Source: an uncultured Mycoplasma sp. (GTDB lineage Bacteria; Bacillota_I; Bacilli_A; RF39; UBA660). From it: DNA of 64,000 bases. The stretch lies in contig CAMEXD010000004.1 of the NCBI GenBank assembly GCA_945947035.1, forward strand, positions 2,362 through 66,361, given 5' to 3'. Positions 1-64,000 of this stretch are shown one piece after another. The notes beneath the pieces were generated by a model. It saw nothing but the letters and a program-made list of their open reading frames with translations. It was not told the origin of the DNA and made no database searches. Positions within the stretch are counted from its first letter, which is position 1; the number at the start of each line of letters is the position of its first letter. Made by a program: the position numbers and the translations under genes.

Positions 1-249
1 AAAATTATTGAAGTTATAATTGAAGAAGAAAGTTTTTCTAAAGAAAAATTCAATGAAAAAGTTGCAACAACATTGGCTTGTAAAATGAGTATTAAAGCAA
101 ATGAGTATGTTTCACTTGAAGAATTAAAGGTTTTAATTGAGAGATTAAGACAGACAAATAATCCTTTTACTTGTCCTCATGGTAGACCAACAATTATAAG
201 TTACTCTATTTATGAATTGGAAAAATTATTTAAAAGGGTTATGCAATAA
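1..249 (+). CDS. mutL: DNA mismatch repair protein MutL, C-terminal fragment (gene begins upstream of the window)
   Basis: Frame 1 from the window start ends in TAA at 247-249. The translation ...FTCPHGRPTIISYSIYELEKLFKRVMQ has the CPHGRP motif typical of the MutL C-terminal domain, and miaA follows as in the conserved mutL-miaA arrangement. Confidence 0.7.
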   Translation, partial: KIIEVIIEEESFSKEKFNEKVATTLACKMSIKANEYVSLEELKVLIERLRQTNNPFTCPHGRPTIISYSIYELEKLFKRVMQ

Positions 250-266
250 GAAAGGGCAGAGGGTTT

Positions 267-1304
267 ATGGATTTTGACAAATTAAATGATTTAAAAATAA
301 AATATTCAGATAAGGCAGAAGAACAAAATGAAATTATTAAAAATTTAGAAGAAGAATTAAAAAATAAAAGTTATTTGAGTGAGAAATCAAGACTTATTAG
401 AACAATGATTTTTACAGGTGTTTCTTTTCTTATTTTAACTTTAACATCAAAAGGAATAATAAGTAGTAATCCAGCATTAATGTCATTTTTATTACCAATT
501 TTATCTACTGGAGTTGGATATTTAACTAATAAATCTTATGAAAAAATATTTTTAAATCTTGGTGATGAAAATAATAAAACAACAATGAGACTACTTGAGG
601 AAAGTTTAGAAAAAAGTATTGAAGAAGAAATAATTTTAAGAAAACAAGATATTTATGTTTTATGTAATCATAATTTTTATGCTAAAGAAAAAATTGATGA
701 AAAACTAGTTAAAAGTGGTGTTAATGTTGATATAAAAGATAAAAGAAGTTTAGAAGAAATTAAAGAAAAAATAATAAGTTTAAAAGTAATAGAAGATGAA
801 TCTTTTGATTTACTAAAGATGTTATGTGCTAAAAAAATTATGCTTGTTTATTTTGATTCATATAAAGATAATAAGCTTAATAAATTAAAAGAATTTTTTA
901 AGACTAATATTGCACTTCTTACAACTATGGTTTTAACAATGATTCCTTTTGTTTTTATTAAAGTTCCTGTTGATATATTATCTTTATTAGTATCATCAAG
1001 TGCAATAAGTTTAGTATATAGTAATTTTTTAATAAAAGATAACAAGGATAATTTTGATGTTTATAATGAAATTAAAGAAAAATATAATTATAAAGAATTA
1101 GCTTCTTATGAAACAATAAGAGATATAAATTGTAAAATAGAACTTCTTGTGGCAGAGTTATCAAAAACAATTAATATGATTGAAGAAGAAAAAATAAATT
1201 TAGAAGAAAAGAAAAACGAATTACAAAATGATAATGTTTTAGAAGATTACAAAAGTGATAAATTATCTGAAGATAAAAAAATAATAAGAGTAAGAAAAAA
1301 GTAG
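267..1304 (+). CDS. hypothetical membrane protein with Glu/Lys-rich coiled-coil segments
   Basis: 345-aa ORF with a hydrophobic segment (FTGVSFLILTLTS...) and long charged helical stretches. No recognisable catalytic motif. Confidence 0.4.
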   Translation: MDFDKLNDLKIKYSDKAEEQNEIIKNLEEELKNKSYLSEKSRLIRTMIFTGVSFLILTLTSKGIISSNPALMSFLLPILSTGVGYLTNKSYEKIFLNLGDENNKTTMRLLEESLEKSIEEEIILRKQDIYVLCNHNFYAKEKIDEKLVKSGVNVDIKDKRSLEEIKEKIISLKVIEDESFDLLKMLCAKKIMLVYFDSYKDNKLNKLKEFFKTNIALLTTMVLTMIPFVFIKVPVDILSLLVSSSAISLVYSNFLIKDNKDNFDVYNEIKEKYNYKELASYETIRDINCKIELLVAELSKTINMIEEEKINLEEKKNELQNDNVLEDYKSDKLSEDKKIIRVRKK

Positions 1305-2027
1305 GTGGTAAATTTGATTTATGCCATAGTAGGACCAACTGGAGTTGGTAAAACAAAACTTTCAATAGAATTAGCTAAAAAACTAAATGCAGAAATAATA
1401 AATTGTGATTGTATGCAAATATATAAAGAATTAAATATTGGAACAGCAAAAATTACAGAAGAAGAGATGGAAAATATAAAACATCATATGCTAAGCATAA
1501 AAAGTATAAATGAAGAATATAATGTTTTTAATTATCAAATAGATGCAAGAAAAATACTTAATAGTTTATTAAAACAAGGAAAAAACGTTGTTATAGTTGG
1601 AGGAACAGGTCTTTATTTAAAAGCACTTTTATATGATTATAATTTTAATGATGATAATAAAAAAAATGAAAAATTATATAAATTTAAACTAATTGGTTTA
1701 ACAAAAGACAGGGAAAATTTATATGAAGCTATAAATAATAGAGTGGATATCATGATAAATAATGGTTTAATAGAAGAAGCAAGATATCTTTATGATAATT
1801 ATAAGACATCAAGGGTTTTAAATGCTGCGATTGGTTATAAAGAATTTTTTCCTTACTTTGAAGGAGAGATAGAATTTGAAGAAGCAATTGATGAGGTTAA
1901 AAAATCATCAAGACATTATGCTAAAAGACAATTTACTTTCTTTAATAATCAATTTTTAGATATAGAATGGTTTGATGTTTCAAAGATAAAAATTGATGAT
2001 ATTGTAAAAAAAATAACAGAAGAGTAA
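1305..2027 (+). CDS. miaA: tRNA dimethylallyltransferase (short form)
   Basis: GTG start directly after the upstream stop. P-loop IVGPTGVGKT and the DCMQIY motif typical of MiaA. The position downstream of mutL is conserved. Confidence 0.85.
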   Translation: MVNLIYAIVGPTGVGKTKLSIELAKKLNAEIINCDCMQIYKELNIGTAKITEEEMENIKHHMLSIKSINEEYNVFNYQIDARKILNSLLKQGKNVVIVGGTGLYLKALLYDYNFNDDNKKNEKLYKFKLIGLTKDRENLYEAINNRVDIMINNGLIEEARYLYDNYKTSRVLNAAIGYKEFFPYFEGEIEFEEAIDEVKKSSRHYAKRQFTFFNNQFLDIEWFDVSKIKIDDIVKKITEE

Positions 2028-2038
2028 TTTCTGTTATT

Positions 2039-2932
2039 TTATTTTGCTTCAGAATATATGGTTTTATCAAAATGATGATTATTATCATTTAAATTATATA
2101 AAGTATTAGTATTAATTAAAAACATTTCTTTTAAAAGCATATTGCTGCCATCTGATACAACAGGATCATCATAAGTTAAATCAAGATGCAGCCAATTATT
2201 ATTGATATAAACAAGATTCCAAATATGATTATCAGTAGATATCTTATAATTATCAAGACCAAACTTACTTAAGAATAAAGCCATAGCATCGGTATAAGAG
2301 CTACAAATACCATAACCTTTTAATAAAACATCATTTGCTTTACCTGATTCAGTATCACTACTTTTATAATAATAGCTATTATTTATAATATAATCATGAA
2401 TTTTTTCTATTTTAGAAGTATTAGTCATATCACTTGTAATTTCACTATCTATGATAGCTTTAACTTTATTATTTAATGAAATTATATCATCATCACTATA
2501 TTTCTTTGTAACATTAATTGTAACTTTATCACTTTCCATAGTAGCATTAATACTAGAAAAAGAATTATAAGGATGAACAAAATTATTTATAGAAGATAAA
2601 ACTTCATTATCATTTAATATATTTCTAAAATCATTAATACAATTATCATAATAACTATCACAATAAAAGGTAAAAGTAGGGGTACCACTATTAATTATGG
2701 TATATAAAATATTTTTTGTTTCATCTTTATTAGTAGTAATAAAACTATCAGTAAGTTTTACATAATTATAACTTTTATTTTTAGCATAAGAATTATTATC
2801 TATTGTAATATTTTCATTATATAGTTTTTCTTGTCTTATATATTTATATATATCTTTTCTATAAATAAAGGCAAGAATTAATAAAAAAAATAATAAAACC
2901 GAAATAATCTTAAGTAATATTTTCATATTCAA
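2039..2932 (-). CDS. membrane-anchored transglutaminase-like cysteine peptidase domain protein
   Basis: N-terminal TM helix. A Cys/His/Asp triad is arranged as GYGICSSYT ... NHIWNLVYI ... HLDLTYDD, as in the transglutaminase-like superfamily. Confidence 0.55.
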   Translation of the reverse strand: MNMKILLKIISVLLFFLLILAFIYRKDIYKYIRQEKLYNENITIDNNSYAKNKSYNYVKLTDSFITTNKDETKNILYTIINSGTPTFTFYCDSYYDNCINDFRNILNDNEVLSSINNFVHPYNSFSSINATMESDKVTINVTKKYSDDDIISLNNKVKAIIDSEITSDMTNTSKIEKIHDYIINNSYYYKSSDTESGKANDVLLKGYGICSSYTDAMALFLSKFGLDNYKISTDNHIWNLVYINNNWLHLDLTYDDPVVSDGSNMLLKEMFLINTNTLYNLNDNNHHFDKTIYSEAK

Positions 2933-2985
2933 TCACCAATTCAATTTTAAAATAAATAAAAAAATAAAGCAATAATTAAGATTTA

Positions 2986-3249
2986 CTACTTTATTTTGTT
3001 TACAGCTTTCATTAATTTTGATTTATCTCTTGCTGCTTTATTCTTTTTAATAATACCTGCTTTTAAAGCTTTATCTATCTTTTTTACAGCATCTTTCATA
3101 TTATTTTCTGCTTGTTTTACATCGTTATTTTTAATATCATTTCTAGTTTTTTTAATAGCTGTTCTCATACTAGATATATCTTCTCTATTAGATATTCTTT
3201 TTTTAGCATCAGTTTTTACTCTTTTTTTAGCACTTTTAATATTTGGCAC
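2986..3249 (-). CDS. rpsT: 30S ribosomal protein S20
   Basis: 87-aa basic protein starting MPNIKSAKKRVKTD... and rich in Lys/Arg. The rpsT-gpr-spoIIP neighbourhood matches Bacillus/Clostridium. Confidence 0.9.
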   Translation of the reverse strand: MPNIKSAKKRVKTDAKKRISNREDISSMRTAIKKTRNDIKNNDVKQAENNMKDAVKKIDKALKAGIIKKNKAARDKSKLMKAVNKIK

Positions 3250-3478
3250 TTGTTTTCACCTCACTTTTTTAATCAATATAATATTAACAAAAAATTATAA
3301 AAAATGCAAACAAAATCGTTAAAAATATATGCTTTTATGTTATTTTTTATTAATTGCTAAATATTTTTACTTAATTATGGACAATTATATTTAAAATGTG
3401 TTAGAATTATCTTATAGAAAATAATACATTTTTTGTGTTAAAAAGGAGTGAAAAAAAATATGCAAGCAAAAATTCGAC

Positions 3479-5413
3479 ATGGGGGGGCAAGTTAAAAAAC
3501 TATCATTAATAATAGGAATAGTAGGATTATTAATATTAGTAATAGGAATAACGTTTGCCCTATATAATATAGACTTAAAAGGATTAAGAGAACATTTTAT
3601 AACAACAAATAAATTAACATTTTCTTATAAAGAACCAATCGAAAGTCTAAATTTAATATCGTATAATAGTTTGACAGACGAAGAAGGAAAAAAACAAAAT
3701 ACTTATTATGAATTTACAGTAAAAGGAACAAGTGAAGCACCTGAAGTAATAGACTATGTAATTTATTTACAAAAAGAAGAAGCAGAAAGAACTTTTAATG
3801 AAAGCGATTTGAAAGTATATTTAACAAAAGTGGAAAATGATGTTGAAACAGAAGTAGTTTCTCCAACCTTACTAAGTAAATTTTTAGAATATAATAATAT
3901 AAGTGATACTAAAGCATTATATGGAAGTAGTATGAATCTAACAGGGAATTTAGATATAACAGATACATATAGATTAAGAATCTGGTTAAAAGAAGATTTT
4001 GATTTTAATAGTTTAAAAAGTTCAACAACAACAAATGGAGAACAAAATATAAAAATAGAACAATACGAATATAAATTTAAAGTAAATGTAGCAACAGGAT
4101 TTATGCCAGAGATAAAATGTGATTCAATGTTAGTAGATAATAGTGGCGCAAATGCACCAGAATTACCGACAAATGCTATAGCAGTATGTTATAATAGTGC
4201 AAATGATGTCTGGTTAAAAGCAGATACAACTAATACAAATAGCAATTATCAATGGTATTCATATAGTGGAAAAACATGGGCCAATGCCGTAACAGTAACA
4301 GAAGCAAATAGAGAAGAATATTTAAATGCAGAAGTAGGAACAGAAATCAGTATGGATGATATAAATACAATGTGGGTGTGGATACCAAGGTTTACAGCTA
4401 CTGGTGATACAGCAAATTATAATGGAGGAACAATAGATAATCCTGGAGCATTTGATATAACATTTGTAAGTAAAACAACAACAGCACATGATGCATTCAC
4501 TTTTGGCACAGATGAATTAAACGGCTTTTGGGTAGGTAAATTTGAAACAGGAATTATTTCATCTGTAACCCTAGAATGTGATAATACTCTTGGAACATGT
4601 GATATATCGAATTTTTTAATAAAACCTGATGTAGGATCCTTTAGTATTGATAGTATAGAAGGTAGTAATAACAGTTTTAGTTTAGCTAATACTTTCTATT
4701 TCGGAAGGAGTATAGGAAAAAGTGGCAATCCATATGGGTTTGATAATACAAAAGATATAACACTAGATACCCATACTATAAAAAACAATGAATGTAGCGC
4801 AGTAGCATATTTAACTCAAAGTATCTATGGCAGATGTACGTCAAGTACAAATTGCACAGAAGTATATTTCAATAATAGTACTGGTTATACAGGTCGAAGT
4901 GGAGGAAATGTCGGGGGTTCAACACCAATAAATGAAACATATCCAGATCAAACATCAACAGATCAATATAATGCCTATGGATTTTACACATATGATGGAT
5001 ATTTATTAGAATATAATACTAATAATAAAACAACAACAAAGGATATGAGTAAAGTAGCATCAACAACCGGAAATATCTATGGTGTATATGATATGAGTGG
5101 TGGACGTTTTGAAACGGTCATGGGAATTTATGATGACACTACTGAATATGGCTTCAATATTAATGATGTAACTAATATTGATGCCAAATACTATAATAGT
5201 TATGATAGTAGTACAAATTATACCAATGCTAACTTACAACATGCTTTAGTAGAGACCAAAGGATGGTATGGAGACGGCGGTACTATGCCAAATCCTTATT
5301 CGCCGTATATTGCAAGAGGTGGAAGTTATGCTGAATCAGCTTCAAGTTCTGGTATTTTTTATTTCTATAGTTCTAGTCGTAGATATAATCCTCGTATCGT
5401 TTTGGTTAAATAA
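3479..5413 (+). CDS. membrane-anchored secreted protein with a C-terminal FGE-sulfatase (SUMF1/DUF323-like) domain, apparently phase-variable (see G7 tract)
   Basis: N-terminal signal anchor LSLIIGIVGLLILVIGITFALY. The C-terminal part carries FWVGKFETG, YGVYDMSGGRFETVMG and ARGGSYAESA, matching the conserved blocks of formylglycine-generating-enzyme-like domains. The ATG at 3479 lacks an RBS, and a strongly RBS-served ATG at 3460 is out of frame because of a G7 tract. Confidence 0.6.
   Translation: MGGQVKKLSLIIGIVGLLILVIGITFALYNIDLKGLREHFITTNKLTFSYKEPIESLNLISYNSLTDEEGKKQNTYYEFTVKGTSEAPEVIDYVIYLQKEEAERTFNESDLKVYLTKVENDVETEVVSPTLLSKFLEYNNISDTKALYGSSMNLTGNLDITDTYRLRIWLKEDFDFNSLKSSTTTNGEQNIKIEQYEYKFKVNVATGFMPEIKCDSMLVDNSGANAPELPTNAIAVCYNSANDVWLKADTTNTNSNYQWYSYSGKTWANAVTVTEANREEYLNAEVGTEISMDDINTMWVWIPRFTATGDTANYNGGTIDNPGAFDITFVSKTTTAHDAFTFGTDELNGFWVGKFETGIISSVTLECDNTLGTCDISNFLIKPDVGSFSIDSIEGSNNSFSLANTFYFGRSIGKSGNPYGFDNTKDITLDTHTIKNNECSAVAYLTQSIYGRCTSSTNCTEVYFNNSTGYTGRSGGNVGGSTPINETYPDQTSTDQYNAYGFYTYDGYLLEYNTNNKTTTKDMSKVASTTGNIYGVYDMSGGRFETVMGIYDDTTEYGFNINDVTNIDAKYYNSYDSSTNYTNANLQHALVETKGWYGDGGTMPNPYSPYIARGGSYAESASSSGIFYFYSSSRRYNPRIVLVK
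3481..3487 (+). repeat. homopolymeric G7 tract in the translation-initiation region of the 3479..5413 gene (candidate slipped-strand phase-variation switch)
   Basis: GGGGGGG at 3481-3487 in a roughly 27% GC genome. RBS AAAGGAGTG (3442-3450) serves the ATG at 3460, which reads MQAKIRHGGAS-stop with G7. With G6 or G9 it reads straight into the 644-aa ORF. Confidence 0.6.
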
Positions 5414-5479
5414 AAAAATTAAGAATAAAAAATAATTAAAAAACAAAAAATTACCAATACTAATATTGGTGATTTTTTT

Positions 5480-6502
5480 ATGGATTCTGAAAAAGATTTA
5501 AGTATGTTTACAACAAGAACAGACTTAGTAGATGATTTATCATTAAATAAAAAAGAAATATATGAGGAAGTATATGAAGAAGGAAATGCTAAAGTAAGTA
5601 GGGTATTTATTAATGACAAACAAGCATCTTTAATTGATAAAAAAAGTGGTTATTATACAACTATTTCATTTAGTGATACAACTGATCATAATAATTATTC
5701 TAATGTTAAAAATGTATTTATTAAGGAACTAAATAATATGTTTTCAAAGGAAAATATTAAAGATAATGATACTTGTATGGTAATAGGTCTTGGAAATAGT
5801 AATTCTACTCCTGATTCTTTAGGCATTAAAACTAGTGAAAATGTTATTGTAACAAAACATATTTATGATTTGTTTGGTACTTTAGAAAGTGGTTATCGTA
5901 TTACTTCAATGTTTAATCCTGGTGTTATGGGAGAAACTGGTATTGAAACAAGTGATGTTATAACTAAAATAATTGATTTAGTTGATCCATCTTTTGTTAT
6001 TGTTATTGATGCTCTTGCTAGTTTATCAATTGATAGGGTATGTAAAACAATTCAAATAACTAATGCTGGAATAAATCCTGGATCTGGTATAGGAAATAAA
6101 AGAAAAGAAATAAGCTATGATTCTATAAAAAGACCAATTATTGCAATTGGCGTACCAATGGTTGTTGATGCCGCAACAATTGTATCTGATACTATTAATT
6201 ATATGGAACAACATTTTAGTTATAATATAAAAAATAAAGATTTAAAAATTAATAAGCTAATACCTAGTTCAAAGCAAAATTATTTGAAAGAAAAAAACTT
6301 ATCTCTATCAAGTGAAGAAAAAAGTTACTTTTTTGGTAAAATTGGTACTTTAGATGATTACGAAAAAAGAACACTTATTTTTGATGTTTTAACCCCAATT
6401 GGTTATAATCTTATGGTAACTCCAAAAGAAGTAGATTTTTTAGTAGATTCTCTTAGCAAACTATTAAGCGAAGGTATAAATAGTTGTCTTCATCATATAT
6501 AA
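5480..6502 (+). CDS. gpr: germination protease (spore endopeptidase GPR)
   Basis: Motifs RTDLVDDL, MVIGLGNSNSTPDSLG, IVIDALAS and ITNAGINPGSGIGNKR match the GPR family. The conserved rpsT-gpr-spoIIP synteny supports the call. Confidence 0.85.
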   Translation: MDSEKDLSMFTTRTDLVDDLSLNKKEIYEEVYEEGNAKVSRVFINDKQASLIDKKSGYYTTISFSDTTDHNNYSNVKNVFIKELNNMFSKENIKDNDTCMVIGLGNSNSTPDSLGIKTSENVIVTKHIYDLFGTLESGYRITSMFNPGVMGETGIETSDVITKIIDLVDPSFVIVIDALASLSIDRVCKTIQITNAGINPGSGIGNKRKEISYDSIKRPIIAIGVPMVVDAATIVSDTINYMEQHFSYNIKNKDLKINKLIPSSKQNYLKEKNLSLSSEEKSYFFGKIGTLDDYEKRTLIFDVLTPIGYNLMVTPKEVDFLVDSLSKLLSEGINSCLHHI

Positions 6503-6556
6503 CGACAAAATATAAAACCAATATATTATATAATTTTTCTATGAATGGAGGATTGT

Positions 6557-7405
6557 ATGAAAAAAATATTGGTTTTTATATTTGTTATTTTATCGTTTTA
6601 TTTATTTTTGAATTATCTAACAAAAGATACTAATTTAATTAAAAAAATATTATTTGATAAAGTAAGTCTTTTAAATAGTGAAAAAAATAATGAAACATTA
6701 AAAGAGATAAATAGAATTGTTATTTCTAAACAAAATGAAAGTTTATTTAATTTGCTTAGTATAGAAAGTAATAAAAAAACTACTTTAGTTAATTTAGAAC
6801 AAGATTCTCCACTTGTTTATATTTATAATACTCATGATAAAGAAGATTATGTTAATCCTGATTATTCCATATATAATATTAATTGCAATGTTAAAACGGC
6901 ATCTTATATTTTACAAGATAAATTAAAAGAATATAACATTAATTCTATTGTTGAAGAAAGAAGTCCTACTAATGAGGTAAGCAAAAACAAATTAGATTAT
7001 AAATACACTTATAGTTATTCAAGAACTTATTTAGAAGAAGCTATAAAAAATTATCCAAGTGTTAAAATATTTATTGATTTACATCGTGATGGTGTAAAAA
7101 AAGAAGTATCAACTGCGGTTATAAATGGAACAAGCTATGCTAAACTTATGTTTTTTTTAGGATTAGGTCATGAAAATAGCAAGGAAAACCAAAAACTTGT
7201 AAATGACTTGGAAAATATTATAAAAAAAGATTATAAAGAAATTCTAAGAAATACTTTTATAAGGGAAAATGATAGTTATAATCAAGATTTATCTCCTAAT
7301 TCATTTTTAATTGAAGTTGGTGGAAACTATAATACTATTGAAGAAGTATATAATTCTCTTGATGTTTTAGCATATGCTATAAAAACGTATTTGGAGGAAG
7401 CATGA
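6557..7405 (+). CDS. spoIIP: stage II sporulation protein P (SpoIIP)
   Basis: RBS GGAGGA then ATG 6557. N-terminal TM. The VYIYNTHDKEDY block resembles the SpoIIP IYHTH motif. It lies immediately downstream of gpr as in Bacillus. Confidence 0.75.
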   Translation: MKKILVFIFVILSFYLFLNYLTKDTNLIKKILFDKVSLLNSEKNNETLKEINRIVISKQNESLFNLLSIESNKKTTLVNLEQDSPLVYIYNTHDKEDYVNPDYSIYNINCNVKTASYILQDKLKEYNINSIVEERSPTNEVSKNKLDYKYTYSYSRTYLEEAIKNYPSVKIFIDLHRDGVKKEVSTAVINGTSYAKLMFFLGLGHENSKENQKLVNDLENIIKKDYKEILRNTFIRENDSYNQDLSPNSFLIEVGGNYNTIEEVYNSLDVLAYAIKTYLEEA

Positions 7406-7719
7406 GCGGAAAAATTTTAAAAGGAATATTCTTAATACTACTTTTTTCATTTATAGTTCTTTTAGTTTTAGAGGAAACAGGTTATTATCAAACTAGAACT
7501 AGTAAAGTAAAAACATTAACTGAAGAACAAATAAAAGTATTTGAAGAAGATATTAAAGCAGGTAAAGAAATAGATATAGAAGAATATGTTGTTACTAGAA
7601 CTAACTATGCTAATGAATTATCTAATAATATTTATAAAATATCTTTAAAACTAGAAAAAGGGGTTGATACAGTTATTAAGTTTATATTTAAAAAAATAAA
7701 TAATATGGTTGATGAGTAA
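7402..7719 (+). CDS. small membrane protein (YqxA-like position after spoIIP)
   Basis: 105 aa with an N-terminal TM helix, overlapping the spoIIP stop. The call is positional only. Confidence 0.35.
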   Translation: MSGKILKGIFLILLFSFIVLLVLEETGYYQTRTSKVKTLTEEQIKVFEEDIKAGKEIDIEEYVVTRTNYANELSNNIYKISLKLEKGVDTVIKFIFKKINNMVDE

Positions 7720-7840
7720 AATAAGAAAAATTGTCATAATTTGTCGAACGATTTTTCTGATAATTAAATAATTACTTTATTTATAATAGATAACTTAAGT
7801 TAAAGAAATTACTTAAGTTTTTTTTATTGAAGGAATTTTT

Positions 7841-8276
7841 ATGAACTATTATAATGAAATAAAAAAATTAATAAATAATGAAGTATATAAAAAAAGTTAA
7901 AGACTATAGTAAAAATAAAAGTGATTTAACTACTTATTATAATGCTGGAAAATTAATCGTTGAGGCCCAAGGTGGAGAAAAACGTGCAAAATATGGTGAT
8001 AATTTAATAAAAGAATATTCCAAAAAATTAACAATGGAGTTAGGAAAAAATTATAGCGAAAGAAATTTAAGAAATATGCGTCAATTTTATTTGATTTTAA
8101 GAAAACAGAATTGGCAGACAATGTCTGCCAAATTAACATGGAGTCATTATGTAGAACTAATATTGATTTCTGATAAAAATATAAGACAATTTTATATTTT
8201 TTGCAAAAAAGGTCCGACATTGTCGGACAATTTATATTGGAGTTGCTATGTAAAAATAATTTGTGTTGAAAGATAA
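7841..8276 (+). pseudogene. YhcG/DUF1016-family nuclease-related gene remnant, frameshifted in an A7 run and 3'-truncated
   Basis: ATG 7841 gives MNYYNEIKKLINNEVYKKS-stop (frame A). The DUF1016 N-terminal signature continues in another frame from 7878: GEKRAKYGDNLIKEYSKKLTMELGKNYSERNLRNMRQFY...LTWSHYVELI. The frame switch is at the A7 tract 7889-7895. The ORF ends at about 130 aa whereas family members are about 340 aa with a C-terminal PD-(D/E)XK domain. Confidence 0.55.
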
Positions 8277-8427
8277 CAATTTTGTTATGGAATATTGTAG
8301 TGATTCTAGGATATTTACTAAAGAATACGTTTTAACTTTATTTTACGTAAACTGAAATTTTTGTCAGATTATTTTTTATTAAAATAGGAAAAAACTATTT
8401 ACAAATAATTAAAAAACTAGTAAAATT

Positions 8428-8462
8428 GTGGTAGAAAGTGGATTAAAATGGTGGAAAGTGGT
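8428..8462 (+). promoter_or_regulatory. direct repeats GTGGT/GTGGA x4 upstream of and overlapping the mraZ RBS (candidate MraZ operator)
   Basis: GTGGT 8428, GTGGA 8438, GTGGA 8451, GTGGT 8458. MraZ proteins are known to bind direct repeats of GTGG-type boxes upstream of their own gene. Confidence 0.3.
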
Positions 8463-8469
8463 GATTAAT

Positions 8470-8907
8470 ATGTTGATGGGTGAATTTAATCATTCAATTG
8501 ATGACAAATTAAGACTCATTATTCCTTCAAAGTTTCGTGATGAACTTGGAGAAAAAGTAATCATTACTCGTGGTTTGGAAAACTGTTTATTTATCTATTC
8601 AGAAAAAGAATGGGAAAAGGTTGTTTCTAAACTAAAATCATTGCCATTCACTAAAAAAGACGCTAGAAGCTTTACAAGAATGTTTTTATCTGGCGCCACA
8701 ACAGAAGAATTTGACAAACAAGGAAGAATTAAAATAACTAAGCAATTAAAAGATTATGCATCTTTAATTAAAGATTGTGTTGTAATTGGAGTAAATGATA
8801 GATTAGAAGTATGGTCTAAAGAAAATTGGGATAATTACTTTAATGAAAGAGTAGATAATCTATCAGATGTTGCAGAAAAGTTATTTGAAAATGATTTAGA
8901 TTTCTAG
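8470..8907 (+). CDS. mraZ: transcriptional regulator MraZ
   Basis: Starting at ATG 8470 the protein reads MLMGEFNHSIDDKLRLIIPSKFRDELGEKVIITRGLENCLF..., matching MraZ N-termini (MFMGEY.H.ID.KGR). Two MraZ half-domains are present. The ORF-track start at 8428 is an upstream extension. Confidence 0.9.
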   Translation: MLMGEFNHSIDDKLRLIIPSKFRDELGEKVIITRGLENCLFIYSEKEWEKVVSKLKSLPFTKKDARSFTRMFLSGATTEEFDKQGRIKITKQLKDYASLIKDCVVIGVNDRLEVWSKENWDNYFNERVDNLSDVAEKLFENDLDF

Positions 8908-8915
8908 GTGATTAT

Positions 8916-9839
8916 ATGCATATTAGTGTTTTAAAAGAAGAGGCTATTACTGGTTTGAATATTAAAGAAGATGGCATTTATGTAGATATGACTTTAGGTT
9001 ATGCCGGTCATGCTAGTGAAATTTTGAAAAGGAATAAAAAGGGGTTTCTATTCGCTTTTGATAAAGATATAAATGCTTGTAATTATAGTACTGATGTACT
9101 TAAAAAAATTGGTTCTAACTTCAAAATATTCAATACCGGTAATATAAATATGAAAGAAGTATTAAAACAGGAAGGTATTGAAAAAGTAGATGGTTTTCTA
9201 TTTGACTTAGGATTATCAAGTGTTGAAATTGATAATGGAAGTAGGGGCTTTAGTTATATGGTTGATGCTTTACTTGATATGAGAATGGATACAAATAGCA
9301 CTTTTTCTGCCAAAGACCTTGTAAATACTTATAGTGAAAAAGATTTATATCTTATATTTAGAGACTATGGTGAAGAAAAATATGCTAAAAAAATAGCTTC
9401 TAAAATAGTGGAACAAAGAAGTATAAAAGAAATTGAAACAACTTTAGAATTAGTAGACATTATAGATTCTTGTATTCCTTATAAAGATAAAAGACATGGT
9501 CATCCTGCTAAAAGGGTATTTCAAGCTATAAGAATTGAAGTAAATAATGAACTTGGTGAATTTAAAAAAGCTTTAACTGATGCTTTAGAGCTTTTAAATG
9601 TTGATGGATATATCTCTTGTATAACATTTCATTCTTTGGAAGATAGAATTTGTAAAAATATATTTAAAAGTGTAAGTGAAGTAGATCCAGTAATAAAAGG
9701 ACTTCCTAATGTTGATCCATCTTTATTACCTGATTATGAAATTGTAACTAAAAAGCCAATTTTACCAAGTGATATGGAAATAAATAAAAATCCAAGAAGT
9801 AAAAGTGCAAAATTAAGAATTATTAAAAGAGTAAAATAA
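8916..9839 (+). CDS. rsmH: 16S rRNA (cytosine1402-N4)-methyltransferase RsmH (MraW)
   Basis: HISVLKEEAI...DMTLGYAGHA N-terminal SAM-MTase motif. Position after mraZ. Confidence 0.9.
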   Translation: MHISVLKEEAITGLNIKEDGIYVDMTLGYAGHASEILKRNKKGFLFAFDKDINACNYSTDVLKKIGSNFKIFNTGNINMKEVLKQEGIEKVDGFLFDLGLSSVEIDNGSRGFSYMVDALLDMRMDTNSTFSAKDLVNTYSEKDLYLIFRDYGEEKYAKKIASKIVEQRSIKEIETTLELVDIIDSCIPYKDKRHGHPAKRVFQAIRIEVNNELGEFKKALTDALELLNVDGYISCITFHSLEDRICKNIFKSVSEVDPVIKGLPNVDPSLLPDYEIVTKKPILPSDMEINKNPRSKSAKLRIIKRVK

Positions 9840-9851
9840 GGAGACATTTTT

Positions 9852-10136
9852 ATGAAAAAAATAAAAAGAAAATTAACTAAATTTGAATTAATTGTTTATA
9901 CATTTACAATACTTTTATCTATGTTATTCCCACTTTTTTCAGTTTATTCTAAATCAATTTTATCAAAAGTAAACTATGAGGTTGAAGAAATAAAAGAAGA
10001 AACAGAAAAAAGAACAAAAACTAATGAGGATTTAAAGATGCAAGTAAATGAATTAGCGTCTTTAGAAAACTTAGAAAGTGTTGCTAAAGAAATGGGATTA
10101 GTGTATACTTATAATAACGTTAAAGTTGTAGAATAA
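9852..10136 (+). CDS. ftsL: cell division protein FtsL-like (single TM plus coiled coil)
   Basis: 94 aa with an N-terminal TM helix followed by a coiled coil. Canonical position between rsmH and the PBP gene. Confidence 0.55.
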   Translation: MKKIKRKLTKFELIVYTFTILLSMLFPLFSVYSKSILSKVNYEVEEIKEETEKRTKTNEDLKMQVNELASLENLESVAKEMGLVYTYNNVKVVE

Positions 10137-10156
10137 TTTTAAGTAAGGTGATAATA

Positions 10157-12280
10157 ATGGAAAAGTGCAAAAACAATATTAAGTTTAGTAATTTATTTAT
10201 TGTTTTGGCTTTTTTTTGTTTTGCAATTATTGTATATCGTGTTGTTTATCTTGCAACTGCTAAAGAAATAGATGGTATTGATATAAAAGCTTTTGCAGAT
10301 GATAGAAAAATTTATGAAAGTGTAATACCTGCAACCCGTGGTAATATATTAGATACTAATGGTGAAGTTTTAGCAACTACTGTTTCAACATATAAATTAA
10401 TTGCTTACATTGATCCAATAAGAAGTGAAGGAGAAAACAAACTTTATCACGTTGAAGATAAAAAAAATACTGCTAAAGAACTTTCTAAAATTTTAAATAT
10501 GGATGAAAAAGAAATATATAATATCTTAAATCAAGAAAATTTATATCAAGTTGAATTTGGTTCTAAAGGAAAAAATTTAACGCAGTCCCAAAAAGAAAAA
10601 ATAGATAGTTTAAATTTACCAGGCCTTGATTTTATTGAAAGCAAAGAAAGATATTATCCTAATGGAGATTTTGCATCATATACTTTAGGTTATGCGAGAA
10701 ATGATGAAGATGGAGTAATAACTGGAGAACTAGGTTTAGAATCAGTTTTAAACGACCAATTGAAAGGAAAAGATGGTTATACATCATATCAAGTTGATGT
10801 AAATAATTATAAGATTGCAGGAACAAAAGAGATAAAAGAAGATGCAGTAGATGGCTTGAATGTTTATTTAACAATTGATAGTAATATTCAGTATATAGTA
10901 GAACAAGCCTTAAATGATGTGAGTAATAAATATAAATTTGATTGGATTGTAGCAGTTGTTTGTGATGCAAAAACAGGAAAAATTTTAGCAACATCTCAAA
11001 AACCTTCTTTTAATCCGAATCCTAAAGAACTTGATATCGAAAATTACTTAGATTTATCTGTAGCTAATCCTTTTGAACCAGGTTCTATCATGAAAATATA
11101 TACTTATATGGCAGCAATGGAAGCAGGAACTTATGATGGAAATGCTAAATTCAAATCAGGTGGATATAAGGTGGATGATGATGTAACAATTTATGACTGG
11201 CAAAAACAAGGTTGGGGACTTATTACTTATGATCAAGGTTTTATGGCATCATCTAACGTTGGTGTTATTAATATAGTAAATGAATTTATTGATAGAGATA
11301 CTTTATATAAATATTTTAAAAAATTAGGTTTTGGTGAAAAGACAAATATAACTCTAGCTAATGAACAAGCAGGAAAATTATCTTTCTATTACGATTCAGA
11401 AGTTTATAATGCAGCTTTTGGACAAGGTATAACAACAACTCCAATGCAACATATAAAAGCATTAACATCTATTGCAAATGATGGTGTTATGTTAAATCCT
11501 TATATAATTGACAAAGTTGTAACAAAATCTGGTGAAGTAATATATGAAGGAAAAAAAGAAGAACTTGGTGTTGTCGCATCAAAAGAAACAACAGATTACA
11601 TAAAAAATTTAATGTATGATACGGTTCATTCATCATGGAGTGGCGCAACAGGAACTAGTTATAAACTAAAAGGCTATGATTTAATAGGAAAAACAGGTAC
11701 TGCCCAACTAGTTAATCCAACAACTGGAAAATATTATACAAGTTATTATCAAAGTATCAGATCTTTTGTTGGTATGTGGCCTAAAGAAGAACCTGAAGTT
11801 ATAATATATATGTCTGTAAAAAAATCAGAATATAATTATCCACTTGTAACTGCAGTAAAATCAATTGTAAAAAATGTAAGTACTTATTTAAATATCTTTG
11901 ATACACAAAGTAATGAAGTTATAGAAAATAAAAAGATAGATAATTATTTAAATAAAGAAACAACAGAAGTTTTAAATACATTAAAAGATGAAAAAATAGA
12001 TGCAGTTGTAATTGGTGATGGTGATAAAATAATAAATCAATATCCTAAAAAAGATTATTTACTAAGTAGTAATGAAAAAGTTATTCTAGTAACTAATGGT
12101 ACCTATAAAATGCCTGATTTAAAAGGATATAGTAAAAAAGAAGTAAGAGCAATATGTGATATGTTAGATTTAAATTGTACTTTATCTGGATTTGGTTATG
12201 TTAAAAGTCAAAGTATAAAAAAAGATACTATAATAAAACCTGGTACTGAAATAAAATTTGTATTTAAAGAATTATATTAA
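10157..12280 (+). CDS. penicillin-binding protein, class B transpeptidase (FtsI/PBP2B/SpoVD type) with two C-terminal PASTA domains
   Basis: N-terminal TM and dimerisation domain. Transpeptidase motifs are SSN (GFMASSNVG) and KTG (IGKTGTAQ). Two PASTA-like repeats at the C-terminus. Confidence 0.85.
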   Translation: MEKCKNNIKFSNLFIVLAFFCFAIIVYRVVYLATAKEIDGIDIKAFADDRKIYESVIPATRGNILDTNGEVLATTVSTYKLIAYIDPIRSEGENKLYHVEDKKNTAKELSKILNMDEKEIYNILNQENLYQVEFGSKGKNLTQSQKEKIDSLNLPGLDFIESKERYYPNGDFASYTLGYARNDEDGVITGELGLESVLNDQLKGKDGYTSYQVDVNNYKIAGTKEIKEDAVDGLNVYLTIDSNIQYIVEQALNDVSNKYKFDWIVAVVCDAKTGKILATSQKPSFNPNPKELDIENYLDLSVANPFEPGSIMKIYTYMAAMEAGTYDGNAKFKSGGYKVDDDVTIYDWQKQGWGLITYDQGFMASSNVGVINIVNEFIDRDTLYKYFKKLGFGEKTNITLANEQAGKLSFYYDSEVYNAAFGQGITTTPMQHIKALTSIANDGVMLNPYIIDKVVTKSGEVIYEGKKEELGVVASKETTDYIKNLMYDTVHSSWSGATGTSYKLKGYDLIGKTGTAQLVNPTTGKYYTSYYQSIRSFVGMWPKEEPEVIIYMSVKKSEYNYPLVTAVKSIVKNVSTYLNIFDTQSNEVIENKKIDNYLNKETTEVLNTLKDEKIDAVVIGDGDKIINQYPKKDYLLSSNEKVILVTNGTYKMPDLKGYSKKEVRAICDMLDLNCTLSGFGYVKSQSIKKDTIIKPGTEIKFVFKELY

Positions 12281-12314
12281 TTGTGTTATAATAAACTATT
12301 GAAAGAGGTGTTAT

Positions 12315-13385
12315 ATGAAAAAAGTAATACTAACAGGAGAAAGACCAACAGGACCACTTCATATAGGTCATTATGTAGGTTCTTTAAGAAAAAGATTAGA
12401 ACTTCAGGAAACAAATGAGTATGAAATATATATACTTATCGCAGATTTACAAGCTTTAACTGATAATTTTTCTAATCCTAAAAAGATAAGAGATAATATT
12501 TTAGAAGTTGTTTTAGATAATTTAGCAGTGGGAATTGATCCTAATAAATGTACTTTTGTTGTTCAATCAAGTATACCTGCTTTACATTATTTACCTATGT
12601 ATTATGCAAATTTGGTAACACAAGCAAGATTAGAAAGAAATCCTACTGTAAAAAATGAAATTAGTCAAAAAAACTTTAATAAATCTATTCCAGCTGGTTT
12701 TGTAAATTATCCAATAAGTCAAGCGGCTGATATAACTGCTTTTAAAGCAACTCATGTTCCAGTAGGAATAGATCAACTACCTATGATTGAACAAACAAGA
12801 GAGATTGTAGAATCATTTAATAGAACTTATAATTGTAATGTGCTTGTTTTACCAACTGCAGTTTTACCAGATAATGAAACTTCATATAGATTACCTGGTA
12901 CTGATGGCAATAGTAAAATGGGAAAATCTTTAGGTAATTGTATTTATCTAAAAGATAGCGAAGAAGAAGTAAGAAAAAAAATTATGGGAATGTACACTGA
13001 TCCTAATCATATCAAAGTATCTGATCCAGGAAATGTAGAAAATAATCCTGTTTTCACTTATTTAGATTGCTTTGCTAAAGATTGCTATTTTGAAAAATAT
13101 TTGCCTCAGTACAAAAATCTTGATGAGTTAAAAGAACATTATAAACGTGGTGGTTTAGGAGATATGGTTGTAAAAAAATTCTTGAATGATTGTATGCAAG
13201 AAATATTAAAACCAATTAGAGAAAGAAGAAAATACTACGAAGAAAGACTTGATGAAGTTTTTAAAATGTTAGAGCAAGGCAAAGAAAAAGCAACTGAAGT
13301 TACTAATGTTACTTTAAATGAAGTAAGAGATGCAATAGGAATTAACTATTTTACTGATGATAGTTTTAAAGAAAATTATCTATGA
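12315..13385 (+). CDS. trpS: tryptophan--tRNA ligase
   Basis: Class I aaRS motifs: HIGH-type region (GERPTGPLHIGHYVGS) and KMSKS-type region (KMGKS). Size and N-terminus fit TrpRS rather than TyrRS. Confidence 0.6.
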   Translation: MKKVILTGERPTGPLHIGHYVGSLRKRLELQETNEYEIYILIADLQALTDNFSNPKKIRDNILEVVLDNLAVGIDPNKCTFVVQSSIPALHYLPMYYANLVTQARLERNPTVKNEISQKNFNKSIPAGFVNYPISQAADITAFKATHVPVGIDQLPMIEQTREIVESFNRTYNCNVLVLPTAVLPDNETSYRLPGTDGNSKMGKSLGNCIYLKDSEEEVRKKIMGMYTDPNHIKVSDPGNVENNPVFTYLDCFAKDCYFEKYLPQYKNLDELKEHYKRGGLGDMVVKKFLNDCMQEILKPIRERRKYYEERLDEVFKMLEQGKEKATEVTNVTLNEVRDAIGINYFTDDSFKENYL

Positions 13386-13759
13386 AAGCAATAACATTAA
13401 AAGAACCTTGGGCATCTTTGGTTGTTAATGGTTATAAAACTTATGAATTTAGATCTTGGAAAACATCCTATAGAGGGAAAATTTTAATTCATGCAGCAAA
13501 AGGTGTTGATAAAAATAATATTGATAGATTTAAATCTTATAATTTAAATTATGGGAATTCCTGTATTATTGGCGAAGCTTATATTGTAGATTGTGTTAAA
13601 GTTTCTAAAGAACTTCGCAAGAAACTTTTAAAAATAGATAGTAATGTTTATCAAGAAAGTGGTTTTAATGAAACTTATGCTTTTGTTTTAGAAAATTGTA
13701 AAAAATATGATAAATATATTCCTTGTAAAGGACATTTAAATATTTGGAATTATGATTAA
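13382..13759 (+). CDS. ASCH (PUA-like) domain protein
   Basis: MKAITLKEPWASLVVNGYKTYEFRSW... matches the ASCH N-terminal beta-barrel signature. Confidence 0.55.
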   Translation: MKAITLKEPWASLVVNGYKTYEFRSWKTSYRGKILIHAAKGVDKNNIDRFKSYNLNYGNSCIIGEAYIVDCVKVSKELRKKLLKIDSNVYQESGFNETYAFVLENCKKYDKYIPCKGHLNIWNYD

Positions 13760-13790
13760 TAAAAAAGTACATAATAATATTGGTGATATT

Positions 13791-14297
13791 ATGTACTTTT
13801 TAAATAGCTTTTTTATATATTCGATTTTAGGTTATATTCTTGAATCAGTCGGTGGAATTATAACTAAAACCAATTACAAAAGTGGTATTTTACATGGACC
13901 ATGGACACCAATATATGGAATAGGTGTAGTGGTAATTTTACTTTTATCTAACTATTTTTTTAAAAATCTACATATGCCAAGATGGAAAGAAACAATTATT
14001 GTAATTATTGTTTTAGCAATATTTTTAACTTGTCTTGAAGCAATCGGTGGTGTTTTGATTGAAAAAACATCTGGTGTTGTATTTTGGGATTATTCTGATA
14101 AAAAATTTCATATTGGTAAATATATTTGTTTAGAAATGATGCTTGTTTGGGCGATTGGATCTGTTTTATTTATATATGTTATAAATCCAATATTAGATCC
14201 TATAATAAAAAAAGTTCCTTTATTTTTAACAATAGCAATGAGTCTTATATTTGTAATTGATATTATTTATACAATATGTACTGGAATTAAAAAATGA
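13791..14297 (+). CDS. polytopic membrane protein (putative ABC-transporter-type-IV/DUF1113-like). Paralog of 27315..28160
   Basis: RBS GGTGA then ATG 13791. Similar to the N-terminal half of the 27315 ORF (YFLxxSxLGxxxExxxxxI, GPWxPIYGxG). Confidence 0.45.
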   Translation: MYFLNSFFIYSILGYILESVGGIITKTNYKSGILHGPWTPIYGIGVVVILLLSNYFFKNLHMPRWKETIIVIIVLAIFLTCLEAIGGVLIEKTSGVVFWDYSDKKFHIGKYICLEMMLVWAIGSVLFIYVINPILDPIIKKVPLFLTIAMSLIFVIDIIYTICTGIKK

Positions 14298-14321
14298 TTT
14301 TTTAAAACAAAAAATTAAAAT

Positions 14322-14348
14322 GCTTCTTATAAAAAGAAGTTTTTTTTA
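14322..14348 (+). terminator. rho-independent terminator
   Basis: GCTTCTT-ATAAA-AAGAAGT hairpin followed by an eight-T run. Confidence 0.6.
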
Positions 14349-14433
14349 TTATTTTCTAAATTAACTATTGACTAACATAGCAAACTATTATATAGTTAAA
14401 TTAACCGTTAATTAACAAAATAAGGAGGCAAAT

Positions 14434-15012
14434 ATGAAAAATGAAATTGTAATATTTAAAAATCAAACTGTAAAATTAGAAGTAAATATGAAAGATGAGA
14501 CTGTTTGGCTAAACAGGGAACAAATGAGTAAATTATTTGATAGGGACATAAAAACAATTGGTAAACATATTAATAATGCTTTAAAAGAAGAACTTTATAG
14601 TTCAACTGTCGCAAAATTTGCGACAGTTCAAAATGAAGGAAACAAAACAGTAACGCGTAATATTGAATATTATAATTTGGATATGATTATAAGTGTTGGT
14701 TATCGTGTTAAATCAAAAAATGGTATAATTTTTAGAAAATGGGCAAATCAAATTTTAAAAGATTATCTAATAAAAGGTTATGCGATAAATAATAAAAGGT
14801 TAGAGTATCTTGAAAAAACAGTAAAATTAATTGATATAGCAAATAGAATAGATGAAAATTTAAAAGCAGAAGATGCCAAAGAAATATTAAAAGTAATAGG
14901 AAAATTTCAAAAATCTTTTGATTTGTTAGATAATTATGATAATAAGATATTTCCTAAACAAAGAGGAACAATTGGTTCTAAAACAATTACTTATGAAGAA
15001 TGTTTAATATAA
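14434..15012 (+). CDS. RhuM-family virulence-associated protein
   Basis: The blocks NIEYYNLDMIISVGYRVKSKNGIIFRKWANQILKDYLIKGY match the RhuM family core. Strong RBS AAGGAGG. Overlaps the next gene by 13 nt (operon). Confidence 0.7.
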   Translation: MKNEIVIFKNQTVKLEVNMKDETVWLNREQMSKLFDRDIKTIGKHINNALKEELYSSTVAKFATVQNEGNKTVTRNIEYYNLDMIISVGYRVKSKNGIIFRKWANQILKDYLIKGYAINNKRLEYLEKTVKLIDIANRIDENLKAEDAKEILKVIGKFQKSFDLLDNYDNKIFPKQRGTIGSKTITYEECLI

Positions 15013-15377
15013 TTAAAGAATTAAAATATAATGAAAAAAGCAAGTTATTTGCTTTAGAAAGAAATAAAGGACTAGAATCAATTATCGCTAATATTTATCA
15101 AACATTTGATGGAGAAGATGTTTATAAAACAATAGAAGAAAAAGCTGCCAACTTTTTGTATTTAATTGTTAAGAATCATGTTTTTATTGATGGCAATAAA
15201 AGAATAGCAGCAACACTTTTTATTTATTTTTTACAATATAATAATATTTTATATAGAAATAATCAATTTGTGATAGACAATAATACCTTAGCAGCACTAA
15301 CACTTCTTGTTGCAGAATCAGATTATAAAGAAAAAGATATATTAATTCCTTTAATAATGAACTTTTTATATGAATAA
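15000..15377 (+). CDS. Fic/Doc-family protein (Doc-like toxin motif)
   Basis: HVFIDGNKRIAA matches the Fic/Doc motif HxFx(D/N)GNKR. 125 aa, typical of Doc-type toxins. Confidence 0.7.
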   Translation: MFNIIKELKYNEKSKLFALERNKGLESIIANIYQTFDGEDVYKTIEEKAANFLYLIVKNHVFIDGNKRIAATLFIYFLQYNNILYRNNQFVIDNNTLAALTLLVAESDYKEKDILIPLIMNFLYE

Positions 15378-15384
15378 ATAATTA

Positions 15385-16443
15385 TTAATTTTTATATTTT
15401 GCTACGTTTAAAACAATACCAATACTTATCATACTTATAAGTAAGCTACTGCCACCATAAGATAGAAAAGGAAGAGTAACACCTGTAACAGGAATAAGAC
15501 CTACAACAACACAAAGATTAAGTATTGCTTGAAATATAAGTTGAAAAATAATACCAAAAACTAAATATTTTCCAAATAAATTAGTGCAATTTAAGGCGAT
15601 TTTTAAACCACTATAACAGATTAAGAAGAAATTTATAATTACAAAAAGTGCTCCAACAATACCAAATTCTTCACAGATGATTGAAAAAATAAAATCAGTC
15701 TGGGGTTCAGGTAAATAAAAATGTTTTTGTCTAGAATTTAAAAAACCAAATCCAAATAAACTTCCTGGACCTATCGCATATAAACTTTGAATAATTTGAA
15801 AACCTGTTCCTAAAGGATCTTTCCAAGGATCTATAAACGATGTAATACGATCCATTCTATAAGGTGCTACAATAATTAATCCAGTAATACCAATTATTCC
15901 AAGTCCAAATAGATAGTAAAAATACTTCATATCAAGTCCTGATATAAAAAATAAAGAAACAATTGATATAACAAGAATCATTCCTGTACCAAAATCAGGT
16001 TGTAACATAATAACACCAAAGAATAAAAGACATATTAAAAATACAGGTAATATTTTTTTAATATCAACTTTATTTGTTTTTGATAGATACTTTGAAATAA
16101 AAATAATTAGTCCAAGTTTTGCAAATTCACTGGGTTGAATACTAAATCCAAGAAGACTAAACCAACTTCTAGAACCATTTCTTACAACTCCAATACCTGG
16201 GATTAAAACAAGAATTAAAAGTAAAAGGCAAACTCCTAAAATGATATTTGCCTTTTTATAATATAATTTATAATCAATTTTACTAACAAATATTAAAAGG
16301 AATAGTCCTATAAGAAAGAAGAAAAATTGTTGTTTTACATATTTAAAGCTATCATCAAATTTATATTCAGCCCAAATATAGCTTGATGAGTATATCATTA
16401 TAATACCAAAGATTATAAGTGATATAACTGATACAAATAACAT
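15385..16443 (-). CDS. ftsW: peptidoglycan glycosyltransferase FtsW/SpoVE (SEDS family)
   Basis: About 10 TM helices. Conserved SEDS blocks (PEPQTDFIFSIICEEFG, GSRSWF). Confidence 0.85.
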   Translation of the reverse strand: MLFVSVISLIIFGIIMIYSSSYIWAEYKFDDSFKYVKQQFFFFLIGLFLLIFVSKIDYKLYYKKANIILGVCLLLLILVLIPGIGVVRNGSRSWFSLLGFSIQPSEFAKLGLIIFISKYLSKTNKVDIKKILPVFLICLLFFGVIMLQPDFGTGMILVISIVSLFFISGLDMKYFYYLFGLGIIGITGLIIVAPYRMDRITSFIDPWKDPLGTGFQIIQSLYAIGPGSLFGFGFLNSRQKHFYLPEPQTDFIFSIICEEFGIVGALFVIINFFLICYSGLKIALNCTNLFGKYLVFGIIFQLIFQAILNLCVVVGLIPVTGVTLPFLSYGGSSLLISMISIGIVLNVAKYKN

Positions 16444-16484
16444 TATATTATATTTTTTCTTGATAGGGCATCACCTAATATATT

Positions 16485-17474
16485 TTATATCCAAACTGCA
16501 AAGAATATGCCAAGAAGCGAGAAGATAATTCCAAATAAATAAAATGCTTTAACAATATCAGGTTCTGCAAATCCTTTTTTTTCAAAGTGATGATGAATAG
16601 GTGAATTTAAGAAAACTCTTTTTTTTGTTAATTTATAATATCCAATTTGAATAATGGAACTAAGAGTTTCAAATACAAAAGGGAAACATACGATTAAAAG
16701 CGTTACTTCACGTCTTGTTAAAATAGCAATAGTAGCGAATACAGCACCTAAAGCAAGAGAACCAGTATCACCCATGAATACTTTAGCAGGGTAGGCATTA
16801 AACATCAAAAATCCAAAAAGCGTTCCTACTAAAATGAAACAAAATATTCCCATATCTTCTTGTCCAATAAATAAAGAAATAAGAGCAAATGCAACAAAAG
16901 AAATTGCTGATAATCCTCCTGCTAAACCATCTAAACCATCGGTTAAATTAACAGCATTACTAAATCCAACAAGTAAAAGAAGAATAAATATTCCATAAAA
17001 GAATCCCAGTTCAATATTAATATTTAAAGTAGAAACAACAAATGTTGTATCACCATCGTATTTCATATAAATATAGAAAAATAAAAGTGCAATTACAATC
17101 TGACCAAAGAACTTTTGAGAAATTGTAAGTCCTTCGTTTTTTCCTCGTTTGATACTTAAAAAATCATCTAAGAAACCTAAGATTGCATATAAAACAAATA
17201 CTAAAAGAACAATTCCTAAGTTATAGGTAAACTCAATTCTATCAGTTAAACAAAGATAAACAATAGTAAGAATGGTAGGAATTATAAAAATTAATCCTCC
17301 CATAGTTGGAGTTCCTTCTTTTTTTCTATGGTTTTCTCCAACATAATCTCCAATTCTTTGACCAAAATTAAGTTTCTTTAAAAATGGAATAAAGAAAAAT
17401 CCAAAAACAACTGATGTTAAAAATCCAACCATTAATGATAAAACTACTTTAGTTAATAATAACATATTAAACAC
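16485..17474 (-). CDS. mraY: phospho-N-acetylmuramoyl-pentapeptide transferase
   Basis: Polytopic. MraY signatures FMGDTGSLALG and NAVNLTDGLDGLA. Confidence 0.9.
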   Translation of the reverse strand: MFNMLLLTKVVLSLMVGFLTSVVFGFFFIPFLKKLNFGQRIGDYVGENHRKKEGTPTMGGLIFIIPTILTIVYLCLTDRIEFTYNLGIVLLVFVLYAILGFLDDFLSIKRGKNEGLTISQKFFGQIVIALLFFYIYMKYDGDTTFVVSTLNINIELGFFYGIFILLLLVGFSNAVNLTDGLDGLAGGLSAISFVAFALISLFIGQEDMGIFCFILVGTLFGFLMFNAYPAKVFMGDTGSLALGAVFATIAILTRREVTLLIVCFPFVFETLSSIIQIGYYKLTKKRVFLNSPIHHHFEKKGFAEPDIVKAFYLFGIIFSLLGIFFAVWI

Positions 17475-17547
17475 CTCGCCTATACATGTTAATTATACTA
17501 TAATTATTATTTTTTTTATAGTTATTTTTGTTAGTTTACATATTAAT

Positions 17548-18420
17548 TTATTCAGTAATTAATCTAATTTTACCTGTTTCATAATATCTTTCACCAGCAC
17601 TTGGAGATTGTTCAACTACTATATCACCATCACCAATAAACTCTATATCAAATCCTGTTAAAAGTTTTTTTGCTTCTTTTCTTGTTTTTCCAATAACATT
17701 TTCTACTTCATAGTATTTTTTGTCATACCATTCATAATCTTTTTCTTTTTGATCATCTTGTTTTTCAATATCTAAAATTGTAATTAAATCAAGTAGTATT
17801 CTTCTTACAAATGGAGTAGTGGTATAACTTGATAAAAGTGCTGTTTTTTTAGGATTATCAATTGCAAGATAAAATACAACTTTTGGATCATTACTTGGAA
17901 GTACAGACATAAAACTCATAATATAATTGTTTTCTAAGTATCTACCATTTTCAACCTTTTGAGCTGTACCTGTTTTTCCACCAACTCTATAACCATCAAT
18001 GTAAGTCATTTTACCACCACCATTAGCAACAACACTTTCTAAAGCCATACGAAGAATTTTACTTGTATTAGAACTAACTGTTTTTCTTACAATTGTTGTT
18101 TTGTTTTCTAAATAAGTAGTATTTGTATTATTATCAGATATACTTTTTAAAATATATGGTTGTAATAAATAACCTCCATTTACAATAGCAGATACGGCAT
18201 CAACTTGTTGAAGTGCTGTAACACTAACACCTTGACCAAAGGCGGTTGTTGCAAGTTCTAGATCTTTTACATCATCTAAATCAAAAATTATTCCTGTTGC
18301 TTCACCATTAAGATCGATTCCTGTTTTTTCACCAAAACCAAATAAATCAATATATGAAAATAATTTTTCTTTTCCAAGTTTAAATCCCATTGAAACAAAA
18401 CCAGGGTTCATTCCAGTCAA
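17548..18420 (-). pseudogene. N-terminally truncated class B PBP remnant (transpeptidase C-terminal half plus one PASTA)
   Basis: Begins within the SxN-region equivalent (LTGMNPGFVSMGFKLG...), keeps KTG (GGKTGTAQ) and one PASTA, and lacks the SxxK active-site block and the N-terminal domain. The upstream reading frame hits TGA within 20 codons and the flanking DNA encodes a + strand gene. Confidence 0.65.
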
Positions 18421-18477
18421 TACAGGTACACGAACATTGAAGTAGAAAATGATACGAACATAGATTCATATTCTAAT

Positions 18478-19440
18478 TTGTGTAGTCATATTGACCAGAA
18501 GCAATCTTGGAGTGGATACAACTACACATATAAATTTGTTGAGAACCCCTTAAACGATGTTAAACAGACTAATATTGTGGAAGTTCACACTACTTATGAA
18601 ATAGTTTGTAATGGAATAGCATACATTGATGATACAGAGTATAATTCACCGAACGATGTTTTGTGTTATGTTAATAATATTAAAAAGGAGAGGTTACGAA
18701 TAAGTAAGAAAATGTATAATATAAATTCAAATTCATATAAAAATATTACTGCCAACAAAAATGTTGAAATAATAAAATTATACGATGATTTAGAAAAATA
18801 TATTTTGTCATTAGATAAGAAAATTATTAGAAATTTTCTTCATAAAGGAATAGTATTCAAATATAAAAAAAGAATCTTAGAAGTATTAATAAAACAACAG
18901 GTTTTAACAATTGTATTTTTAAAAAATACAAAACAATTTGATGATAAAAATTTATTATATATGAGAAAAGGATATGAGAAAGATTCAATATGCTATTGTT
19001 TAGATGTAGGTAATAAGAAAACATTTGAATATGCTTGTAATCTATTTAAAGCATCTTTTGAAGATATGATGGAAGATAAAGAAAAAAATAGGATAGACGA
19101 ATTGTTTAAAGAATTATCAAACAGAATAAAAGGAATTCATTATACAATTAAAGGCATAAAAATGGTAAGGGGAACAGTTTTTAAAGGTAAAAGAAATTTT
19201 TGTATTCTAGAAAAAAGAAAATATGGGATTCAAATTAGATTGTTGTCAGTTAAAGACAATGACAATATTCTTAATGATTTAAAAAGAACACATCAAGAGC
19301 CATTATGCAAGTATTTTAATGTTTTAGAAAAAGATGACATTAACAAAATAATTCCATATTTAAAAGATGCTTTTGAATTAACTAAATATCCAGCATTGGA
19401 TGTAAAAAACAAATTAATAGATTTAAATAGAGAAGAGTAG
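18478..19440 (+). CDS. hypothetical protein with two internally repeated approximately 60-aa units (DUF5655-like pattern)
   Basis: The repeats KKIIRNFLHKGIVFKYKKRILEVLIKQQVLTIVFL and NRIKGIHYTIKGIKMVRGTVFKGKRNFCILEKRKYGIQIRLL resemble each other. No catalytic motif identified. Confidence 0.3.
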   Translation: MCSHIDQKQSWSGYNYTYKFVENPLNDVKQTNIVEVHTTYEIVCNGIAYIDDTEYNSPNDVLCYVNNIKKERLRISKKMYNINSNSYKNITANKNVEIIKLYDDLEKYILSLDKKIIRNFLHKGIVFKYKKRILEVLIKQQVLTIVFLKNTKQFDDKNLLYMRKGYEKDSICYCLDVGNKKTFEYACNLFKASFEDMMEDKEKNRIDELFKELSNRIKGIHYTIKGIKMVRGTVFKGKRNFCILEKRKYGIQIRLLSVKDNDNILNDLKRTHQEPLCKYFNVLEKDDINKIIPYLKDAFELTKYPALDVKNKLIDLNREE

Positions 19441-19462
19441 TTCTCTATTTTTTCATAAAAAA

Positions 19463-19492
19463 AACAATACCTGATACTGCTTGGTATTGCTC
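19463..19492 (+). terminator. hairpin between convergent genes (CAATACC-N11-GGTATTG). A second short CAGCT/AGCTG hairpin lies at 19574-19593
   Basis: 7-bp perfect stem after the 18478..19440 stop. Sits between convergent genes. Confidence 0.35.
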
Positions 19493-19609
19493 CAACATCA
19501 ATCGACAAACTTCTCAATTGATAATTAAATGTTATCAAATATTAGTCATGTTGTCAATATATATTCGCAGCTCTTTACTAGCAGCTGTATATCGGCTTTA
19601 ATATATTAA

Positions 19610-20227
19610 CTAAAGTTCATAACCAAATTGAATAATTCTTTTTTTTAATTCGTCGCAATGACTATCAATTTTTTTGGTTAAGTAATTTAATATATCTTTT
19701 GCACTTTTATTTTTATATTCTTTTCTTAATTTTTCATAATATTCTTTAGCTTCATTATAATTGTCAAATTTTTTTTCTAAATGTTTTTTTGTCCAAATTT
19801 CAGCAATAGAATATTCAACTCTAATATAAACTTCATATTCTATAACAGAAAAATGAATACCACCACAATCAGCAATGATATTTCTTTCTGTATATTTTTG
19901 CTCAAAGAATATATGGGTTTTAAAATCACCATGTTTATATCCTTTATGATCTATTTCTTTATCACATTTATCTTCATCTGGAATTTGTGATAATTTTAAA
20001 TCCCATTCTTTCTTTAGTTTTCGCAATTGATGACTATCTTTACAATCACTAAAAAAATTTTTTATTCGTGATAAAAAAGTTGCTTGAGATTCTCTTTTTT
20101 GATAATCGTTGCTCATTTTTAAAATACAAGCTTGAGCATGTCTTTCTTCAACATAGTCAAGTTCTTGTTCTTTAACTAGAAAAGTGCTAAACATATCATC
20201 ATTACTATCGCTTTTTACTTTATTCAT
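19610..20227 (-). CDS. hypothetical protein
   Basis: 205-aa ORF with charged and His/Cys-containing segments. No motif recognised. Confidence 0.3.
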   Translation of the reverse strand: MNKVKSDSNDDMFSTFLVKEQELDYVEERHAQACILKMSNDYQKRESQATFLSRIKNFFSDCKDSHQLRKLKKEWDLKLSQIPDEDKCDKEIDHKGYKHGDFKTHIFFEQKYTERNIIADCGGIHFSVIEYEVYIRVEYSIAEIWTKKHLEKKFDNYNEAKEYYEKLRKEYKNKSAKDILNYLTKKIDSHCDELKKRIIQFGYEL

Positions 20228-20328
20228 AATACTAATTTAATTCCTTTCTTTAATATAGTAAATTTTCAGCGATATCAATTCGTGTTTATTTTTAATTAAA
20301 AAGGGTAAACTAGAACTGGTGGTGTTAG

Positions 20329-20583
20329 ATGAAAATTTCAAACATCCGTAAAGTATTGGGTGTCAATGTTAAATATTACAGATATTTAATTGGTTATACT
20401 CAAGAGCAATTAGCCGAAAAATGCGAATTGAGTCCAAGATATATTAGTGATATTGAAAATTCACAGGGTAATGTTTCAGTTGATACCCTAGAAATTATCG
20501 CTAAATATTTAAGAGTTGAATCTTATCTTTTAATAAAACCACAAAAGCACCCATCTTTACCGAAAAGAGTAAATATGAAATAG
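20329..20583 (+). CDS. XRE-family helix-turn-helix transcriptional regulator
   Basis: LIGYTQEQLAEKCELSPRYISDIENSQGNVSVDTLEIIAKYL is a classic Cro/C1-type HTH. Confidence 0.7.
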   Translation: MKISNIRKVLGVNVKYYRYLIGYTQEQLAEKCELSPRYISDIENSQGNVSVDTLEIIAKYLRVESYLLIKPQKHPSLPKRVNMK

Positions 20584-20726
20584 CTCTTTTCTTTTTTATT
20601 ATATATCAAAATTAACTATTTTTCATATTACTCTGGAATAAGTATAACACAAATTTGGTAATTCGGCACGAAAGGTCACATATTTTTTAATAATATTTTT
20701 CTATAATTTTATTAAGGAGTGATATT

Positions 20727-20963
20727 TTGGAACAATATATTGATTATAACGAAAACATTAAAACAATTATCTGTAAAAACATCAAGAAATATAGAAATCA
20801 AAAAGGAATAAGTTTAGCAAACTTAGCAGAGAAAATTGATGTATCCGTAGATCATCTTAAAAGAATAGAAGCACCTAATGATAGAAACAATATATCACTA
20901 ATAACACTTTATAAGATTTCTATTGTTCTCGGTATTAGAATTGACAAGTTTTTTGAAGAATAA
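20727..20963 (+). CDS. XRE-family helix-turn-helix transcriptional regulator
   Basis: KGISLANLAEKIDVSVDHLKRIE...LITLYKISIVLGIRIDKFF is an HTH_3-like pattern. Confidence 0.6.
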   Translation: MEQYIDYNENIKTIICKNIKKYRNQKGISLANLAEKIDVSVDHLKRIEAPNDRNNISLITLYKISIVLGIRIDKFFEE

Positions 20964-21071
20964 AAATAGGATATGAAAATATCTTGTTTTTATTATTTGC
21001 AAAGATTTTTTTTATATTCATTTTTATAGTATAATATAATTAGTTATATATTCATTTGGGTGGTGATAATA

Positions 21072-21305
21072 ATGGGATATGATGAACTAAAAACAATCTA
21101 TGAAAATACTCATAAACTGACTTTTAAATTGCATAGTTTAGAATATGTTATTGAAGATGAAAATAAGAAATGTGTTATTTATGCTATTGATTATCCAAAA
21201 AACAAAAAGTATTATGATACATTTGATGAATTATTGAATAATTATTTGGTATATTTAGAACCATTAATTGAATCATTAAATATTATTCAATTGCAAAATT
21301 CATAA
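21072..21305 (+). CDS. small hypothetical protein
   Basis: RBS GGTGGTGA then ATG 21072. 77 aa, no motif. Confidence 0.25.
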   Translation: MGYDELKTIYENTHKLTFKLHSLEYVIEDENKKCVIYAIDYPKNKKYYDTFDELLNNYLVYLEPLIESLNIIQLQNS

Positions 21306-21491
21306 TTCTTTTTTTGATATTATAACAACATTAAAATTTTGACAATTTGCAATATGGATATAAGTCAAAGAGATTAGAATGATAATTCCAGTCTTTTCTT
21401 TAATCTAAAATAAATAATATTCCGAACAAATAGAATATTTCTATCTTTTTTAATATTAATTATTCTATATTTTAACTTTTATTAAAATCTT

Positions 21492-21508
21492 AATAATTCT
21501 TAATAAAA
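21492..21508. repeat. variant motif TAATAATTCTTAATAAA upstream of the PlsC gene 21597
   Basis: 17-nt exact match to 29100-29116 upstream of a second PlsC gene. Related to the TTAATAATTTTTAATAA family. Confidence 0.45.
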
Positions 21509-21596
21509 TAAATATAAATTTAAATAATAAATAGTTGTATAATGATAAAGAGGCGATTAATAATGAAAAGAGAAAGTAGTAAAACAAATAAAAAAT

Positions 21597-22307
21597 ATGA
21601 AAAAGTATAATTTTGAAAATCTAAAGGATGATGATGAAGTAGTAAAAAACTGGGAACCATTAAAATTTGAAATAAACGATAATTATAAATATATATCAAA
21701 AAACATATTTTTCAATTTCTTTTCTAATGTAATATACTTTGTTATTGCTCCAATATTAATTATTTTTGATAGAGTGTTTTTTGAATATAAAATTATTAAT
21801 AAAAAGAATATTGTAAAGAATGGTGGATTTGTAAGTATATCAAACCATATACATCAAATGGATTGTACTTTTATTGGACTTGTCTATTATCCCCATAGAG
21901 TTTATTATCCAACATTAGCAAGTAATTTTAAAATTCCCGTTGTAAGACATATAATAAAAATGCTTTATGCAATTCCAATACCAAAAAAAGATAATCAAAA
22001 GGAAAAATTTTATAGTGATTTAAACAGTGTATTAAAAAAAGGCAAAATAGTCCAAATGTATCCCGAGGGTTCTTTATGGCCATATTATGATAAAATTAGA
22101 GACTTTAAATATGGTGCATTTAAAATAGCTGTAGAAGCTGATGTTCCTATTCAACCTATTAGATTTAAATATGTAAACAAGTGGTATAAGAGAAAACCTG
22201 CTATAATATGCGAAGTTCTAAAACCTATATATCCCAATAAGAAATTAAAAAAAGAAGAAAGAATAAGTGATTTGAGAGATCGTTCTTTAAAAGAAATGAG
22301 GAAGTAA
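21597..22307 (+). CDS. PlsC-family 1-acyl-sn-glycerol-3-phosphate/lysophospholipid acyltransferase
   Basis: H(x)4D motif SNHIHQMDC and the PEG block MYPEGSLWP. Confidence 0.7.
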   Translation: MKKYNFENLKDDDEVVKNWEPLKFEINDNYKYISKNIFFNFFSNVIYFVIAPILIIFDRVFFEYKIINKKNIVKNGGFVSISNHIHQMDCTFIGLVYYPHRVYYPTLASNFKIPVVRHIIKMLYAIPIPKKDNQKEKFYSDLNSVLKKGKIVQMYPEGSLWPYYDKIRDFKYGAFKIAVEADVPIQPIRFKYVNKWYKRKPAIICEVLKPIYPNKKLKKEERISDLRDRSLKEMRK

Positions 22308-22309
22308 AG

Positions 22310-23386
22310 ATGAAAGTGTTAGTATTATCATGCAATACAGGTGGTGGTCATAATTCTTGTGGAAAATATATTTGTGAAGAACTAAAATCAAATAATATAG
22401 AATGTGATTTTAAAAATTACTTCGAGATAGTACATTTAAGTAAGAAGGATTTTTCAAACAAAATTTATGTAAAATCTATTGGAAAAAAAGGAGGATTGTT
22501 TAAATATATTTATCAGATAGGAGATGCTTATGATAAAACAAAAATATTATCTCCTGTATATCTAGTAAATAAAATGTTTTCAAACAGACTATATAATTTT
22601 ATAAAAAAAAATAAATATGATTTGATAATATGTCCTCACTTGTTTCCTGCACAAGCATTAACTGCAATAAATAAAAAACATAAAGTTAATTTTATATTTA
22701 TTGATACTGACTATGAATATCATCCTTTTACAGATGAGATAATCGCAGATTATTATGTAATTCCAAAAGATTTAGAAGAACGATTTGTATCTAGAGGTAT
22801 TGATAAAAATAAATTACTACCTTTTGGTATTCCTATATCAAGCCAATATATAACGAATGCTAAAAATATAAAAAATAAACTTAATATTAATGAAAAGATG
22901 ATACTAATAATGCTTGGTAGTATGGGATTTGGTAATGTCGAAACAATATTAGATGATCTTTTAAAAATCGAGAATGTAAGCATAGTTGTAGTTTGTGGAA
23001 GAAACAAAAAATTGTATGATACATTAAAAAAATATAATTATAAAAATTTAATAGTAATAGGATATTCTAAAAATGTAAATGATTTAATAAAATCATCAGA
23101 TATTGTCATTTCAAAACCTGGTGGTTTATCTTCAACTGAAATTGCTTCTTTTAGAAAAGGAATTATACATGTTTTCCCTATACCTGGTGTAGAAACAGGA
23201 AACACAAAATACTTTAGTGAGCATAATTTAAGTTTTGTCGCAAATAAAAAAGAAGAAATAATAGATTGTGTCAACAAATTATTAAACAACGATGATATAT
23301 ATAATGAAATGATAAAAAATCAAAAAAGATATATATCTTCAAGTAGTGCAAAAGATTTAGCTGATTTTATAAAAAATAAATATTAA
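22310..23386 (+). CDS. diacylglycerol glycosyltransferase (MGDG-synthase/UgtP-like GT-B)
   Basis: N-terminus MKVLVLSCNTGGGHNSCGKY matches the MGDG_synth/UgtP signature (ILILSASIGGGH...). GT-B C-terminal domain follows. Confidence 0.65.
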   Translation: MKVLVLSCNTGGGHNSCGKYICEELKSNNIECDFKNYFEIVHLSKKDFSNKIYVKSIGKKGGLFKYIYQIGDAYDKTKILSPVYLVNKMFSNRLYNFIKKNKYDLIICPHLFPAQALTAINKKHKVNFIFIDTDYEYHPFTDEIIADYYVIPKDLEERFVSRGIDKNKLLPFGIPISSQYITNAKNIKNKLNINEKMILIMLGSMGFGNVETILDDLLKIENVSIVVVCGRNKKLYDTLKKYNYKNLIVIGYSKNVNDLIKSSDIVISKPGGLSSTEIASFRKGIIHVFPIPGVETGNTKYFSEHNLSFVANKKEEIIDCVNKLLNNDDIYNEMIKNQKRYISSSSAKDLADFIKNKY

Positions 23387-23548
23387 AGAATAGAAGGTGA
23401 TTTCAAATAAATAAATCAAGAGGATTTCTAATACTTATTTTGCAAAAAATACTTGCTATTTGAATGAAGTATTTTAAATTAATTTTTTGCTTGGTTCTAA
23501 TTTCTTTACCAATATAGACCAAAATAATTATTTAATATACAATAATTA

Positions 23549-23929
23549 TTGATAAAAGGTTTAAACGAAAGAACGGTGAAAAATGAAAAACAAGAGAGAT
23601 TGAATCTAATAAAAAATGATATGAAAAAGTCTAGTAAGTTATTAAATGCCCTAAGTGAAGAGAATAGACAAAAGATAATGATTGTCTTACTAGAAAATTG
23701 TACAACTGGTGGAATCAGAGATGAGGATATTGCTAAAGAAGTAAATTTATCAAGACCAGCTGTTTCACATCATTTAAAATTACTTTTGGATAACGATATA
23801 GTATCAATTGAAAAAGTGGGAACAAAAAATTATTATCATATAAGTGGAACAACTGAAATACTTAGTTTAAAGTCATTACTTAATAATATTGAGTTATATA
23901 TTGAGGAAAGAAAAGAGGAAATGAAATGA
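23549..23929 (+). CDS. ArsR-family HTH transcriptional regulator (start uncertain)
   Basis: NRQKIMIVLLENCTTGGIRDEDIAKEVNLSRPAVSHHLKLLLDNDIVSIEKVGTKNYY is an ArsR-type wHTH. No clear RBS. Confidence 0.55.
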   Translation: MIKGLNERTVKNEKQERLNLIKNDMKKSSKLLNALSEENRQKIMIVLLENCTTGGIRDEDIAKEVNLSRPAVSHHLKLLLDNDIVSIEKVGTKNYYHISGTTEILSLKSLLNNIELYIEERKEEMK

Positions 23930-24405
23930 GAAATTTAATTGTATATTATTCGTATGAAGGAAATACCGAAGAACTTGTAAAAGCAATGAGTGAAGTTATT
24001 GATGCTGATGTGTTGAAATTAACACCTAAAAAAGAGCGAAAGACTAAGAGTTTATTTAGATTTGTTTGGGGTGGTATGCAAGTTTATATGACTAAAAAGC
24101 CAGAATTAGAAGATAATGATATTGATATATCAAAATATAAAAATATCATTATTGGATCACCATGTTGGTTTGGAACATATGCTCCACCAATTAACACATT
24201 TTTAACAAACAATAAATTAGAAAATAAAAATATTTATTTATTAATGTGTGATGGAAATAATTTAAGAAATACTTGGAAAAATTATGAAGAAGCATTAAAA
24301 GGCAATAATATTATTTCAAAAAAAGATTTTGTGTATCCGATTAAAAATGGTATTGACAAAGCAAAACAGGAAGTACAAGATTGGATTAAATCTAATTTGA
24401 AATAA
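23926..24405 (+). CDS. flavodoxin-like fold protein
   Basis: MRNLIVYYSYEGNTEEL... is a typical flavodoxin-like N-terminus. Confidence 0.5.
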   Translation: MRNLIVYYSYEGNTEELVKAMSEVIDADVLKLTPKKERKTKSLFRFVWGGMQVYMTKKPELEDNDIDISKYKNIIIGSPCWFGTYAPPINTFLTNNKLENKNIYLLMCDGNNLRNTWKNYEEALKGNNIISKKDFVYPIKNGIDKAKQEVQDWIKSNLK

Positions 24406-24435
24406 TCATACTACTATGAATTTCGTTATGTTAGG

Positions 24436-24460
24436 GAGAATAAAATATTCTCTTTTTTTC
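24436..24460 (+). terminator. rho-independent terminator
   Basis: GAGAATA-AAA-TATTCTC hairpin plus a seven-T run. Confidence 0.65.
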
Positions 24461-24488
24461 TTTTTAATAATTTTTAATAATTTAATAA
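24461..24488. repeat. intergenic motif copy: TTTTTAATAATTTTTAATAATTTAATAA
   Basis: Identical over 25-28 nt to the copies at 32132 and 45992. Follows a terminator, precedes the radical SAM gene. Confidence 0.6.
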
Positions 24489-24551
24489 TAATTTATTAAT
24501 AATAATTAAATAAAATTGAAATTGATTTGATTAATGAAGAAGGAGATAATT

Positions 24552-26006
24552 ATGGCGAAAAGTAATTCTTTAACACATAAGGTTGAAAGAAAAGCAGTTG
24601 AAAAATTTGTTGATTCAATTTTGAAAAAAATGAATCAGGATAGAGAGAAGGAAATATCTAATCTCTTAGAATATGCAGAAAAATTTGAAGGAAATGAGGT
24701 TATAAAAGGGCTTAAAGAAATAGCGAAAGATCCAAATAGTAGATGGATGAAATTTGTAAATAAACTTCTTGATGAAACAGATCCTCATGTTGCTAAAATG
24801 ACTATTCTAAATTTGGGTTATGAAGCAGCATTTAGAGGTACAAATGAAATTAGAAAAAATAGGGAAAAATATAATTGTAATATTCCTTGGTTAATATTAT
24901 TTGATCCTACAAGTGCATGTAATATGCATTGTAAAGGTTGCTGGGCAGGAACTTATGGACACAAATATAATTTGAGTTTTGAAGATATGGATAAAATAAT
25001 TACTGAAGGAAAAGAATTAGGAGTATATTTATATATGCTTACTGGTGGAGAACCTTTAGTAAAGAAAGATGAAATATTAAAACTTGCAAAAAAACATAAT
25101 GATGTAGAGTTTTCAATTTATACGAACTCAACTTTCATAACAGAAGATTTTTGTAAAGAAGTTGTTAAATTAGGAAATATAGCTTTCCAACTTTCTATTG
25201 AGGGTACTGAAGATACAAATGATGGTCGTCGTGGAAAAGGTCATTATCAAAAAGTATTAAAAGCTATGGATTTATTACATAAATATGGAATATTATTTGG
25301 AAGTTCAATTTGTTATACAAGAGATAATGTAGAAGCAGTAACTGATGATAAATTTTTACACATGTTAGCAGATAAGGGTGTAAGATATAGCTTCTTCTTC
25401 CACTATATGCCAGTAGGCAATAATGCAGTGCCAGAACTATTACCAACAGTTGAACAAAGAAAATATATGATTGAAAAAATAAGGAGTTTAAGAAGTGATG
25501 ATAGTGATTTAATGTTATTCCCAATGGATTTCCAAAATGATGGAGAATATGTAGGTGGTTGCATTGCTGGAGGAAGAAATTATTTCCATATAAATTCTAA
25601 TGGTGATGCAGAACCATGTGTATTTATACATTATTCAAATATGAATATCCACGAGCATAGCATTTTAGAAATTCTTCAAAGTCCATTGTTTATGGCATAT
25701 CATGATGGACAACCTTTTAATAGGAATCATTTAAGACCATGTCCAATGCTTGAAAATCCAGAATATTTAAGAGATATGGTAAAGAAAACAAAAGCACATT
25801 CTACAGATTTAGAATCGCCAGAAGATGTTGAACACTTATGCAGTAAATGTGATTTGTATGCTGAAAATTGGAGGGAAGAAGCTGATAAAATTTGGAATAG
25901 CAAAGATCATACATATCATGGTGAATATGAAAATTATGCACCTCAAAATAGAAGCAAATTAGAATCTAAAAAGGGGGTGAAGAAAAATGCTAAAAAAACT
26001 AAATAA
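24552..26006 (+). CDS. radical SAM protein with C-terminal SPASM/twitch-like Cys-rich domain and an approximately 120-aa N-terminal extension
   Basis: RBS AAGGAG then ATG 24552. CNMHCKGCW carries the CxxxCxxC motif. The C-terminal Cys cluster is GGCIAGG...EPCVF...RPCPM...CSKCD. Confidence 0.7.
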   Translation: MAKSNSLTHKVERKAVEKFVDSILKKMNQDREKEISNLLEYAEKFEGNEVIKGLKEIAKDPNSRWMKFVNKLLDETDPHVAKMTILNLGYEAAFRGTNEIRKNREKYNCNIPWLILFDPTSACNMHCKGCWAGTYGHKYNLSFEDMDKIITEGKELGVYLYMLTGGEPLVKKDEILKLAKKHNDVEFSIYTNSTFITEDFCKEVVKLGNIAFQLSIEGTEDTNDGRRGKGHYQKVLKAMDLLHKYGILFGSSICYTRDNVEAVTDDKFLHMLADKGVRYSFFFHYMPVGNNAVPELLPTVEQRKYMIEKIRSLRSDDSDLMLFPMDFQNDGEYVGGCIAGGRNYFHINSNGDAEPCVFIHYSNMNIHEHSILEILQSPLFMAYHDGQPFNRNHLRPCPMLENPEYLRDMVKKTKAHSTDLESPEDVEHLCSKCDLYAENWREEADKIWNSKDHTYHGEYENYAPQNRSKLESKKGVKKNAKKTK

Positions 26007-26568
26007 ATATTTTAATATTTCTATAGTAATTGCAATAATATTTGCAGCATTAGGAATAATACTAATGAGTTATCCTGATATTTCCTTTAATGCTATATCA
26101 TATTGTATTGCAGGTATATTAATAATTAATGGATTAGTATTGTTTGTAGTTGATTATAAGACATATTCTTTATTTGTTAATACCTTCTTTTATGCAATTT
26201 TATCAATTATAGGTGGTGTATTAGTTCTAATTCATCCAAATGCACTAAAAATGGCTATTCCAATTTGCTTAGGTATATGGTTTATTGCTGGAGGATTATT
26301 TAAACTAAGATTTAGTGCATACTTAAGAGATTCAAATACATTCTATAGTGTTTTATCAGTAATAGCTAACATAATTACAATTATTTGTGGAGTTATACTT
26401 TTAATGAATCCAATTGAAAGTGTTGAAATAGTAACTGTAAGTATGGGTATAATTCTTCTAGTATATTCAATTGCAGACCTTATAGATATGATAGTTATTA
26501 AAAAGAATGTTAATGGTATTTCTAGATTTATTAAAGATGAAGTATCAAGATTTAAAGAACTAGATTAA
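25987..26568 (+). CDS. membrane protein with repeated TM pairs (DUF308/HdeD-like)
   Basis: Six hydrophobic helices. Overlaps the radical SAM stop. Confidence 0.4.
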   Translation: MLKKLNKYFNISIVIAIIFAALGIILMSYPDISFNAISYCIAGILIINGLVLFVVDYKTYSLFVNTFFYAILSIIGGVLVLIHPNALKMAIPICLGIWFIAGGLFKLRFSAYLRDSNTFYSVLSVIANIITIICGVILLMNPIESVEIVTVSMGIILLVYSIADLIDMIVIKKNVNGISRFIKDEVSRFKELD

Positions 26569-26576
26569 TAAGGTAG

Positions 26577-26846
26577 GTGCTAATAGTGGATGTATTAAGT
26601 ATATTATTAAAAGTATTTGGTTTAATCTTAATTATTGTATTTATAATTTTAGGAATAAAACTTATACTATTAACTGAAAAAGCAACAAAGGTTGTTACAG
26701 ATGTTGAAGAAGAAATTGAAAATTATAAAAACAGATTTTCTATGGTAGGAAGAGCATTCGATTATATATCCAATATAACTGAAAAATCTACCTTCTTATT
26801 AAAGAAAGTATTTAGAAAAAATAGAAAGAAAGATGAGGAATATTAA
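26577..26846 (+). CDS. DUF948-like small membrane protein
   Basis: N-terminal TM then a charged helix. Family often paired with YtxH-like proteins. Confidence 0.4.
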   Translation: MLIVDVLSILLKVFGLILIIVFIILGIKLILLTEKATKVVTDVEEEIENYKNRFSMVGRAFDYISNITEKSTFLLKKVFRKNRKKDEEY

Positions 26847-26847
26847 T

Positions 26848-27252
26848 ATGAAAAAAAGAGATTTAGGAAAAATAGCAGCAGGTGCTGCACTTGGAGCAGG
26901 ATTAGGAATTTTACTAGCTCCTAAAAGTGGTAGTGAAACAAGAAAAGAATTAAACGAAAAAATTCATGAATTACTAGATAAAGTTAAAAATATTGATTCT
27001 AAAGAATTAAAAAATGAATTTAATGATAAAATTAATGAACTTAAAGAAGAAATAAAAGATTTAGATAAAGAAAAAGTTTTAAAAATTGCCAAAACTAAAT
27101 CTGAATCAATAAAAGAAAAGGCAGACAATTTAGTTAATTTAGCAAAAGAAAAAGGAAATGCGATACTTGAAAAGAGTGCCACTGAAGTAAGAGAAAATGC
27201 TATTTCTGTTACAAAGAAAGTGTTAGACAAACTAGAAAGTGCTGAAAAATAA
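26848..27252 (+). CDS. YtxH-like general stress protein
   Basis: MKKRDLGKIAAGAALGAGLGILLAPKSGSETRKEL is the YtxH N-terminal signature, followed by coiled coil. Confidence 0.5.
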   Translation: MKKRDLGKIAAGAALGAGLGILLAPKSGSETRKELNEKIHELLDKVKNIDSKELKNEFNDKINELKEEIKDLDKEKVLKIAKTKSESIKEKADNLVNLAKEKGNAILEKSATEVRENAISVTKKVLDKLESAEK

Positions 27253-27256
27253 AATT

Positions 27257-27292
27257 AAGATGCCAAAATACGATTTGGCATCTTTTATAATT
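27257..27292 (+). terminator. rho-independent terminator
   Basis: 11-bp stem AAGATGCCAAA/TTTGGCATCTT with a 6-nt loop, then TTATAATTTT. Confidence 0.65.
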
Positions 27293-27314
27293 TTAAAAAT
27301 AGGTGATTAACATT

Positions 27315-28160
27315 ATGTTAGAAGTTATTGAATTATATTTTTTGTTATTTATTTCTTATGCTTTTTTAGGATGGTGTATGGAAGTAATTTGTAAATTGAT
27401 ACAGTATAAGAGATTTATTAATAGAGGATTTCTAATAGGTCCATATTGTCCAATATATGGTTGGGGAGCATTGCTTATTACAATATTATTGCAAAAATAC
27501 AACAATGATCCATTAACACTATTTATTTTGGCAATGGTAATATGTTCTATTTTGGAATATGCGACAAGTTATTTTATGGAAAAAATATTCAAAGCCAGAT
27601 GGTGGGACTATAGTACAAAAAAATTCAATCTTAATGGGAGAATATGTTTAAATACAATGATTCCATTTGGTTTATTAGGATTATTGATGATATATGTTAT
27701 TAATCCATTCTTATTTATTTTATATGGAAGTTTTAATAAAGAAGTTTTATATACAATAACTATTATAATAGCAACTATATTTATTATTGATAATATTGTA
27801 TCTTTATTTATTTTAACTTCTGTAAGGGAAGATAATAAATTACTTGAAAAAGATAATACAGAGGAAATGTCTAAAAAAGTAATTGAAAGAATAAAAAGTC
27901 ATAATATTCTTTCAAGAAGATTATTAACAGCATTTCCAGATTTTAAACATATAGGAGTAGTAATAAAAGAAAAAACTAAAAAAACAAAGGATATAATTAA
28001 TAAACACATAAGTAAACAAGAAAAAGTTATGAAGGATGCTGAAGAGCAAATAAAGAAAATAGAGAAAAAATATAATAATAAGCTTGCAAAAGTAAGAGAA
28101 AAATCAAATAAGAAAATTATTAAATTGAGTGAGAAAGATTATGGAAATAAGCAAAAGTGA
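27315..28160 (+). CDS. polytopic membrane protein (DUF1113/ABC-type-IV-like) with Lys-rich coiled-coil C-terminal extension. Paralog of 13791..14297
   Basis: RBS AGGTGA then ATG 27315. Shares GPYCPIYGWGALLI and related blocks with the 13791 ORF. Confidence 0.45.
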   Translation: MLEVIELYFLLFISYAFLGWCMEVICKLIQYKRFINRGFLIGPYCPIYGWGALLITILLQKYNNDPLTLFILAMVICSILEYATSYFMEKIFKARWWDYSTKKFNLNGRICLNTMIPFGLLGLLMIYVINPFLFILYGSFNKEVLYTITIIIATIFIIDNIVSLFILTSVREDNKLLEKDNTEEMSKKVIERIKSHNILSRRLLTAFPDFKHIGVVIKEKTKKTKDIINKHISKQEKVMKDAEEQIKKIEKKYNNKLAKVREKSNKKIIKLSEKDYGNKQK

Positions 28161-28902
28161 ATATAGTAAATTATTGTGTTTTGAAATTCCAGAGGGGATG
28201 CATAACACAGATAAAATATTTATAAAAGATGGTAAATTATTTAAAATATTTAGTGAAAATAGTTTTATTGAAGAAAAAGAAAGAAATATTGCATTCTTAA
28301 TGAATACAAAAATTCCATGTACACCATTAATTTATGATAAACTTTATTCTAATGGAGAATTTGTAGGATATATTATGGAGTACATTCCAAATGCTTTAAC
28401 ATTTAGACAAGCATTAAGTGAAGATATACCACATGATTTGAAAATAGCAGCGATAAGAGAGATTTATGTTGCTTTAAAATATTTTCATAGTGAAAATATA
28501 TATTTAGGAGATGTTCATTCTGATAATATGTTATTAACTGAATCTGGAAAGGGATATATTATTGATTTAGAAGAAGTAAGATTTCCAGGTGATGAATATA
28601 AGTTTAAACAATGCTATTTAATTTCTCCTAATAATAATTCAAATAGAATAAATGTGCCATCACAATATACCGATAATGTTAAAGTAATGATTTCATCTTT
28701 ATCTCTTTTATTAGGTAAAGATTTAGAAAAATATATATCAAAGCAAAAGCATGATATTAATTTAGAACAATTATTTAATGAAGTGATCATGCCTTTAAAC
28801 GATTCATATTTAAATGAATACTTTTATAAGTTAATGAACGAGGAATCTGTTCCTTATTTTTCGGATTATTATTTACCAGAATTAAATAAAATAAAAAAAT
28901 AA
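28129..28902 (+). CDS. protein-kinase-like/aminoglycoside-phosphotransferase-like fold protein
   Basis: HSDNMLL (catalytic loop H.DxxxxN-like) and IIDLEEV (DFG-equivalent). Confidence 0.4.
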   Translation: MRKIMEISKSEYSKLLCFEIPEGMHNTDKIFIKDGKLFKIFSENSFIEEKERNIAFLMNTKIPCTPLIYDKLYSNGEFVGYIMEYIPNALTFRQALSEDIPHDLKIAAIREIYVALKYFHSENIYLGDVHSDNMLLTESGKGYIIDLEEVRFPGDEYKFKQCYLISPNNNSNRINVPSQYTDNVKVMISSLSLLLGKDLEKYISKQKHDINLEQLFNEVIMPLNDSYLNEYFYKLMNEESVPYFSDYYLPELNKIKK

Positions 28903-29099
28903 TTAGTTTTACAACTAATTTTTTAATAGAAAAACTATTGAGAAATAAAACATTTTAATTCCCCAATAGCTTTCAGAAAGGAGTATGTAGCTCTAACTGT
29001 GGTTTTTAAAACTACTACTTTTTAATGAACTTTTTATAAAATTCATTATCAACATTATATCATCATATCAAAAAAAGTTAACGGAATTAGGATATTTTT

Positions 29100-29116
29100 A
29101 ATAATTCTTAATAAAT
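29100..29116. repeat. variant motif TAATAATTCTTAATAAA upstream of the PlsC gene 29182
   Basis: See 21492. Confidence 0.45.
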
Positions 29117-29181
29117 TATTTAAGGATTTATAAAAATTAAATAGTATCATAGTTTTATATTTAATCAATTTTATGTAAGAG

Positions 29182-29769
29182 GTGAAAATTTTGAAAGAAT
29201 CAGGATTATATAGATTTTCTAGACCTATTGTAAAAGCTTTTACTAATTTTTTTATTAGACCTAAATATGAAGGTTTGGAAAACATCCCAGAAAAAGGACG
29301 AATTGTTTTAGCAGGAACACATACACATAATTTAGATTGTTTTTTATTAATGAGTTCTACTAAAAGAAGTGTTCACTTTCTTGCAAAAGATGAATTGTGG
29401 AAAGGACCAAAAAAAATAATTTTTTCTAATATGGGATTAATACCTGTAAATAGGCGACAAAAAGATCCTAATTCATTACTAAAAGCAAAAGAGTATTTAG
29501 AAAATGAAGCAGTAATAGGCATTTTTCCAGAAGGTACTACTGAAAAAGAAAAAGGGAAACTATTACCATTTAAGATTGGCGCAGTGAAAATGGCAAGTGA
29601 TACAAATACAAAAATTATTCCATTTGCAATTAAAGGAAAATATAAATTATTTTCAAATAATTTAGCTATAAGATTTGGTAAACCCTATGATATAAAGTCA
29701 AAAGATTTAGATGAAGAAAATAACAAACTTAAAGATAAGGTTAGCAAGATTTTAACGGAGATGAATTAA
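29182..29769 (+). CDS. PlsC-family acyltransferase
   Basis: H(x)4D GTHTHNLDC and FPEGTT. The probable true start is TTG 29192 after RBS AGAGGTG. Confidence 0.7.
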   Translation: MKILKESGLYRFSRPIVKAFTNFFIRPKYEGLENIPEKGRIVLAGTHTHNLDCFLLMSSTKRSVHFLAKDELWKGPKKIIFSNMGLIPVNRRQKDPNSLLKAKEYLENEAVIGIFPEGTTEKEKGKLLPFKIGAVKMASDTNTKIIPFAIKGKYKLFSNNLAIRFGKPYDIKSKDLDEENNKLKDKVSKILTEMN

Positions 29770-31503
29770 ATGAGTATTTTTAATTTTTTTAGAAAAAAGA
29801 AAAAAATTGATGCACCCTGGATAAAATACTACAAAGAAGAAGATTTAAAATATAAAATTCCAGATATTAGTATTTACGAACAAGTAAAAATGTCAAAAGA
29901 AAAATATCCTAATAATGTTGCAGTTCAGTATATGGGAAGAAAAATTAATTATACTAAACTTATGAAAAAAATTGATATCGCAGCAAAAGGATTTAATGAT
30001 TTAGGCATTAAGAAAGGTGATATTGTTACGATATTGCTACCTAATGTTCCTGAAGTATTAATTAGCTTATATGCTCTTAATAAATTAGGTGCTATTGCTA
30101 ATATGACACATCCATTATCTGCAAAAGAAGAAATTAAAGAAACCATTAATTCAACTAAAAGTAAATATCTAATAATATATGATTCACAATATGATAAAAT
30201 AAAGAACTTTATAAAACAAACGGATGTAAAAAAAGTTATTTTTGTTAGCCCTGGTGATTCTCTTAATTTTATTAAAAATATTGTTTATGATATAAGTCAA
30301 TTAAATAAATTTGAACATCATCCAAAAGATTCTTTATATTTAGAATGGACAAAATTTATGTTTAAATCTAAACATAAAAAAGATATTGAATACACTAAAT
30401 TTGGAAAAAATACTCCTGCTGTTATATTACATTCTGGTGGAACAAGTGGAAAACCCAAAAATGTAGTTATTCAAAATAGAGCATTTATTTTTGCAGCAAA
30501 AGGTGAAGAAATAGATTTAATAAATTTAAATTGTGGAGATTCTGCTTTAGCGATAATGCCAAATTTTCATGGATTTGGATTAAGTGTTCTTATGCATACA
30601 CCTTTAGCATTGGGTTGTTCTACTATTTTAGTACCAAAATTTGATTCTAGAAAGTTTGATACTTTATTTAAAAAAACAAAACCTACATGTGTTTTAGGAG
30701 TTCCTACATTATTTGAAGCACTTATTAATTGTAATAATGAAAAAGATTTAGATTTATCTTTTTTGAAATATGTAATATGTGGAGGAGATTTATTACCTAA
30801 AAATTTAGAGGATAATGTTAACAAATACCTTAAAGAACACAATTCAAATGCTATTATTACACAAGGATATGGTTTATCAGAAGCACTTGCCTGTGTTACT
30901 ATGGCACATGACAATATTAATAAATCTGGTTCCGTTGGAATACCACTTGTAGGGAATTATATTAAAATAATAGATCCTGCAACTAGAAATAAACTGAAAC
31001 CAAATGAAACAGGAGAGATAGTTGTTAATAGTAAAGCATTAATGATGGGTTATCTAAATGAAGAAGCAGAAACCAATGAAGCATTGCAAATTCACCAAGA
31101 TGGTCATATCTGGTTACATACTGGCGATTTGGGATATATGGATGAAGATGGTTTTCTCTTTTACAAAGGTAGAATTAAAAGAATGATAATTACAAGTGGT
31201 TATAATGTTTATCCATCACACATTGAAGAAGTTATTGAAAAGCATCCTGCAGTTCTACAGTGTAGTGTTGTTGGAGTACCTCATCCATATAAGCAACAAG
31301 TACCCAAAGCATTTATAGTATTAAATGAAGGATTTCATGGATTTTTGATTAAAAATAATATTAAAGAATATTGTAAAAAAAATCTTGCTAAATATATGAT
31401 TCCAAGTGAAATTTTTATAAGAAAGAAATTACCAAAAACAAAACTTGGAAAGATAGATTTTAATACATTAATAAATGACAATGGAAGTGATGATGATGAA
31501 TAA
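29770..31503 (+). CDS. AMP-dependent synthetase/long-chain fatty-acid--CoA ligase
   Basis: AMP-binding motif LHSGGTSGKPKNV and the C-terminal GDLGYMDEDGFLFYKGRIKRMI block. Confidence 0.8.
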   Translation: MSIFNFFRKKKKIDAPWIKYYKEEDLKYKIPDISIYEQVKMSKEKYPNNVAVQYMGRKINYTKLMKKIDIAAKGFNDLGIKKGDIVTILLPNVPEVLISLYALNKLGAIANMTHPLSAKEEIKETINSTKSKYLIIYDSQYDKIKNFIKQTDVKKVIFVSPGDSLNFIKNIVYDISQLNKFEHHPKDSLYLEWTKFMFKSKHKKDIEYTKFGKNTPAVILHSGGTSGKPKNVVIQNRAFIFAAKGEEIDLINLNCGDSALAIMPNFHGFGLSVLMHTPLALGCSTILVPKFDSRKFDTLFKKTKPTCVLGVPTLFEALINCNNEKDLDLSFLKYVICGGDLLPKNLEDNVNKYLKEHNSNAIITQGYGLSEALACVTMAHDNINKSGSVGIPLVGNYIKIIDPATRNKLKPNETGEIVVNSKALMMGYLNEEAETNEALQIHQDGHIWLHTGDLGYMDEDGFLFYKGRIKRMIITSGYNVYPSHIEEVIEKHPAVLQCSVVGVPHPYKQQVPKAFIVLNEGFHGFLIKNNIKEYCKKNLAKYMIPSEIFIRKKLPKTKLGKIDFNTLINDNGSDDDE

Positions 31504-32104
31504 AAATGTTGATAAATTGCCATATATGTATTGGATTGGTAAATATATATTAGGTCCAATATTTAGATTCTATTATAATCCTAAAATAGTAGGGGCTGAA
31601 AATATTCCAGAAAATGGTTCAGTATTAATTGTTGGTAATCATAAACATTTATATGATCAAAATTCTATAATTATATCTACAAAAAGATTTGTTAGTTATA
31701 TGGCAAAAAAAGAATATTTTGATGATAAAAAAGTGGCATGGTTTTTTAAGGGTTCAGGATGCATCCCAGTTGATAGAAGTAAAAAAGATCCTAATGCAGT
31801 AAAGAAAGCAATTGATATATTAAACAATGGAGGAGCAATAGGTATATTTCCAGAAGGAACTAGAAATAAAACAAAAGAATTTTTATTACCATTTAAATTT
31901 GGAGCAGTGTCTATGGCAAAGAAAACTGATTCTTGGATAGTACCATTTGGAATAACAGGAGATTATAAATTTAGAAGTAAAAATTTAACTGTAAGATTTG
32001 GTAAACCATTTAAAGTCGATAATATGGAACTAGAAGAAGCAAATGAAAAATTATATAATGAGGTTAAAAATTTAATGCTTAAAAATTTAGAGGATACAAG
32101 ATAA
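31475..32104 (+). CDS. PlsC-family acyltransferase (start probably at one of the internal Met 31493-31499)
   Basis: VGNHKHLYDQ (H(x)4D) and FPEGTR. Confidence 0.7.
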   Translation: MTMEVMMMNKNVDKLPYMYWIGKYILGPIFRFYYNPKIVGAENIPENGSVLIVGNHKHLYDQNSIIISTKRFVSYMAKKEYFDDKKVAWFFKGSGCIPVDRSKKDPNAVKKAIDILNNGGAIGIFPEGTRNKTKEFLLPFKFGAVSMAKKTDSWIVPFGITGDYKFRSKNLTVRFGKPFKVDNMELEEANEKLYNEVKNLMLKNLEDTR

Positions 32105-32106
32105 TA

Positions 32107-32137
32107 TTTGTAATGAAAATTACAGGTATTATTTTTT
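32107..32137 (+). terminator. weak terminator hairpin TGTAAT-GAAA-ATTACA followed by a T-rich run
   Basis: 6-bp stem, T6 run begins 8 nt downstream. Confidence 0.35.
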
Positions 32138-32156
32138 AATAATTTTTAATAATTTA
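32132..32156. repeat. intergenic motif copy: TTTTTTAATAATTTTTAATAATTTA
   Basis: Exact 25-nt match. Follows a terminator-like hairpin, precedes the csp/gtrA/two-component operon. Confidence 0.6.
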
Positions 32157-32239
32157 TGGATTTTTTCTTAATAATTAAATTGTATTATGTAATTGTAATA
32201 GTTTTTAAATTACTAATAATTATGTGAAGGAGTATTATA

Positions 32240-32488
32240 ATGCGAGGTAGAGTAAAAAAATTTGATAATAAATTAGGTTATGGTTTTATAAAATCAAGAG
32301 AATTTGATAGTGATATTTTTGTTCACTATTCTGAAATACAAGAAGATGGTTATAAAACATTAGAAAGAGGAGAAGTTGTAGATTTTGATTTTGACAAAGA
32401 TTTAATAAAAGCTACAAATGTCAGAAAAATATATAATAGTAACTATAAAAAACCAAAAAGGTATAACGAGTTTCAATTTAATCATTAA
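32240..32488 (+). CDS. cold-shock-domain protein
   Basis: GRVKKFDNKLGYGFIKS...DIFVHYSEIQEDGYKTLERGEVVDFDF is the CspA-type RNP motif pattern. Confidence 0.7.
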   Translation: MRGRVKKFDNKLGYGFIKSREFDSDIFVHYSEIQEDGYKTLERGEVVDFDFDKDLIKATNVRKIYNSNYKKPKRYNEFQFNH

Positions 32489-32530
32489 TAATAAATAGTA
32501 AAAAAGTTGTTGATATTTTGAGGATAAATT

Positions 32531-32962
32531 ATGGACGATATCAAAAAAATCTATGAGAACAACAAACAATTTATAAAATATAGTATAGTTTCTATGTTTT
32601 GTACAGTCATTCTATATTTTCTATATTTTTTAATTACATGGTTAACAAATGGAAGATATATAATAGCTAATTTAATTGCGTATATTGTTTCATTTTCTGT
32701 ATTATTTATTTTAGATCAAAAATTATTTAATTCAAAACCAGATAATAAAAAAGATACTATAAAACAATTAAGTGCATTTGTAATATTTAGAGTAATAGGA
32801 TTTACCATCGATTCATCTTTACTAGTATTATTTATAGAAAAAATGGGGCTAATAAATGCAATCGCTAAAATATCTAGTTCTCTAATAACATTTTTATTTA
32901 ATTATATTGTTAATAATTTATTTGTTTTTAAAAAAAGATATGAATTAATCATTTATAGATAA
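32531..32962 (+). CDS. GtrA-family membrane protein
   Basis: Four TM helices. C-terminal FLFNYIVNNLFVFKKR is typical of GtrA. Confidence 0.6.
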   Translation: MDDIKKIYENNKQFIKYSIVSMFCTVILYFLYFLITWLTNGRYIIANLIAYIVSFSVLFILDQKLFNSKPDNKKDTIKQLSAFVIFRVIGFTIDSSLLVLFIEKMGLINAIAKISSSLITFLFNYIVNNLFVFKKRYELIIYR

Positions 32963-33010
32963 AAATGCTGGAATAAATGATATAATTATATAAGTTGAAA
33001 GGAGCAATTT

Positions 33011-33697
33011 ATGAAAAGAGTTTTAATCGTTGATGATGAAGTTGATATTTCAGAATTAATTTCTCTTATTTTAAAAAAAGAGGGAATCGATTCAAAAATA
33101 ATCAATAATCCACTTGAAGTTCCTGAATTAGTAAAAAAAGAAAAATTTGATTTAATATTATTAGATATAATGATGCCTGAATTATCTGGAACAGAACTTT
33201 GTTCAAAAATAAGGTATAATGTAGATGCTCCAATTATATTTATATCTGCGAAAAGTGAATTAATCGATAAAATGCTTGGATATGAAATAGGTGGAGATGA
33301 TTACATCACCAAACCTTTTGATAATACAGAATTACTTTTAAAAGTAAAATCACATTTAAGATTAAATCAAAGAACAAAACAAAATAATACCAGTGGCAAT
33401 TTATTAATAATAAATGATCTAGTATTAAATAAGGATAGCTTTGTAGTAAAACAAGGTGACAATAAATTAGAACTTACTACAAGAGAATTTGAATTATTAA
33501 GATATTTAATGGAAAATGCAGGAATTGCTTTATCTAAAGAACAAATTTTTGAGGCAGTATGGGGAAGCGAATATGGTGATATTGGAACAGTCGCAGTCAA
33601 TATTAAAAGTTTACGAGATAAATTACACGATGATGATAAATATATTTTAACTATTTGGGGATATGGTTATAAATTTTTGAGGAATAATAATGAATAA
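33011..33697 (+). CDS. OmpR-family two-component response regulator
   Basis: Receiver domain (VLIVDDEVDI...LLDIMMP) plus winged-helix C-terminal domain (LTTREFELLRYLMENAG...YGYKF). Confidence 0.8.
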   Translation: MKRVLIVDDEVDISELISLILKKEGIDSKIINNPLEVPELVKKEKFDLILLDIMMPELSGTELCSKIRYNVDAPIIFISAKSELIDKMLGYEIGGDDYITKPFDNTELLLKVKSHLRLNQRTKQNNTSGNLLIINDLVLNKDSFVVKQGDNKLELTTREFELLRYLMENAGIALSKEQIFEAVWGSEYGDIGTVAVNIKSLRDKLHDDDKYILTIWGYGYKFLRNNNE

Positions 33698-34952
33698 GCA
33701 AAAACTTGGCAAAAGATATGTAAGAGCAATTATATTATGTTTTTTAATCAATTTCTTTATATTATGTGGTTGGTTCTTAATTAGAATTAAACCGTTAATC
33801 CCTAGACTTCAGCATTTTAAGGAAGAAGTTTTTACTGAAGAAATAAAAAAGTATTATGAATCCTATAATGATTTAATAAATGATATTAATAAGACATCGT
33901 CAAATCACAATACTTTAATTAATGTTGAAGATATTAATGGTAATATAATTACTGAAAATAAAAAAGAAAATGGAGATATTCCACTTGTTTCTGAAATGAT
34001 AAAGGTTAAAGAAGATGTATATTTAATAGAAATATATTTTGATAATTATGCCAGTATCACAAAAATAGTAATAGAATTATTAGCTCTGCAATCGGTATTA
34101 ATAATTTTAATTTTACTTATTACAGCTTTATATACTAGAGAAATAGTTTTAAAACCAATTAATAGATTAATTGAAGAAATAAGAGATTATAAATTTGGTA
34201 AAAAGCCAAAAAAGAGAGAATTAAATACTGAGTTTGATTTAATTTCAAATGAATTTTCAAATTTAACTGATTTACTTGATGAAGAGAAAGCGGAACAAAC
34301 AAGAATAATAGCAAGCATATCTCATGATATTAAAACACCATTAACTTCCATAATTGGATATTCTGATTTACTTAAAGAACAAAATCTTAATGAAGAAGCA
34401 AAAAAATATAATGAAAAAATAAATTCTAAAGCTCTTAATATAAAAGAACTATTATCAACTTTCGATGACTATTTATTAAATCAGGAAAAAATAGAATTAA
34501 ATAGAAGTCTAGTCCAAATCAAAGATATTGTGAATCAATTGAATAATGATTATAAAATAGAACTAGAAAATAATAATATTGAATTTTTAATTACCACAAA
34601 GATACCAGAAAAGTATATTAGTATTGATATTTTGAAAATGAAAAGAGTCGTTTCAAATATGGTTTCTAATAGCACGAGATATTTGAAAAATGGTGGTAAA
34701 ATAATGATTGATATTTCAGAAGAAGGTAAATTTTATAAGTTTGTAATAAAAGATAATGGACCTGGTGTAAATGAAAAAATAATTAATAAAATATTTGATC
34801 CATTATTTACAACAGATTCATCAAGAAAAATATCAGGATTAGGTTTATCAATTTGTAAAGAATTTATTGAAATGCATGGTGGAAAAATTAATGCTTATAA
34901 TGATAAAGGATTAGTTATTGAATTTACCATACCAAAAGGAAATAGTAAGTAA
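33690..34952 (+). CDS. sensor histidine kinase
   Basis: Two TM helices. H-box ISHDIKTPLTSIIGYSDLL. ATP-lid DNGPGV/GLGLSICK. Confidence 0.8.
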   Translation: MNKQKLGKRYVRAIILCFLINFFILCGWFLIRIKPLIPRLQHFKEEVFTEEIKKYYESYNDLINDINKTSSNHNTLINVEDINGNIITENKKENGDIPLVSEMIKVKEDVYLIEIYFDNYASITKIVIELLALQSVLIILILLITALYTREIVLKPINRLIEEIRDYKFGKKPKKRELNTEFDLISNEFSNLTDLLDEEKAEQTRIIASISHDIKTPLTSIIGYSDLLKEQNLNEEAKKYNEKINSKALNIKELLSTFDDYLLNQEKIELNRSLVQIKDIVNQLNNDYKIELENNNIEFLITTKIPEKYISIDILKMKRVVSNMVSNSTRYLKNGGKIMIDISEEGKFYKFVIKDNGPGVNEKIINKIFDPLFTTDSSRKISGLGLSICKEFIEMHGGKINAYNDKGLVIEFTIPKGNSK

Positions 34953-34967
34953 GCTATTTCTTTTTTT
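34937..34967 (+). terminator. rho-independent terminator overlapping the histidine-kinase stop
   Basis: GAAATAG-TAAGTAAG-CTATTTC plus a seven-T run. Confidence 0.6.
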
Positions 34968-34986
34968 AATTATTTTTAATAATTTA
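34961..34986. repeat. intergenic motif copy (1 substitution): TTTTTTTAATTATTTTTAATAATTTA
   Basis: Follows the histidine-kinase terminator, precedes the second acyl-CoA ligase. Confidence 0.5.
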
Positions 34987-35058
34987 GTAATTAAAAAATA
35001 ATAATTTGTTCTTAAAATTAATATTGTCAATTAATTAATTTTGTCAAAGAGGAATGTT

Positions 35059-36759
35059 ATGAGAAGAAAAAAAGAAAATAGAAAATGGATAAATCAATAT
35101 AATGATTCTAGAGCAAATTTAGAGTACCCAAGTGGAAGCATGGTGGATGCTTTGATGTCAGTAGCAAGAAAATATCCAGAGTATTATGCTTATGAATACT
35201 TTGGTAAAAAAGTAACATATCGTGAATTTGTTAAACATATAGAGATTGTGGCAAAGTCTTTAAAAAATTACGGTGTAGATAAAGATGATAGAATTACAAT
35301 TTGTATGCCAACAACGCCTGAAGCAATATGTATGGTATATGCAATAAATTTGATTGGTGCAGTTGCAAATATAATTCATCCATTATCTAGCGAAAAAGAA
35401 ATTGAAAATTATGTTAATCAAGCTGATTCAAGATTCATGTTAACATTTGATGGGACATTAGAAAAAATCTTGAGAATTAAAAGAAATACTAATCTTCAGA
35501 AAATCATTGTGGCAAAACCAGACACTTCGTTGCCACCATTAAAACATTACTTATATAAAGTAACGAATTTCAAAAAGAAAGTAAAAATTCCAAAAGATGA
35601 TGATATTGTGCCTTGGAATACTTTTGTTGGAAGTGCAAATAACTTTGTAGGTATTTGTCATGAGCCAAGAAAATCAGATGATTTAGCAGTAATTCTTTAT
35701 AGTGGAGGTACAACAGGAACTCCCAAAGGTATTATGTTATCAAATTTGAATTTTAATGCTATAGCACTAGGAGCTCATGAATTAATCAAGCAAACATTAC
35801 CTGGAAATTCAGTATTATCATTATTGCCAATTTTTCATGGCTTTGGGTTAGCAGTTTGCATTCATACTCCGTTGTTATGTGGAATGAAATGTATTTTATT
35901 ACCAAAATTCAATTCAAAAAAATTCGGTGGAATTATTAAACAAACAAAGCCAAACTTTTTAGTTGGAGTTCCTACATTATTTGAGGCATTGCTAAAGCAG
36001 AAATTAAATAAAAACGACTTAGAATGTATAGAGGCAGTTATTTCTGGTGGAGATGTATTAACTCCTGAATTAAAAAAGAAAGTTGATAATTATTTATATG
36101 AACATGGTTCTTATGCAACTATTAGACCAGGATATGGTTTGACTGAGGCAACTGCTGCAACATGTTTATCTAATGAGGATAAATATGTTGAAGGTGGTAT
36201 AGGTATTCCTTTTCCAGATTGTTATTTTAAGATTGTAAAAATAAATACCCACGAAGAAGCAGAAATTAACGAAGATGGTGAAATATGTATAAGTGGACCA
36301 ACAGTTATGATGGGATATTTAAATAATGATGTAGAAACAAATCAAACATTAAAATATCATAAAGATGGAAAATTATGGCTACATACTGGAGATGTAGGTT
36401 GTATGACTGAAGATGGAACTATTATTTTTAAACAAAGAGTAAAAAGAATTATAGTATCTAGTGGATACAATATATATCCTTCTTATGTAGAGAATATTAT
36501 TTCAAGTCATAAAGATGTACTTGCTTGTACTGTAATTGGAGTACCTCACCCATATAAAGGTCAAGTTGCTAAAGCTTATATTGTGTTAAAAGATGGAGTA
36601 GAAGAAAATAGCAAAATAAGAAAAGAAATTCAAGAATTATGCCTAAAAAATGTTAGTAAATATTCATTGCCAGCAGAATATGAATATCGCAAACAACTAC
36701 CAAAAACATCTGTTGGGAAAATAGCAGTTAATGAATTAGAGAAAGAAAATGAAGGGTAG
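35059..36759 (+). CDS. AMP-dependent synthetase/acyl-CoA ligase (paralog of 29770..31503)
   Basis: RBS AGAGGA then ATG 35059. LYSGGTTGTPKGIM AMP-binding motif. Confidence 0.8.
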   Translation: MRRKKENRKWINQYNDSRANLEYPSGSMVDALMSVARKYPEYYAYEYFGKKVTYREFVKHIEIVAKSLKNYGVDKDDRITICMPTTPEAICMVYAINLIGAVANIIHPLSSEKEIENYVNQADSRFMLTFDGTLEKILRIKRNTNLQKIIVAKPDTSLPPLKHYLYKVTNFKKKVKIPKDDDIVPWNTFVGSANNFVGICHEPRKSDDLAVILYSGGTTGTPKGIMLSNLNFNAIALGAHELIKQTLPGNSVLSLLPIFHGFGLAVCIHTPLLCGMKCILLPKFNSKKFGGIIKQTKPNFLVGVPTLFEALLKQKLNKNDLECIEAVISGGDVLTPELKKKVDNYLYEHGSYATIRPGYGLTEATAATCLSNEDKYVEGGIGIPFPDCYFKIVKINTHEEAEINEDGEICISGPTVMMGYLNNDVETNQTLKYHKDGKLWLHTGDVGCMTEDGTIIFKQRVKRIIVSSGYNIYPSYVENIISSHKDVLACTVIGVPHPYKGQVAKAYIVLKDGVEENSKIRKEIQELCLKNVSKYSLPAEYEYRKQLPKTSVGKIAVNELEKENEG

Positions 36760-36765
36760 TGTATT

Positions 36766-37644
36766 ATGGCAAATGTAAAAATAGGCATAATTGATGTTGG
36801 TGGAGGAATGAAGGGTATATATGGTGCAGGTATATTTGATTATTTAATAGACAATAATGTTGAGATTCCATATTGTATTGGTGTATCAGCAGGATCTGCA
36901 AATATTGTTTCTTATTTGTCAAAACAAAGTAGAAGAAATAAAAAATATTACCAAGAATATAGTTTTGAAAAAGACTATATGAGTATTCATAACTATTTGC
37001 GTAAAGGTTCATTTTTAGATTTAGATTATATTTATGGTGGTCTTTCAAATGAAGGTGGCAAATATCCATGGGATTATGATGCTGCTATGTCAAATAGTGC
37101 GGAAATGGTTGTAGTAGCAACTGATGCTAAAACAGGAAAGGCAGTATATTTCAATAAAAATGATTTTGCGAAAAATGATTATGGAATGTTAAAAGCTTCT
37201 TCTTGTATTCCAATTGTATGCAAACCATATAATTGGAAAGGTAAAGAATATTTTGATGGTGGAATAAGTGATCCTATTCCTATTAAAAAAGCATTTAAAG
37301 ATGGTTGTACCCATGTAATTGTTATATTAACTAGACCAATAGATTACCGTAAAAAAACAGAACATGAAAGATTCTTTAAAAGATTAAGAAAAAAATACCC
37401 TAAAATAGAAGAAAAATTATATACAAGGTGTGATTTATATAATAATCAATTAGAAGAAACTTTAGAAAAATATGTTAAAAATGGTAAAGCATTTGTAATT
37501 GGCCCAGATGATGTCTGTAATGTTGATACTCTAAAAAGAAAAAAAAGTAATTTAGAAAAACTCTATAAAAAAGGATATCAAGATGGTAAAGAAATTGAAA
37601 AATATATTAATTTAATTAAAAAAAATAAAAATAATAATTCTTAA
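36766..37644 (+). CDS. patatin-like phospholipase
   Basis: GGGMKGIYGAGIFDYL (oxyanion GGxxG), GVSAGS (GxSxG nucleophile) and FDGGISDP (catalytic Asp). Confidence 0.8.
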   Translation: MANVKIGIIDVGGGMKGIYGAGIFDYLIDNNVEIPYCIGVSAGSANIVSYLSKQSRRNKKYYQEYSFEKDYMSIHNYLRKGSFLDLDYIYGGLSNEGGKYPWDYDAAMSNSAEMVVVATDAKTGKAVYFNKNDFAKNDYGMLKASSCIPIVCKPYNWKGKEYFDGGISDPIPIKKAFKDGCTHVIVILTRPIDYRKKTEHERFFKRLRKKYPKIEEKLYTRCDLYNNQLEETLEKYVKNGKAFVIGPDDVCNVDTLKRKKSNLEKLYKKGYQDGKEIEKYINLIKKNKNNNS

Positions 37645-37703
37645 TTATTTAATCATAAATTAATAAGAATTATTTTATAAAATGTATATTGAGGTGAAGG
37701 AAT

Positions 37704-37943
37704 ATGAAGATAAAAATAATTGGAGGTAATTCTAGTAATAGAATGAAATTGCAAAAAAATGTAATGAAGGTAGTAGAAAGTTTAGAAAAAAACATAGATG
37801 TAGAAATCTTGGATAGTGAAAAAGAAATAAGCAAATATAGTGTTACAAATACTCCTGGACTTGTTATTAATGAAAAACTTGTTAGTCAAGGCAAAGTAAT
37901 AAATGAAAAAGAAATAAAGAATTTTATTAGAATTCTTGGTTAG
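37704..37943 (+). CDS. thioredoxin-fold (Thioredoxin_3-like) small protein lacking the CxxC redox motif
   Basis: KIKIIGGNSSNRMKLQ...VTNTPGLVINEKLVSQGKV aligns to the small CxxC thioredoxin_3 family, but the Cys pair is replaced by N-S-S-N. Confidence 0.4.
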   Translation: MKIKIIGGNSSNRMKLQKNVMKVVESLEKNIDVEILDSEKEISKYSVTNTPGLVINEKLVSQGKVINEKEIKNFIRILG

Positions 37944-37958
37944 TTCTGGGGTATTAAT

Positions 37959-38642
37959 ATGGATTACTATTTTGTTAGTTATGGCTTAACAATAATATCA
38001 TTAATTATTACTTTGGCTGCTCAAGCATTTGTATCAAGTTCTTATAGTAAATACTCAAAAGTCAAAAACGCAAGAGGAATAACAGGGAAAGATGTTGCAA
38101 GATATTTATTAGATAAATATGGTCTATCTAATATTCGAGTTGTAGAAACAAATGGATATTTAACAGACCATTATGATCCAACTAATAAAGTTATTAAGTT
38201 ATCAAAGAATGTTTACAGGGATTCAACAATTGCTTCTGTGTCTGTTGCAGCTCATGAATGTGGTCATGCAATTCAAGACAAAGAAAACTATATGTTTTTA
38301 CGAATTAGAAGTGCTTTAGTCCCTATTGTAAATTTTTCATCACATGCAGGATATTTTGCAATCTTATTAGGTTGTATTTTTGGTTCTTTAAATCTAATAT
38401 GGATAGGTATAATTGCTGAAATGGTAATATTACTATTTCAAATAATTACTTTACCAGTTGAAATTGATGCTAGTAAGAGAGCATTAAAAGAATTAGATCA
38501 CATTCATTTTTTTAATAGTAATGAATTGGCAGAGAGTAAAACAATGTTGACAGCTGCAGCTCTTACTTATGTGGCAAGTATTGTTACTACTTTAATTCAA
38601 GTTTTAAGATTAATATTTATGTTTGGAAATAGACGAGATTAA
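37959..38642 (+). CDS. membrane-bound zinc metallopeptidase (Zn_peptidase_2/YpuA-like family)
   Basis: HExxH in AAHECGHAIQ. N- and C-terminal TM helices. Confidence 0.65.
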   Translation: MDYYFVSYGLTIISLIITLAAQAFVSSSYSKYSKVKNARGITGKDVARYLLDKYGLSNIRVVETNGYLTDHYDPTNKVIKLSKNVYRDSTIASVSVAAHECGHAIQDKENYMFLRIRSALVPIVNFSSHAGYFAILLGCIFGSLNLIWIGIIAEMVILLFQIITLPVEIDASKRALKELDHIHFFNSNELAESKTMLTAAALTYVASIVTTLIQVLRLIFMFGNRRD

Positions 38643-38645
38643 TAG

Positions 38646-39371
38646 GTGTATATTATGAAGTTTGAAAAGAAAAGGATAGGTAAAATGGTTAGACTAATTT
38701 TATCTTTAATAGTTATTGCAATTATGATAAGACAGATAATTCTAAAAGAATGGTTTATGGTATTTGCTTGTGTTTTTACACTTGTTGTATTTGCATTACC
38801 AAGAGTATTTTATAGAAAGTTCAATATAAAGTTTCCATTGGCATTAGAAATTGCAATATACTTATTTGTATTTGGAGCTGAAATAATCGGTGAAATAGGA
38901 GAATACTATATAAATGTTTCTTGGTGGGATGATTTATTGCATACAGTAAGTGGAATGCTACTTACAGCTGCAGGATTATTTTTTATAAGTGTGTTAAATA
39001 ATGAAAACAAAAGATTAAATTTGCCTGTATTTTATAAAGTTCTTGCAGCTTTTTGTTTTTCAATAACCATTTTAGCTTTATGGGAATGTTTTGAATTTGG
39101 AGCAGATTGCTTAACAGGATCTGATATGCAAAAAGACACTTTTATTACAACCATAAATAGTGTTGATTTAAACGAAAAAAAAGTTAATAAATCAGTAAAT
39201 TTAGAAATAGAAACTTTGGAAGTAAATGGTGAGGATTGGATGAAAAAATATGGTGGATATTTAGATATTGGTCTATATGATACAATGTATGATTTATTAG
39301 ATGGTCTTCTTGGTGCTTCAATATATTCTGTATTCAGTTATTTCTATTTGAAGAAAAACCAATATGCTTAA
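38646..39371 (+). CDS. hypothetical polytopic membrane protein
   Basis: Six hydrophobic helices. No motif. Confidence 0.35.
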   Translation: MYIMKFEKKRIGKMVRLILSLIVIAIMIRQIILKEWFMVFACVFTLVVFALPRVFYRKFNIKFPLALEIAIYLFVFGAEIIGEIGEYYINVSWWDDLLHTVSGMLLTAAGLFFISVLNNENKRLNLPVFYKVLAAFCFSITILALWECFEFGADCLTGSDMQKDTFITTINSVDLNEKKVNKSVNLEIETLEVNGEDWMKKYGGYLDIGLYDTMYDLLDGLLGASIYSVFSYFYLKKNQYA

Positions 39372-39378
39372 AAAATAA

Positions 39379-40179
39379 TTGGTGGTGATAAAATTGAAGA
39401 AAAGAGTTTTGAGTGCAATTATTATGACTTTAATAGTTATACCATTTATTGTAATAGGTGGTAATTTATTTAATATAGGTATAAGTATTTTAAGTATATT
39501 AGCTTTTAAAGAGTTAATGAATTTAAATGATAATAAAAATTATCCTTTGGTTATAAAGATAATCAGTTTAATAAGTATTATATTTTTAATTAATTATAGA
39601 AATACAGATGCTGATTTAATGCTTAATATACCAATATGGATAATATCTTCAATAGTAGGATTATTATTTATTCCAGTTGTATTTAATATCAAGAATTATA
39701 ATTCAAATAAAGCATTTAAAATGTTAGCAAATGTGCTATTTTTAGGAATAACATTTAATTTACTAATATCTACTTATAACTATAGTTTAAAATATTTTTT
39801 ATTGCTAATTGTTATATGTGCATTTACGGATATGTTTGCTTTGTTTGGTGGTAAATTATTTGGTAAACATAATTTTACGGAAATTAGTCCAAATAAAACT
39901 ATTGAAGGTTGCATATCAGGTTCTTTAGTAGCAATTATTGTAGCATCAATATTTTACTATTTTGTTATTAACAAAAATCTAACTATCATTAAAATAATAA
40001 TAATTTTATTATTAAGTATTATAGATCAAGTTGGTGATTTATTTTTTAGTAAAATCAAAAGAGATAATAACATTAAAGATTTTTCTAATCTAATTCCAGG
40101 GCATGGAGGAATTTTAGATCGATTAGATAGTTTTACTTTTGTACTATTAATGTTTAGCATAGTCTTTAGAGTATTATGA
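39379..40179 (+). CDS. cdsA: phosphatidate cytidylyltransferase
   Basis: CdsA signature NKTIEGCISGS and GHGGILDRLDS near the C-terminus. Polytopic. Confidence 0.8.
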   Translation: MVVIKLKKRVLSAIIMTLIVIPFIVIGGNLFNIGISILSILAFKELMNLNDNKNYPLVIKIISLISIIFLINYRNTDADLMLNIPIWIISSIVGLLFIPVVFNIKNYNSNKAFKMLANVLFLGITFNLLISTYNYSLKYFLLLIVICAFTDMFALFGGKLFGKHNFTEISPNKTIEGCISGSLVAIIVASIFYYFVINKNLTIIKIIIILLLSIIDQVGDLFFSKIKRDNNIKDFSNLIPGHGGILDRLDSFTFVLLMFSIVFRVL

Positions 40180-40394
40180 AAGGCGATTATATGAAAGATG
40201 ATAATAATATAGAAGATAAAGTAGATTGCTTTGCAAGAATTAATAAAGAAATATGCAATGCTTTAATTAAAAAAGAATGTAAAAATTGTAACTTTTATAA
40301 GCACAAAGATGATGTGTTCGGATATGAAGAAATACTAAAAAAAGGAAAAAAAGAACTATTAAAAACACAAAAAAAGATTAGTTGTGCAATTTAA
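40176..40394 (+). CDS. small Cys-rich hypothetical protein
   Basis: 72 aa with C..C..CKNC. Overlaps neighbouring stops. Confidence 0.3.
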   Translation: MKGDYMKDDNNIEDKVDCFARINKEICNALIKKECKNCNFYKHKDDVFGYEEILKKGKKELLKTQKKISCAI

Positions 40395-40425
40395 AAATAT
40401 TATATAGAAGGAATGATAAAATTAT

Positions 40426-41121
40426 ATGGAATATCAAATTGCAGAAATAGAGAAAAATATATTATATTATAGGTTAGCTAAAAATCAACTTGAAACTTAT
40501 ATAAATGGAATTAATAATGAATTTGAGATTCTTTATGATAATAATCCAATTAATCATATAAAAACGAGAGTAAAAACTGTTGAAAGTATAATTGGTAAAT
40601 TAAAAAGAAAAAAATTGAAAATTAATAAAGAAAATGTTGAAAAATTAAATGATATTGTCGGTGCTAGAATTGTTGTTGATTTTATTGAAAACATATATGA
40701 GATAGCAGAAACAATAAAGCAAAACACAAATATAAACATTATAGAAGAAAAAAATTATATTGATAATCCTAAAAATAGTGGTTATAGAGGATATCATATT
40801 ATTATATCAATCCCTGTTTCTATTGCAGGAATTACAAAAGATATTAAGTGTGAAATTCAAATTAGAACAATTGCTATGGATTTTTGGGCTTCTAATGAAC
40901 ATAAATTAAATTATAAATCTAAGAATCATTCTACTAAATATAAAAGAAAATGGATTGATGCAGCAGATAAAGTTTGGGATTTAGATACATTTATGAATGA
41001 GTTATATTTAGAAGAAAAACAAAATAAAATTAAATATAAAGATGATAAGCATAATATAGAAATATCGGTTTTAAAATCACTAGAAAAATTAGGAAAAATC
41101 AAAAAGCTAAGTGAAAGTTAA
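40426..41121 (+). CDS. small alarmone synthetase (RelP/RelQ-type GTP pyrophosphokinase)
   Basis: Synthetase-domain blocks IKTRVKTVESIIGKL, DIVGARIVV and SGYRGYHIII. About 230 aa, the typical SAS size. Confidence 0.8.
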   Translation: MEYQIAEIEKNILYYRLAKNQLETYINGINNEFEILYDNNPINHIKTRVKTVESIIGKLKRKKLKINKENVEKLNDIVGARIVVDFIENIYEIAETIKQNTNINIIEEKNYIDNPKNSGYRGYHIIISIPVSIAGITKDIKCEIQIRTIAMDFWASNEHKLNYKSKNHSTKYKRKWIDAADKVWDLDTFMNELYLEEKQNKIKYKDDKHNIEISVLKSLEKLGKIKKLSES

Positions 41122-41123
41122 AG

Positions 41124-41576
41124 GTGAAAATTATGGATGAGAGAATAAGAAAGTTTATGTATGGTAGATATGGTCCAGATGAATTATATAGATTTCATTT
41201 AATATTATATTTTATAACATTAATTATAGGATTATTTGTTAAAAGTAAAATTCTATTGCTCATACAATTATTACTTATAGCATTAATTGTTTTTAGACCT
41301 ATGTCAAAGAAAATATATAAACGAAGTGATGAAAATGTTCGATTTTTAAAGATTAAAACAAAAATAACAAAACCTTTTACTAATATAAAAAGAAACATAA
41401 AAGACAAAGATCATATTTATAAGAAATGTCATAAATGCAAAACAACATTAAAATTACCTATTCCATTAAAAAGAGGAATAAAACATGCTAAATGTCCTCA
41501 TTGTGGAAATAGGGTAACTCTTTTTACTTTAAAAAAAGAGAAAATAGAAATTATTACAAGTAAAAATAAAAAATAA
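41124..41576 (+). CDS. membrane protein with C-terminal zinc-ribbon
   Basis: TM helices then a CHKC...CPHC pair. Confidence 0.35.
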   Translation: MKIMDERIRKFMYGRYGPDELYRFHLILYFITLIIGLFVKSKILLLIQLLLIALIVFRPMSKKIYKRSDENVRFLKIKTKITKPFTNIKRNIKDKDHIYKKCHKCKTTLKLPIPLKRGIKHAKCPHCGNRVTLFTLKKEKIEIITSKNKK

Positions 41577-41617
41577 ATGGACTTATTTTTGCTCTAATAT
41601 GTCCTTTTTAAATGACT

Positions 41618-41657
41618 TTAATTATTTTTAATAATTTTATAATTTTTTAATAATAAA
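41618..41657. repeat. intergenic motif copy (degenerate, extended): TTAATTATTTTTAATAATTTTATAATTTTTTAATAATAAAT
   Basis: Upstream of the MMPL gene. Confidence 0.4.
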
Positions 41658-41691
41658 TAGGTGATAGATTATTATTTCGGGAGGAAAAATT

Positions 41692-43764
41692 ATGCATAAA
41701 ATAGCAGATTTTATTGTAAAAAATAAAAAAATAATTCTGATTCTAAATTTGCTTTTATTAATACCAGCTATTATAGGTTTTAGTTTAACAAAAACAAATT
41801 ATGATATTTTAGTATATTTACCTAGTGATATTGAAACACTAAAAGGTCAAAATATATTAAAAGATGATTTCAAAATGGGTGCATTTTCTGTTTCTTTAGT
41901 AGATAATGATATAAGTGATAAAGAATTAATTACTTTGGAAAACAAAATTAGAGAGATAGATTGTGTTAATGATGTAGTTAGCATTAATGACATCACAGGA
42001 ACAACTATTCCTTTAGAGATGTTACCAAAGAAATTCGTTGATCATGTATCAACTGATGATTCTAAATTATTACTTATAACATTTTCAACTGGTACAAGTG
42101 ATGAAGAAACAACTGATGCAGTAAAAGAGATAGAGGAATTATCTAGTAGTATTAAAGTTGGTGGTATGAGTGCTATGTCTTTGGATATGAGAAGGTTAGT
42201 TGAAAGTCAAACTTTTACTTATGTGTTATTGGCAGTTGTATGTTGTCTAATTATACTAATGATATCTCTTGATTCATACATTGTTCCATTAATATTGTTA
42301 GGAAATATTGGAGTATCAATTCTATTTAATATGGGAACTAACATAATGTTTGGGGAAATATCTTATATCACCAAAGCAATTGCAGCTGTATTACAACTTG
42401 GAGTAACTACTGATTTTTCAATATTCCTATATCATAAATACGAAGCTGCTAAAAAGACTAAAAAAACAAATGATGAAGCCATGAGTGAAGCAATTAGTGA
42501 AACTATGACATCTGTAATTGGATCTTCACTTACAACTATTGCTGGTTTCTTAGCACTTTGTAGTATGAAGTTTGGTTTAGGAAAAGACATAGGTTTAGTA
42601 ATGGCTAAAGGAGTAGTATTTGGTGTTTTGACAGTATTAACTTTTTATCCAGCATTATTGTTAATGTCTGATAAATTAATTCAAAAAACAAAACATAAGA
42701 CATTGATTCCAAAGTTTAAATTCATTAAACCAATTGTTACAAAAGGATATAAATGGATATTTATAGTTTTCTTAATTTTATTAGTACCTGCATATTTATC
42801 TCAAAAAAATACAAATGTTTATTATAAATTAGATACAAGTATTCCAGAAGATTATAATTATTCAATTGTCAGCAAAAAATTAAAAGAAGATTATGGTTTA
42901 ATATCACAATCTATGATCCTAGTTAATAAGGATATGGATAGTAGTGATATGAATAATATGATAGATGAAATTAATGATATAGATGGTATTGATAGTGTTT
43001 TATCATCTGATGTATTAGTCAAATATGGAATATCAATTAATATTCTTCCATCTAAAATAAGAAACATTTTAGAAACTGACAATTATAAACTTATTCTTGT
43101 TAACTCAAATTATGAAATAGCAAGTGATGAAATAAATGAGCAGATAAAATATTTAAATACAATAATAAAAAAATACGATAAAAATGCAATACTTGCTGGA
43201 GAAGGACCATTAATGAATGATTTGGTTGAAATAACAGCAATAGACTTTAGAAATGTAAATTATGTTTCAATAGGAGTTATATTCTTAATTATGTTCTTCG
43301 TATTAAGATCAATTAGTTTACCAGCATTTCTTGTTTTATCAGTAGAGTTTGCAATATTTATAAATATGGGTGTTCCATATTGGCATGGCACTAGTATTCC
43401 GTTTGTTTCATCTATTGTAATTGGAACTATACAACTTGGTGCAACAATTGATTATGCAATTTTACTAACAACAAAATATTTGGAAGAAAGAAAAAATGGA
43501 AAAGATAAGAAAACTGCAATGGAAGAATCTTTAGATTCGTCAGTATCATCAATTTTTGTTAGTGCAATGTGTTTCTTCGGAGCAACTTTTGGAGTATATG
43601 TTGTTTCAAAAATTGATATGATTGGATCACTATGTTTATTGATGGCAAGAGGTGCTATTATAAGCATGCTTGTAGTTATGTTTATTGTACCTAGTGTGTT
43701 ATTATTATTTGATAAATTAATAACTAAAACAACATTGGGGTTTAAGAAAGGAAAGATAGTATGA
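41692..43764 (+). CDS. MMPL/RND-superfamily transporter (YdfJ/YdgH-like)
   Basis: Two 6-TM bundles separated by large extracytoplasmic loops. MMPL-like organisation. Confidence 0.7.
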   Translation: MHKIADFIVKNKKIILILNLLLLIPAIIGFSLTKTNYDILVYLPSDIETLKGQNILKDDFKMGAFSVSLVDNDISDKELITLENKIREIDCVNDVVSINDITGTTIPLEMLPKKFVDHVSTDDSKLLLITFSTGTSDEETTDAVKEIEELSSSIKVGGMSAMSLDMRRLVESQTFTYVLLAVVCCLIILMISLDSYIVPLILLGNIGVSILFNMGTNIMFGEISYITKAIAAVLQLGVTTDFSIFLYHKYEAAKKTKKTNDEAMSEAISETMTSVIGSSLTTIAGFLALCSMKFGLGKDIGLVMAKGVVFGVLTVLTFYPALLLMSDKLIQKTKHKTLIPKFKFIKPIVTKGYKWIFIVFLILLVPAYLSQKNTNVYYKLDTSIPEDYNYSIVSKKLKEDYGLISQSMILVNKDMDSSDMNNMIDEINDIDGIDSVLSSDVLVKYGISINILPSKIRNILETDNYKLILVNSNYEIASDEINEQIKYLNTIIKKYDKNAILAGEGPLMNDLVEITAIDFRNVNYVSIGVIFLIMFFVLRSISLPAFLVLSVEFAIFINMGVPYWHGTSIPFVSSIVIGTIQLGATIDYAILLTTKYLEERKNGKDKKTAMEESLDSSVSSIFVSAMCFFGATFGVYVVSKIDMIGSLCLLMARGAIISMLVVMFIVPSVLLLFDKLITKTTLGFKKGKIV

Positions 43765-45959
43765 AAAAGATATTTAAAAAATTATTAGCTTATACTTTAA
43801 TTCTTGGTGAATTATTTCAAACAACAGGAGTTTATGCACTCACAAAAGAAGAAACAGTATATGCAAAATTAAATGAAACAGGAGAATTAAAAAGTGCTTC
43901 TGTTACTGAACACTTATATAATTATAGTGGAAAGACAATTAGTGATAAAACTAGTTTAGATAGTATTAAAAATATTAACGGAAATGAAACATTTAAACAA
44001 AATGATAATAATCTTGTTTGGGAAGCTAATGGTAGTGATATTTATTATCAAGGTACATATGCAAAAAATTTACCAATAAGCCTTGATGTTAAATATTATT
44101 TAAATGGTGAAGAAAAAAATGTAAATAATATTTTAGGTAAAGATGGAAAGATTAAAATAGTTTTAACTTATAAAAATAATTCATATAAAAATATGAATAT
44201 TAATGGTAGAACAGAAAAAATATATGTTCCGTATGCCATAATTACAACATCTATATTAAATAATACTGATAATAAAAATATTAAGGTTACCAATGGTAAA
44301 ATTATTGATAATGGTGTAAATTCTGTTATAATGGCAATATCTTCACCTGGATTATATGAGTCTTTAAAAATAGATGATATAAAAGATATAAATAAAGTTG
44401 AAATAACTTATGATACCAGTGATTTTGAATTAAATTCTATTTATTCTGTTGCAACAACAAGTCTATTTGATGATAACAATCTTGATATGTTTGGTGAAAT
44501 TAATAATCTATATAAAAGCATAAATTTATTACAAAGTAATATGGATACAATTGTGGATGCATCAAAAAAATTAAGTGATGGATCTAGTCAAATGAATGCT
44601 GGTATTACAGAGTTAAATAGTAGAATACAAGAATTAACACAAAAATATAAGTATTATAGAAATCAAGATCAAAATACCCTAAAAGAAGAACTTATAAAGA
44701 TTATTAAGCAAAATATTAATACAATCACACCTGCATTAGAAGAAGAAATAACTGCTGAAACAAGTAAAATAATAAAAGAAAATAAAAGCGAATTAGAAAA
44801 TGCAATTATTACTTATACTAAAAAGAATACTATGTCAGTAGTAGATGAAGAAGTAAATAAAATAGTTAATAATTTAGATATAAATAGTTTAATGGAAAAA
44901 GTTATTAATAGTAATTTATACAATTTACTAATAAATGATTCAGAGATTGCAGAATTAACAAAAGCACTTAAAGAAGATATTAATAAAGAATTAAAGAATA
45001 TTATAGTTAATGAATTTAATAATATAGAAAGTAGCATAAATAACAATATGTCACAAAGCGAAAAAGAAAAATATATAAGTGATATAGCAGAAAAATATGA
45101 TGTAACTTATGAACAAGCATTAGGAATAGTTGGAGAAGTTCAAACAGATACTTTAAATCAAGTAAAAAAGAACATCAGTGAAGCCAATATTCCAGAAAAA
45201 ATTATTAATTCTCTAAATGATAAAAATTATGTATTAAATTTAGTTAATGAATATATAAATAAATTAAATAGTAAATTAAATGAATCAATTAACAAAGATA
45301 CAACTGTTAATGAATATTCTAAAGAATTAAAAGAAAAAATATTATCAGCACTAAATAAAGATTTAGAAAATGAAAGTATGTATTTAAATACTAATGTTAA
45401 AGAATATATTTCAAGTTTAGTTGATAAAATAATTGATAATACTGCAAAAGATTTATCAAGCAAATATACTGAAGAATACACAAATAAAGTTGTTAAAAAT
45501 GTCATTGACAAGGAATTTAGTGAAGAAAATGTTGATTCAAAACTAAGAGAATTATTAAATATTTATGAAGATGATATAAATAAAAAGGTAACAGTTTTAG
45601 ATGATACCATAAATACATTATCAGATTCTTTAAATATGTTAAATGATGGATCAAAACAAATTTCAACAGGTATGAGTGCATTATCATCAGGACTTGAAAA
45701 ATACAATAAAGAAGGAATAAATAAAATTAATAATCTAGTTAATGGAGATGTTAAAACTCTTCAAAAAAGATTAGATGCACTTATTCAATTAAGTAATAAT
45801 AATCAAACAATAGACACTCTTCCTAATAGTGCTAATGGTAATTCAAAAATTATATTTATGATTGATTCATTATCCAAGCCATCCGAAACTATTGTTGAAA
45901 CTAGCAAAGAAGAACAAAAAAGTTCTCTCTGGGATAAAATAAAAGGACTGTTTAATTAA
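43761..45959 (+). CDS. secreted protein with YhgE/Pip-like repeats and long coiled coils
   Basis: Signal peptide. Repeated DGS.Q...G...L..G heptad-like units (SDGSSQMNAGITEL, NDGSKQISTGMSAL). Translationally coupled to the MMPL gene. Confidence 0.45.
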   Translation: MKKIFKKLLAYTLILGELFQTTGVYALTKEETVYAKLNETGELKSASVTEHLYNYSGKTISDKTSLDSIKNINGNETFKQNDNNLVWEANGSDIYYQGTYAKNLPISLDVKYYLNGEEKNVNNILGKDGKIKIVLTYKNNSYKNMNINGRTEKIYVPYAIITTSILNNTDNKNIKVTNGKIIDNGVNSVIMAISSPGLYESLKIDDIKDINKVEITYDTSDFELNSIYSVATTSLFDDNNLDMFGEINNLYKSINLLQSNMDTIVDASKKLSDGSSQMNAGITELNSRIQELTQKYKYYRNQDQNTLKEELIKIIKQNINTITPALEEEITAETSKIIKENKSELENAIITYTKKNTMSVVDEEVNKIVNNLDINSLMEKVINSNLYNLLINDSEIAELTKALKEDINKELKNIIVNEFNNIESSINNNMSQSEKEKYISDIAEKYDVTYEQALGIVGEVQTDTLNQVKKNISEANIPEKIINSLNDKNYVLNLVNEYINKLNSKLNESINKDTTVNEYSKELKEKILSALNKDLENESMYLNTNVKEYISSLVDKIIDNTAKDLSSKYTEEYTNKVVKNVIDKEFSEENVDSKLRELLNIYEDDINKKVTVLDDTINTLSDSLNMLNDGSKQISTGMSALSSGLEKYNKEGINKINNLVNGDVKTLQKRLDALIQLSNNNQTIDTLPNSANGNSKIIFMIDSLSKPSETIVETSKEEQKSSLWDKIKGLFN

Positions 45960-45967
45960 ATTAGAAG

Positions 45968-45997
45968 AAACTCACATTTCAATGATGCGAGTTTTTT
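45968..45997 (+). terminator. rho-independent terminator
   Basis: AAACTC(A)CAT-loop-ATG(C)GAGTTT then TTTTTT. Confidence 0.55.
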
Positions 45998-46020
45998 AAT
46001 AATTTTTAATAATTTAATAA
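45992..46020. repeat. intergenic motif copy: TTTTTTAATAATTTTTAATAATTTAATAA
   Basis: Exact match to 24461 over 28 nt. Directly follows the terminator at 45968. Confidence 0.6.
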
Positions 46021-46410
46021 AAAAATAATAAATCGAATTTTGTATATTTAAGCCATGGTAGTTTGATGTAAGAAACAGGCAATGCCATGGCTATTAATAT
46101 GAAAGGATGTTGAAGTAGTAATAAAAAAATAGAATTTTATAGTTGAGTAGTACCTTCTATTTTTTAATAATTGTATTATTTAGCTTAAGATTTCATAGAT
46201 TTGCAGTATTTGTCTATGATGAATTAAATTGACATTGCTCATAAAGAATGATTTATTTATGAGTAAAAAATACTGCAGACTTAAAATATATTTAATAATA
46301 TTAGTCAATAATTTTTCAGGGACAAGAATTTGTATTTACAGCGATACGAGTTCTTGTTCCTTTTTTTATTTTTCGAGAAATATTGTAAAAAAATGTAGAT
46401 CACCTCCTTT

Positions 46411-46445
46411 TATCAATTTTGAATTTAAAAGTTTGAAATTGATAG
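46411..46445 (+). promoter_or_regulatory. inverted repeat TATCAATTT-N16-AAATTGATA immediately upstream of the RBS of the sigma-like gene
   Basis: 9-bp perfect arms, ends 1 nt before GGAGGA RBS. Confidence 0.3.
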
Positions 46446-46455
46446 GAGGATATAT

Positions 46456-46926
46456 ATGAGTGATAGTCCTAAAAGGAGGAAATATTTTGATAATCCTTAT
46501 GAAATTAGAATTATTAATGAGAAGTATTTTATCTGCTTTAAGGATAATAAAAATAAAATGCAAGAAATAGAAGTTAGTTCAAAAATATATAAGATATTTG
46601 ATGATTCTGAACTACATGATTTATCAGAATTAAATGAATATGATAGACATATAGAACATTCTGAAATTTTTGATATATCACTTTATCATAGAAGTAATGA
46701 AGAAATGTATTCTTTAGAAAAAGAGGTTGAGGATAAGATTCTTAATGAAGAATTAAGAGATTGTATTAGAACACTACCAGATGTTCAAAGAAGAAGGATT
46801 ATTAAATATTATTTTGATGATAAAAATGAATATGAAATAGCTGAAGAAGAAGGAACAACTCATCAAGCAGTAAATAAATCTTTAAAGCAAGCTCGAGAAA
46901 AATTGAGACAAATTTTAAAAAAATAG
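46456..46926 (+). CDS. sigma-70 region-4 (HTH) domain regulator, ICE-associated
   Basis: C-terminus LRDCIRTLPDVQRRRIIKYYFDDKNEYEIAEEEGTTHQAVNKSLKQAREKLR matches sigma-70 region 4. N-terminal part lacks region 2. Confidence 0.55.
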   Translation: MSDSPKRRKYFDNPYEIRIINEKYFICFKDNKNKMQEIEVSSKIYKIFDDSELHDLSELNEYDRHIEHSEIFDISLYHRSNEEMYSLEKEVEDKILNEELRDCIRTLPDVQRRRIIKYYFDDKNEYEIAEEEGTTHQAVNKSLKQAREKLRQILKK

Positions 46927-46960
46927 AAATTTAGGGTTGCTATTTTGCTTATGAGTGAGG

Positions 46961-47010
46961 AAACAAGTGAGAGGGTTAATTATTTAATTTTTCTCACTTG
47001 TTTATTTTCA
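46961..47010 (+). terminator. terminator: 12-bp stem AAACAAGTGAGA/TCTCACTTGTTT with T-rich tail
   Basis: Perfect 12-bp inverted repeat 46961-46972/46992-47003, then TTTATTTTC. Confidence 0.55.
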
Positions 47011-47149
47011 AGTTTGTTCTTTGACAATTTTATATTCATTCATTAAATACATTCCTATTATTAATAGCACTGTAATTGGTTCGCTTGCGATTAAAACCAG
47101 ATTATAAAAATAGATAGCAACTATTTTGCGATGACGAATAATAGGTATA

Positions 47150-47300
47150 ATGATACTTCTGTCCAGCCACAACCTCAAGTAATGGGGGCAGTTCTGTGAG
47201 AACCACAGAGAGGTGAGATGCCTATGGAACTAATTAGCTATTAGTCATTTAATGATTTCCAGCCGAGGGGTTCGGGGAAAAATATCGGTGAAGTAAAAAA
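47150..47300 (+). ncRNA. GC-rich structured 5' leader or small RNA candidate upstream of ORF 47319
   Basis: Local GC around 45% against a roughly 25% background. Hairpin TCTGTG-AGAAC-CACAGA nested in CCTC...GAGG, CTAAT-TAGCT-ATTAG, CCGA-GGGGT-TCGG. Duplicated CCAGCC boxes at 47163 and 47259. Weak TTGCGA/TATAAT promoter-like hexamers upstream. Confidence 0.25.
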
Positions 47301-47318
47301 TATAAATAAAAGGAAAAG

Positions 47319-47534
47319 GTGATTCAAATGAAAAAATATGATGTGAAAATTAAGGTGGTAAAGGAACACGATATAATAGTTAGTGCAACTTGTAGAGAAG
47401 AAGCAATTAGTAAGGTAGATGAATTAGTTGCTGGTTCAGGAATTCAATATTTAGATATTCCTAATTTTACAAAGCATTATATTATTATAGATATTGATAA
47501 GAAACCTATATTCAAAAGAAAGCATCATAGATGA
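47319..47534 (+). CDS. small hypothetical protein
   Basis: RBS AAAGGTGATTCAAATG. 71 aa basic C-terminus. Confidence 0.3.
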   Translation: MIQMKKYDVKIKVVKEHDIIVSATCREEAISKVDELVAGSGIQYLDIPNFTKHYIIIDIDKKPIFKRKHHR

Positions 47535-47573
47535 TTTGTGTTTTTGAAAAAATGATGGTAGCATCAAAGTGAG

Positions 47574-56194: not shown

Positions 56195-58558
56195 ATGAAT
56201 AGAAGAATTAAAAATGCTAAAACATTTACTAATATTAAATGTATTGGCGATGATGGATTATTAGAACTAAAAAATGGTGGATATGCTTCTTTAATAGAAA
56301 TTAAAGCAGTTGATTTATCATTATCTAGTAATCAAGAGAAAACCAATTTCTTTAATTCATTAAAAGTTTTATATCAAATTAAAGATTTGAATTTAAAATG
56401 TTATAAACTTGATGAGCCAATTAATTTAAATAATAATAAATTGAATTTATCTAAACTTATTGAAAAACTAAAGAATTGTGCTAGAAAAGTATTTCTATTA
56501 AACGAAAGAAAAAGTTTGATAGAAGAATTAGAAGAGAATAATTTTACTGTTTCTAGTATTTATTATTTAGTTGTAATAGCAAAAGATTTAAACATATTAG
56601 AAAGACAACTAGATGAAATAGAAGATTTACTCGCTAATCTTCAACCTAAAATAACAGCAGAAATAATTAATAATAGATTAGAAATATATAAATTTTTATC
56701 TAATTTATATATGTGTAAAAATCCACTTGATTTATTAATGTGGGCAGATTTAATGGAACTAATTGTTCCGTTAAATATTTCTGAAAGAACTAATATGTTA
56801 AAAATAGATGACAATGAAGTTCAAATGGTAACAATTAAAAATATTCCACCATTTGTAGATGAATTGTTTTTTGAAGAGATATTTAATTATCCAAATGTTA
56901 GAAGTTGTATCAATATTAAGGATGCGATAGATCAAGATGAATTAATCAGGTGGGTTAATTCACAATATCAGTTTTTATTATCAGATAGAAATACTACTAA
57001 AAAATTAAGTGATGCAACAGAACTTGATACTCAAAAAGAAAATTTTCAATTACTTATGAATGATATAAAAAATGGTGATGAAAAAATAAAAGAAGTATCT
57101 TTAATTTTAATGGTTACTGGTAATAAAAAAGAACGAGATGAAATAATCAGAGATTTAAAAAGAATAGTTGAAAGGTATCAAATAAAATTAGATATTCCAA
57201 GACTTCGTCAAATGGAAACTTTTCAATGTTTTGATATAACTAATCTTTCTTTAAAGGATTATTCAGTTTATTTACCAACACTTACTTTAAGTGCAGGTTT
57301 TCCATTCACTAAAACATATTTTAATGATTCAACAGGATATATGCTAGGAGTTGATATTCATACAAGTTTACCAATCTTCTTTGATCCATTTGTTTTAAAT
57401 AATAAAAGAACTTCTCATAATGTAGCAATTATATCTTCAACCGGTGGAGGTAAAAGTTTTACTATGAAGAAAATGATTGTTAATGAATATGCAAGAGGAA
57501 CTAAAATTTTTATTTTTGATGCAGAAAATGGGTATGAAAAATTAGTTAAAGCAAATGATGGAGAATATATAGATTTGTATTCTAAAAAAGGTGGAATGAT
57601 TAATCCACTTCAAATAAGATATATTCCAAGCGATGAGAAACAAGAAACAAAAGAAACAGATTGTCCTCTAGCTAAACACTTAGGATTTTTAGATGCATTT
57701 TTCAAAAGTGCTTTTGATGATATTAAAGAAAAAGAATTAGTTATGCTTTTAGCAATACTTGAGGATTTATATAATAAAAAAGGTATTTATAAAAATACTT
57801 CAATAAATACTTTGCAAGAATTAAGACCAGAAGATTATCCTATATTTTCTGATTTATATAATTATCTTCCAGAATATAAAAAGAAACTAGATAGTATAGA
57901 AAAGCAAAAATTAGTAGATCAGTTAGATGTGTTGTTATCCAGATTTTTAACTGGAACTGATTCATTTTTATTTAATGGTCATACAAATATTGATTTAAAT
58001 AATGATTTAATTGCATTTAATCTTCAAGAACTACTTTATAGTGGTAATCAGAGATTAATAAATACTCAAACATTAAATCTATTAACTTATTTAAATAATA
58101 GTATTGTTGCAAATAAAATAATCAATGTAAAGAGAAATTCTGGTGATAAACAACATATTAGTATTGTTGTTGATGAATTTCATTTATATATTGATGAAAA
58201 CAATAATGAAGTAATTAAGAATTTTGGACAACTTGCAAGAAGATGCAGGAAGTACAACACTAATTTGATTTTATCTAGTCAATGTATATCTGACTTTTTA
58301 GGAAATGCAACAGTTCTTCGTCATGCTTCTGCTATATTTAATAACTGTCAATATACTATGATAGGAATGTTAAAGGAAGATGATTTAAAAGCATATTTAG
58401 AATTATTTAAAAACAATCCTTTAACTGATACTCAAAAAGCATTTCTTTTAGGTGCAAGACGAGGTGAGTTCTTACTTAATATAGACAATAAAACTAGATT
58501 AAGAATATGGATAAGAGCTACCGAAACGGAAAGAGAAATGATGGGGGAGATTGAATAA
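56195..58558 (+). CDS. VirB4/TraE/TcpF-family conjugative ATPase
   Basis: Walker A STGGGKSF, Walker B IVVDEFH, 787 aa. Confidence 0.85.
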   Translation: MNRRIKNAKTFTNIKCIGDDGLLELKNGGYASLIEIKAVDLSLSSNQEKTNFFNSLKVLYQIKDLNLKCYKLDEPINLNNNKLNLSKLIEKLKNCARKVFLLNERKSLIEELEENNFTVSSIYYLVVIAKDLNILERQLDEIEDLLANLQPKITAEIINNRLEIYKFLSNLYMCKNPLDLLMWADLMELIVPLNISERTNMLKIDDNEVQMVTIKNIPPFVDELFFEEIFNYPNVRSCINIKDAIDQDELIRWVNSQYQFLLSDRNTTKKLSDATELDTQKENFQLLMNDIKNGDEKIKEVSLILMVTGNKKERDEIIRDLKRIVERYQIKLDIPRLRQMETFQCFDITNLSLKDYSVYLPTLTLSAGFPFTKTYFNDSTGYMLGVDIHTSLPIFFDPFVLNNKRTSHNVAIISSTGGGKSFTMKKMIVNEYARGTKIFIFDAENGYEKLVKANDGEYIDLYSKKGGMINPLQIRYIPSDEKQETKETDCPLAKHLGFLDAFFKSAFDDIKEKELVMLLAILEDLYNKKGIYKNTSINTLQELRPEDYPIFSDLYNYLPEYKKKLDSIEKQKLVDQLDVLLSRFLTGTDSFLFNGHTNIDLNNDLIAFNLQELLYSGNQRLINTQTLNLLTYLNNSIVANKIINVKRNSGDKQHISIVVDEFHLYIDENNNEVIKNFGQLARRCRKYNTNLILSSQCISDFLGNATVLRHASAIFNNCQYTMIGMLKEDDLKAYLELFKNNPLTDTQKAFLLGARRGEFLLNIDNKTRLRIWIRATETEREMMGEIE

Positions 58559-59346
58559 TGTCAACGAGAAGCAGTATTGCCATTAAAAGAAAAGATGGAA
58601 CAGTTCAAAGTGTATATTGTCATAGTGATGGTTATTTAGAATATAACGGAGTTATGCTTAATAAATTTTATAAAGATCAGAAGAAGATAAATTCGCTTAT
58701 TAATTTAGGTGATTTATCTTTTTTAGATAGAAAAGTTAATCCAGAAAAAGGAATAACACACAGTTTTGATTATGAAAAAAGACAAGAGGGTGTAACTGTT
58801 GCTTATGTTAGAGATAGAAATGATAAAAATACTCAAAAGCATATTCATAAATCGGTAGATGATTATATTAAATCATTTGCTAATTCATGGCAAGAATATG
58901 CTTATTTGTATGATGAAGAAAATCATAAATGGTTATGGTCTGAAATACCTATTGATAATAAAGATGGAATGAACTTTATACCATTAGAAGATACATTAAA
59001 TAAAAAAGGCTTAATGGAACGAGTGGATAAAAAATTCAATGATATAATATGGCAACAAATTGAATTTGAAAAAGGATTTGATATAGGAACTTATAATGAA
59101 GTTTATGAATCAGACGAAGATGCTTATTATGACTATCAAACTTTATTATCAACTCCAAAAGGAATAAAAGGACATATAGAGGCATTAAAAGGTTATATTG
59201 ATGATATGGAAAATGATAATACAGAATTTGTTAAAACAGTACCTAAGAAATTTATCAAGATAGCTAAAAACAATATTAAGTCTTTAGAAAAATATGCAAA
59301 GGAAGTTTATCCTTATTTTGATGAAGTTGAGTTTCCAGAAATATAG
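58558..59346 (+). CDS. hypothetical conjugation-module protein
   Basis: 262 aa, soluble, start overlaps the VirB4 stop. Confidence 0.3.
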   Translation: MSTRSSIAIKRKDGTVQSVYCHSDGYLEYNGVMLNKFYKDQKKINSLINLGDLSFLDRKVNPEKGITHSFDYEKRQEGVTVAYVRDRNDKNTQKHIHKSVDDYIKSFANSWQEYAYLYDEENHKWLWSEIPIDNKDGMNFIPLEDTLNKKGLMERVDKKFNDIIWQQIEFEKGFDIGTYNEVYESDEDAYYDYQTLLSTPKGIKGHIEALKGYIDDMENDNTEFVKTVPKKFIKIAKNNIKSLEKYAKEVYPYFDEVEFPEI

Positions 59347-59355
59347 GAGTTAATA

Positions 59356-60270
59356 TTGAAGAAAAAAGTATTAAAAATCATTTTGGGTTCATCAACAGGA
59401 TTAATTTTTATGTCAATTATAATAATTGTTCCTGTTCTTATGTTATTGGATTTTTTCGGTGCTAATATTACAGATGGCTATATTGAAAATAATAGTGATT
59501 ATGCAGATATGTATCAAAGTGTTGTTAGAAAAAATGTTAAAGCTGGAAATGGCTATGTTTCTCTAAGTAGGATTTTATATTTCTACTTAGAGAACAATCA
59601 ATTAACTTTTGATATGATTTATACTGATAATTTAGATACTGATTTAAAGCAAGAAAAACCAATATCAGAAGTATGTGAATTGAATAGATATAAAATATAT
59701 TCTGTTTGCAATAAAGATGAACTTGAAGATTCTGGACAAATAAATGAGATTCAAAATAAACCTTTTACAAGTCCACTTGATTATGACAAATTAAATGTAA
59801 CGAGTTTTTTTATGCAAGAGAGAATTGTATATGGAACTGCTGATGTTCATCCTGCTTGGGATTTTGCATCACCAGCTCAAACACCAATTTATTCGGTATG
59901 TGATGGTAAAGTAGAAACAGTATCATTTAGATATTCTACTAACACTATTGATAAAAGTGGTGGAGGTGGAAATCAGATAGTAGTGTCTTGTGATGTAGAT
60001 GATATTACTTATAAAGTTAGATATGCTCATCTATATCCCGATTCTTCTACTGTAAAAGAAGGGGATATGGTAACTCAAAATCAAAAAATAGCAACTGTTG
60101 GAACAACAGGATATTCAACAGGAAACCACTTACATTTTCAAGTATCAAAGGATGGAACACCGGTCGATGGATTAAGTTTAATAGATTTTACTAATACTAA
60201 TTATACTAATCCATTTGTAATACCATCTAATCCAAATTATGGACTAGATAATGGATTGTTTTATCCTTAA
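59356..60270 (+). CDS. membrane-anchored M23 (LytM) peptidase, T4SS cell-wall hydrolase
   Basis: N-terminal TM. HPAWD (HxxxD) and GNHLHFQV (HxH) M23 motifs. Confidence 0.8.
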   Translation: MKKKVLKIILGSSTGLIFMSIIIIVPVLMLLDFFGANITDGYIENNSDYADMYQSVVRKNVKAGNGYVSLSRILYFYLENNQLTFDMIYTDNLDTDLKQEKPISEVCELNRYKIYSVCNKDELEDSGQINEIQNKPFTSPLDYDKLNVTSFFMQERIVYGTADVHPAWDFASPAQTPIYSVCDGKVETVSFRYSTNTIDKSGGGGNQIVVSCDVDDITYKVRYAHLYPDSSTVKEGDMVTQNQKIATVGTTGYSTGNHLHFQVSKDGTPVDGLSLIDFTNTNYTNPFVIPSNPNYGLDNGLFYP

Positions 60271-60349
60271 ATCTATATATAAAAAATAAGTATAGATGGA
60301 TTAAATACACACTTGTTGTGGATTATTTTGCAAGTGCAAAATGTGAAAT

Positions 60350-60416
60350 AATATCACTAAAATTGCTGTTTTTACTTATAAAAATGCTAGTAGTGATATT
60401 GTTTCCTTTATCCTGC
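60350..60416 (+). other. candidate oriT: 10-bp inverted repeat AATATCACTA-N31-TAGTGATATT followed 9 nt later by ATCCTGC (MOBP/Q-type nic consensus)
   Basis: Upstream dyad ATTTTGCA-AG-TGCAAAAT at 60325-60342. Sits in front of an RHH gene. Nic core YATCCTG|Y at 60408-60416. Confidence 0.4.
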
Positions 60417-60467
60417 TTACAAATAGTGCTTATTTTTAATATATTTCAATCCATAAAAGGAGGGATT

Positions 60468-60647
60468 ATGTCACATTATTTATTAAGAATAAGAAGTGAA
60501 GTTTACGATAGAATTAGATTATTCGCTAAACAAGAAAATATAAGTATAAACAAAATGATAATCAAACTTATTTCAATAGGTATGATTACATATTTAAAAG
60601 GAGGAATGAGTAATGAAAATGTCGTTAACCAAGTTAATAGCAAATGA
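60468..60647 (+). CDS. ribbon-helix-helix (CopG/Arc-like) protein, candidate relaxosome accessory factor
   Basis: Strong RBS AAAGGAGGG then ATG 60468. MSHYLLRIRSEVYDRIRLFAKQENISINKMIIKLI has the beta-strand/helix-helix pattern. Confidence 0.45.
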   Translation: MSHYLLRIRSEVYDRIRLFAKQENISINKMIIKLISIGMITYLKGGMSNENVVNQVNSK

Positions 60648-61032
60648 TATCATTAACTATGGAATGAATGATACTACAGCTGATCAATATATAGTTTATT
60701 TAGATAGTTATTTAGATGATTTTGATGAGAAATCTAAAAAATATATTTTAGATAATTTAGATCAGATAGTAGAAGATGTAGAATCAAATGATAAAGTTTG
60801 TGATTTAGAATATGATAAAAAAGAAAAATCTTTTGATATGATTTTTTACTGGGATTGTTTATTTAATCCAGTTGATGAATTAGTAATGAATGTATTAAAA
60901 GAAAAAGAAATGGGAGATAAAATTAGAATTTATGAAGTTAAAGGTATTGCTCAAGAAGTTCTAGATGATGAAGGAACAAAGAATTTAGCTTATGAAAAAA
61001 TCTTGAATTATCATACGGAGTTTGAACTATGA
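60613..61032 (+). CDS. acidic hypothetical protein
   Basis: 139 aa. No motif. Confidence 0.3.
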   Translation: MKMSLTKLIANDIINYGMNDTTADQYIVYLDSYLDDFDEKSKKYILDNLDQIVEDVESNDKVCDLEYDKKEKSFDMIFYWDCLFNPVDELVMNVLKEKEMGDKIRIYEVKGIAQEVLDDEGTKNLAYEKILNYHTEFEL

Positions 61033-61421
61033 AGTTAAGGTATTATACTAATACCGAGATTGAAAAAATTAAAAGCAATATGTTTGTAATAGATGTATTG
61101 CATAAAAGAAGAATAGAGTATGATTATGTATTTAAATTATGGTGTGTAATGATGAGATTAAAGTTTCCAGAATTAACTGGTAAACAGATTTTTGAAAGAG
61201 CTGGATTTGATACTTCTATACTTCATGATTATCTTCCATATAGAAGAATTGGTGAATGGGTTAAAAGTTATAAAAAATTTGGAGTATATTATTTTATTCC
61301 AGAAGATGAACCTTATCATTCTATAAAAGTTAAAACTAAAAAACAAAAACTAGATATTTTTAAATTAAAACTTTTAAAGGTTGTTTTAAAAGATTTAAAA
61401 AAATTAGATAAGGATAAATAA
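61029..61421 (+). CDS. hypothetical protein
   Basis: 130 aa basic. Confidence 0.3.
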   Translation: MKLRYYTNTEIEKIKSNMFVIDVLHKRRIEYDYVFKLWCVMMRLKFPELTGKQIFERAGFDTSILHDYLPYRRIGEWVKSYKKFGVYYFIPEDEPYHSIKVKTKKQKLDIFKLKLLKVVLKDLKKLDKDK

Positions 61422-61696
61422 TGTTTAGGGAAGAATACAATTATAGATATGATATTCAAGTAAAGGTTGAATGTGAACATTGTGAGAATAGTTTTATTAG
61501 ACATGATGTTTTAAAAACAACTTATCCAGAAACAAAAGAAAGCTTAGAAGAAATGTATGAAAATAGTTGTGAAGGATTATCAGAAGAAGAAACGACTCAT
61601 TGTGAAAAATGTGATGGTTATATGTTTGAAACTGAAGTTATTAAATTCTTTGAAACTCCAATTACAAAGGAGATAGGCGATATTGAAATTGGATAG
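61421..61696 (+). CDS. zinc-ribbon protein (two CxxC pairs)
   Basis: CEHCEN ... HCEKCDG. Confidence 0.3.
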   Translation: MFREEYNYRYDIQVKVECEHCENSFIRHDVLKTTYPETKESLEEMYENSCEGLSEEETTHCEKCDGYMFETEVIKFFETPITKEIGDIEIG

Positions 61697-62006
61697 ACAT
61701 ATAAAAGTAGATGAAGAACTTCACAATAAGATTTTATTACTGTCTAAAGAATCTAAACTTTCGTATTCTGATGAAGTAAGTTTATTAGTAGAAGAAGCAC
61801 TATCTAATAGAATTAAGCAAACACAGTTAGATAAGATGCAAAATGATATTTTATATTTAGTTAAAAAGGTTAATTTACTATATTTATTAGTTAAGCAGAT
61901 GTATTCAGATTTTAATATTAATCCAAATAATATTACTGATCCTAAAACTAGTCCTGCTTTAAATGAATTTTTAAGAAAGGTTAAAGTTAATAGATTAGAT
62001 GACTAG
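61683..62006 (+). CDS. hypothetical protein, possible RHH/MobC-like accessory
   Basis: N-terminus HIKVDEELHNKILLLSKESKLSYSDEVSLLVEEAL. Confidence 0.25.
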   Translation: MKLDRHIKVDEELHNKILLLSKESKLSYSDEVSLLVEEALSNRIKQTQLDKMQNDILYLVKKVNLLYLLVKQMYSDFNINPNNITDPKTSPALNEFLRKVKVNRLDD

Positions 62007-62724
62007 TCCTAAAGTAATATTCAATTGTAGATTTACTCATGCTTTTAATAGAAAAGAAGCTCATTATACTAAAAAACAAATTGAAGGATTAAAAAAGAAA
62101 ATTGCTCGTAAATTTGATTATTTTTCAAATGAAGAAAAAAGAGTAATGAATCTATTTGAATACTATGTTGGTAATTTAACTAAAAAAGAAACAATGAATC
62201 TTGTAATTGAAAATGGTAAATATGCTACTCCTGAAGAAATAGAAAGAAGGAAGAAAAGATTTATCAAATATGCAGAAAAATCTAACTTATGGCAAGGTGT
62301 CATAAGCTTTAATAATGAGTATTTAACTCAAAATATTACATTACAGGATTTGGAACAGGAAGTAATTAAAAATGTGCTTCCTCGTTTCTTTAAAAAAATG
62401 GGATTTAAAGATATAGATAAAATGGCTTATAATTTATCTCTTCATACTGATACTGATAACTTGCATATTCATTTTAGTTTTATAGAGAAGCAACCTAACT
62501 ATATTTATTATAATAAAAAAGTTGATTATAGAAGAAAAGGTGAACTATCACAAGAAGAAATTGATTTCTTAAAAAATGAAGTTGTCATTGCTGTAGAAAG
62601 GAATCAATTTCTTTCACCTATGATAAAAATGACTAATGATGAAATAGAAAAATTAAAAAAACATTTTAATCCAAAAGAAAAGAATTTTATTTTATATGAT
62701 AAAAAGGATTTATTATTAGAATAA
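61999..62724 (+). CDS. HUH relaxase (MobA/VirD2-type, PF03432-like), N-terminal 241 codons up to an in-frame TAA
   Basis: Histidine-triad motif HTDTDNLHIHFSFI (HxDxxNxHxH). Tyr23 candidate in AHYTKKQ. The same frame continues after TAA 62722-62724 as 62725..63312. Confidence 0.65.
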   Translation: MTSPKVIFNCRFTHAFNRKEAHYTKKQIEGLKKKIARKFDYFSNEEKRVMNLFEYYVGNLTKKETMNLVIENGKYATPEEIERRKKRFIKYAEKSNLWQGVISFNNEYLTQNITLQDLEQEVIKNVLPRFFKKMGFKDIDKMAYNLSLHTDTDNLHIHFSFIEKQPNYIYYNKKVDYRRKGELSQEEIDFLKNEVVIAVERNQFLSPMIKMTNDEIEKLKKHFNPKEKNFILYDKKDLLLE

Positions 62725-63312
62725 AAAATATTAAGAGTTGGTAAATTACTTTATCAAGAAAGAAAAGATAAATATAAAAGAATAAAATTTAATTCTTTAA
62801 GAGATGAAGAAATAAAATCATTAGTGAAAGATATTAAAAAGTATTTATTTAATAGCAAAGGTGAATTTTATAATGATTATGTTGATTTTAAAAGAAGTTT
62901 AAAGAGTATAAATGATTATCTATTTAAGGTTAATATTGATAATAATGTTTCTAATATTGTTATCAATGACAAATACACTACTGAAAAAGAACAATATACA
63001 GATAATTATATATTTAATGCTATTGTTAATCATGCTAATTATTTCTTTAAAAAGAATTCAAAAAAATATCATACTTTAAATGAAGATGATATTTTAAGAG
63101 AAATATTTTTAAATGAATATAAAAAAAATAAACAACAAACAAGAGCTACAATTTTAGAAAACTATTTAACAAATACTGTTAAAACTCAAAAATATAAGAA
63201 TCGTTATAAAGTAAGAAATGCTATTAGAAATATAAATAATGAAATGGAAGAAGCTCAAAAAGAGTTTAGTAAATTATTCCAACCTGATAATTCATATTCT
63301 AAAAATTATTAA
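62725..63312 (+). CDS. relaxase C-terminal continuation (same frame as 61999..62724, separated by a single TAA). Called as ORF 62824..63312
   Basis: Frame identity (both frame 1). Open from 62725. Basic/Asn-rich tail typical of relaxase C-terminal regions. Confidence 0.4.
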   Translation, partial: KILRVGKLLYQERKDKYKRIKFNSLRDEEIKSLVKDIKKYLFNSKGEFYNDYVDFKRSLKSINDYLFKVNIDNNVSNIVINDKYTTEKEQYTDNYIFNAIVNHANYFFKKNSKKYHTLNEDDILREIFLNEYKKNKQQTRATILENYLTNTVKTQKYKNRYKVRNAIRNINNEMEEAQKEFSKLFQPDNSYSKNY

Positions 63313-63336
63313 AGAGAGGAGATGGTTTAATGCCAA

Positions 63337-64000
63337 ATTGGACTATGAATAAAATAACTTGTAAAAAATCAATTGGTGATAAAATACTAACTAAAACTGA
63401 TGATGGATATTCATTTGACTTTAATAAATTAATTCCAATGCCAAAAGAAATGAATATTCCAGCAGGTTCTACAGAACATATTGCAGTAGCTAGTTATTAT
63501 CATTCACTTGATAAACAAGGTAAAAGAGATTTAGAAGACCAACTTGAAAAAAGTAAGGTCTTTTTTGATTCTGATTATTGGAGAAGATATGAAACATATA
63601 TTGATGATTACACAAAAGAACCAGATAAATTAAAAAAGGAAGAAGAAAATTTTAAATATAGAGATAATGAACAAATTAAAAAGTTTAGTTCTTATTCAGA
63701 ATTAGGTAAACAGTATGTAGATAATATCATCAATTATGGATATTCTCAATGGTATGATTGGTGTAGTGAAGTATGGGGAACAAAATGGAATGTTGAAGAT
63801 GAAGTAGATGTTGAATATTATCCAGAAAGTGATGAATATGAAATAGAATTCAACACAGCTTGGTGTGTTCCTTATGGAATAGTTGAAGAATATAGTAAGC
63901 TTTGCTCTGATGAGGAATTTGATTGGCAATATATTAATGAAGATTATGATGGACATCATCATTTGCGAAAACATAATGAAGTAATAAGTGATACTGTCAT
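63337..64000 (+). CDS. hypothetical ICE protein, 5' partial view (continues past window end)
   Basis: RBS GAGAGGAG then ATG 63337. Open to 64000. Contains SEVWGTKWNV ... FNTAWCVP blocks. Confidence 0.4.

Follow-up and report, generated by a model that had tools for sequence, protein, structure and literature searches.

A probable origin of transfer of the MOBMG/MOBL type in an uncultured AT-rich gut bacterium and its conservation in related loci

Genes and sequence features of the locus

In the window (the whole stretch of 64,000 nucleotides that was analysed), a gap of 200 bp is located in front of the gene for a small DNA-binding protein. Upstream, the element encodes a VirB4-like ATPase, an M23 hydrolase, an adhesin and a sortase, and downstream a relaxase. 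Megablast with positions 1–25000 matched only housekeeping-type genes, e.g. trpS, which suggests a chromosomal context of the element. Positions 59300–64000 gave no megablast match against plasmids, and a 'distant' blastn search with 60300–60470 returned just short AT-rich chance matches.

The small gene (60468–60647, + strand) encodes 59 amino acids and is preceded by the ribosome-binding site AAAGGAGGG (60456–60464). It had been annotated as part of a 109-aa ORF starting at GTG 60318, which an earlier note on this DNA considered mis-called. This was confirmed: in 27 of the 32 relatives checked, an in-frame stop closes the reading frame 0–57 nt before the orthologous start, and the start is ATG 60468. 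The non-coding 5′ part of the ORF (60318–60467, + strand) overlies the palindrome, the hairpin and the core described below. The coordinates reported earlier for the dyad, the inverted repeat, the core word, the ribosome-binding site and the start codon were all borne out by the sequence.

On the + strand, a repeat scan revealed three direct copies of TGGATT at 60252–57 (inside the end of the M23 gene), 60297–302 and 60319–24, which are candidate binding words for an accessory protein. The palindrome ATTTTGCA-AG-TGCAAAAT (60325–60342), counterpart of IR1 in pWBG749-type oriTs, is followed by a long imperfect hairpin (60345–60405) with a stem base of 60345–59/60391–405 and an inner stem-loop, counterpart of the specificity repeat IR2. 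The perfect 10-bp repeat AATATCACTA/TAGTGATATT (60350–59/60391–60400) of the earlier note is present and reaches 15 bp with one mismatch (60345–59/60391–60405); the 31 nt between its arms are no loop but belong to one long imperfect hairpin, into which 60345–60405 folds. As single-stranded DNA, 60318–60425 folds with a ΔG of −16.1 kcal/mol (z = −4.8), a value equalled in 0 of 200 shuffles, and in its fold of lowest energy GGAT/ATCC closes a three-way branch. The core and presumed nick region CTTTATCCTGCTTACA (60406–60421, + strand) contains the equivalent TTTATCCTGCT of an 11-bp core at 60407–17 and the core word TTATCCTGCTTAC at 60408–20.

The core is bracketed by a long-range inverted repeat of 16 nt with 94% complementarity (left arm 60275–60290, partner 60429–60444). 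In the window the best exact match, of 9 nt, is not significant, being equalled in 44 of 200 shuffles. Together with an inverted TGGATT copy (AATCCA, 60448–53), the right arm forms a region (60429–60454) directly before the ribosome-binding site that is likely an operator. A weak promoter-like site, CTTACA-18-TATATT (60416–60445, + strand, 9/12 matches), overlaps the core; promoter-like sites are not more numerous in the region than in shuffles, and its function as a promoter is only a possibility.

Probable accessory proteins and relaxase

Orthologues of the 59-aa protein from about 50 loci have 52–74 aa, start 51–100 nt 3′ of the core, and are all preceded by a GGAGG-type site. A profile of 18 orthologues retrieved top PDB matches that are all ribbon-helix-helix (RHH) proteins, with weak E-values of 0.013–0.9. 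In hhalign comparisons, pWBG749 SmpO was matched with E = 4e-5 and 69.5% probability, and pLS20 Aux1 was weakly similar with 6.9% probability; Pfam HicB scored 14.8 bits, below its cut-off of 21. The AlphaFold monomer (pLDDT 85) has two long helices, and its N-terminus is modelled as helical, without a β-strand, which may reflect that the β-ribbon of RHH proteins forms only between dimer subunits. The earlier assignment as an RHH protein is likely, with weak support from sequence statistics, and the 59-aa gene behind a ribosome-binding site is as had been described. The protein is a probable relaxosome accessory factor of the SmpO/Aux1 type.

A second small gene (61683–62006, + strand) encodes a 107-aa protein with an RHH-like N-terminus, whose best PDB match is the RHH protein ORF56 of pRN1 (E 0.053). 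BLASTP detected no similarity to pLS20 Aux2. The gene overlaps the start of the relaxase gene, which suggests translational coupling.

The relaxase gene of the MobL/MobP2 family (61999–63312, + strand) contains an in-frame stop, TAA at 62722–62724 (codon 242), which the earlier note had missed; the nuclease domain is part of the N-terminal 241 aa. Scores were 46.4 bits for Pfam MobL (cut-off 28.5), 30.3 bits for Pfam Relaxase, and 61.6 bits for NCBIfam MobP2, under the curated cut-off of 200. The relaxase motif noticed earlier was recovered as HTDTDNLHIH at residues 149–158 of the ORF starting at 61999, 1.58 kb downstream; RelLS20 and SmpP have the same residues at H149, D153, H156 and H158. 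The residue aligned to Tyr26 of RelLS20 is not a tyrosine, and the family-conserved tyrosines are Y41 and Y55. Homologues have Glu at the position of the window's TAA, and the 95% identical relaxase of the related locus L001 is an intact ORF of 437 aa. In view of the stop codon, the window copy may need a relaxase in trans or may be defective.

Conservation and covariation in related loci

Related loci with at least 1.3 kb of upstream sequence were counted (n = 68; relaxase identity 39–95%). In 64 of them, 57 recognised by a relaxed pattern plus 7 with TTTCGTAAGTACGAAA, the layout is kept on the relaxase strand between the M23 peptidase gene and a gene for an RHH-like protein of 52–74 aa: palindrome TTTTGCAAGTGCAAAA, a hairpin-forming stretch of 63–67 nt, and the conserved core. 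The synteny of M23 gene, gap, RHH gene, further genes and relaxase was found in most of 80 loci.

Of all blocks in the alignment, the palindrome is conserved best; it was found 100% paired in all 56 distinct aligned relatives, and three of its pairs are compensated (TTTCGTAAGTACGAAA, TTTCGCAAGTGCGAAA). In each of the 64 sequences the stretch between palindrome and core folds into a hairpin, whose pairing is kept although many of the stem sequences are unrelated, and 11 of 13 pairs of the IR2-equivalent stem have changes on both sides in the alignment. For palindrome and hairpin together, 146 cells were changed on both sides, compared to 48 in shuffles, and 86.7% of cells were paired, compared to 72.5% in shuffles and 39–59% with the partner slid. 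Duplex sites of symmetric proteins are also expected to covary, so that covariation does not by itself prove the hairpin. The outer stem between 5′ flank and core (GGAT/ATCC), equivalent to IR3, is weak, with 4 bp at best, and was not counted as conserved, since its register differs among clades (offsets 104, 105 and 107).

At the position of the TGGATT copies, relatives carry clade-specific repeated words such as TAGGATGAAAACAC, GTAGCCACTTTC and ATGGATTGAAAC. Bracketing repeats of 12–20 nt are present in most relatives, where they were equalled by 0–1 of 200 shuffles, and their right arm is always located 20–57 nt 3′ of the core, adjoining the ribosome-binding site of the RHH gene.

It is this conservation and covariation across relatives, and not the motif, that make the feature more than chance. 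With 11 copies of ATCCTGC in the window (2.7 expected), the word alone is little proof; YATCCTGY occurs 8 times (4.3 expected), and 30 short inverted repeats were counted in 321 nt of this AT-rich region. A mere coincidence of AT-rich inverted repeats with a common heptamer would fit these numbers, and is refuted by 64 loci, with relaxase identities as low as 39%, in which order, spacing and pairing are kept; we give it practically no credence. The ATCCTGC copy at 59849 codes for the M23 motif V-H-P-A-W-D.

The strong covariation would also be in line with a structured RNA (leader, sRNA or terminator), or with a single-strand initiation site for complementary-strand synthesis, instead of a nick site. 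The region would be transcribed by read-through from the upstream operon, and one clade has a T-run 3′ of the core. A scan against Rfam gave no family match, only a sub-threshold miRNA; no terminator-like site was found on the + strand of the region, and a T-run 3′ of the window hairpin is absent. The same element moreover works as DNA in the mobilisation assays of pWBG749 (PMC4652767) and pLS20 (PMC5313138), and the RNA or initiation-site explanation is considered very improbable.

Comparison with known origins of transfer

Non-coding DNA with this order of elements is known from the pWBG749 family. There, CTTATGCTCTT is the oriT core of pWBG749, pMG2200, pHTbeta, pMC189 and pGL5, where a branched hairpin precedes it on the 5′ side and an RHH gene and the relaxase gene follow; mobilisation assays were used to test the minimal oriT, and recombination junctions and truncations place the nick around the core on the coding strand, delimited to the 16 bp CCTTATGCTCTTACGG (PMC4652767). 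Specificity is determined by IR2 and the RHH protein SmpO (PMC8136818), and the same layout was predicted in the clostridial plasmids pCS1, pCLL and pCP13 (PMC5770547), CTTATGCTCTT being the published core of pCS1 too. In the pWBG749 sequence itself, a small hairpin and IR2 are followed by ATTCCCCTTATGCTCTTACGG and smpO, and the relaxase is annotated as MobP2; ArdC, a topoisomerase and a primase are encoded downstream of it, which fits coding-strand transfer in this plasmid.

The window agrees with this family in the non-coding DNA that extends from the last secretion-system gene to the small RHH gene, with a MobP2 relaxase gene on the same strand, in the upstream repeated words, and in the succession of small conserved hairpin, variable hairpin (IR2), pyrimidine-rich spacer and core, including the core position and its TTAT-C-T. 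As in the pWBG749 family, the IR2 equivalent diverges among relatives of the window, whereas the palindrome and TTAT/C/T stay conserved. Differences concern the length of IR2 (about 61 nt in the window, about 20 nt in the pWBG749 family), the sequence of IR1, which is unrelated (TTTTGCAAGTGCAAAA in the window, GTCTGGCTTTGCCAGAC in pWBG749), and the outer IR3 stem, which in the window has at most 4 bp (GGAT/ATCC) and is out of register across clades. Unlike pWBG749, the element is apparently chromosomal and its host belongs to an uncultured AT-rich gut Bacilli/'Tenericutes' lineage; the two relaxases are 21% identical. The long-repeat arm of L001 shares 12 nt (ATGATATCACTA) with the ossA region of pWBG749; this match was discarded, being within chance by a rough estimate after multiple comparisons.

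A second counterpart is pLS20, the MOBL prototype, whose functional 362-bp oriT holds CTGGTACCAC...GGTGCCAG and then TTTCCCCTTATGCTCTTTCC on the coding strand. Like the window, pLS20 has a relaxase of Pfam MobL, an oriT far upstream of it and separated from it by small RHH genes, of which the last is translationally coupled to the relaxase gene (PMC5313138, PMC5675868), and upstream direct repeats followed by a long branched hairpin and the core on the coding strand, which in pLS20 is CTTATGCTCTT. Aux2 of pLS20 binds three direct TGTGCAT repeats at a position equivalent to the TGGATT words of the window (PMC5675868). The spacing between oriT and relaxase comprises four genes in pLS20 and two in the window, whose 107-aa protein lacks similarity to Aux2 and whose 59-aa protein is weakly like Aux1.

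Taken together, layout and position as in the experimentally delimited oriTs of pWBG749 and pLS20, kept in 64 of 68 loci, support the earlier claim of an oriT: 60271–60467 is very probably an oriT of the MOBMG/MOBL type (pWBG749, pHTbeta, pCS1, pLS20) that belongs to a Gram-positive-type conjugative element. The window oriT is a variant of a type already working in Staphylococcus and Bacillus plasmids and, this type being known, adds no new principle.

Instead of taking part in DNA transfer, the region could be only a promoter/operator through which the RHH protein controls its own RHH-relaxase operon. RHH proteins are typically autorepressors, and such a role would agree with the promoter-like site at 60416–45 and with the clade-specific bracketing repeats, one arm of which adjoins the ribosome-binding site. 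It leaves unexplained an invariant core that is common to mobilisable oriTs whose relaxases are about 21–24% identical, and a 60-nt hairpin of fixed length and free sequence. As oriTs often overlap the relaxosome promoter, the operator and oriT roles are not exclusive, and we regard the operator role on its own as improbable.

The earlier note had assigned the nic to the MOBP/MOBQ RP4 type. The word and the repeat geometry are indeed present, whereas the closest family is MOBMG/MOBL with the core CTTATGCTCTT. Pansegrau, Lanka and Waters reportedly described ATCCTG↓C (arrow: nick) as the MOBP11 nic of the RP4/R751 oriT and of the T-DNA borders of Ti plasmids. The 8 bases TATCCTGC at 60409–16 are identical to the RP4 nic, and the extended repeat ends at 60405, so that, as in RP4, an inverted repeat lies 5′ of the nic motif on the same strand, in the window about 10 nt from the presumed nick. 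In RP4 the repeat lies about 8 nt 5′ of the nick and is bound by the RHH accessory protein TraJ, and the relaxase has a His triad of the HxDxxNxHxH type. The window relaxase scored 17.7 bits with NCBIfam TraI_MobP_relax (cut-off 250), its best families being MobL and MobP2; RP4-type MOBP11 membership was consequently rejected, the relaxase lying outside the TraI(RP4) family and TATCCTGC being a resemblance only. A literature search for the YATCCTG motif found nothing relevant. The MOBQ (RSF1010/pIP501-type) nic is AAGTGCGCCCT↓, 3′ of an inverted repeat. A MOBQ oriT was likewise rejected, as GCGCCCT is absent and AAGTGC alone is shared, inside the palindrome.

Core variants and presumed position of the nick

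The ATCCTG word of the window falls into the core columns of the family alignment. Across 56 sequences, the core does not vary at TTAT, C60413 and T60417. From TTTATCCTGCT in the window, the core grades through CTTATCCTGAT, CTTATGCCCAT and CTTATGCTCAT to CTTATGCTCTT in relatives, with CTTATCCTGCT and CTTATGCTCCT as further variants in the same alignment columns, and the exact published core CTTATGCTCTT is carried by 4 relative loci. Aligned without gaps, TTTATCCTGCT and CTTATGCTCTT are identical at 7 of 11 positions; the 4 differences include the central tetranucleotide. CCTG of the window is replaced by GCTC or GCCC in most relatives, and the end bases of the tetranucleotide (60412 and 60415 in the window) always switch together, as C..G or G..C and never mixed. 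Directly after the tetranucleotide the conserved block stops, as expected if recognition takes place 5′ of the nick. The nick presumed in the earlier note would fall between G60415 and C60416 on the + strand.

The only biochemical nick mapping in the MOBMG/MOBL family is that of pLS20. Run-off sequencing of relaxase-treated plasmid assigned the nick to the template strand, at a distance of about 45 nt in the 3′ direction from the CTTATGCTC core, after GAATCGGGGGCCGG and at the start of the repeat GGCTTTTTGCtgccGCAAAAAGCC, and the orientation dependence of mobilisation was likewise read as a template-strand nick (PMC5313138). With its other site and other strand, this mapping contradicts the presumed + strand nick in the core. 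In pLS20 itself, the position of the conserved core inside the functional oriT is in conflict with the published nick, which is outside the core.

Following pLS20, the oriT could be real and yet be nicked elsewhere or on the − strand, either by the TTTTGCA-type palindrome or downstream of the core, with hairpin and core serving only as the recognition site. The pLS20 repeat GGCTTTTTGCtgccGCAAAAAGCC does resemble the window palindrome ATTTTGCAAGTGCAAAAT, which is the alignment's most conserved block. The two are not positional equivalents, however, as the TTTTTGC repeat of pLS20 lies 3′ of the core and the window palindrome 5′ of the long hairpin, and the GC-rich block that forms the nick context in pLS20, on the other strand, is absent in the window and has no counterpart in the 64 loci. 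Considering also the end of the conserved block after the core tetranucleotide and the coding-strand nick of pWBG749, confined to 16 bp surrounding the core (PMC4652767), a nick outside the core or on the − strand appears unlikely.

As to the core nick on the coding strand, it is conceivable, if somewhat doubtful, that the clade with the CCTG core links the MOBMG/MOBL core (CTTATGCTC↓TT) to the nick of RP4 and the T-borders (TATCCTG↓C). In all members of the family the coding strand would then be nicked directly 3′ of the variable tetranucleotide, and the coupled end bases would be a specificity determinant read by the relaxase. If this were true, the published position and strand of the pLS20 nick would have to be examined anew, and the true leading region would consist of the genes 3′ of the core, including the variable gene slot inserted there in loci L005–L008.

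Proposed mechanism

The binding partners, the position and strand of the nick and the direction of transfer, as we infer them, would be the following. Binding sites of the 59-aa RHH protein, and perhaps of the 107-aa RHH-like protein, would be the clade-specific repeats on either side of the core, the arm of the long repeat nearest to the core, or both. Occupancy of these sites would determine specificity and probably keep the operon repressed as well. The relaxase would recognise the hairpin and the conserved core on the + strand and cut inside CTTTATCCTGCTTACA (60406–60421), plausibly after G60415, as in ATCCTG↓C of RP4. The + strand would be transferred 5′ to 3′, whereby the RHH and relaxase genes would enter first and the secretion-system genes last, and the hairpin, at the 3′ end, would serve termination and re-ligation. 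The window element would differ in this respect from RP4, where transcription of the relaxase operon points away from the transferred 5′ end, so that the operon enters last. Downstream of the relaxase gene, L001 encodes DUF4313, a protein kinase, DUF7695 and an HTH protein, and L040 encodes DpnD/PcfM, DUF4313, a coupling protein and a β-lactamase-family protein. Searched for hallmark leading-region genes, these two stretches were uninformative on the transferred strand.

Significance

With this analysis, an oriT annotation that can be put to use becomes available for conjugative elements of a widespread family, found in genomes of uncultured AT-rich gut Bacilli/'Tenericutes'. The host organisms are without genetics, and both oriT-based vectors and predictions of mobilisable DNA depend on oriT calls. 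The comparison of 64 loci amounts to a natural mutagenesis of a MOBL/MOBMG oriT, in which the palindrome and TTAT-C-T are fixed, the hairpin stem and positions 1 and 4 of the tetranucleotide co-vary, and the flanking repeats are clade-specific; these parts are testable determinants of specificity.

Sequence features and genomic context

The region ahead of the small gene at 60468–60647 is very probably an oriT of the MOBMG/MOBL type (that of pWBG749, pHTbeta, pCS1 and pLS20). The parts that the earlier note had read from the sequence were all located, namely a dyad, ATTTTGCA-AG-TGCAAAAT (60325–60342), perfect 10-bp inverted repeat arms (60350–60359/60391–60400), the nic-like word TTATCCTGCTTAC (60408–60420), a ribosome-binding site, AAAGGAGGG (60456–60464), preceding ATG 60468, and the relaxase His-triad HTDTDNLHIH in the ORF starting at 61999. 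The inverted repeat lengthens to 15 bp with one mismatch, its presumed 31-nt loop is mostly base-paired itself, and 60318–60425 was folded as ssDNA into a small hairpin and a long imperfect hairpin (ΔG −16.1 kcal mol−1, z = −4.8; equalled by 0 of 200 shuffles). Taken from this single window, such features are thin evidence for an oriT; G+C content is about 25%, short inverted repeats are abundant in the AT-rich DNA here, and ATCCTGC and YATCCTGY occur 11 and 8 times, respectively. A second ATCCTGCTT, 560 nt upstream (59849–59857), was rejected as a nick site and regarded as a coding coincidence, because the word falls on the codons for V-H-P-A-W-D, which in the M23 peptidase is the metal-binding HxxxD motif. 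Sequence search of the region returned three TGGATT words upstream of the core (the presumed nick region, 60406–60421) and one inverted at 60448, which, together with a bracketing 16-nt inverted repeat (60275–60290/60429–60444, 94% complementary), are likely candidates for accessory-protein or operator sites.

From about 46 kb onwards, in the 3′ third of the window, every long ORF lies on the + strand. Upstream of the oriT candidate are encoded a VirB4/TraG-type ATPase (56195–58558) and the M23 peptidase (59356–60270), as well as a sortase and a 939-aa thioester-domain/SpaA adhesin, the latter two in the probable left part of the element (46456–51604) along with a sigma-70 region-4 protein. 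Downstream follow the 59-aa ORF, then three small ORFs and, overlapping the relaxase start, one of 107 aa. The element appears to be chromosomally located, since genes for an MMPL transporter, an AMP-binding enzyme and a histidine kinase precede its left part. Two CxxC pairs make a 91-aa protein (61421–61696) zinc-ribbon-like, and its tblastn matches were restricted to the closest relatives of the window (loci L001–L003).

Comparison across related loci

Protein search retrieved a large number of relaxase homologues, about 420 aa long, and a genome scan yielded 80 loci in metagenome-assembled gut genomes that carry the labels Bacilli, Tenericutes, Mollicutes or Clostridia; the synteny of M23 gene, gap, small genes and relaxase was kept in these loci. 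The oriT proposal was borne out in substance. Of the 68 loci whose upstream DNA was long enough, 64 have three gap elements in the same order and on the relaxase strand: a palindrome, TTTTGCAAGTGCAAAA, also found in the compensated forms TTTCGTAAGTACGAAA and TTTCGCAAGTGCGAAA; a stretch of 63–67 nt forming a long hairpin in every case, with a stem sequence wholly different between clades; and a pyrimidine-rich spacer plus core with TTAT-C--T invariant. Pairing was counted on 56 distinct sequences and amounted to 86.7% of cells, versus 72.5% in shuffles and 39–59% with the partner slid; both sides were changed in 146 cells (48 in shuffles), with double changes in 11 of the 13 pairs of the long hairpin.

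Core variants were TTTATCCTGCT (window clade), CTTATCCTGCT, CTTATCCTGAT, CTTATGCCCAT, CTTATGCTCAT, CTTATGCTCCT and CTTATGCTCTT. The outer bases of the tetranucleotide (60412 and 60415; columns 99 and 102 of alignment A2) switch jointly without exception, with C..G (CCTG) in 29 sequences and G..C (GCTC/GCCC) in 27. Locus L059 carries CCTG, although L060 and L073, of the same hairpin type, carry GCCC or GCTC, so the tetranucleotide was switched more than once. In most loci the core is bracketed by a significant 12–20-nt inverted repeat of clade-specific words, the right arm of which lies directly ahead of the RHH ribosome-binding site. Four loci contain a variable slot of 0.4–1.1 kb (L005 3565–4706, L006 3580–4703, L007 3914–4703, L008 4127–4552), starting 10–25 nt 3′ of the core and stopping shortly before the RHH gene; its contents are unrelated (SWIM zinc-finger protein, LSM-like protein, small acidic protein), and it may be a cargo hot-spot where the leading region starts.

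Relation to known oriTs

CTTATGCTCTT is the published oriT core of pWBG749 (S. aureus), pMG2200 and pHTbeta (Enterococcus), pMC189 (B. thuringiensis) and pGL5 (L. garvieae), located 3′ of the branched hairpin IR1–IR3 and followed by smpO (RHH) and smpP (relaxase); plasmid mobilisation was demonstrated for the minimal oriT of pWBG749, and its nick was narrowed to CCTTATGCTCTTACGG by relaxase-mediated recombination and truncations (PMC4652767). Specificity lies in the variable repeat IR2, which SmpO binds along with an upstream site (PMC8136818); pCS1, pCLL and pCP13 of clostridia were predicted to be organised in the same way (PMC5770547). The pWBG749 sequence was read in the order upstream repeats, small hairpin, IR2, ATTCCCCTTATGCTCTTACGG, smpO and MobP2-annotated relaxase. 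For pLS20, mobilisation is conferred by a 362-bp fragment (PMC5313138), inside which the coding strand reads CTGGTACCAC...GGTGCCAG followed by TTTCCCCTTATGCTCTTTCC; this functional oriT thereby holds a pWBG749-type hairpin and the exact core CTTATGCTCTT on that strand (about 2690–2757 of NC_015148, locus L082), with three TGTGCAT repeats upstream of the hairpin. Aux2 binds these repeats and Aux1 the TGGTACCA arm (PMC5675868). Given this shared layout and core, the window region was assigned to the same oriT lineage, as a member whose core tetranucleotide has changed.

In locus L001, the 5′ arm of the long repeat (4343–4354) shares the 12 nt ATGATATCACTA with the ossA region of pWBG749 (locus L083, about 28228–28239, − strand), and the L005 repeat arm includes GATAGCA, i.e. 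ossB49; both are possibly chance matches after many comparisons.

Relaxase and small proteins

The relaxase scored 46.4 bits against Pfam MobL (cut-off 28.5) and 30.3 bits against Pfam Relaxase, and matched NCBIfam MobP2 below cut-off; in tblastn, its identity to plasmid-borne MobP2/MobL relaxases (Bacillus, Listeria, Lactococcus, Enterococcus, Clostridium) was about 22–30%. Eight bases of the window (TATCCTGC) are identical to the RP4 nick region, a resemblance within the wider MOBP superfamily and not membership of the RP4 type. The relaxase has no match to the RP4 TraI family. Its ORF (61999–63312) is interrupted at codon 242 by an in-frame TAA (62722–62724), where homologues have Glu, and stays open beyond it up to 63312; the L001 gene, at 95% identity, encodes an uninterrupted 437 aa. 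The TAA is a nonsense mutation, a gene split or a sequencing error. The N-terminal 241 aa keep the nuclease motifs, but the element in the window may be defective or reliant on a relative; two such elements (L001 and L046) occur together in one source genome, MGBC139354.

Orthologues of the small gene encode 52–74 aa, start 51–100 nt past the core and are preceded by a GGAGG-type site. As the frame upstream of this start is closed within 0–57 nt in 27 of 32 loci, the 109-aa ORF from GTG 60318, suspected of being mis-called, is artefactual, and the gene starts at ATG 60468. The 59-aa protein is probably RHH, as claimed, with weak sequence statistics: it fell below the Pfam cut-off, the top PDB matches of the orthologue profile were all RHH (SSV 56B, Arc, TraM, CopG, Mnt; E 0.013–0.9), hhalign against SmpO gave E 4e-5 (probability 69.5%), and the AlphaFold monomer consists of two helices and no strand. 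In the 107-aa protein (61683–62006) the N-terminus is RHH-like (best PDB match pRN1 ORF56, E 0.053), which brings to mind the pair of auxiliary proteins in pLS20; similarity to pLS20 Aux2 was not detected. Overlap of its stop with the relaxase ATG suggests translational coupling, by analogy with pLS20 aux2/rel.

Probable nick region and direction of transfer

The nick likely lies on the + strand within 60406–60421, considering the delimitation in pWBG749 and that the conserved block stops right after the tetranucleotide; the exact position G60415|C60416 is tentative and could well be off. The main counter-evidence is run-off mapping in pLS20, where the nick was assigned to the template strand, about 45 nt 3′ of the core (PMC5313138; repeated in PMC8708921). 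The GC-rich context of that site has no counterpart in the related loci. If the + strand is nicked, the recipient would receive the RHH and relaxase genes first; this direction fits pWBG749, whose genes past the relaxase include ArdC, topoisomerase and primase.

The feature is a variant of an already known oriT type and not something new. Two points concern specialists: the joint change of the outer core bases, and the disagreement in pLS20 between the conserved core on the coding strand and the nick published for the other strand.

Follow-up and report, generated by a model that had tools for sequence, protein, structure and literature searches.

A conjugative element beside chromosomal genes

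The window, by which we mean the whole 64,000-nucleotide stretch of DNA analysed here, has a G+C content of ~25%, and its first part (1-41 kb) is chromosomal, with genes for MiaA, a germination protease, a PASTA-type penicillin-binding protein, a class I tRNA synthetase, acyl-CoA synthetases, a two-component system, CdsA, and a RelA/SpoT-domain protein. This part also contains adjacent small RhuM- and Fic-domain genes (14434-15377; precomputed Pfam matches on the NCBI contig), which could be a toxin-like or prophage remnant pair. Two large ORFs, of 644 aa (3479-5413) and 732 aa (43761-45959), match no Pfam family at E ≤0.01, and the latter is located directly downstream of an MMPL transporter gene, just before the first recognisable gene of a conjugative element.

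The genes of this element start at ~46 kb and code for a sigma-70 region 4 protein, a thioester/SpaA-repeat adhesin, a sortase, two SSBs, a pilin-like protein, a VirB4-like ATPase, and an M23 peptidase, followed by five small ORFs and a relaxase. A VirB4-like ATPase, a cell-wall hydrolase and a relaxase are thus clustered beside chromosomal genes, the arrangement that marks an integrated conjugative element (ICE) with type IV secretion, and in terms of Pfam families the cluster is based on P-loop_TraG/DUF87, Peptidase_M23, and a weak match to T4SS_pilin. The conjugation ATPase (56195-58558, + strand, 787 aa; precomputed Pfam matches P-loop_TraG and DUF87) has the same length as its counterpart in the related contig L004, and the M23 peptidase, the predicted cell-wall hydrolase (59356-60270, + strand), is 85% identical to its orthologue in L019 over the full length. 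The surface protein (48166-51604, 939 aa) combines a thioester domain with six SpaA-type repeats, is followed by the sortase gene, and is probably the mating adhesin of the element. A 138-aa ORF at 52822-53238 matches only the N-terminal resolvase part of a serine recombinase (26.8 bits), which is too little for a full recombinase, and the window showed no other integrase.

The five small ORFs between the peptidase and relaxase genes begin with a 59-aa ORF (60468-60647, + strand) that has a strong ribosome-binding site (aaaaggaggg) and was called as a gene both in its own contig and in the relatives. Its only Pfam match, HicB, is weak (E = 0.027), and it may encode a ribbon-helix-helix accessory protein. 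Three unrelated small ORFs separate it from a 107-aa ORF (61683-62006, + strand), which is conserved in all relatives, shows no significant Pfam match, and overlaps the start of the relaxase gene by 8 bases. The 107-aa product is possibly an auxiliary relaxosome protein, and the overlap resembles that of aux2 and rel on plasmid pLS20 (PMC5675868). Downstream of the relaxase gene lies another gene (63330 to the window end at 64000, + strand), which codes for 236 aa if the rest of the contig is included. It is preceded by a strong ribosome-binding site of its own (agagaggag) and has no Pfam family.

Relatives of the element were found in metagenome-assembled genomes (MAGs) of uncultured gut Bacilli, Clostridia, ‘Tenericutes’, and Coprobacillus, several of them from a mouse gut catalogue, and gene order is conserved among them. 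In L004, a VirD4-type coupling protein is encoded 7.2 kb downstream of the relaxase gene; the matching part of the element studied here lies beyond the window end. The same relative carries an extra 124-aa ORF (L004 3664-4050, a 386-base segment) between an 87-aa ORF and the VirB4-like gene, which is absent from the window at ~56065. Past the window end, the gene following the 236-aa ORF (L001 12029-13057, corresponding to 64027-65055) is 98% identical to the DUF4313 protein of the relatives over its first 126 residues, after which it diverges completely and runs off the contig. This divergence suggests a module swap at the cargo end of the element.

An in-frame stop splits a single relaxase gene

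As indicated by an ORF scan of the window, the relaxase frame starts with ATG at 61999 on the + strand and is closed after 241 codons (61999-62721) by TAA at 62722-62724. The interruption described in the initial annotation is therefore present, with the same frame open again directly after the stop for 195 sense codons, up to a native TAA at 63310-63312 (62725-63312 including this stop). At the base composition of the window ~10% of random codons are stops, which puts the chance probability of 195 open codons after the stop at ~1e-9, and thus the open run is not due to chance. The part after the stop shows 70-98% protein identity to the C-terminal halves of the listed homologues. Two long open stretches in the same frame that are split by one stop occur at four other places in the window. 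These are ordinary neighbour genes that differ in Pfam family and in which a start codon follows the stop at a distance of at most 12 bases, such as acyltransferase and acyl-CoA synthetase, synthetase and patatin, or an unknown ORF and MiaA. Among such same-frame pairs in the window, the relaxase is the sole real interruption seen. A tblastn search of the window returned no second relaxase copy that could complement it.

When the two parts were joined and used as a query, more than 1,300 homologues were matched. The 120 best of these are all 432-447 aa long, with 98-100% coverage of the joined query, so the ~437 aa proposed for the joined protein is indeed a normal size for such a relaxase. 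Colinearity across the stop, for which a comparison had been proposed, was apparent in an alignment of the window sequence with 13 homologues, all of which run through the position and have Glu or Asp in the stop column (13/13). The 241-aa product itself falls within a cluster at 90% identity (n = 36), and the 14 other members listed are all 437-443 aa. Intact orthologues from uncultured gut Bacilli, Clostridia, and ‘Tenericutes’ MAGs (P0122, P0001, and L004-L014) are 70-99.6% identical to the window gene and share its neighbours, namely the M23 peptidase, the five small ORFs, the 236-aa ORF, and a candidate origin of transfer (oriT). They have Glu at codon 242 and comprise 435-443 residues in one piece, whereas the window copy is split.

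The nearest intact relatives, L019-L022 (protein P0122), are present on ten contigs from several sequencing runs and differ from the window gene at 5 of 1,335 bases (99.6% DNA identity). These differences are a synonymous change at 62601, G/T at 62722, Asp/Asn at 63037, a synonymous change at 63045, and the native stop. The codon corresponding to 62722-62724 is GAA (Glu) in L019-L022 and also in L002, L003, and L018, and compared with these sequences the premature TAA at codon 242 is a single G-to-T substitution at 62722. The difference at the native stop is that L019-L022 have CAA at the equivalent of 63310, which adds six residues (QREEMV) and gives an extended relaxase of 443 aa on all ten contigs, the TAA of which overlaps the ATG of the next gene.

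The divergence from the relatives is mosaic. Compared to L002, codons 1-154 show no synonymous differences and codons 155-437 show 26. L022 matches the window at 99.6% identity over 3.3 kb; for L019 and L020, whose relaxase allele is the same, identity over 6.4 kb is only 92.6%. In these alignments the uneven divergence points to recombination between element variants.

The initial annotation had left open whether the split reflects a nonsense mutation, a sequencing error, or a genuine two-part arrangement. It had also proposed that homologues terminating naturally here, followed by a separate gene with a ribosome-binding site of its own, would speak for two genes. We searched for such cases and found none: no homologue ends at codon 241, and the second half lacks a start with a ribosome-binding site. 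The first in-frame ATG, GTG or TTG beyond the TAA is the GTG at 62824, 34 codons downstream. This GTG has no Shine-Dalgarno motif, whereas nearby genes have strong ones, and the matching codon in L002 reads GTA. Because the homologues are colinear and the relatives have GAA at codon 242, the two-part arrangement was rejected, and the first two readings remain. In comparison with its homologues, the locus is one relaxase gene of the MOBL family and not two genes.

The fragment before the stop comprises the nicking domain

The 241-aa part scores 46.4 bits against the Pfam family MobL (PF18555; cut-off 28.5) and 30.3 bits against the MobA/VirD2-like family Relaxase (PF03432; cut-off 24.6), and the joined sequence scores 41.1 bits against MobL. 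The MobL match covers only positions 2-226 of the 383 profile positions, and judged by these profiles this clade has a C-terminal domain that cannot be recognised as the equivalent of the C-terminal half of MobL and pLS20 relaxases. The histidine triad of motif III (HxDxxxxHxH; HTDTDNLHIHF in the window) and the N-terminal tyrosine proposed earlier both held up: H149, H156, and H158 are invariant in 36 homologues, and Tyr23 is invariant as well. Based on sequence, the sole solved relative is the chain named ‘Relaxase’ in PDB entries 9qq7, 9qq8, and 9qq9. Residues 3-217 of the window protein align to this 234-residue chain of 9qq7, which corresponds to the nicking domain only (E = 3e-9). H152, H159, and H161 of 9qq7 align with H149, H156, and H158, and in the profile alignment Tyr25 of 9qq7 aligns with Tyr23, which is thus the predicted catalytic tyrosine. 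In length and motif positions the 9qq7 chain fits the N-terminal domain of RelLS20. By the Pfam matches and this alignment, the 241 codons before the stop hold a complete HUH nicking domain plus ~20 residues.

RelLS20, encoded by the Bacillus subtilis plasmid pLS20, is described as the founding MOBL relaxase, and its N-terminal fragment N-RelLS20 (residues 1-232) nicks oriT DNA in vitro, for which Tyr26 is needed (PMC5313138). According to PMC8829557, it is the C-terminal domain of pLS20 Rel, and not the N-terminal domain, that binds Aux1. RelLS20 and the window family have much in common: an N-terminal HUH domain with a histidine triad and a tyrosine near residue 25, a separate C-terminal domain, a total length of ~430-440 aa, a Firmicutes host, and a gene position inside a conjugation operon behind small ORFs of which the final one overlaps the start of the relaxase gene. 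The sequence similarity is distant, and the window copy differs in that it stops at codon 242. The predicted 241-residue product corresponds almost exactly to N-RelLS20, but the latter is a laboratory truncation, whereas the truncation in the window would have arisen naturally by a nonsense change. Thus, the window gene has the MOBL profile match, the histidine triad, and the N-terminal tyrosine, and lacks the one continuous polypeptide that every relative examined has, as the TAA at codon 242 splits it. It is a disrupted member of a known family and nothing new in kind.

A conserved candidate origin of transfer

Conservation exceeds that of the flanking genes in the 197-base intergenic region at 60271-60467, which precedes the 59-aa ORF and likely holds a putative oriT. 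The candidate (60325-60419, + strand) consists of the palindrome ATTTTGCAAGTGCAAAAT, a 15-nt inverted repeat with arms at 60345-60359 and 60391-60405, and then an invariant CCTTTATCCTGCTT. A T-to-G change that L006 carries in one arm of the repeat is accompanied by a compensating A-to-C change in the opposite arm. The TATCCTG/C in the candidate oriT resembles the nick consensus of RP4 and T-DNA borders. The candidate differs from the nick region of pLS20, which is GC-rich and on the template strand, in being AT-rich with TATCCTGC on the coding strand. The motif TATCCTGC occurs twice in the window where one occurrence is expected, which is not above chance, and only its position and conservation are suggestive.

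The C-terminal half is a selected domain without signs of decay

For a rough domain boundary we used an AlphaFold model of an intact orthologue, which has a mean pLDDT of 59. This model contains an alpha/beta domain up to residue ~221, a poorly defined loop, and, at low confidence, helices from 235 to 426. The alignment to 9qq7 and this model together place codon 242 immediately behind the nicking domain, where a conserved, probably all-helical C-terminal domain begins that is intact in the relatives. Between pairs of intact relatives, dN/dS is 0.08-0.29 for the C-terminal half and 0.03-0.13 for the N-terminal half, and the C-terminal half contains many residues that are invariant in the family alignment, indicating that it is a translated domain under selection.

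The differences between the window gene and L019 amount to no non-synonymous and one synonymous change before the stop (0N/1S), and one of each after it (1N/1S). The single non-synonymous change is D347N, and Asn is also found here in the intact homologues P0007 and P0008. A comparison with L002 had given what seemed a signal of decay, with 2N/14S before and 6N/12S after the stop. This signal disappeared against the closer L019, and the L002 split also agrees with the higher dN/dS that the C-terminal half shows throughout the family. Since there is no decay downstream relative to L019, the stop is, as far as these substitution counts can tell, either very recent or a consensus error.

Readthrough and other ways in which the split gene might function

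The position of the stop just past the domain boundary, a fragment that amounts to a complete nicking domain, the in vitro nicking by the equivalent pLS20 fragment, and a downstream frame that is still fully open are all in line with a functional arrangement. In such an arrangement the TAA would be read through or bypassed, yielding some full-length relaxase at a low level; alternatively, each half would be made on its own, or the lone nicking domain would be the selected product, with a role such as rolling-circle maintenance of the excised element. We regard this as very unlikely. No relative examined has a stop here, and therefore a readthrough signal could not have been selected; programmed readthrough or recoding goes with a stop that is conserved in related genes, whereas every relative examined has a sense codon of the GAA/GAT class (E or D). 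Moreover, the TAA is followed by A, and TAA followed by A is an efficient terminator in bacteria. The missing start codon and ribosome-binding site of the second half likewise speak against separate production of the halves, there is no tRNA gene in the window, and the variant is known from one source only.

In a narrower form, the nonsense allele would be real but retained for a useful stand-alone nicking domain, or tolerated owing to low-level readthrough sufficient for transfer, and to this we give hardly any credence. If it were true, the stand-alone nicking domain might nick the conserved oriT for rolling-circle replication or maintenance of the excised element, or the half-relaxase might act as a decoy that blocks transfer, with self-transfer lost in either case, making it a natural ‘domesticated’ half-relaxase.

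That the genetic code of the organism reads TAA as a sense codon has nothing in its favour beyond the in-frame TAA itself. On the + strand, 27 of the 44 open frames of at least 150 codons end in TAA, translation with table 11 leaves genes across the whole window intact, and the native stop of the relaxase is itself TAA. Stop codon usage and the intact ORFs across the window thus ruled out an alternative code, and the chance that this reading is correct is practically negligible.

Nonsense mutation or consensus error

This leaves the question of whether the TAA is present in the organism. We consider it likely that it is a real nonsense allele, by which Glu242 (GAA) was changed into a stop codon as an ordinary and recent gene inactivation. 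The competing explanation is an intact relaxase gene in the organism, with the TAA stemming from an error in sequencing or in the consensus or from a minor population variant. In support of this, it concerns a single-base difference from relatives that are 99.6% identical, there is no further lesion or excess of non-synonymous changes downstream, the source is a fragmented MAG, and the TAA has been seen in probably only one sample. On the other hand, the T appears in two assemblies that differ in contig structure. It is also one of 14 substitutions, with zero indels, that separate the window from L022 over 3.3 kb, which corresponds to ordinary strain variation, whereas substitution errors in a consensus are far rarer, and the change is not one of homopolymer length. 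Weighing these points, we regard an error or minor variant as rather unlikely, albeit a possibility to be reckoned with.

The two assemblies require some comment. Only two contigs on record carry the exact 241-aa product, one at NCBI and one at ENA. The NCBI carrier is contig JAIFIJ010000327.1 (36,328 bases) of MAG GCA_019973115.1, and the longest contig of the ENA carrier measures 78,834 bases. JAIFIJ010000327.1 is 100% identical to window positions 51999-64000, and the chromosomal part of the window sits on a separate 25.3-kb contig in GCA_019973115.1. The window thus derives from another assembly with longer contigs, probably that of ENA. Because the assemblies are fully identical over 12 kb, and both were probably built from the same reads, they do not amount to independent confirmation of the T at 62722. 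A scan of JGI metagenome contigs with a degenerate 48-mer spanning the stop gave one match, which reads GAA.

A second damaged relaxase of the same element family was found on a 2.5-kb contig from another sample (L024 787-1625; ENA ERZ28614876). This relative is 86% identical, and the frame of its relaxase is also destroyed, but by an internal deletion of 473 bases, corresponding to window positions 62196-62667, that removes the histidine triad and shifts the frame, whereas the window copy carries a point nonsense change. Judged from this one contig, the deletion would be either an independent inactivation or a misassembly. As an independent loss of the relaxase it would speak against an error at 62722, since it would indicate that such loss recurs in nature.

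Probable consequences for mobility of the element

Based on the foregoing, we propose the following course of events. The host would be a low-GC, spore-forming gut Bacillota bacterium with the relaxase gene on an integrated conjugative element, in which a very recent G-to-T substitution would have changed GAA into TAA, turning Glu242 into a stop. Translation would then end ~20 residues past the HUH nicking domain, and the cell would make at most a nicking-domain fragment of 241 residues without the 195-residue helical C-terminal domain. Judging from pLS20, such a fragment may retain the ability to cut the origin of transfer, but it would lack the family-conserved part that contacts an auxiliary relaxosome protein, and this would disable either relaxosome assembly or substrate delivery. 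The conservation of the C-terminal domain, together with the binding of Aux1 by this domain in pLS20, suggests that self-transfer has probably been lost, and that the element is probably no longer self-transmissible. That the T at 62722 is real in the organism and that transfer has been lost is what we infer from this combination of conservation and pLS20 biochemistry.

In terms of annotation, 61999-63312 should be treated as one interrupted gene, a pseudogene, and its two ORFs not as two genes. For this copy of a widespread conjugative element of gut Bacillota, the finding means that the relaxase, and hence its own mobility, has probably just been lost, which is of little wider importance but cautions against counting the element in the window as mobile. 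For work on MOBL-type elements in uncultured gut bacteria, the intact relatives and the strongly conserved candidate oriT could prove useful.
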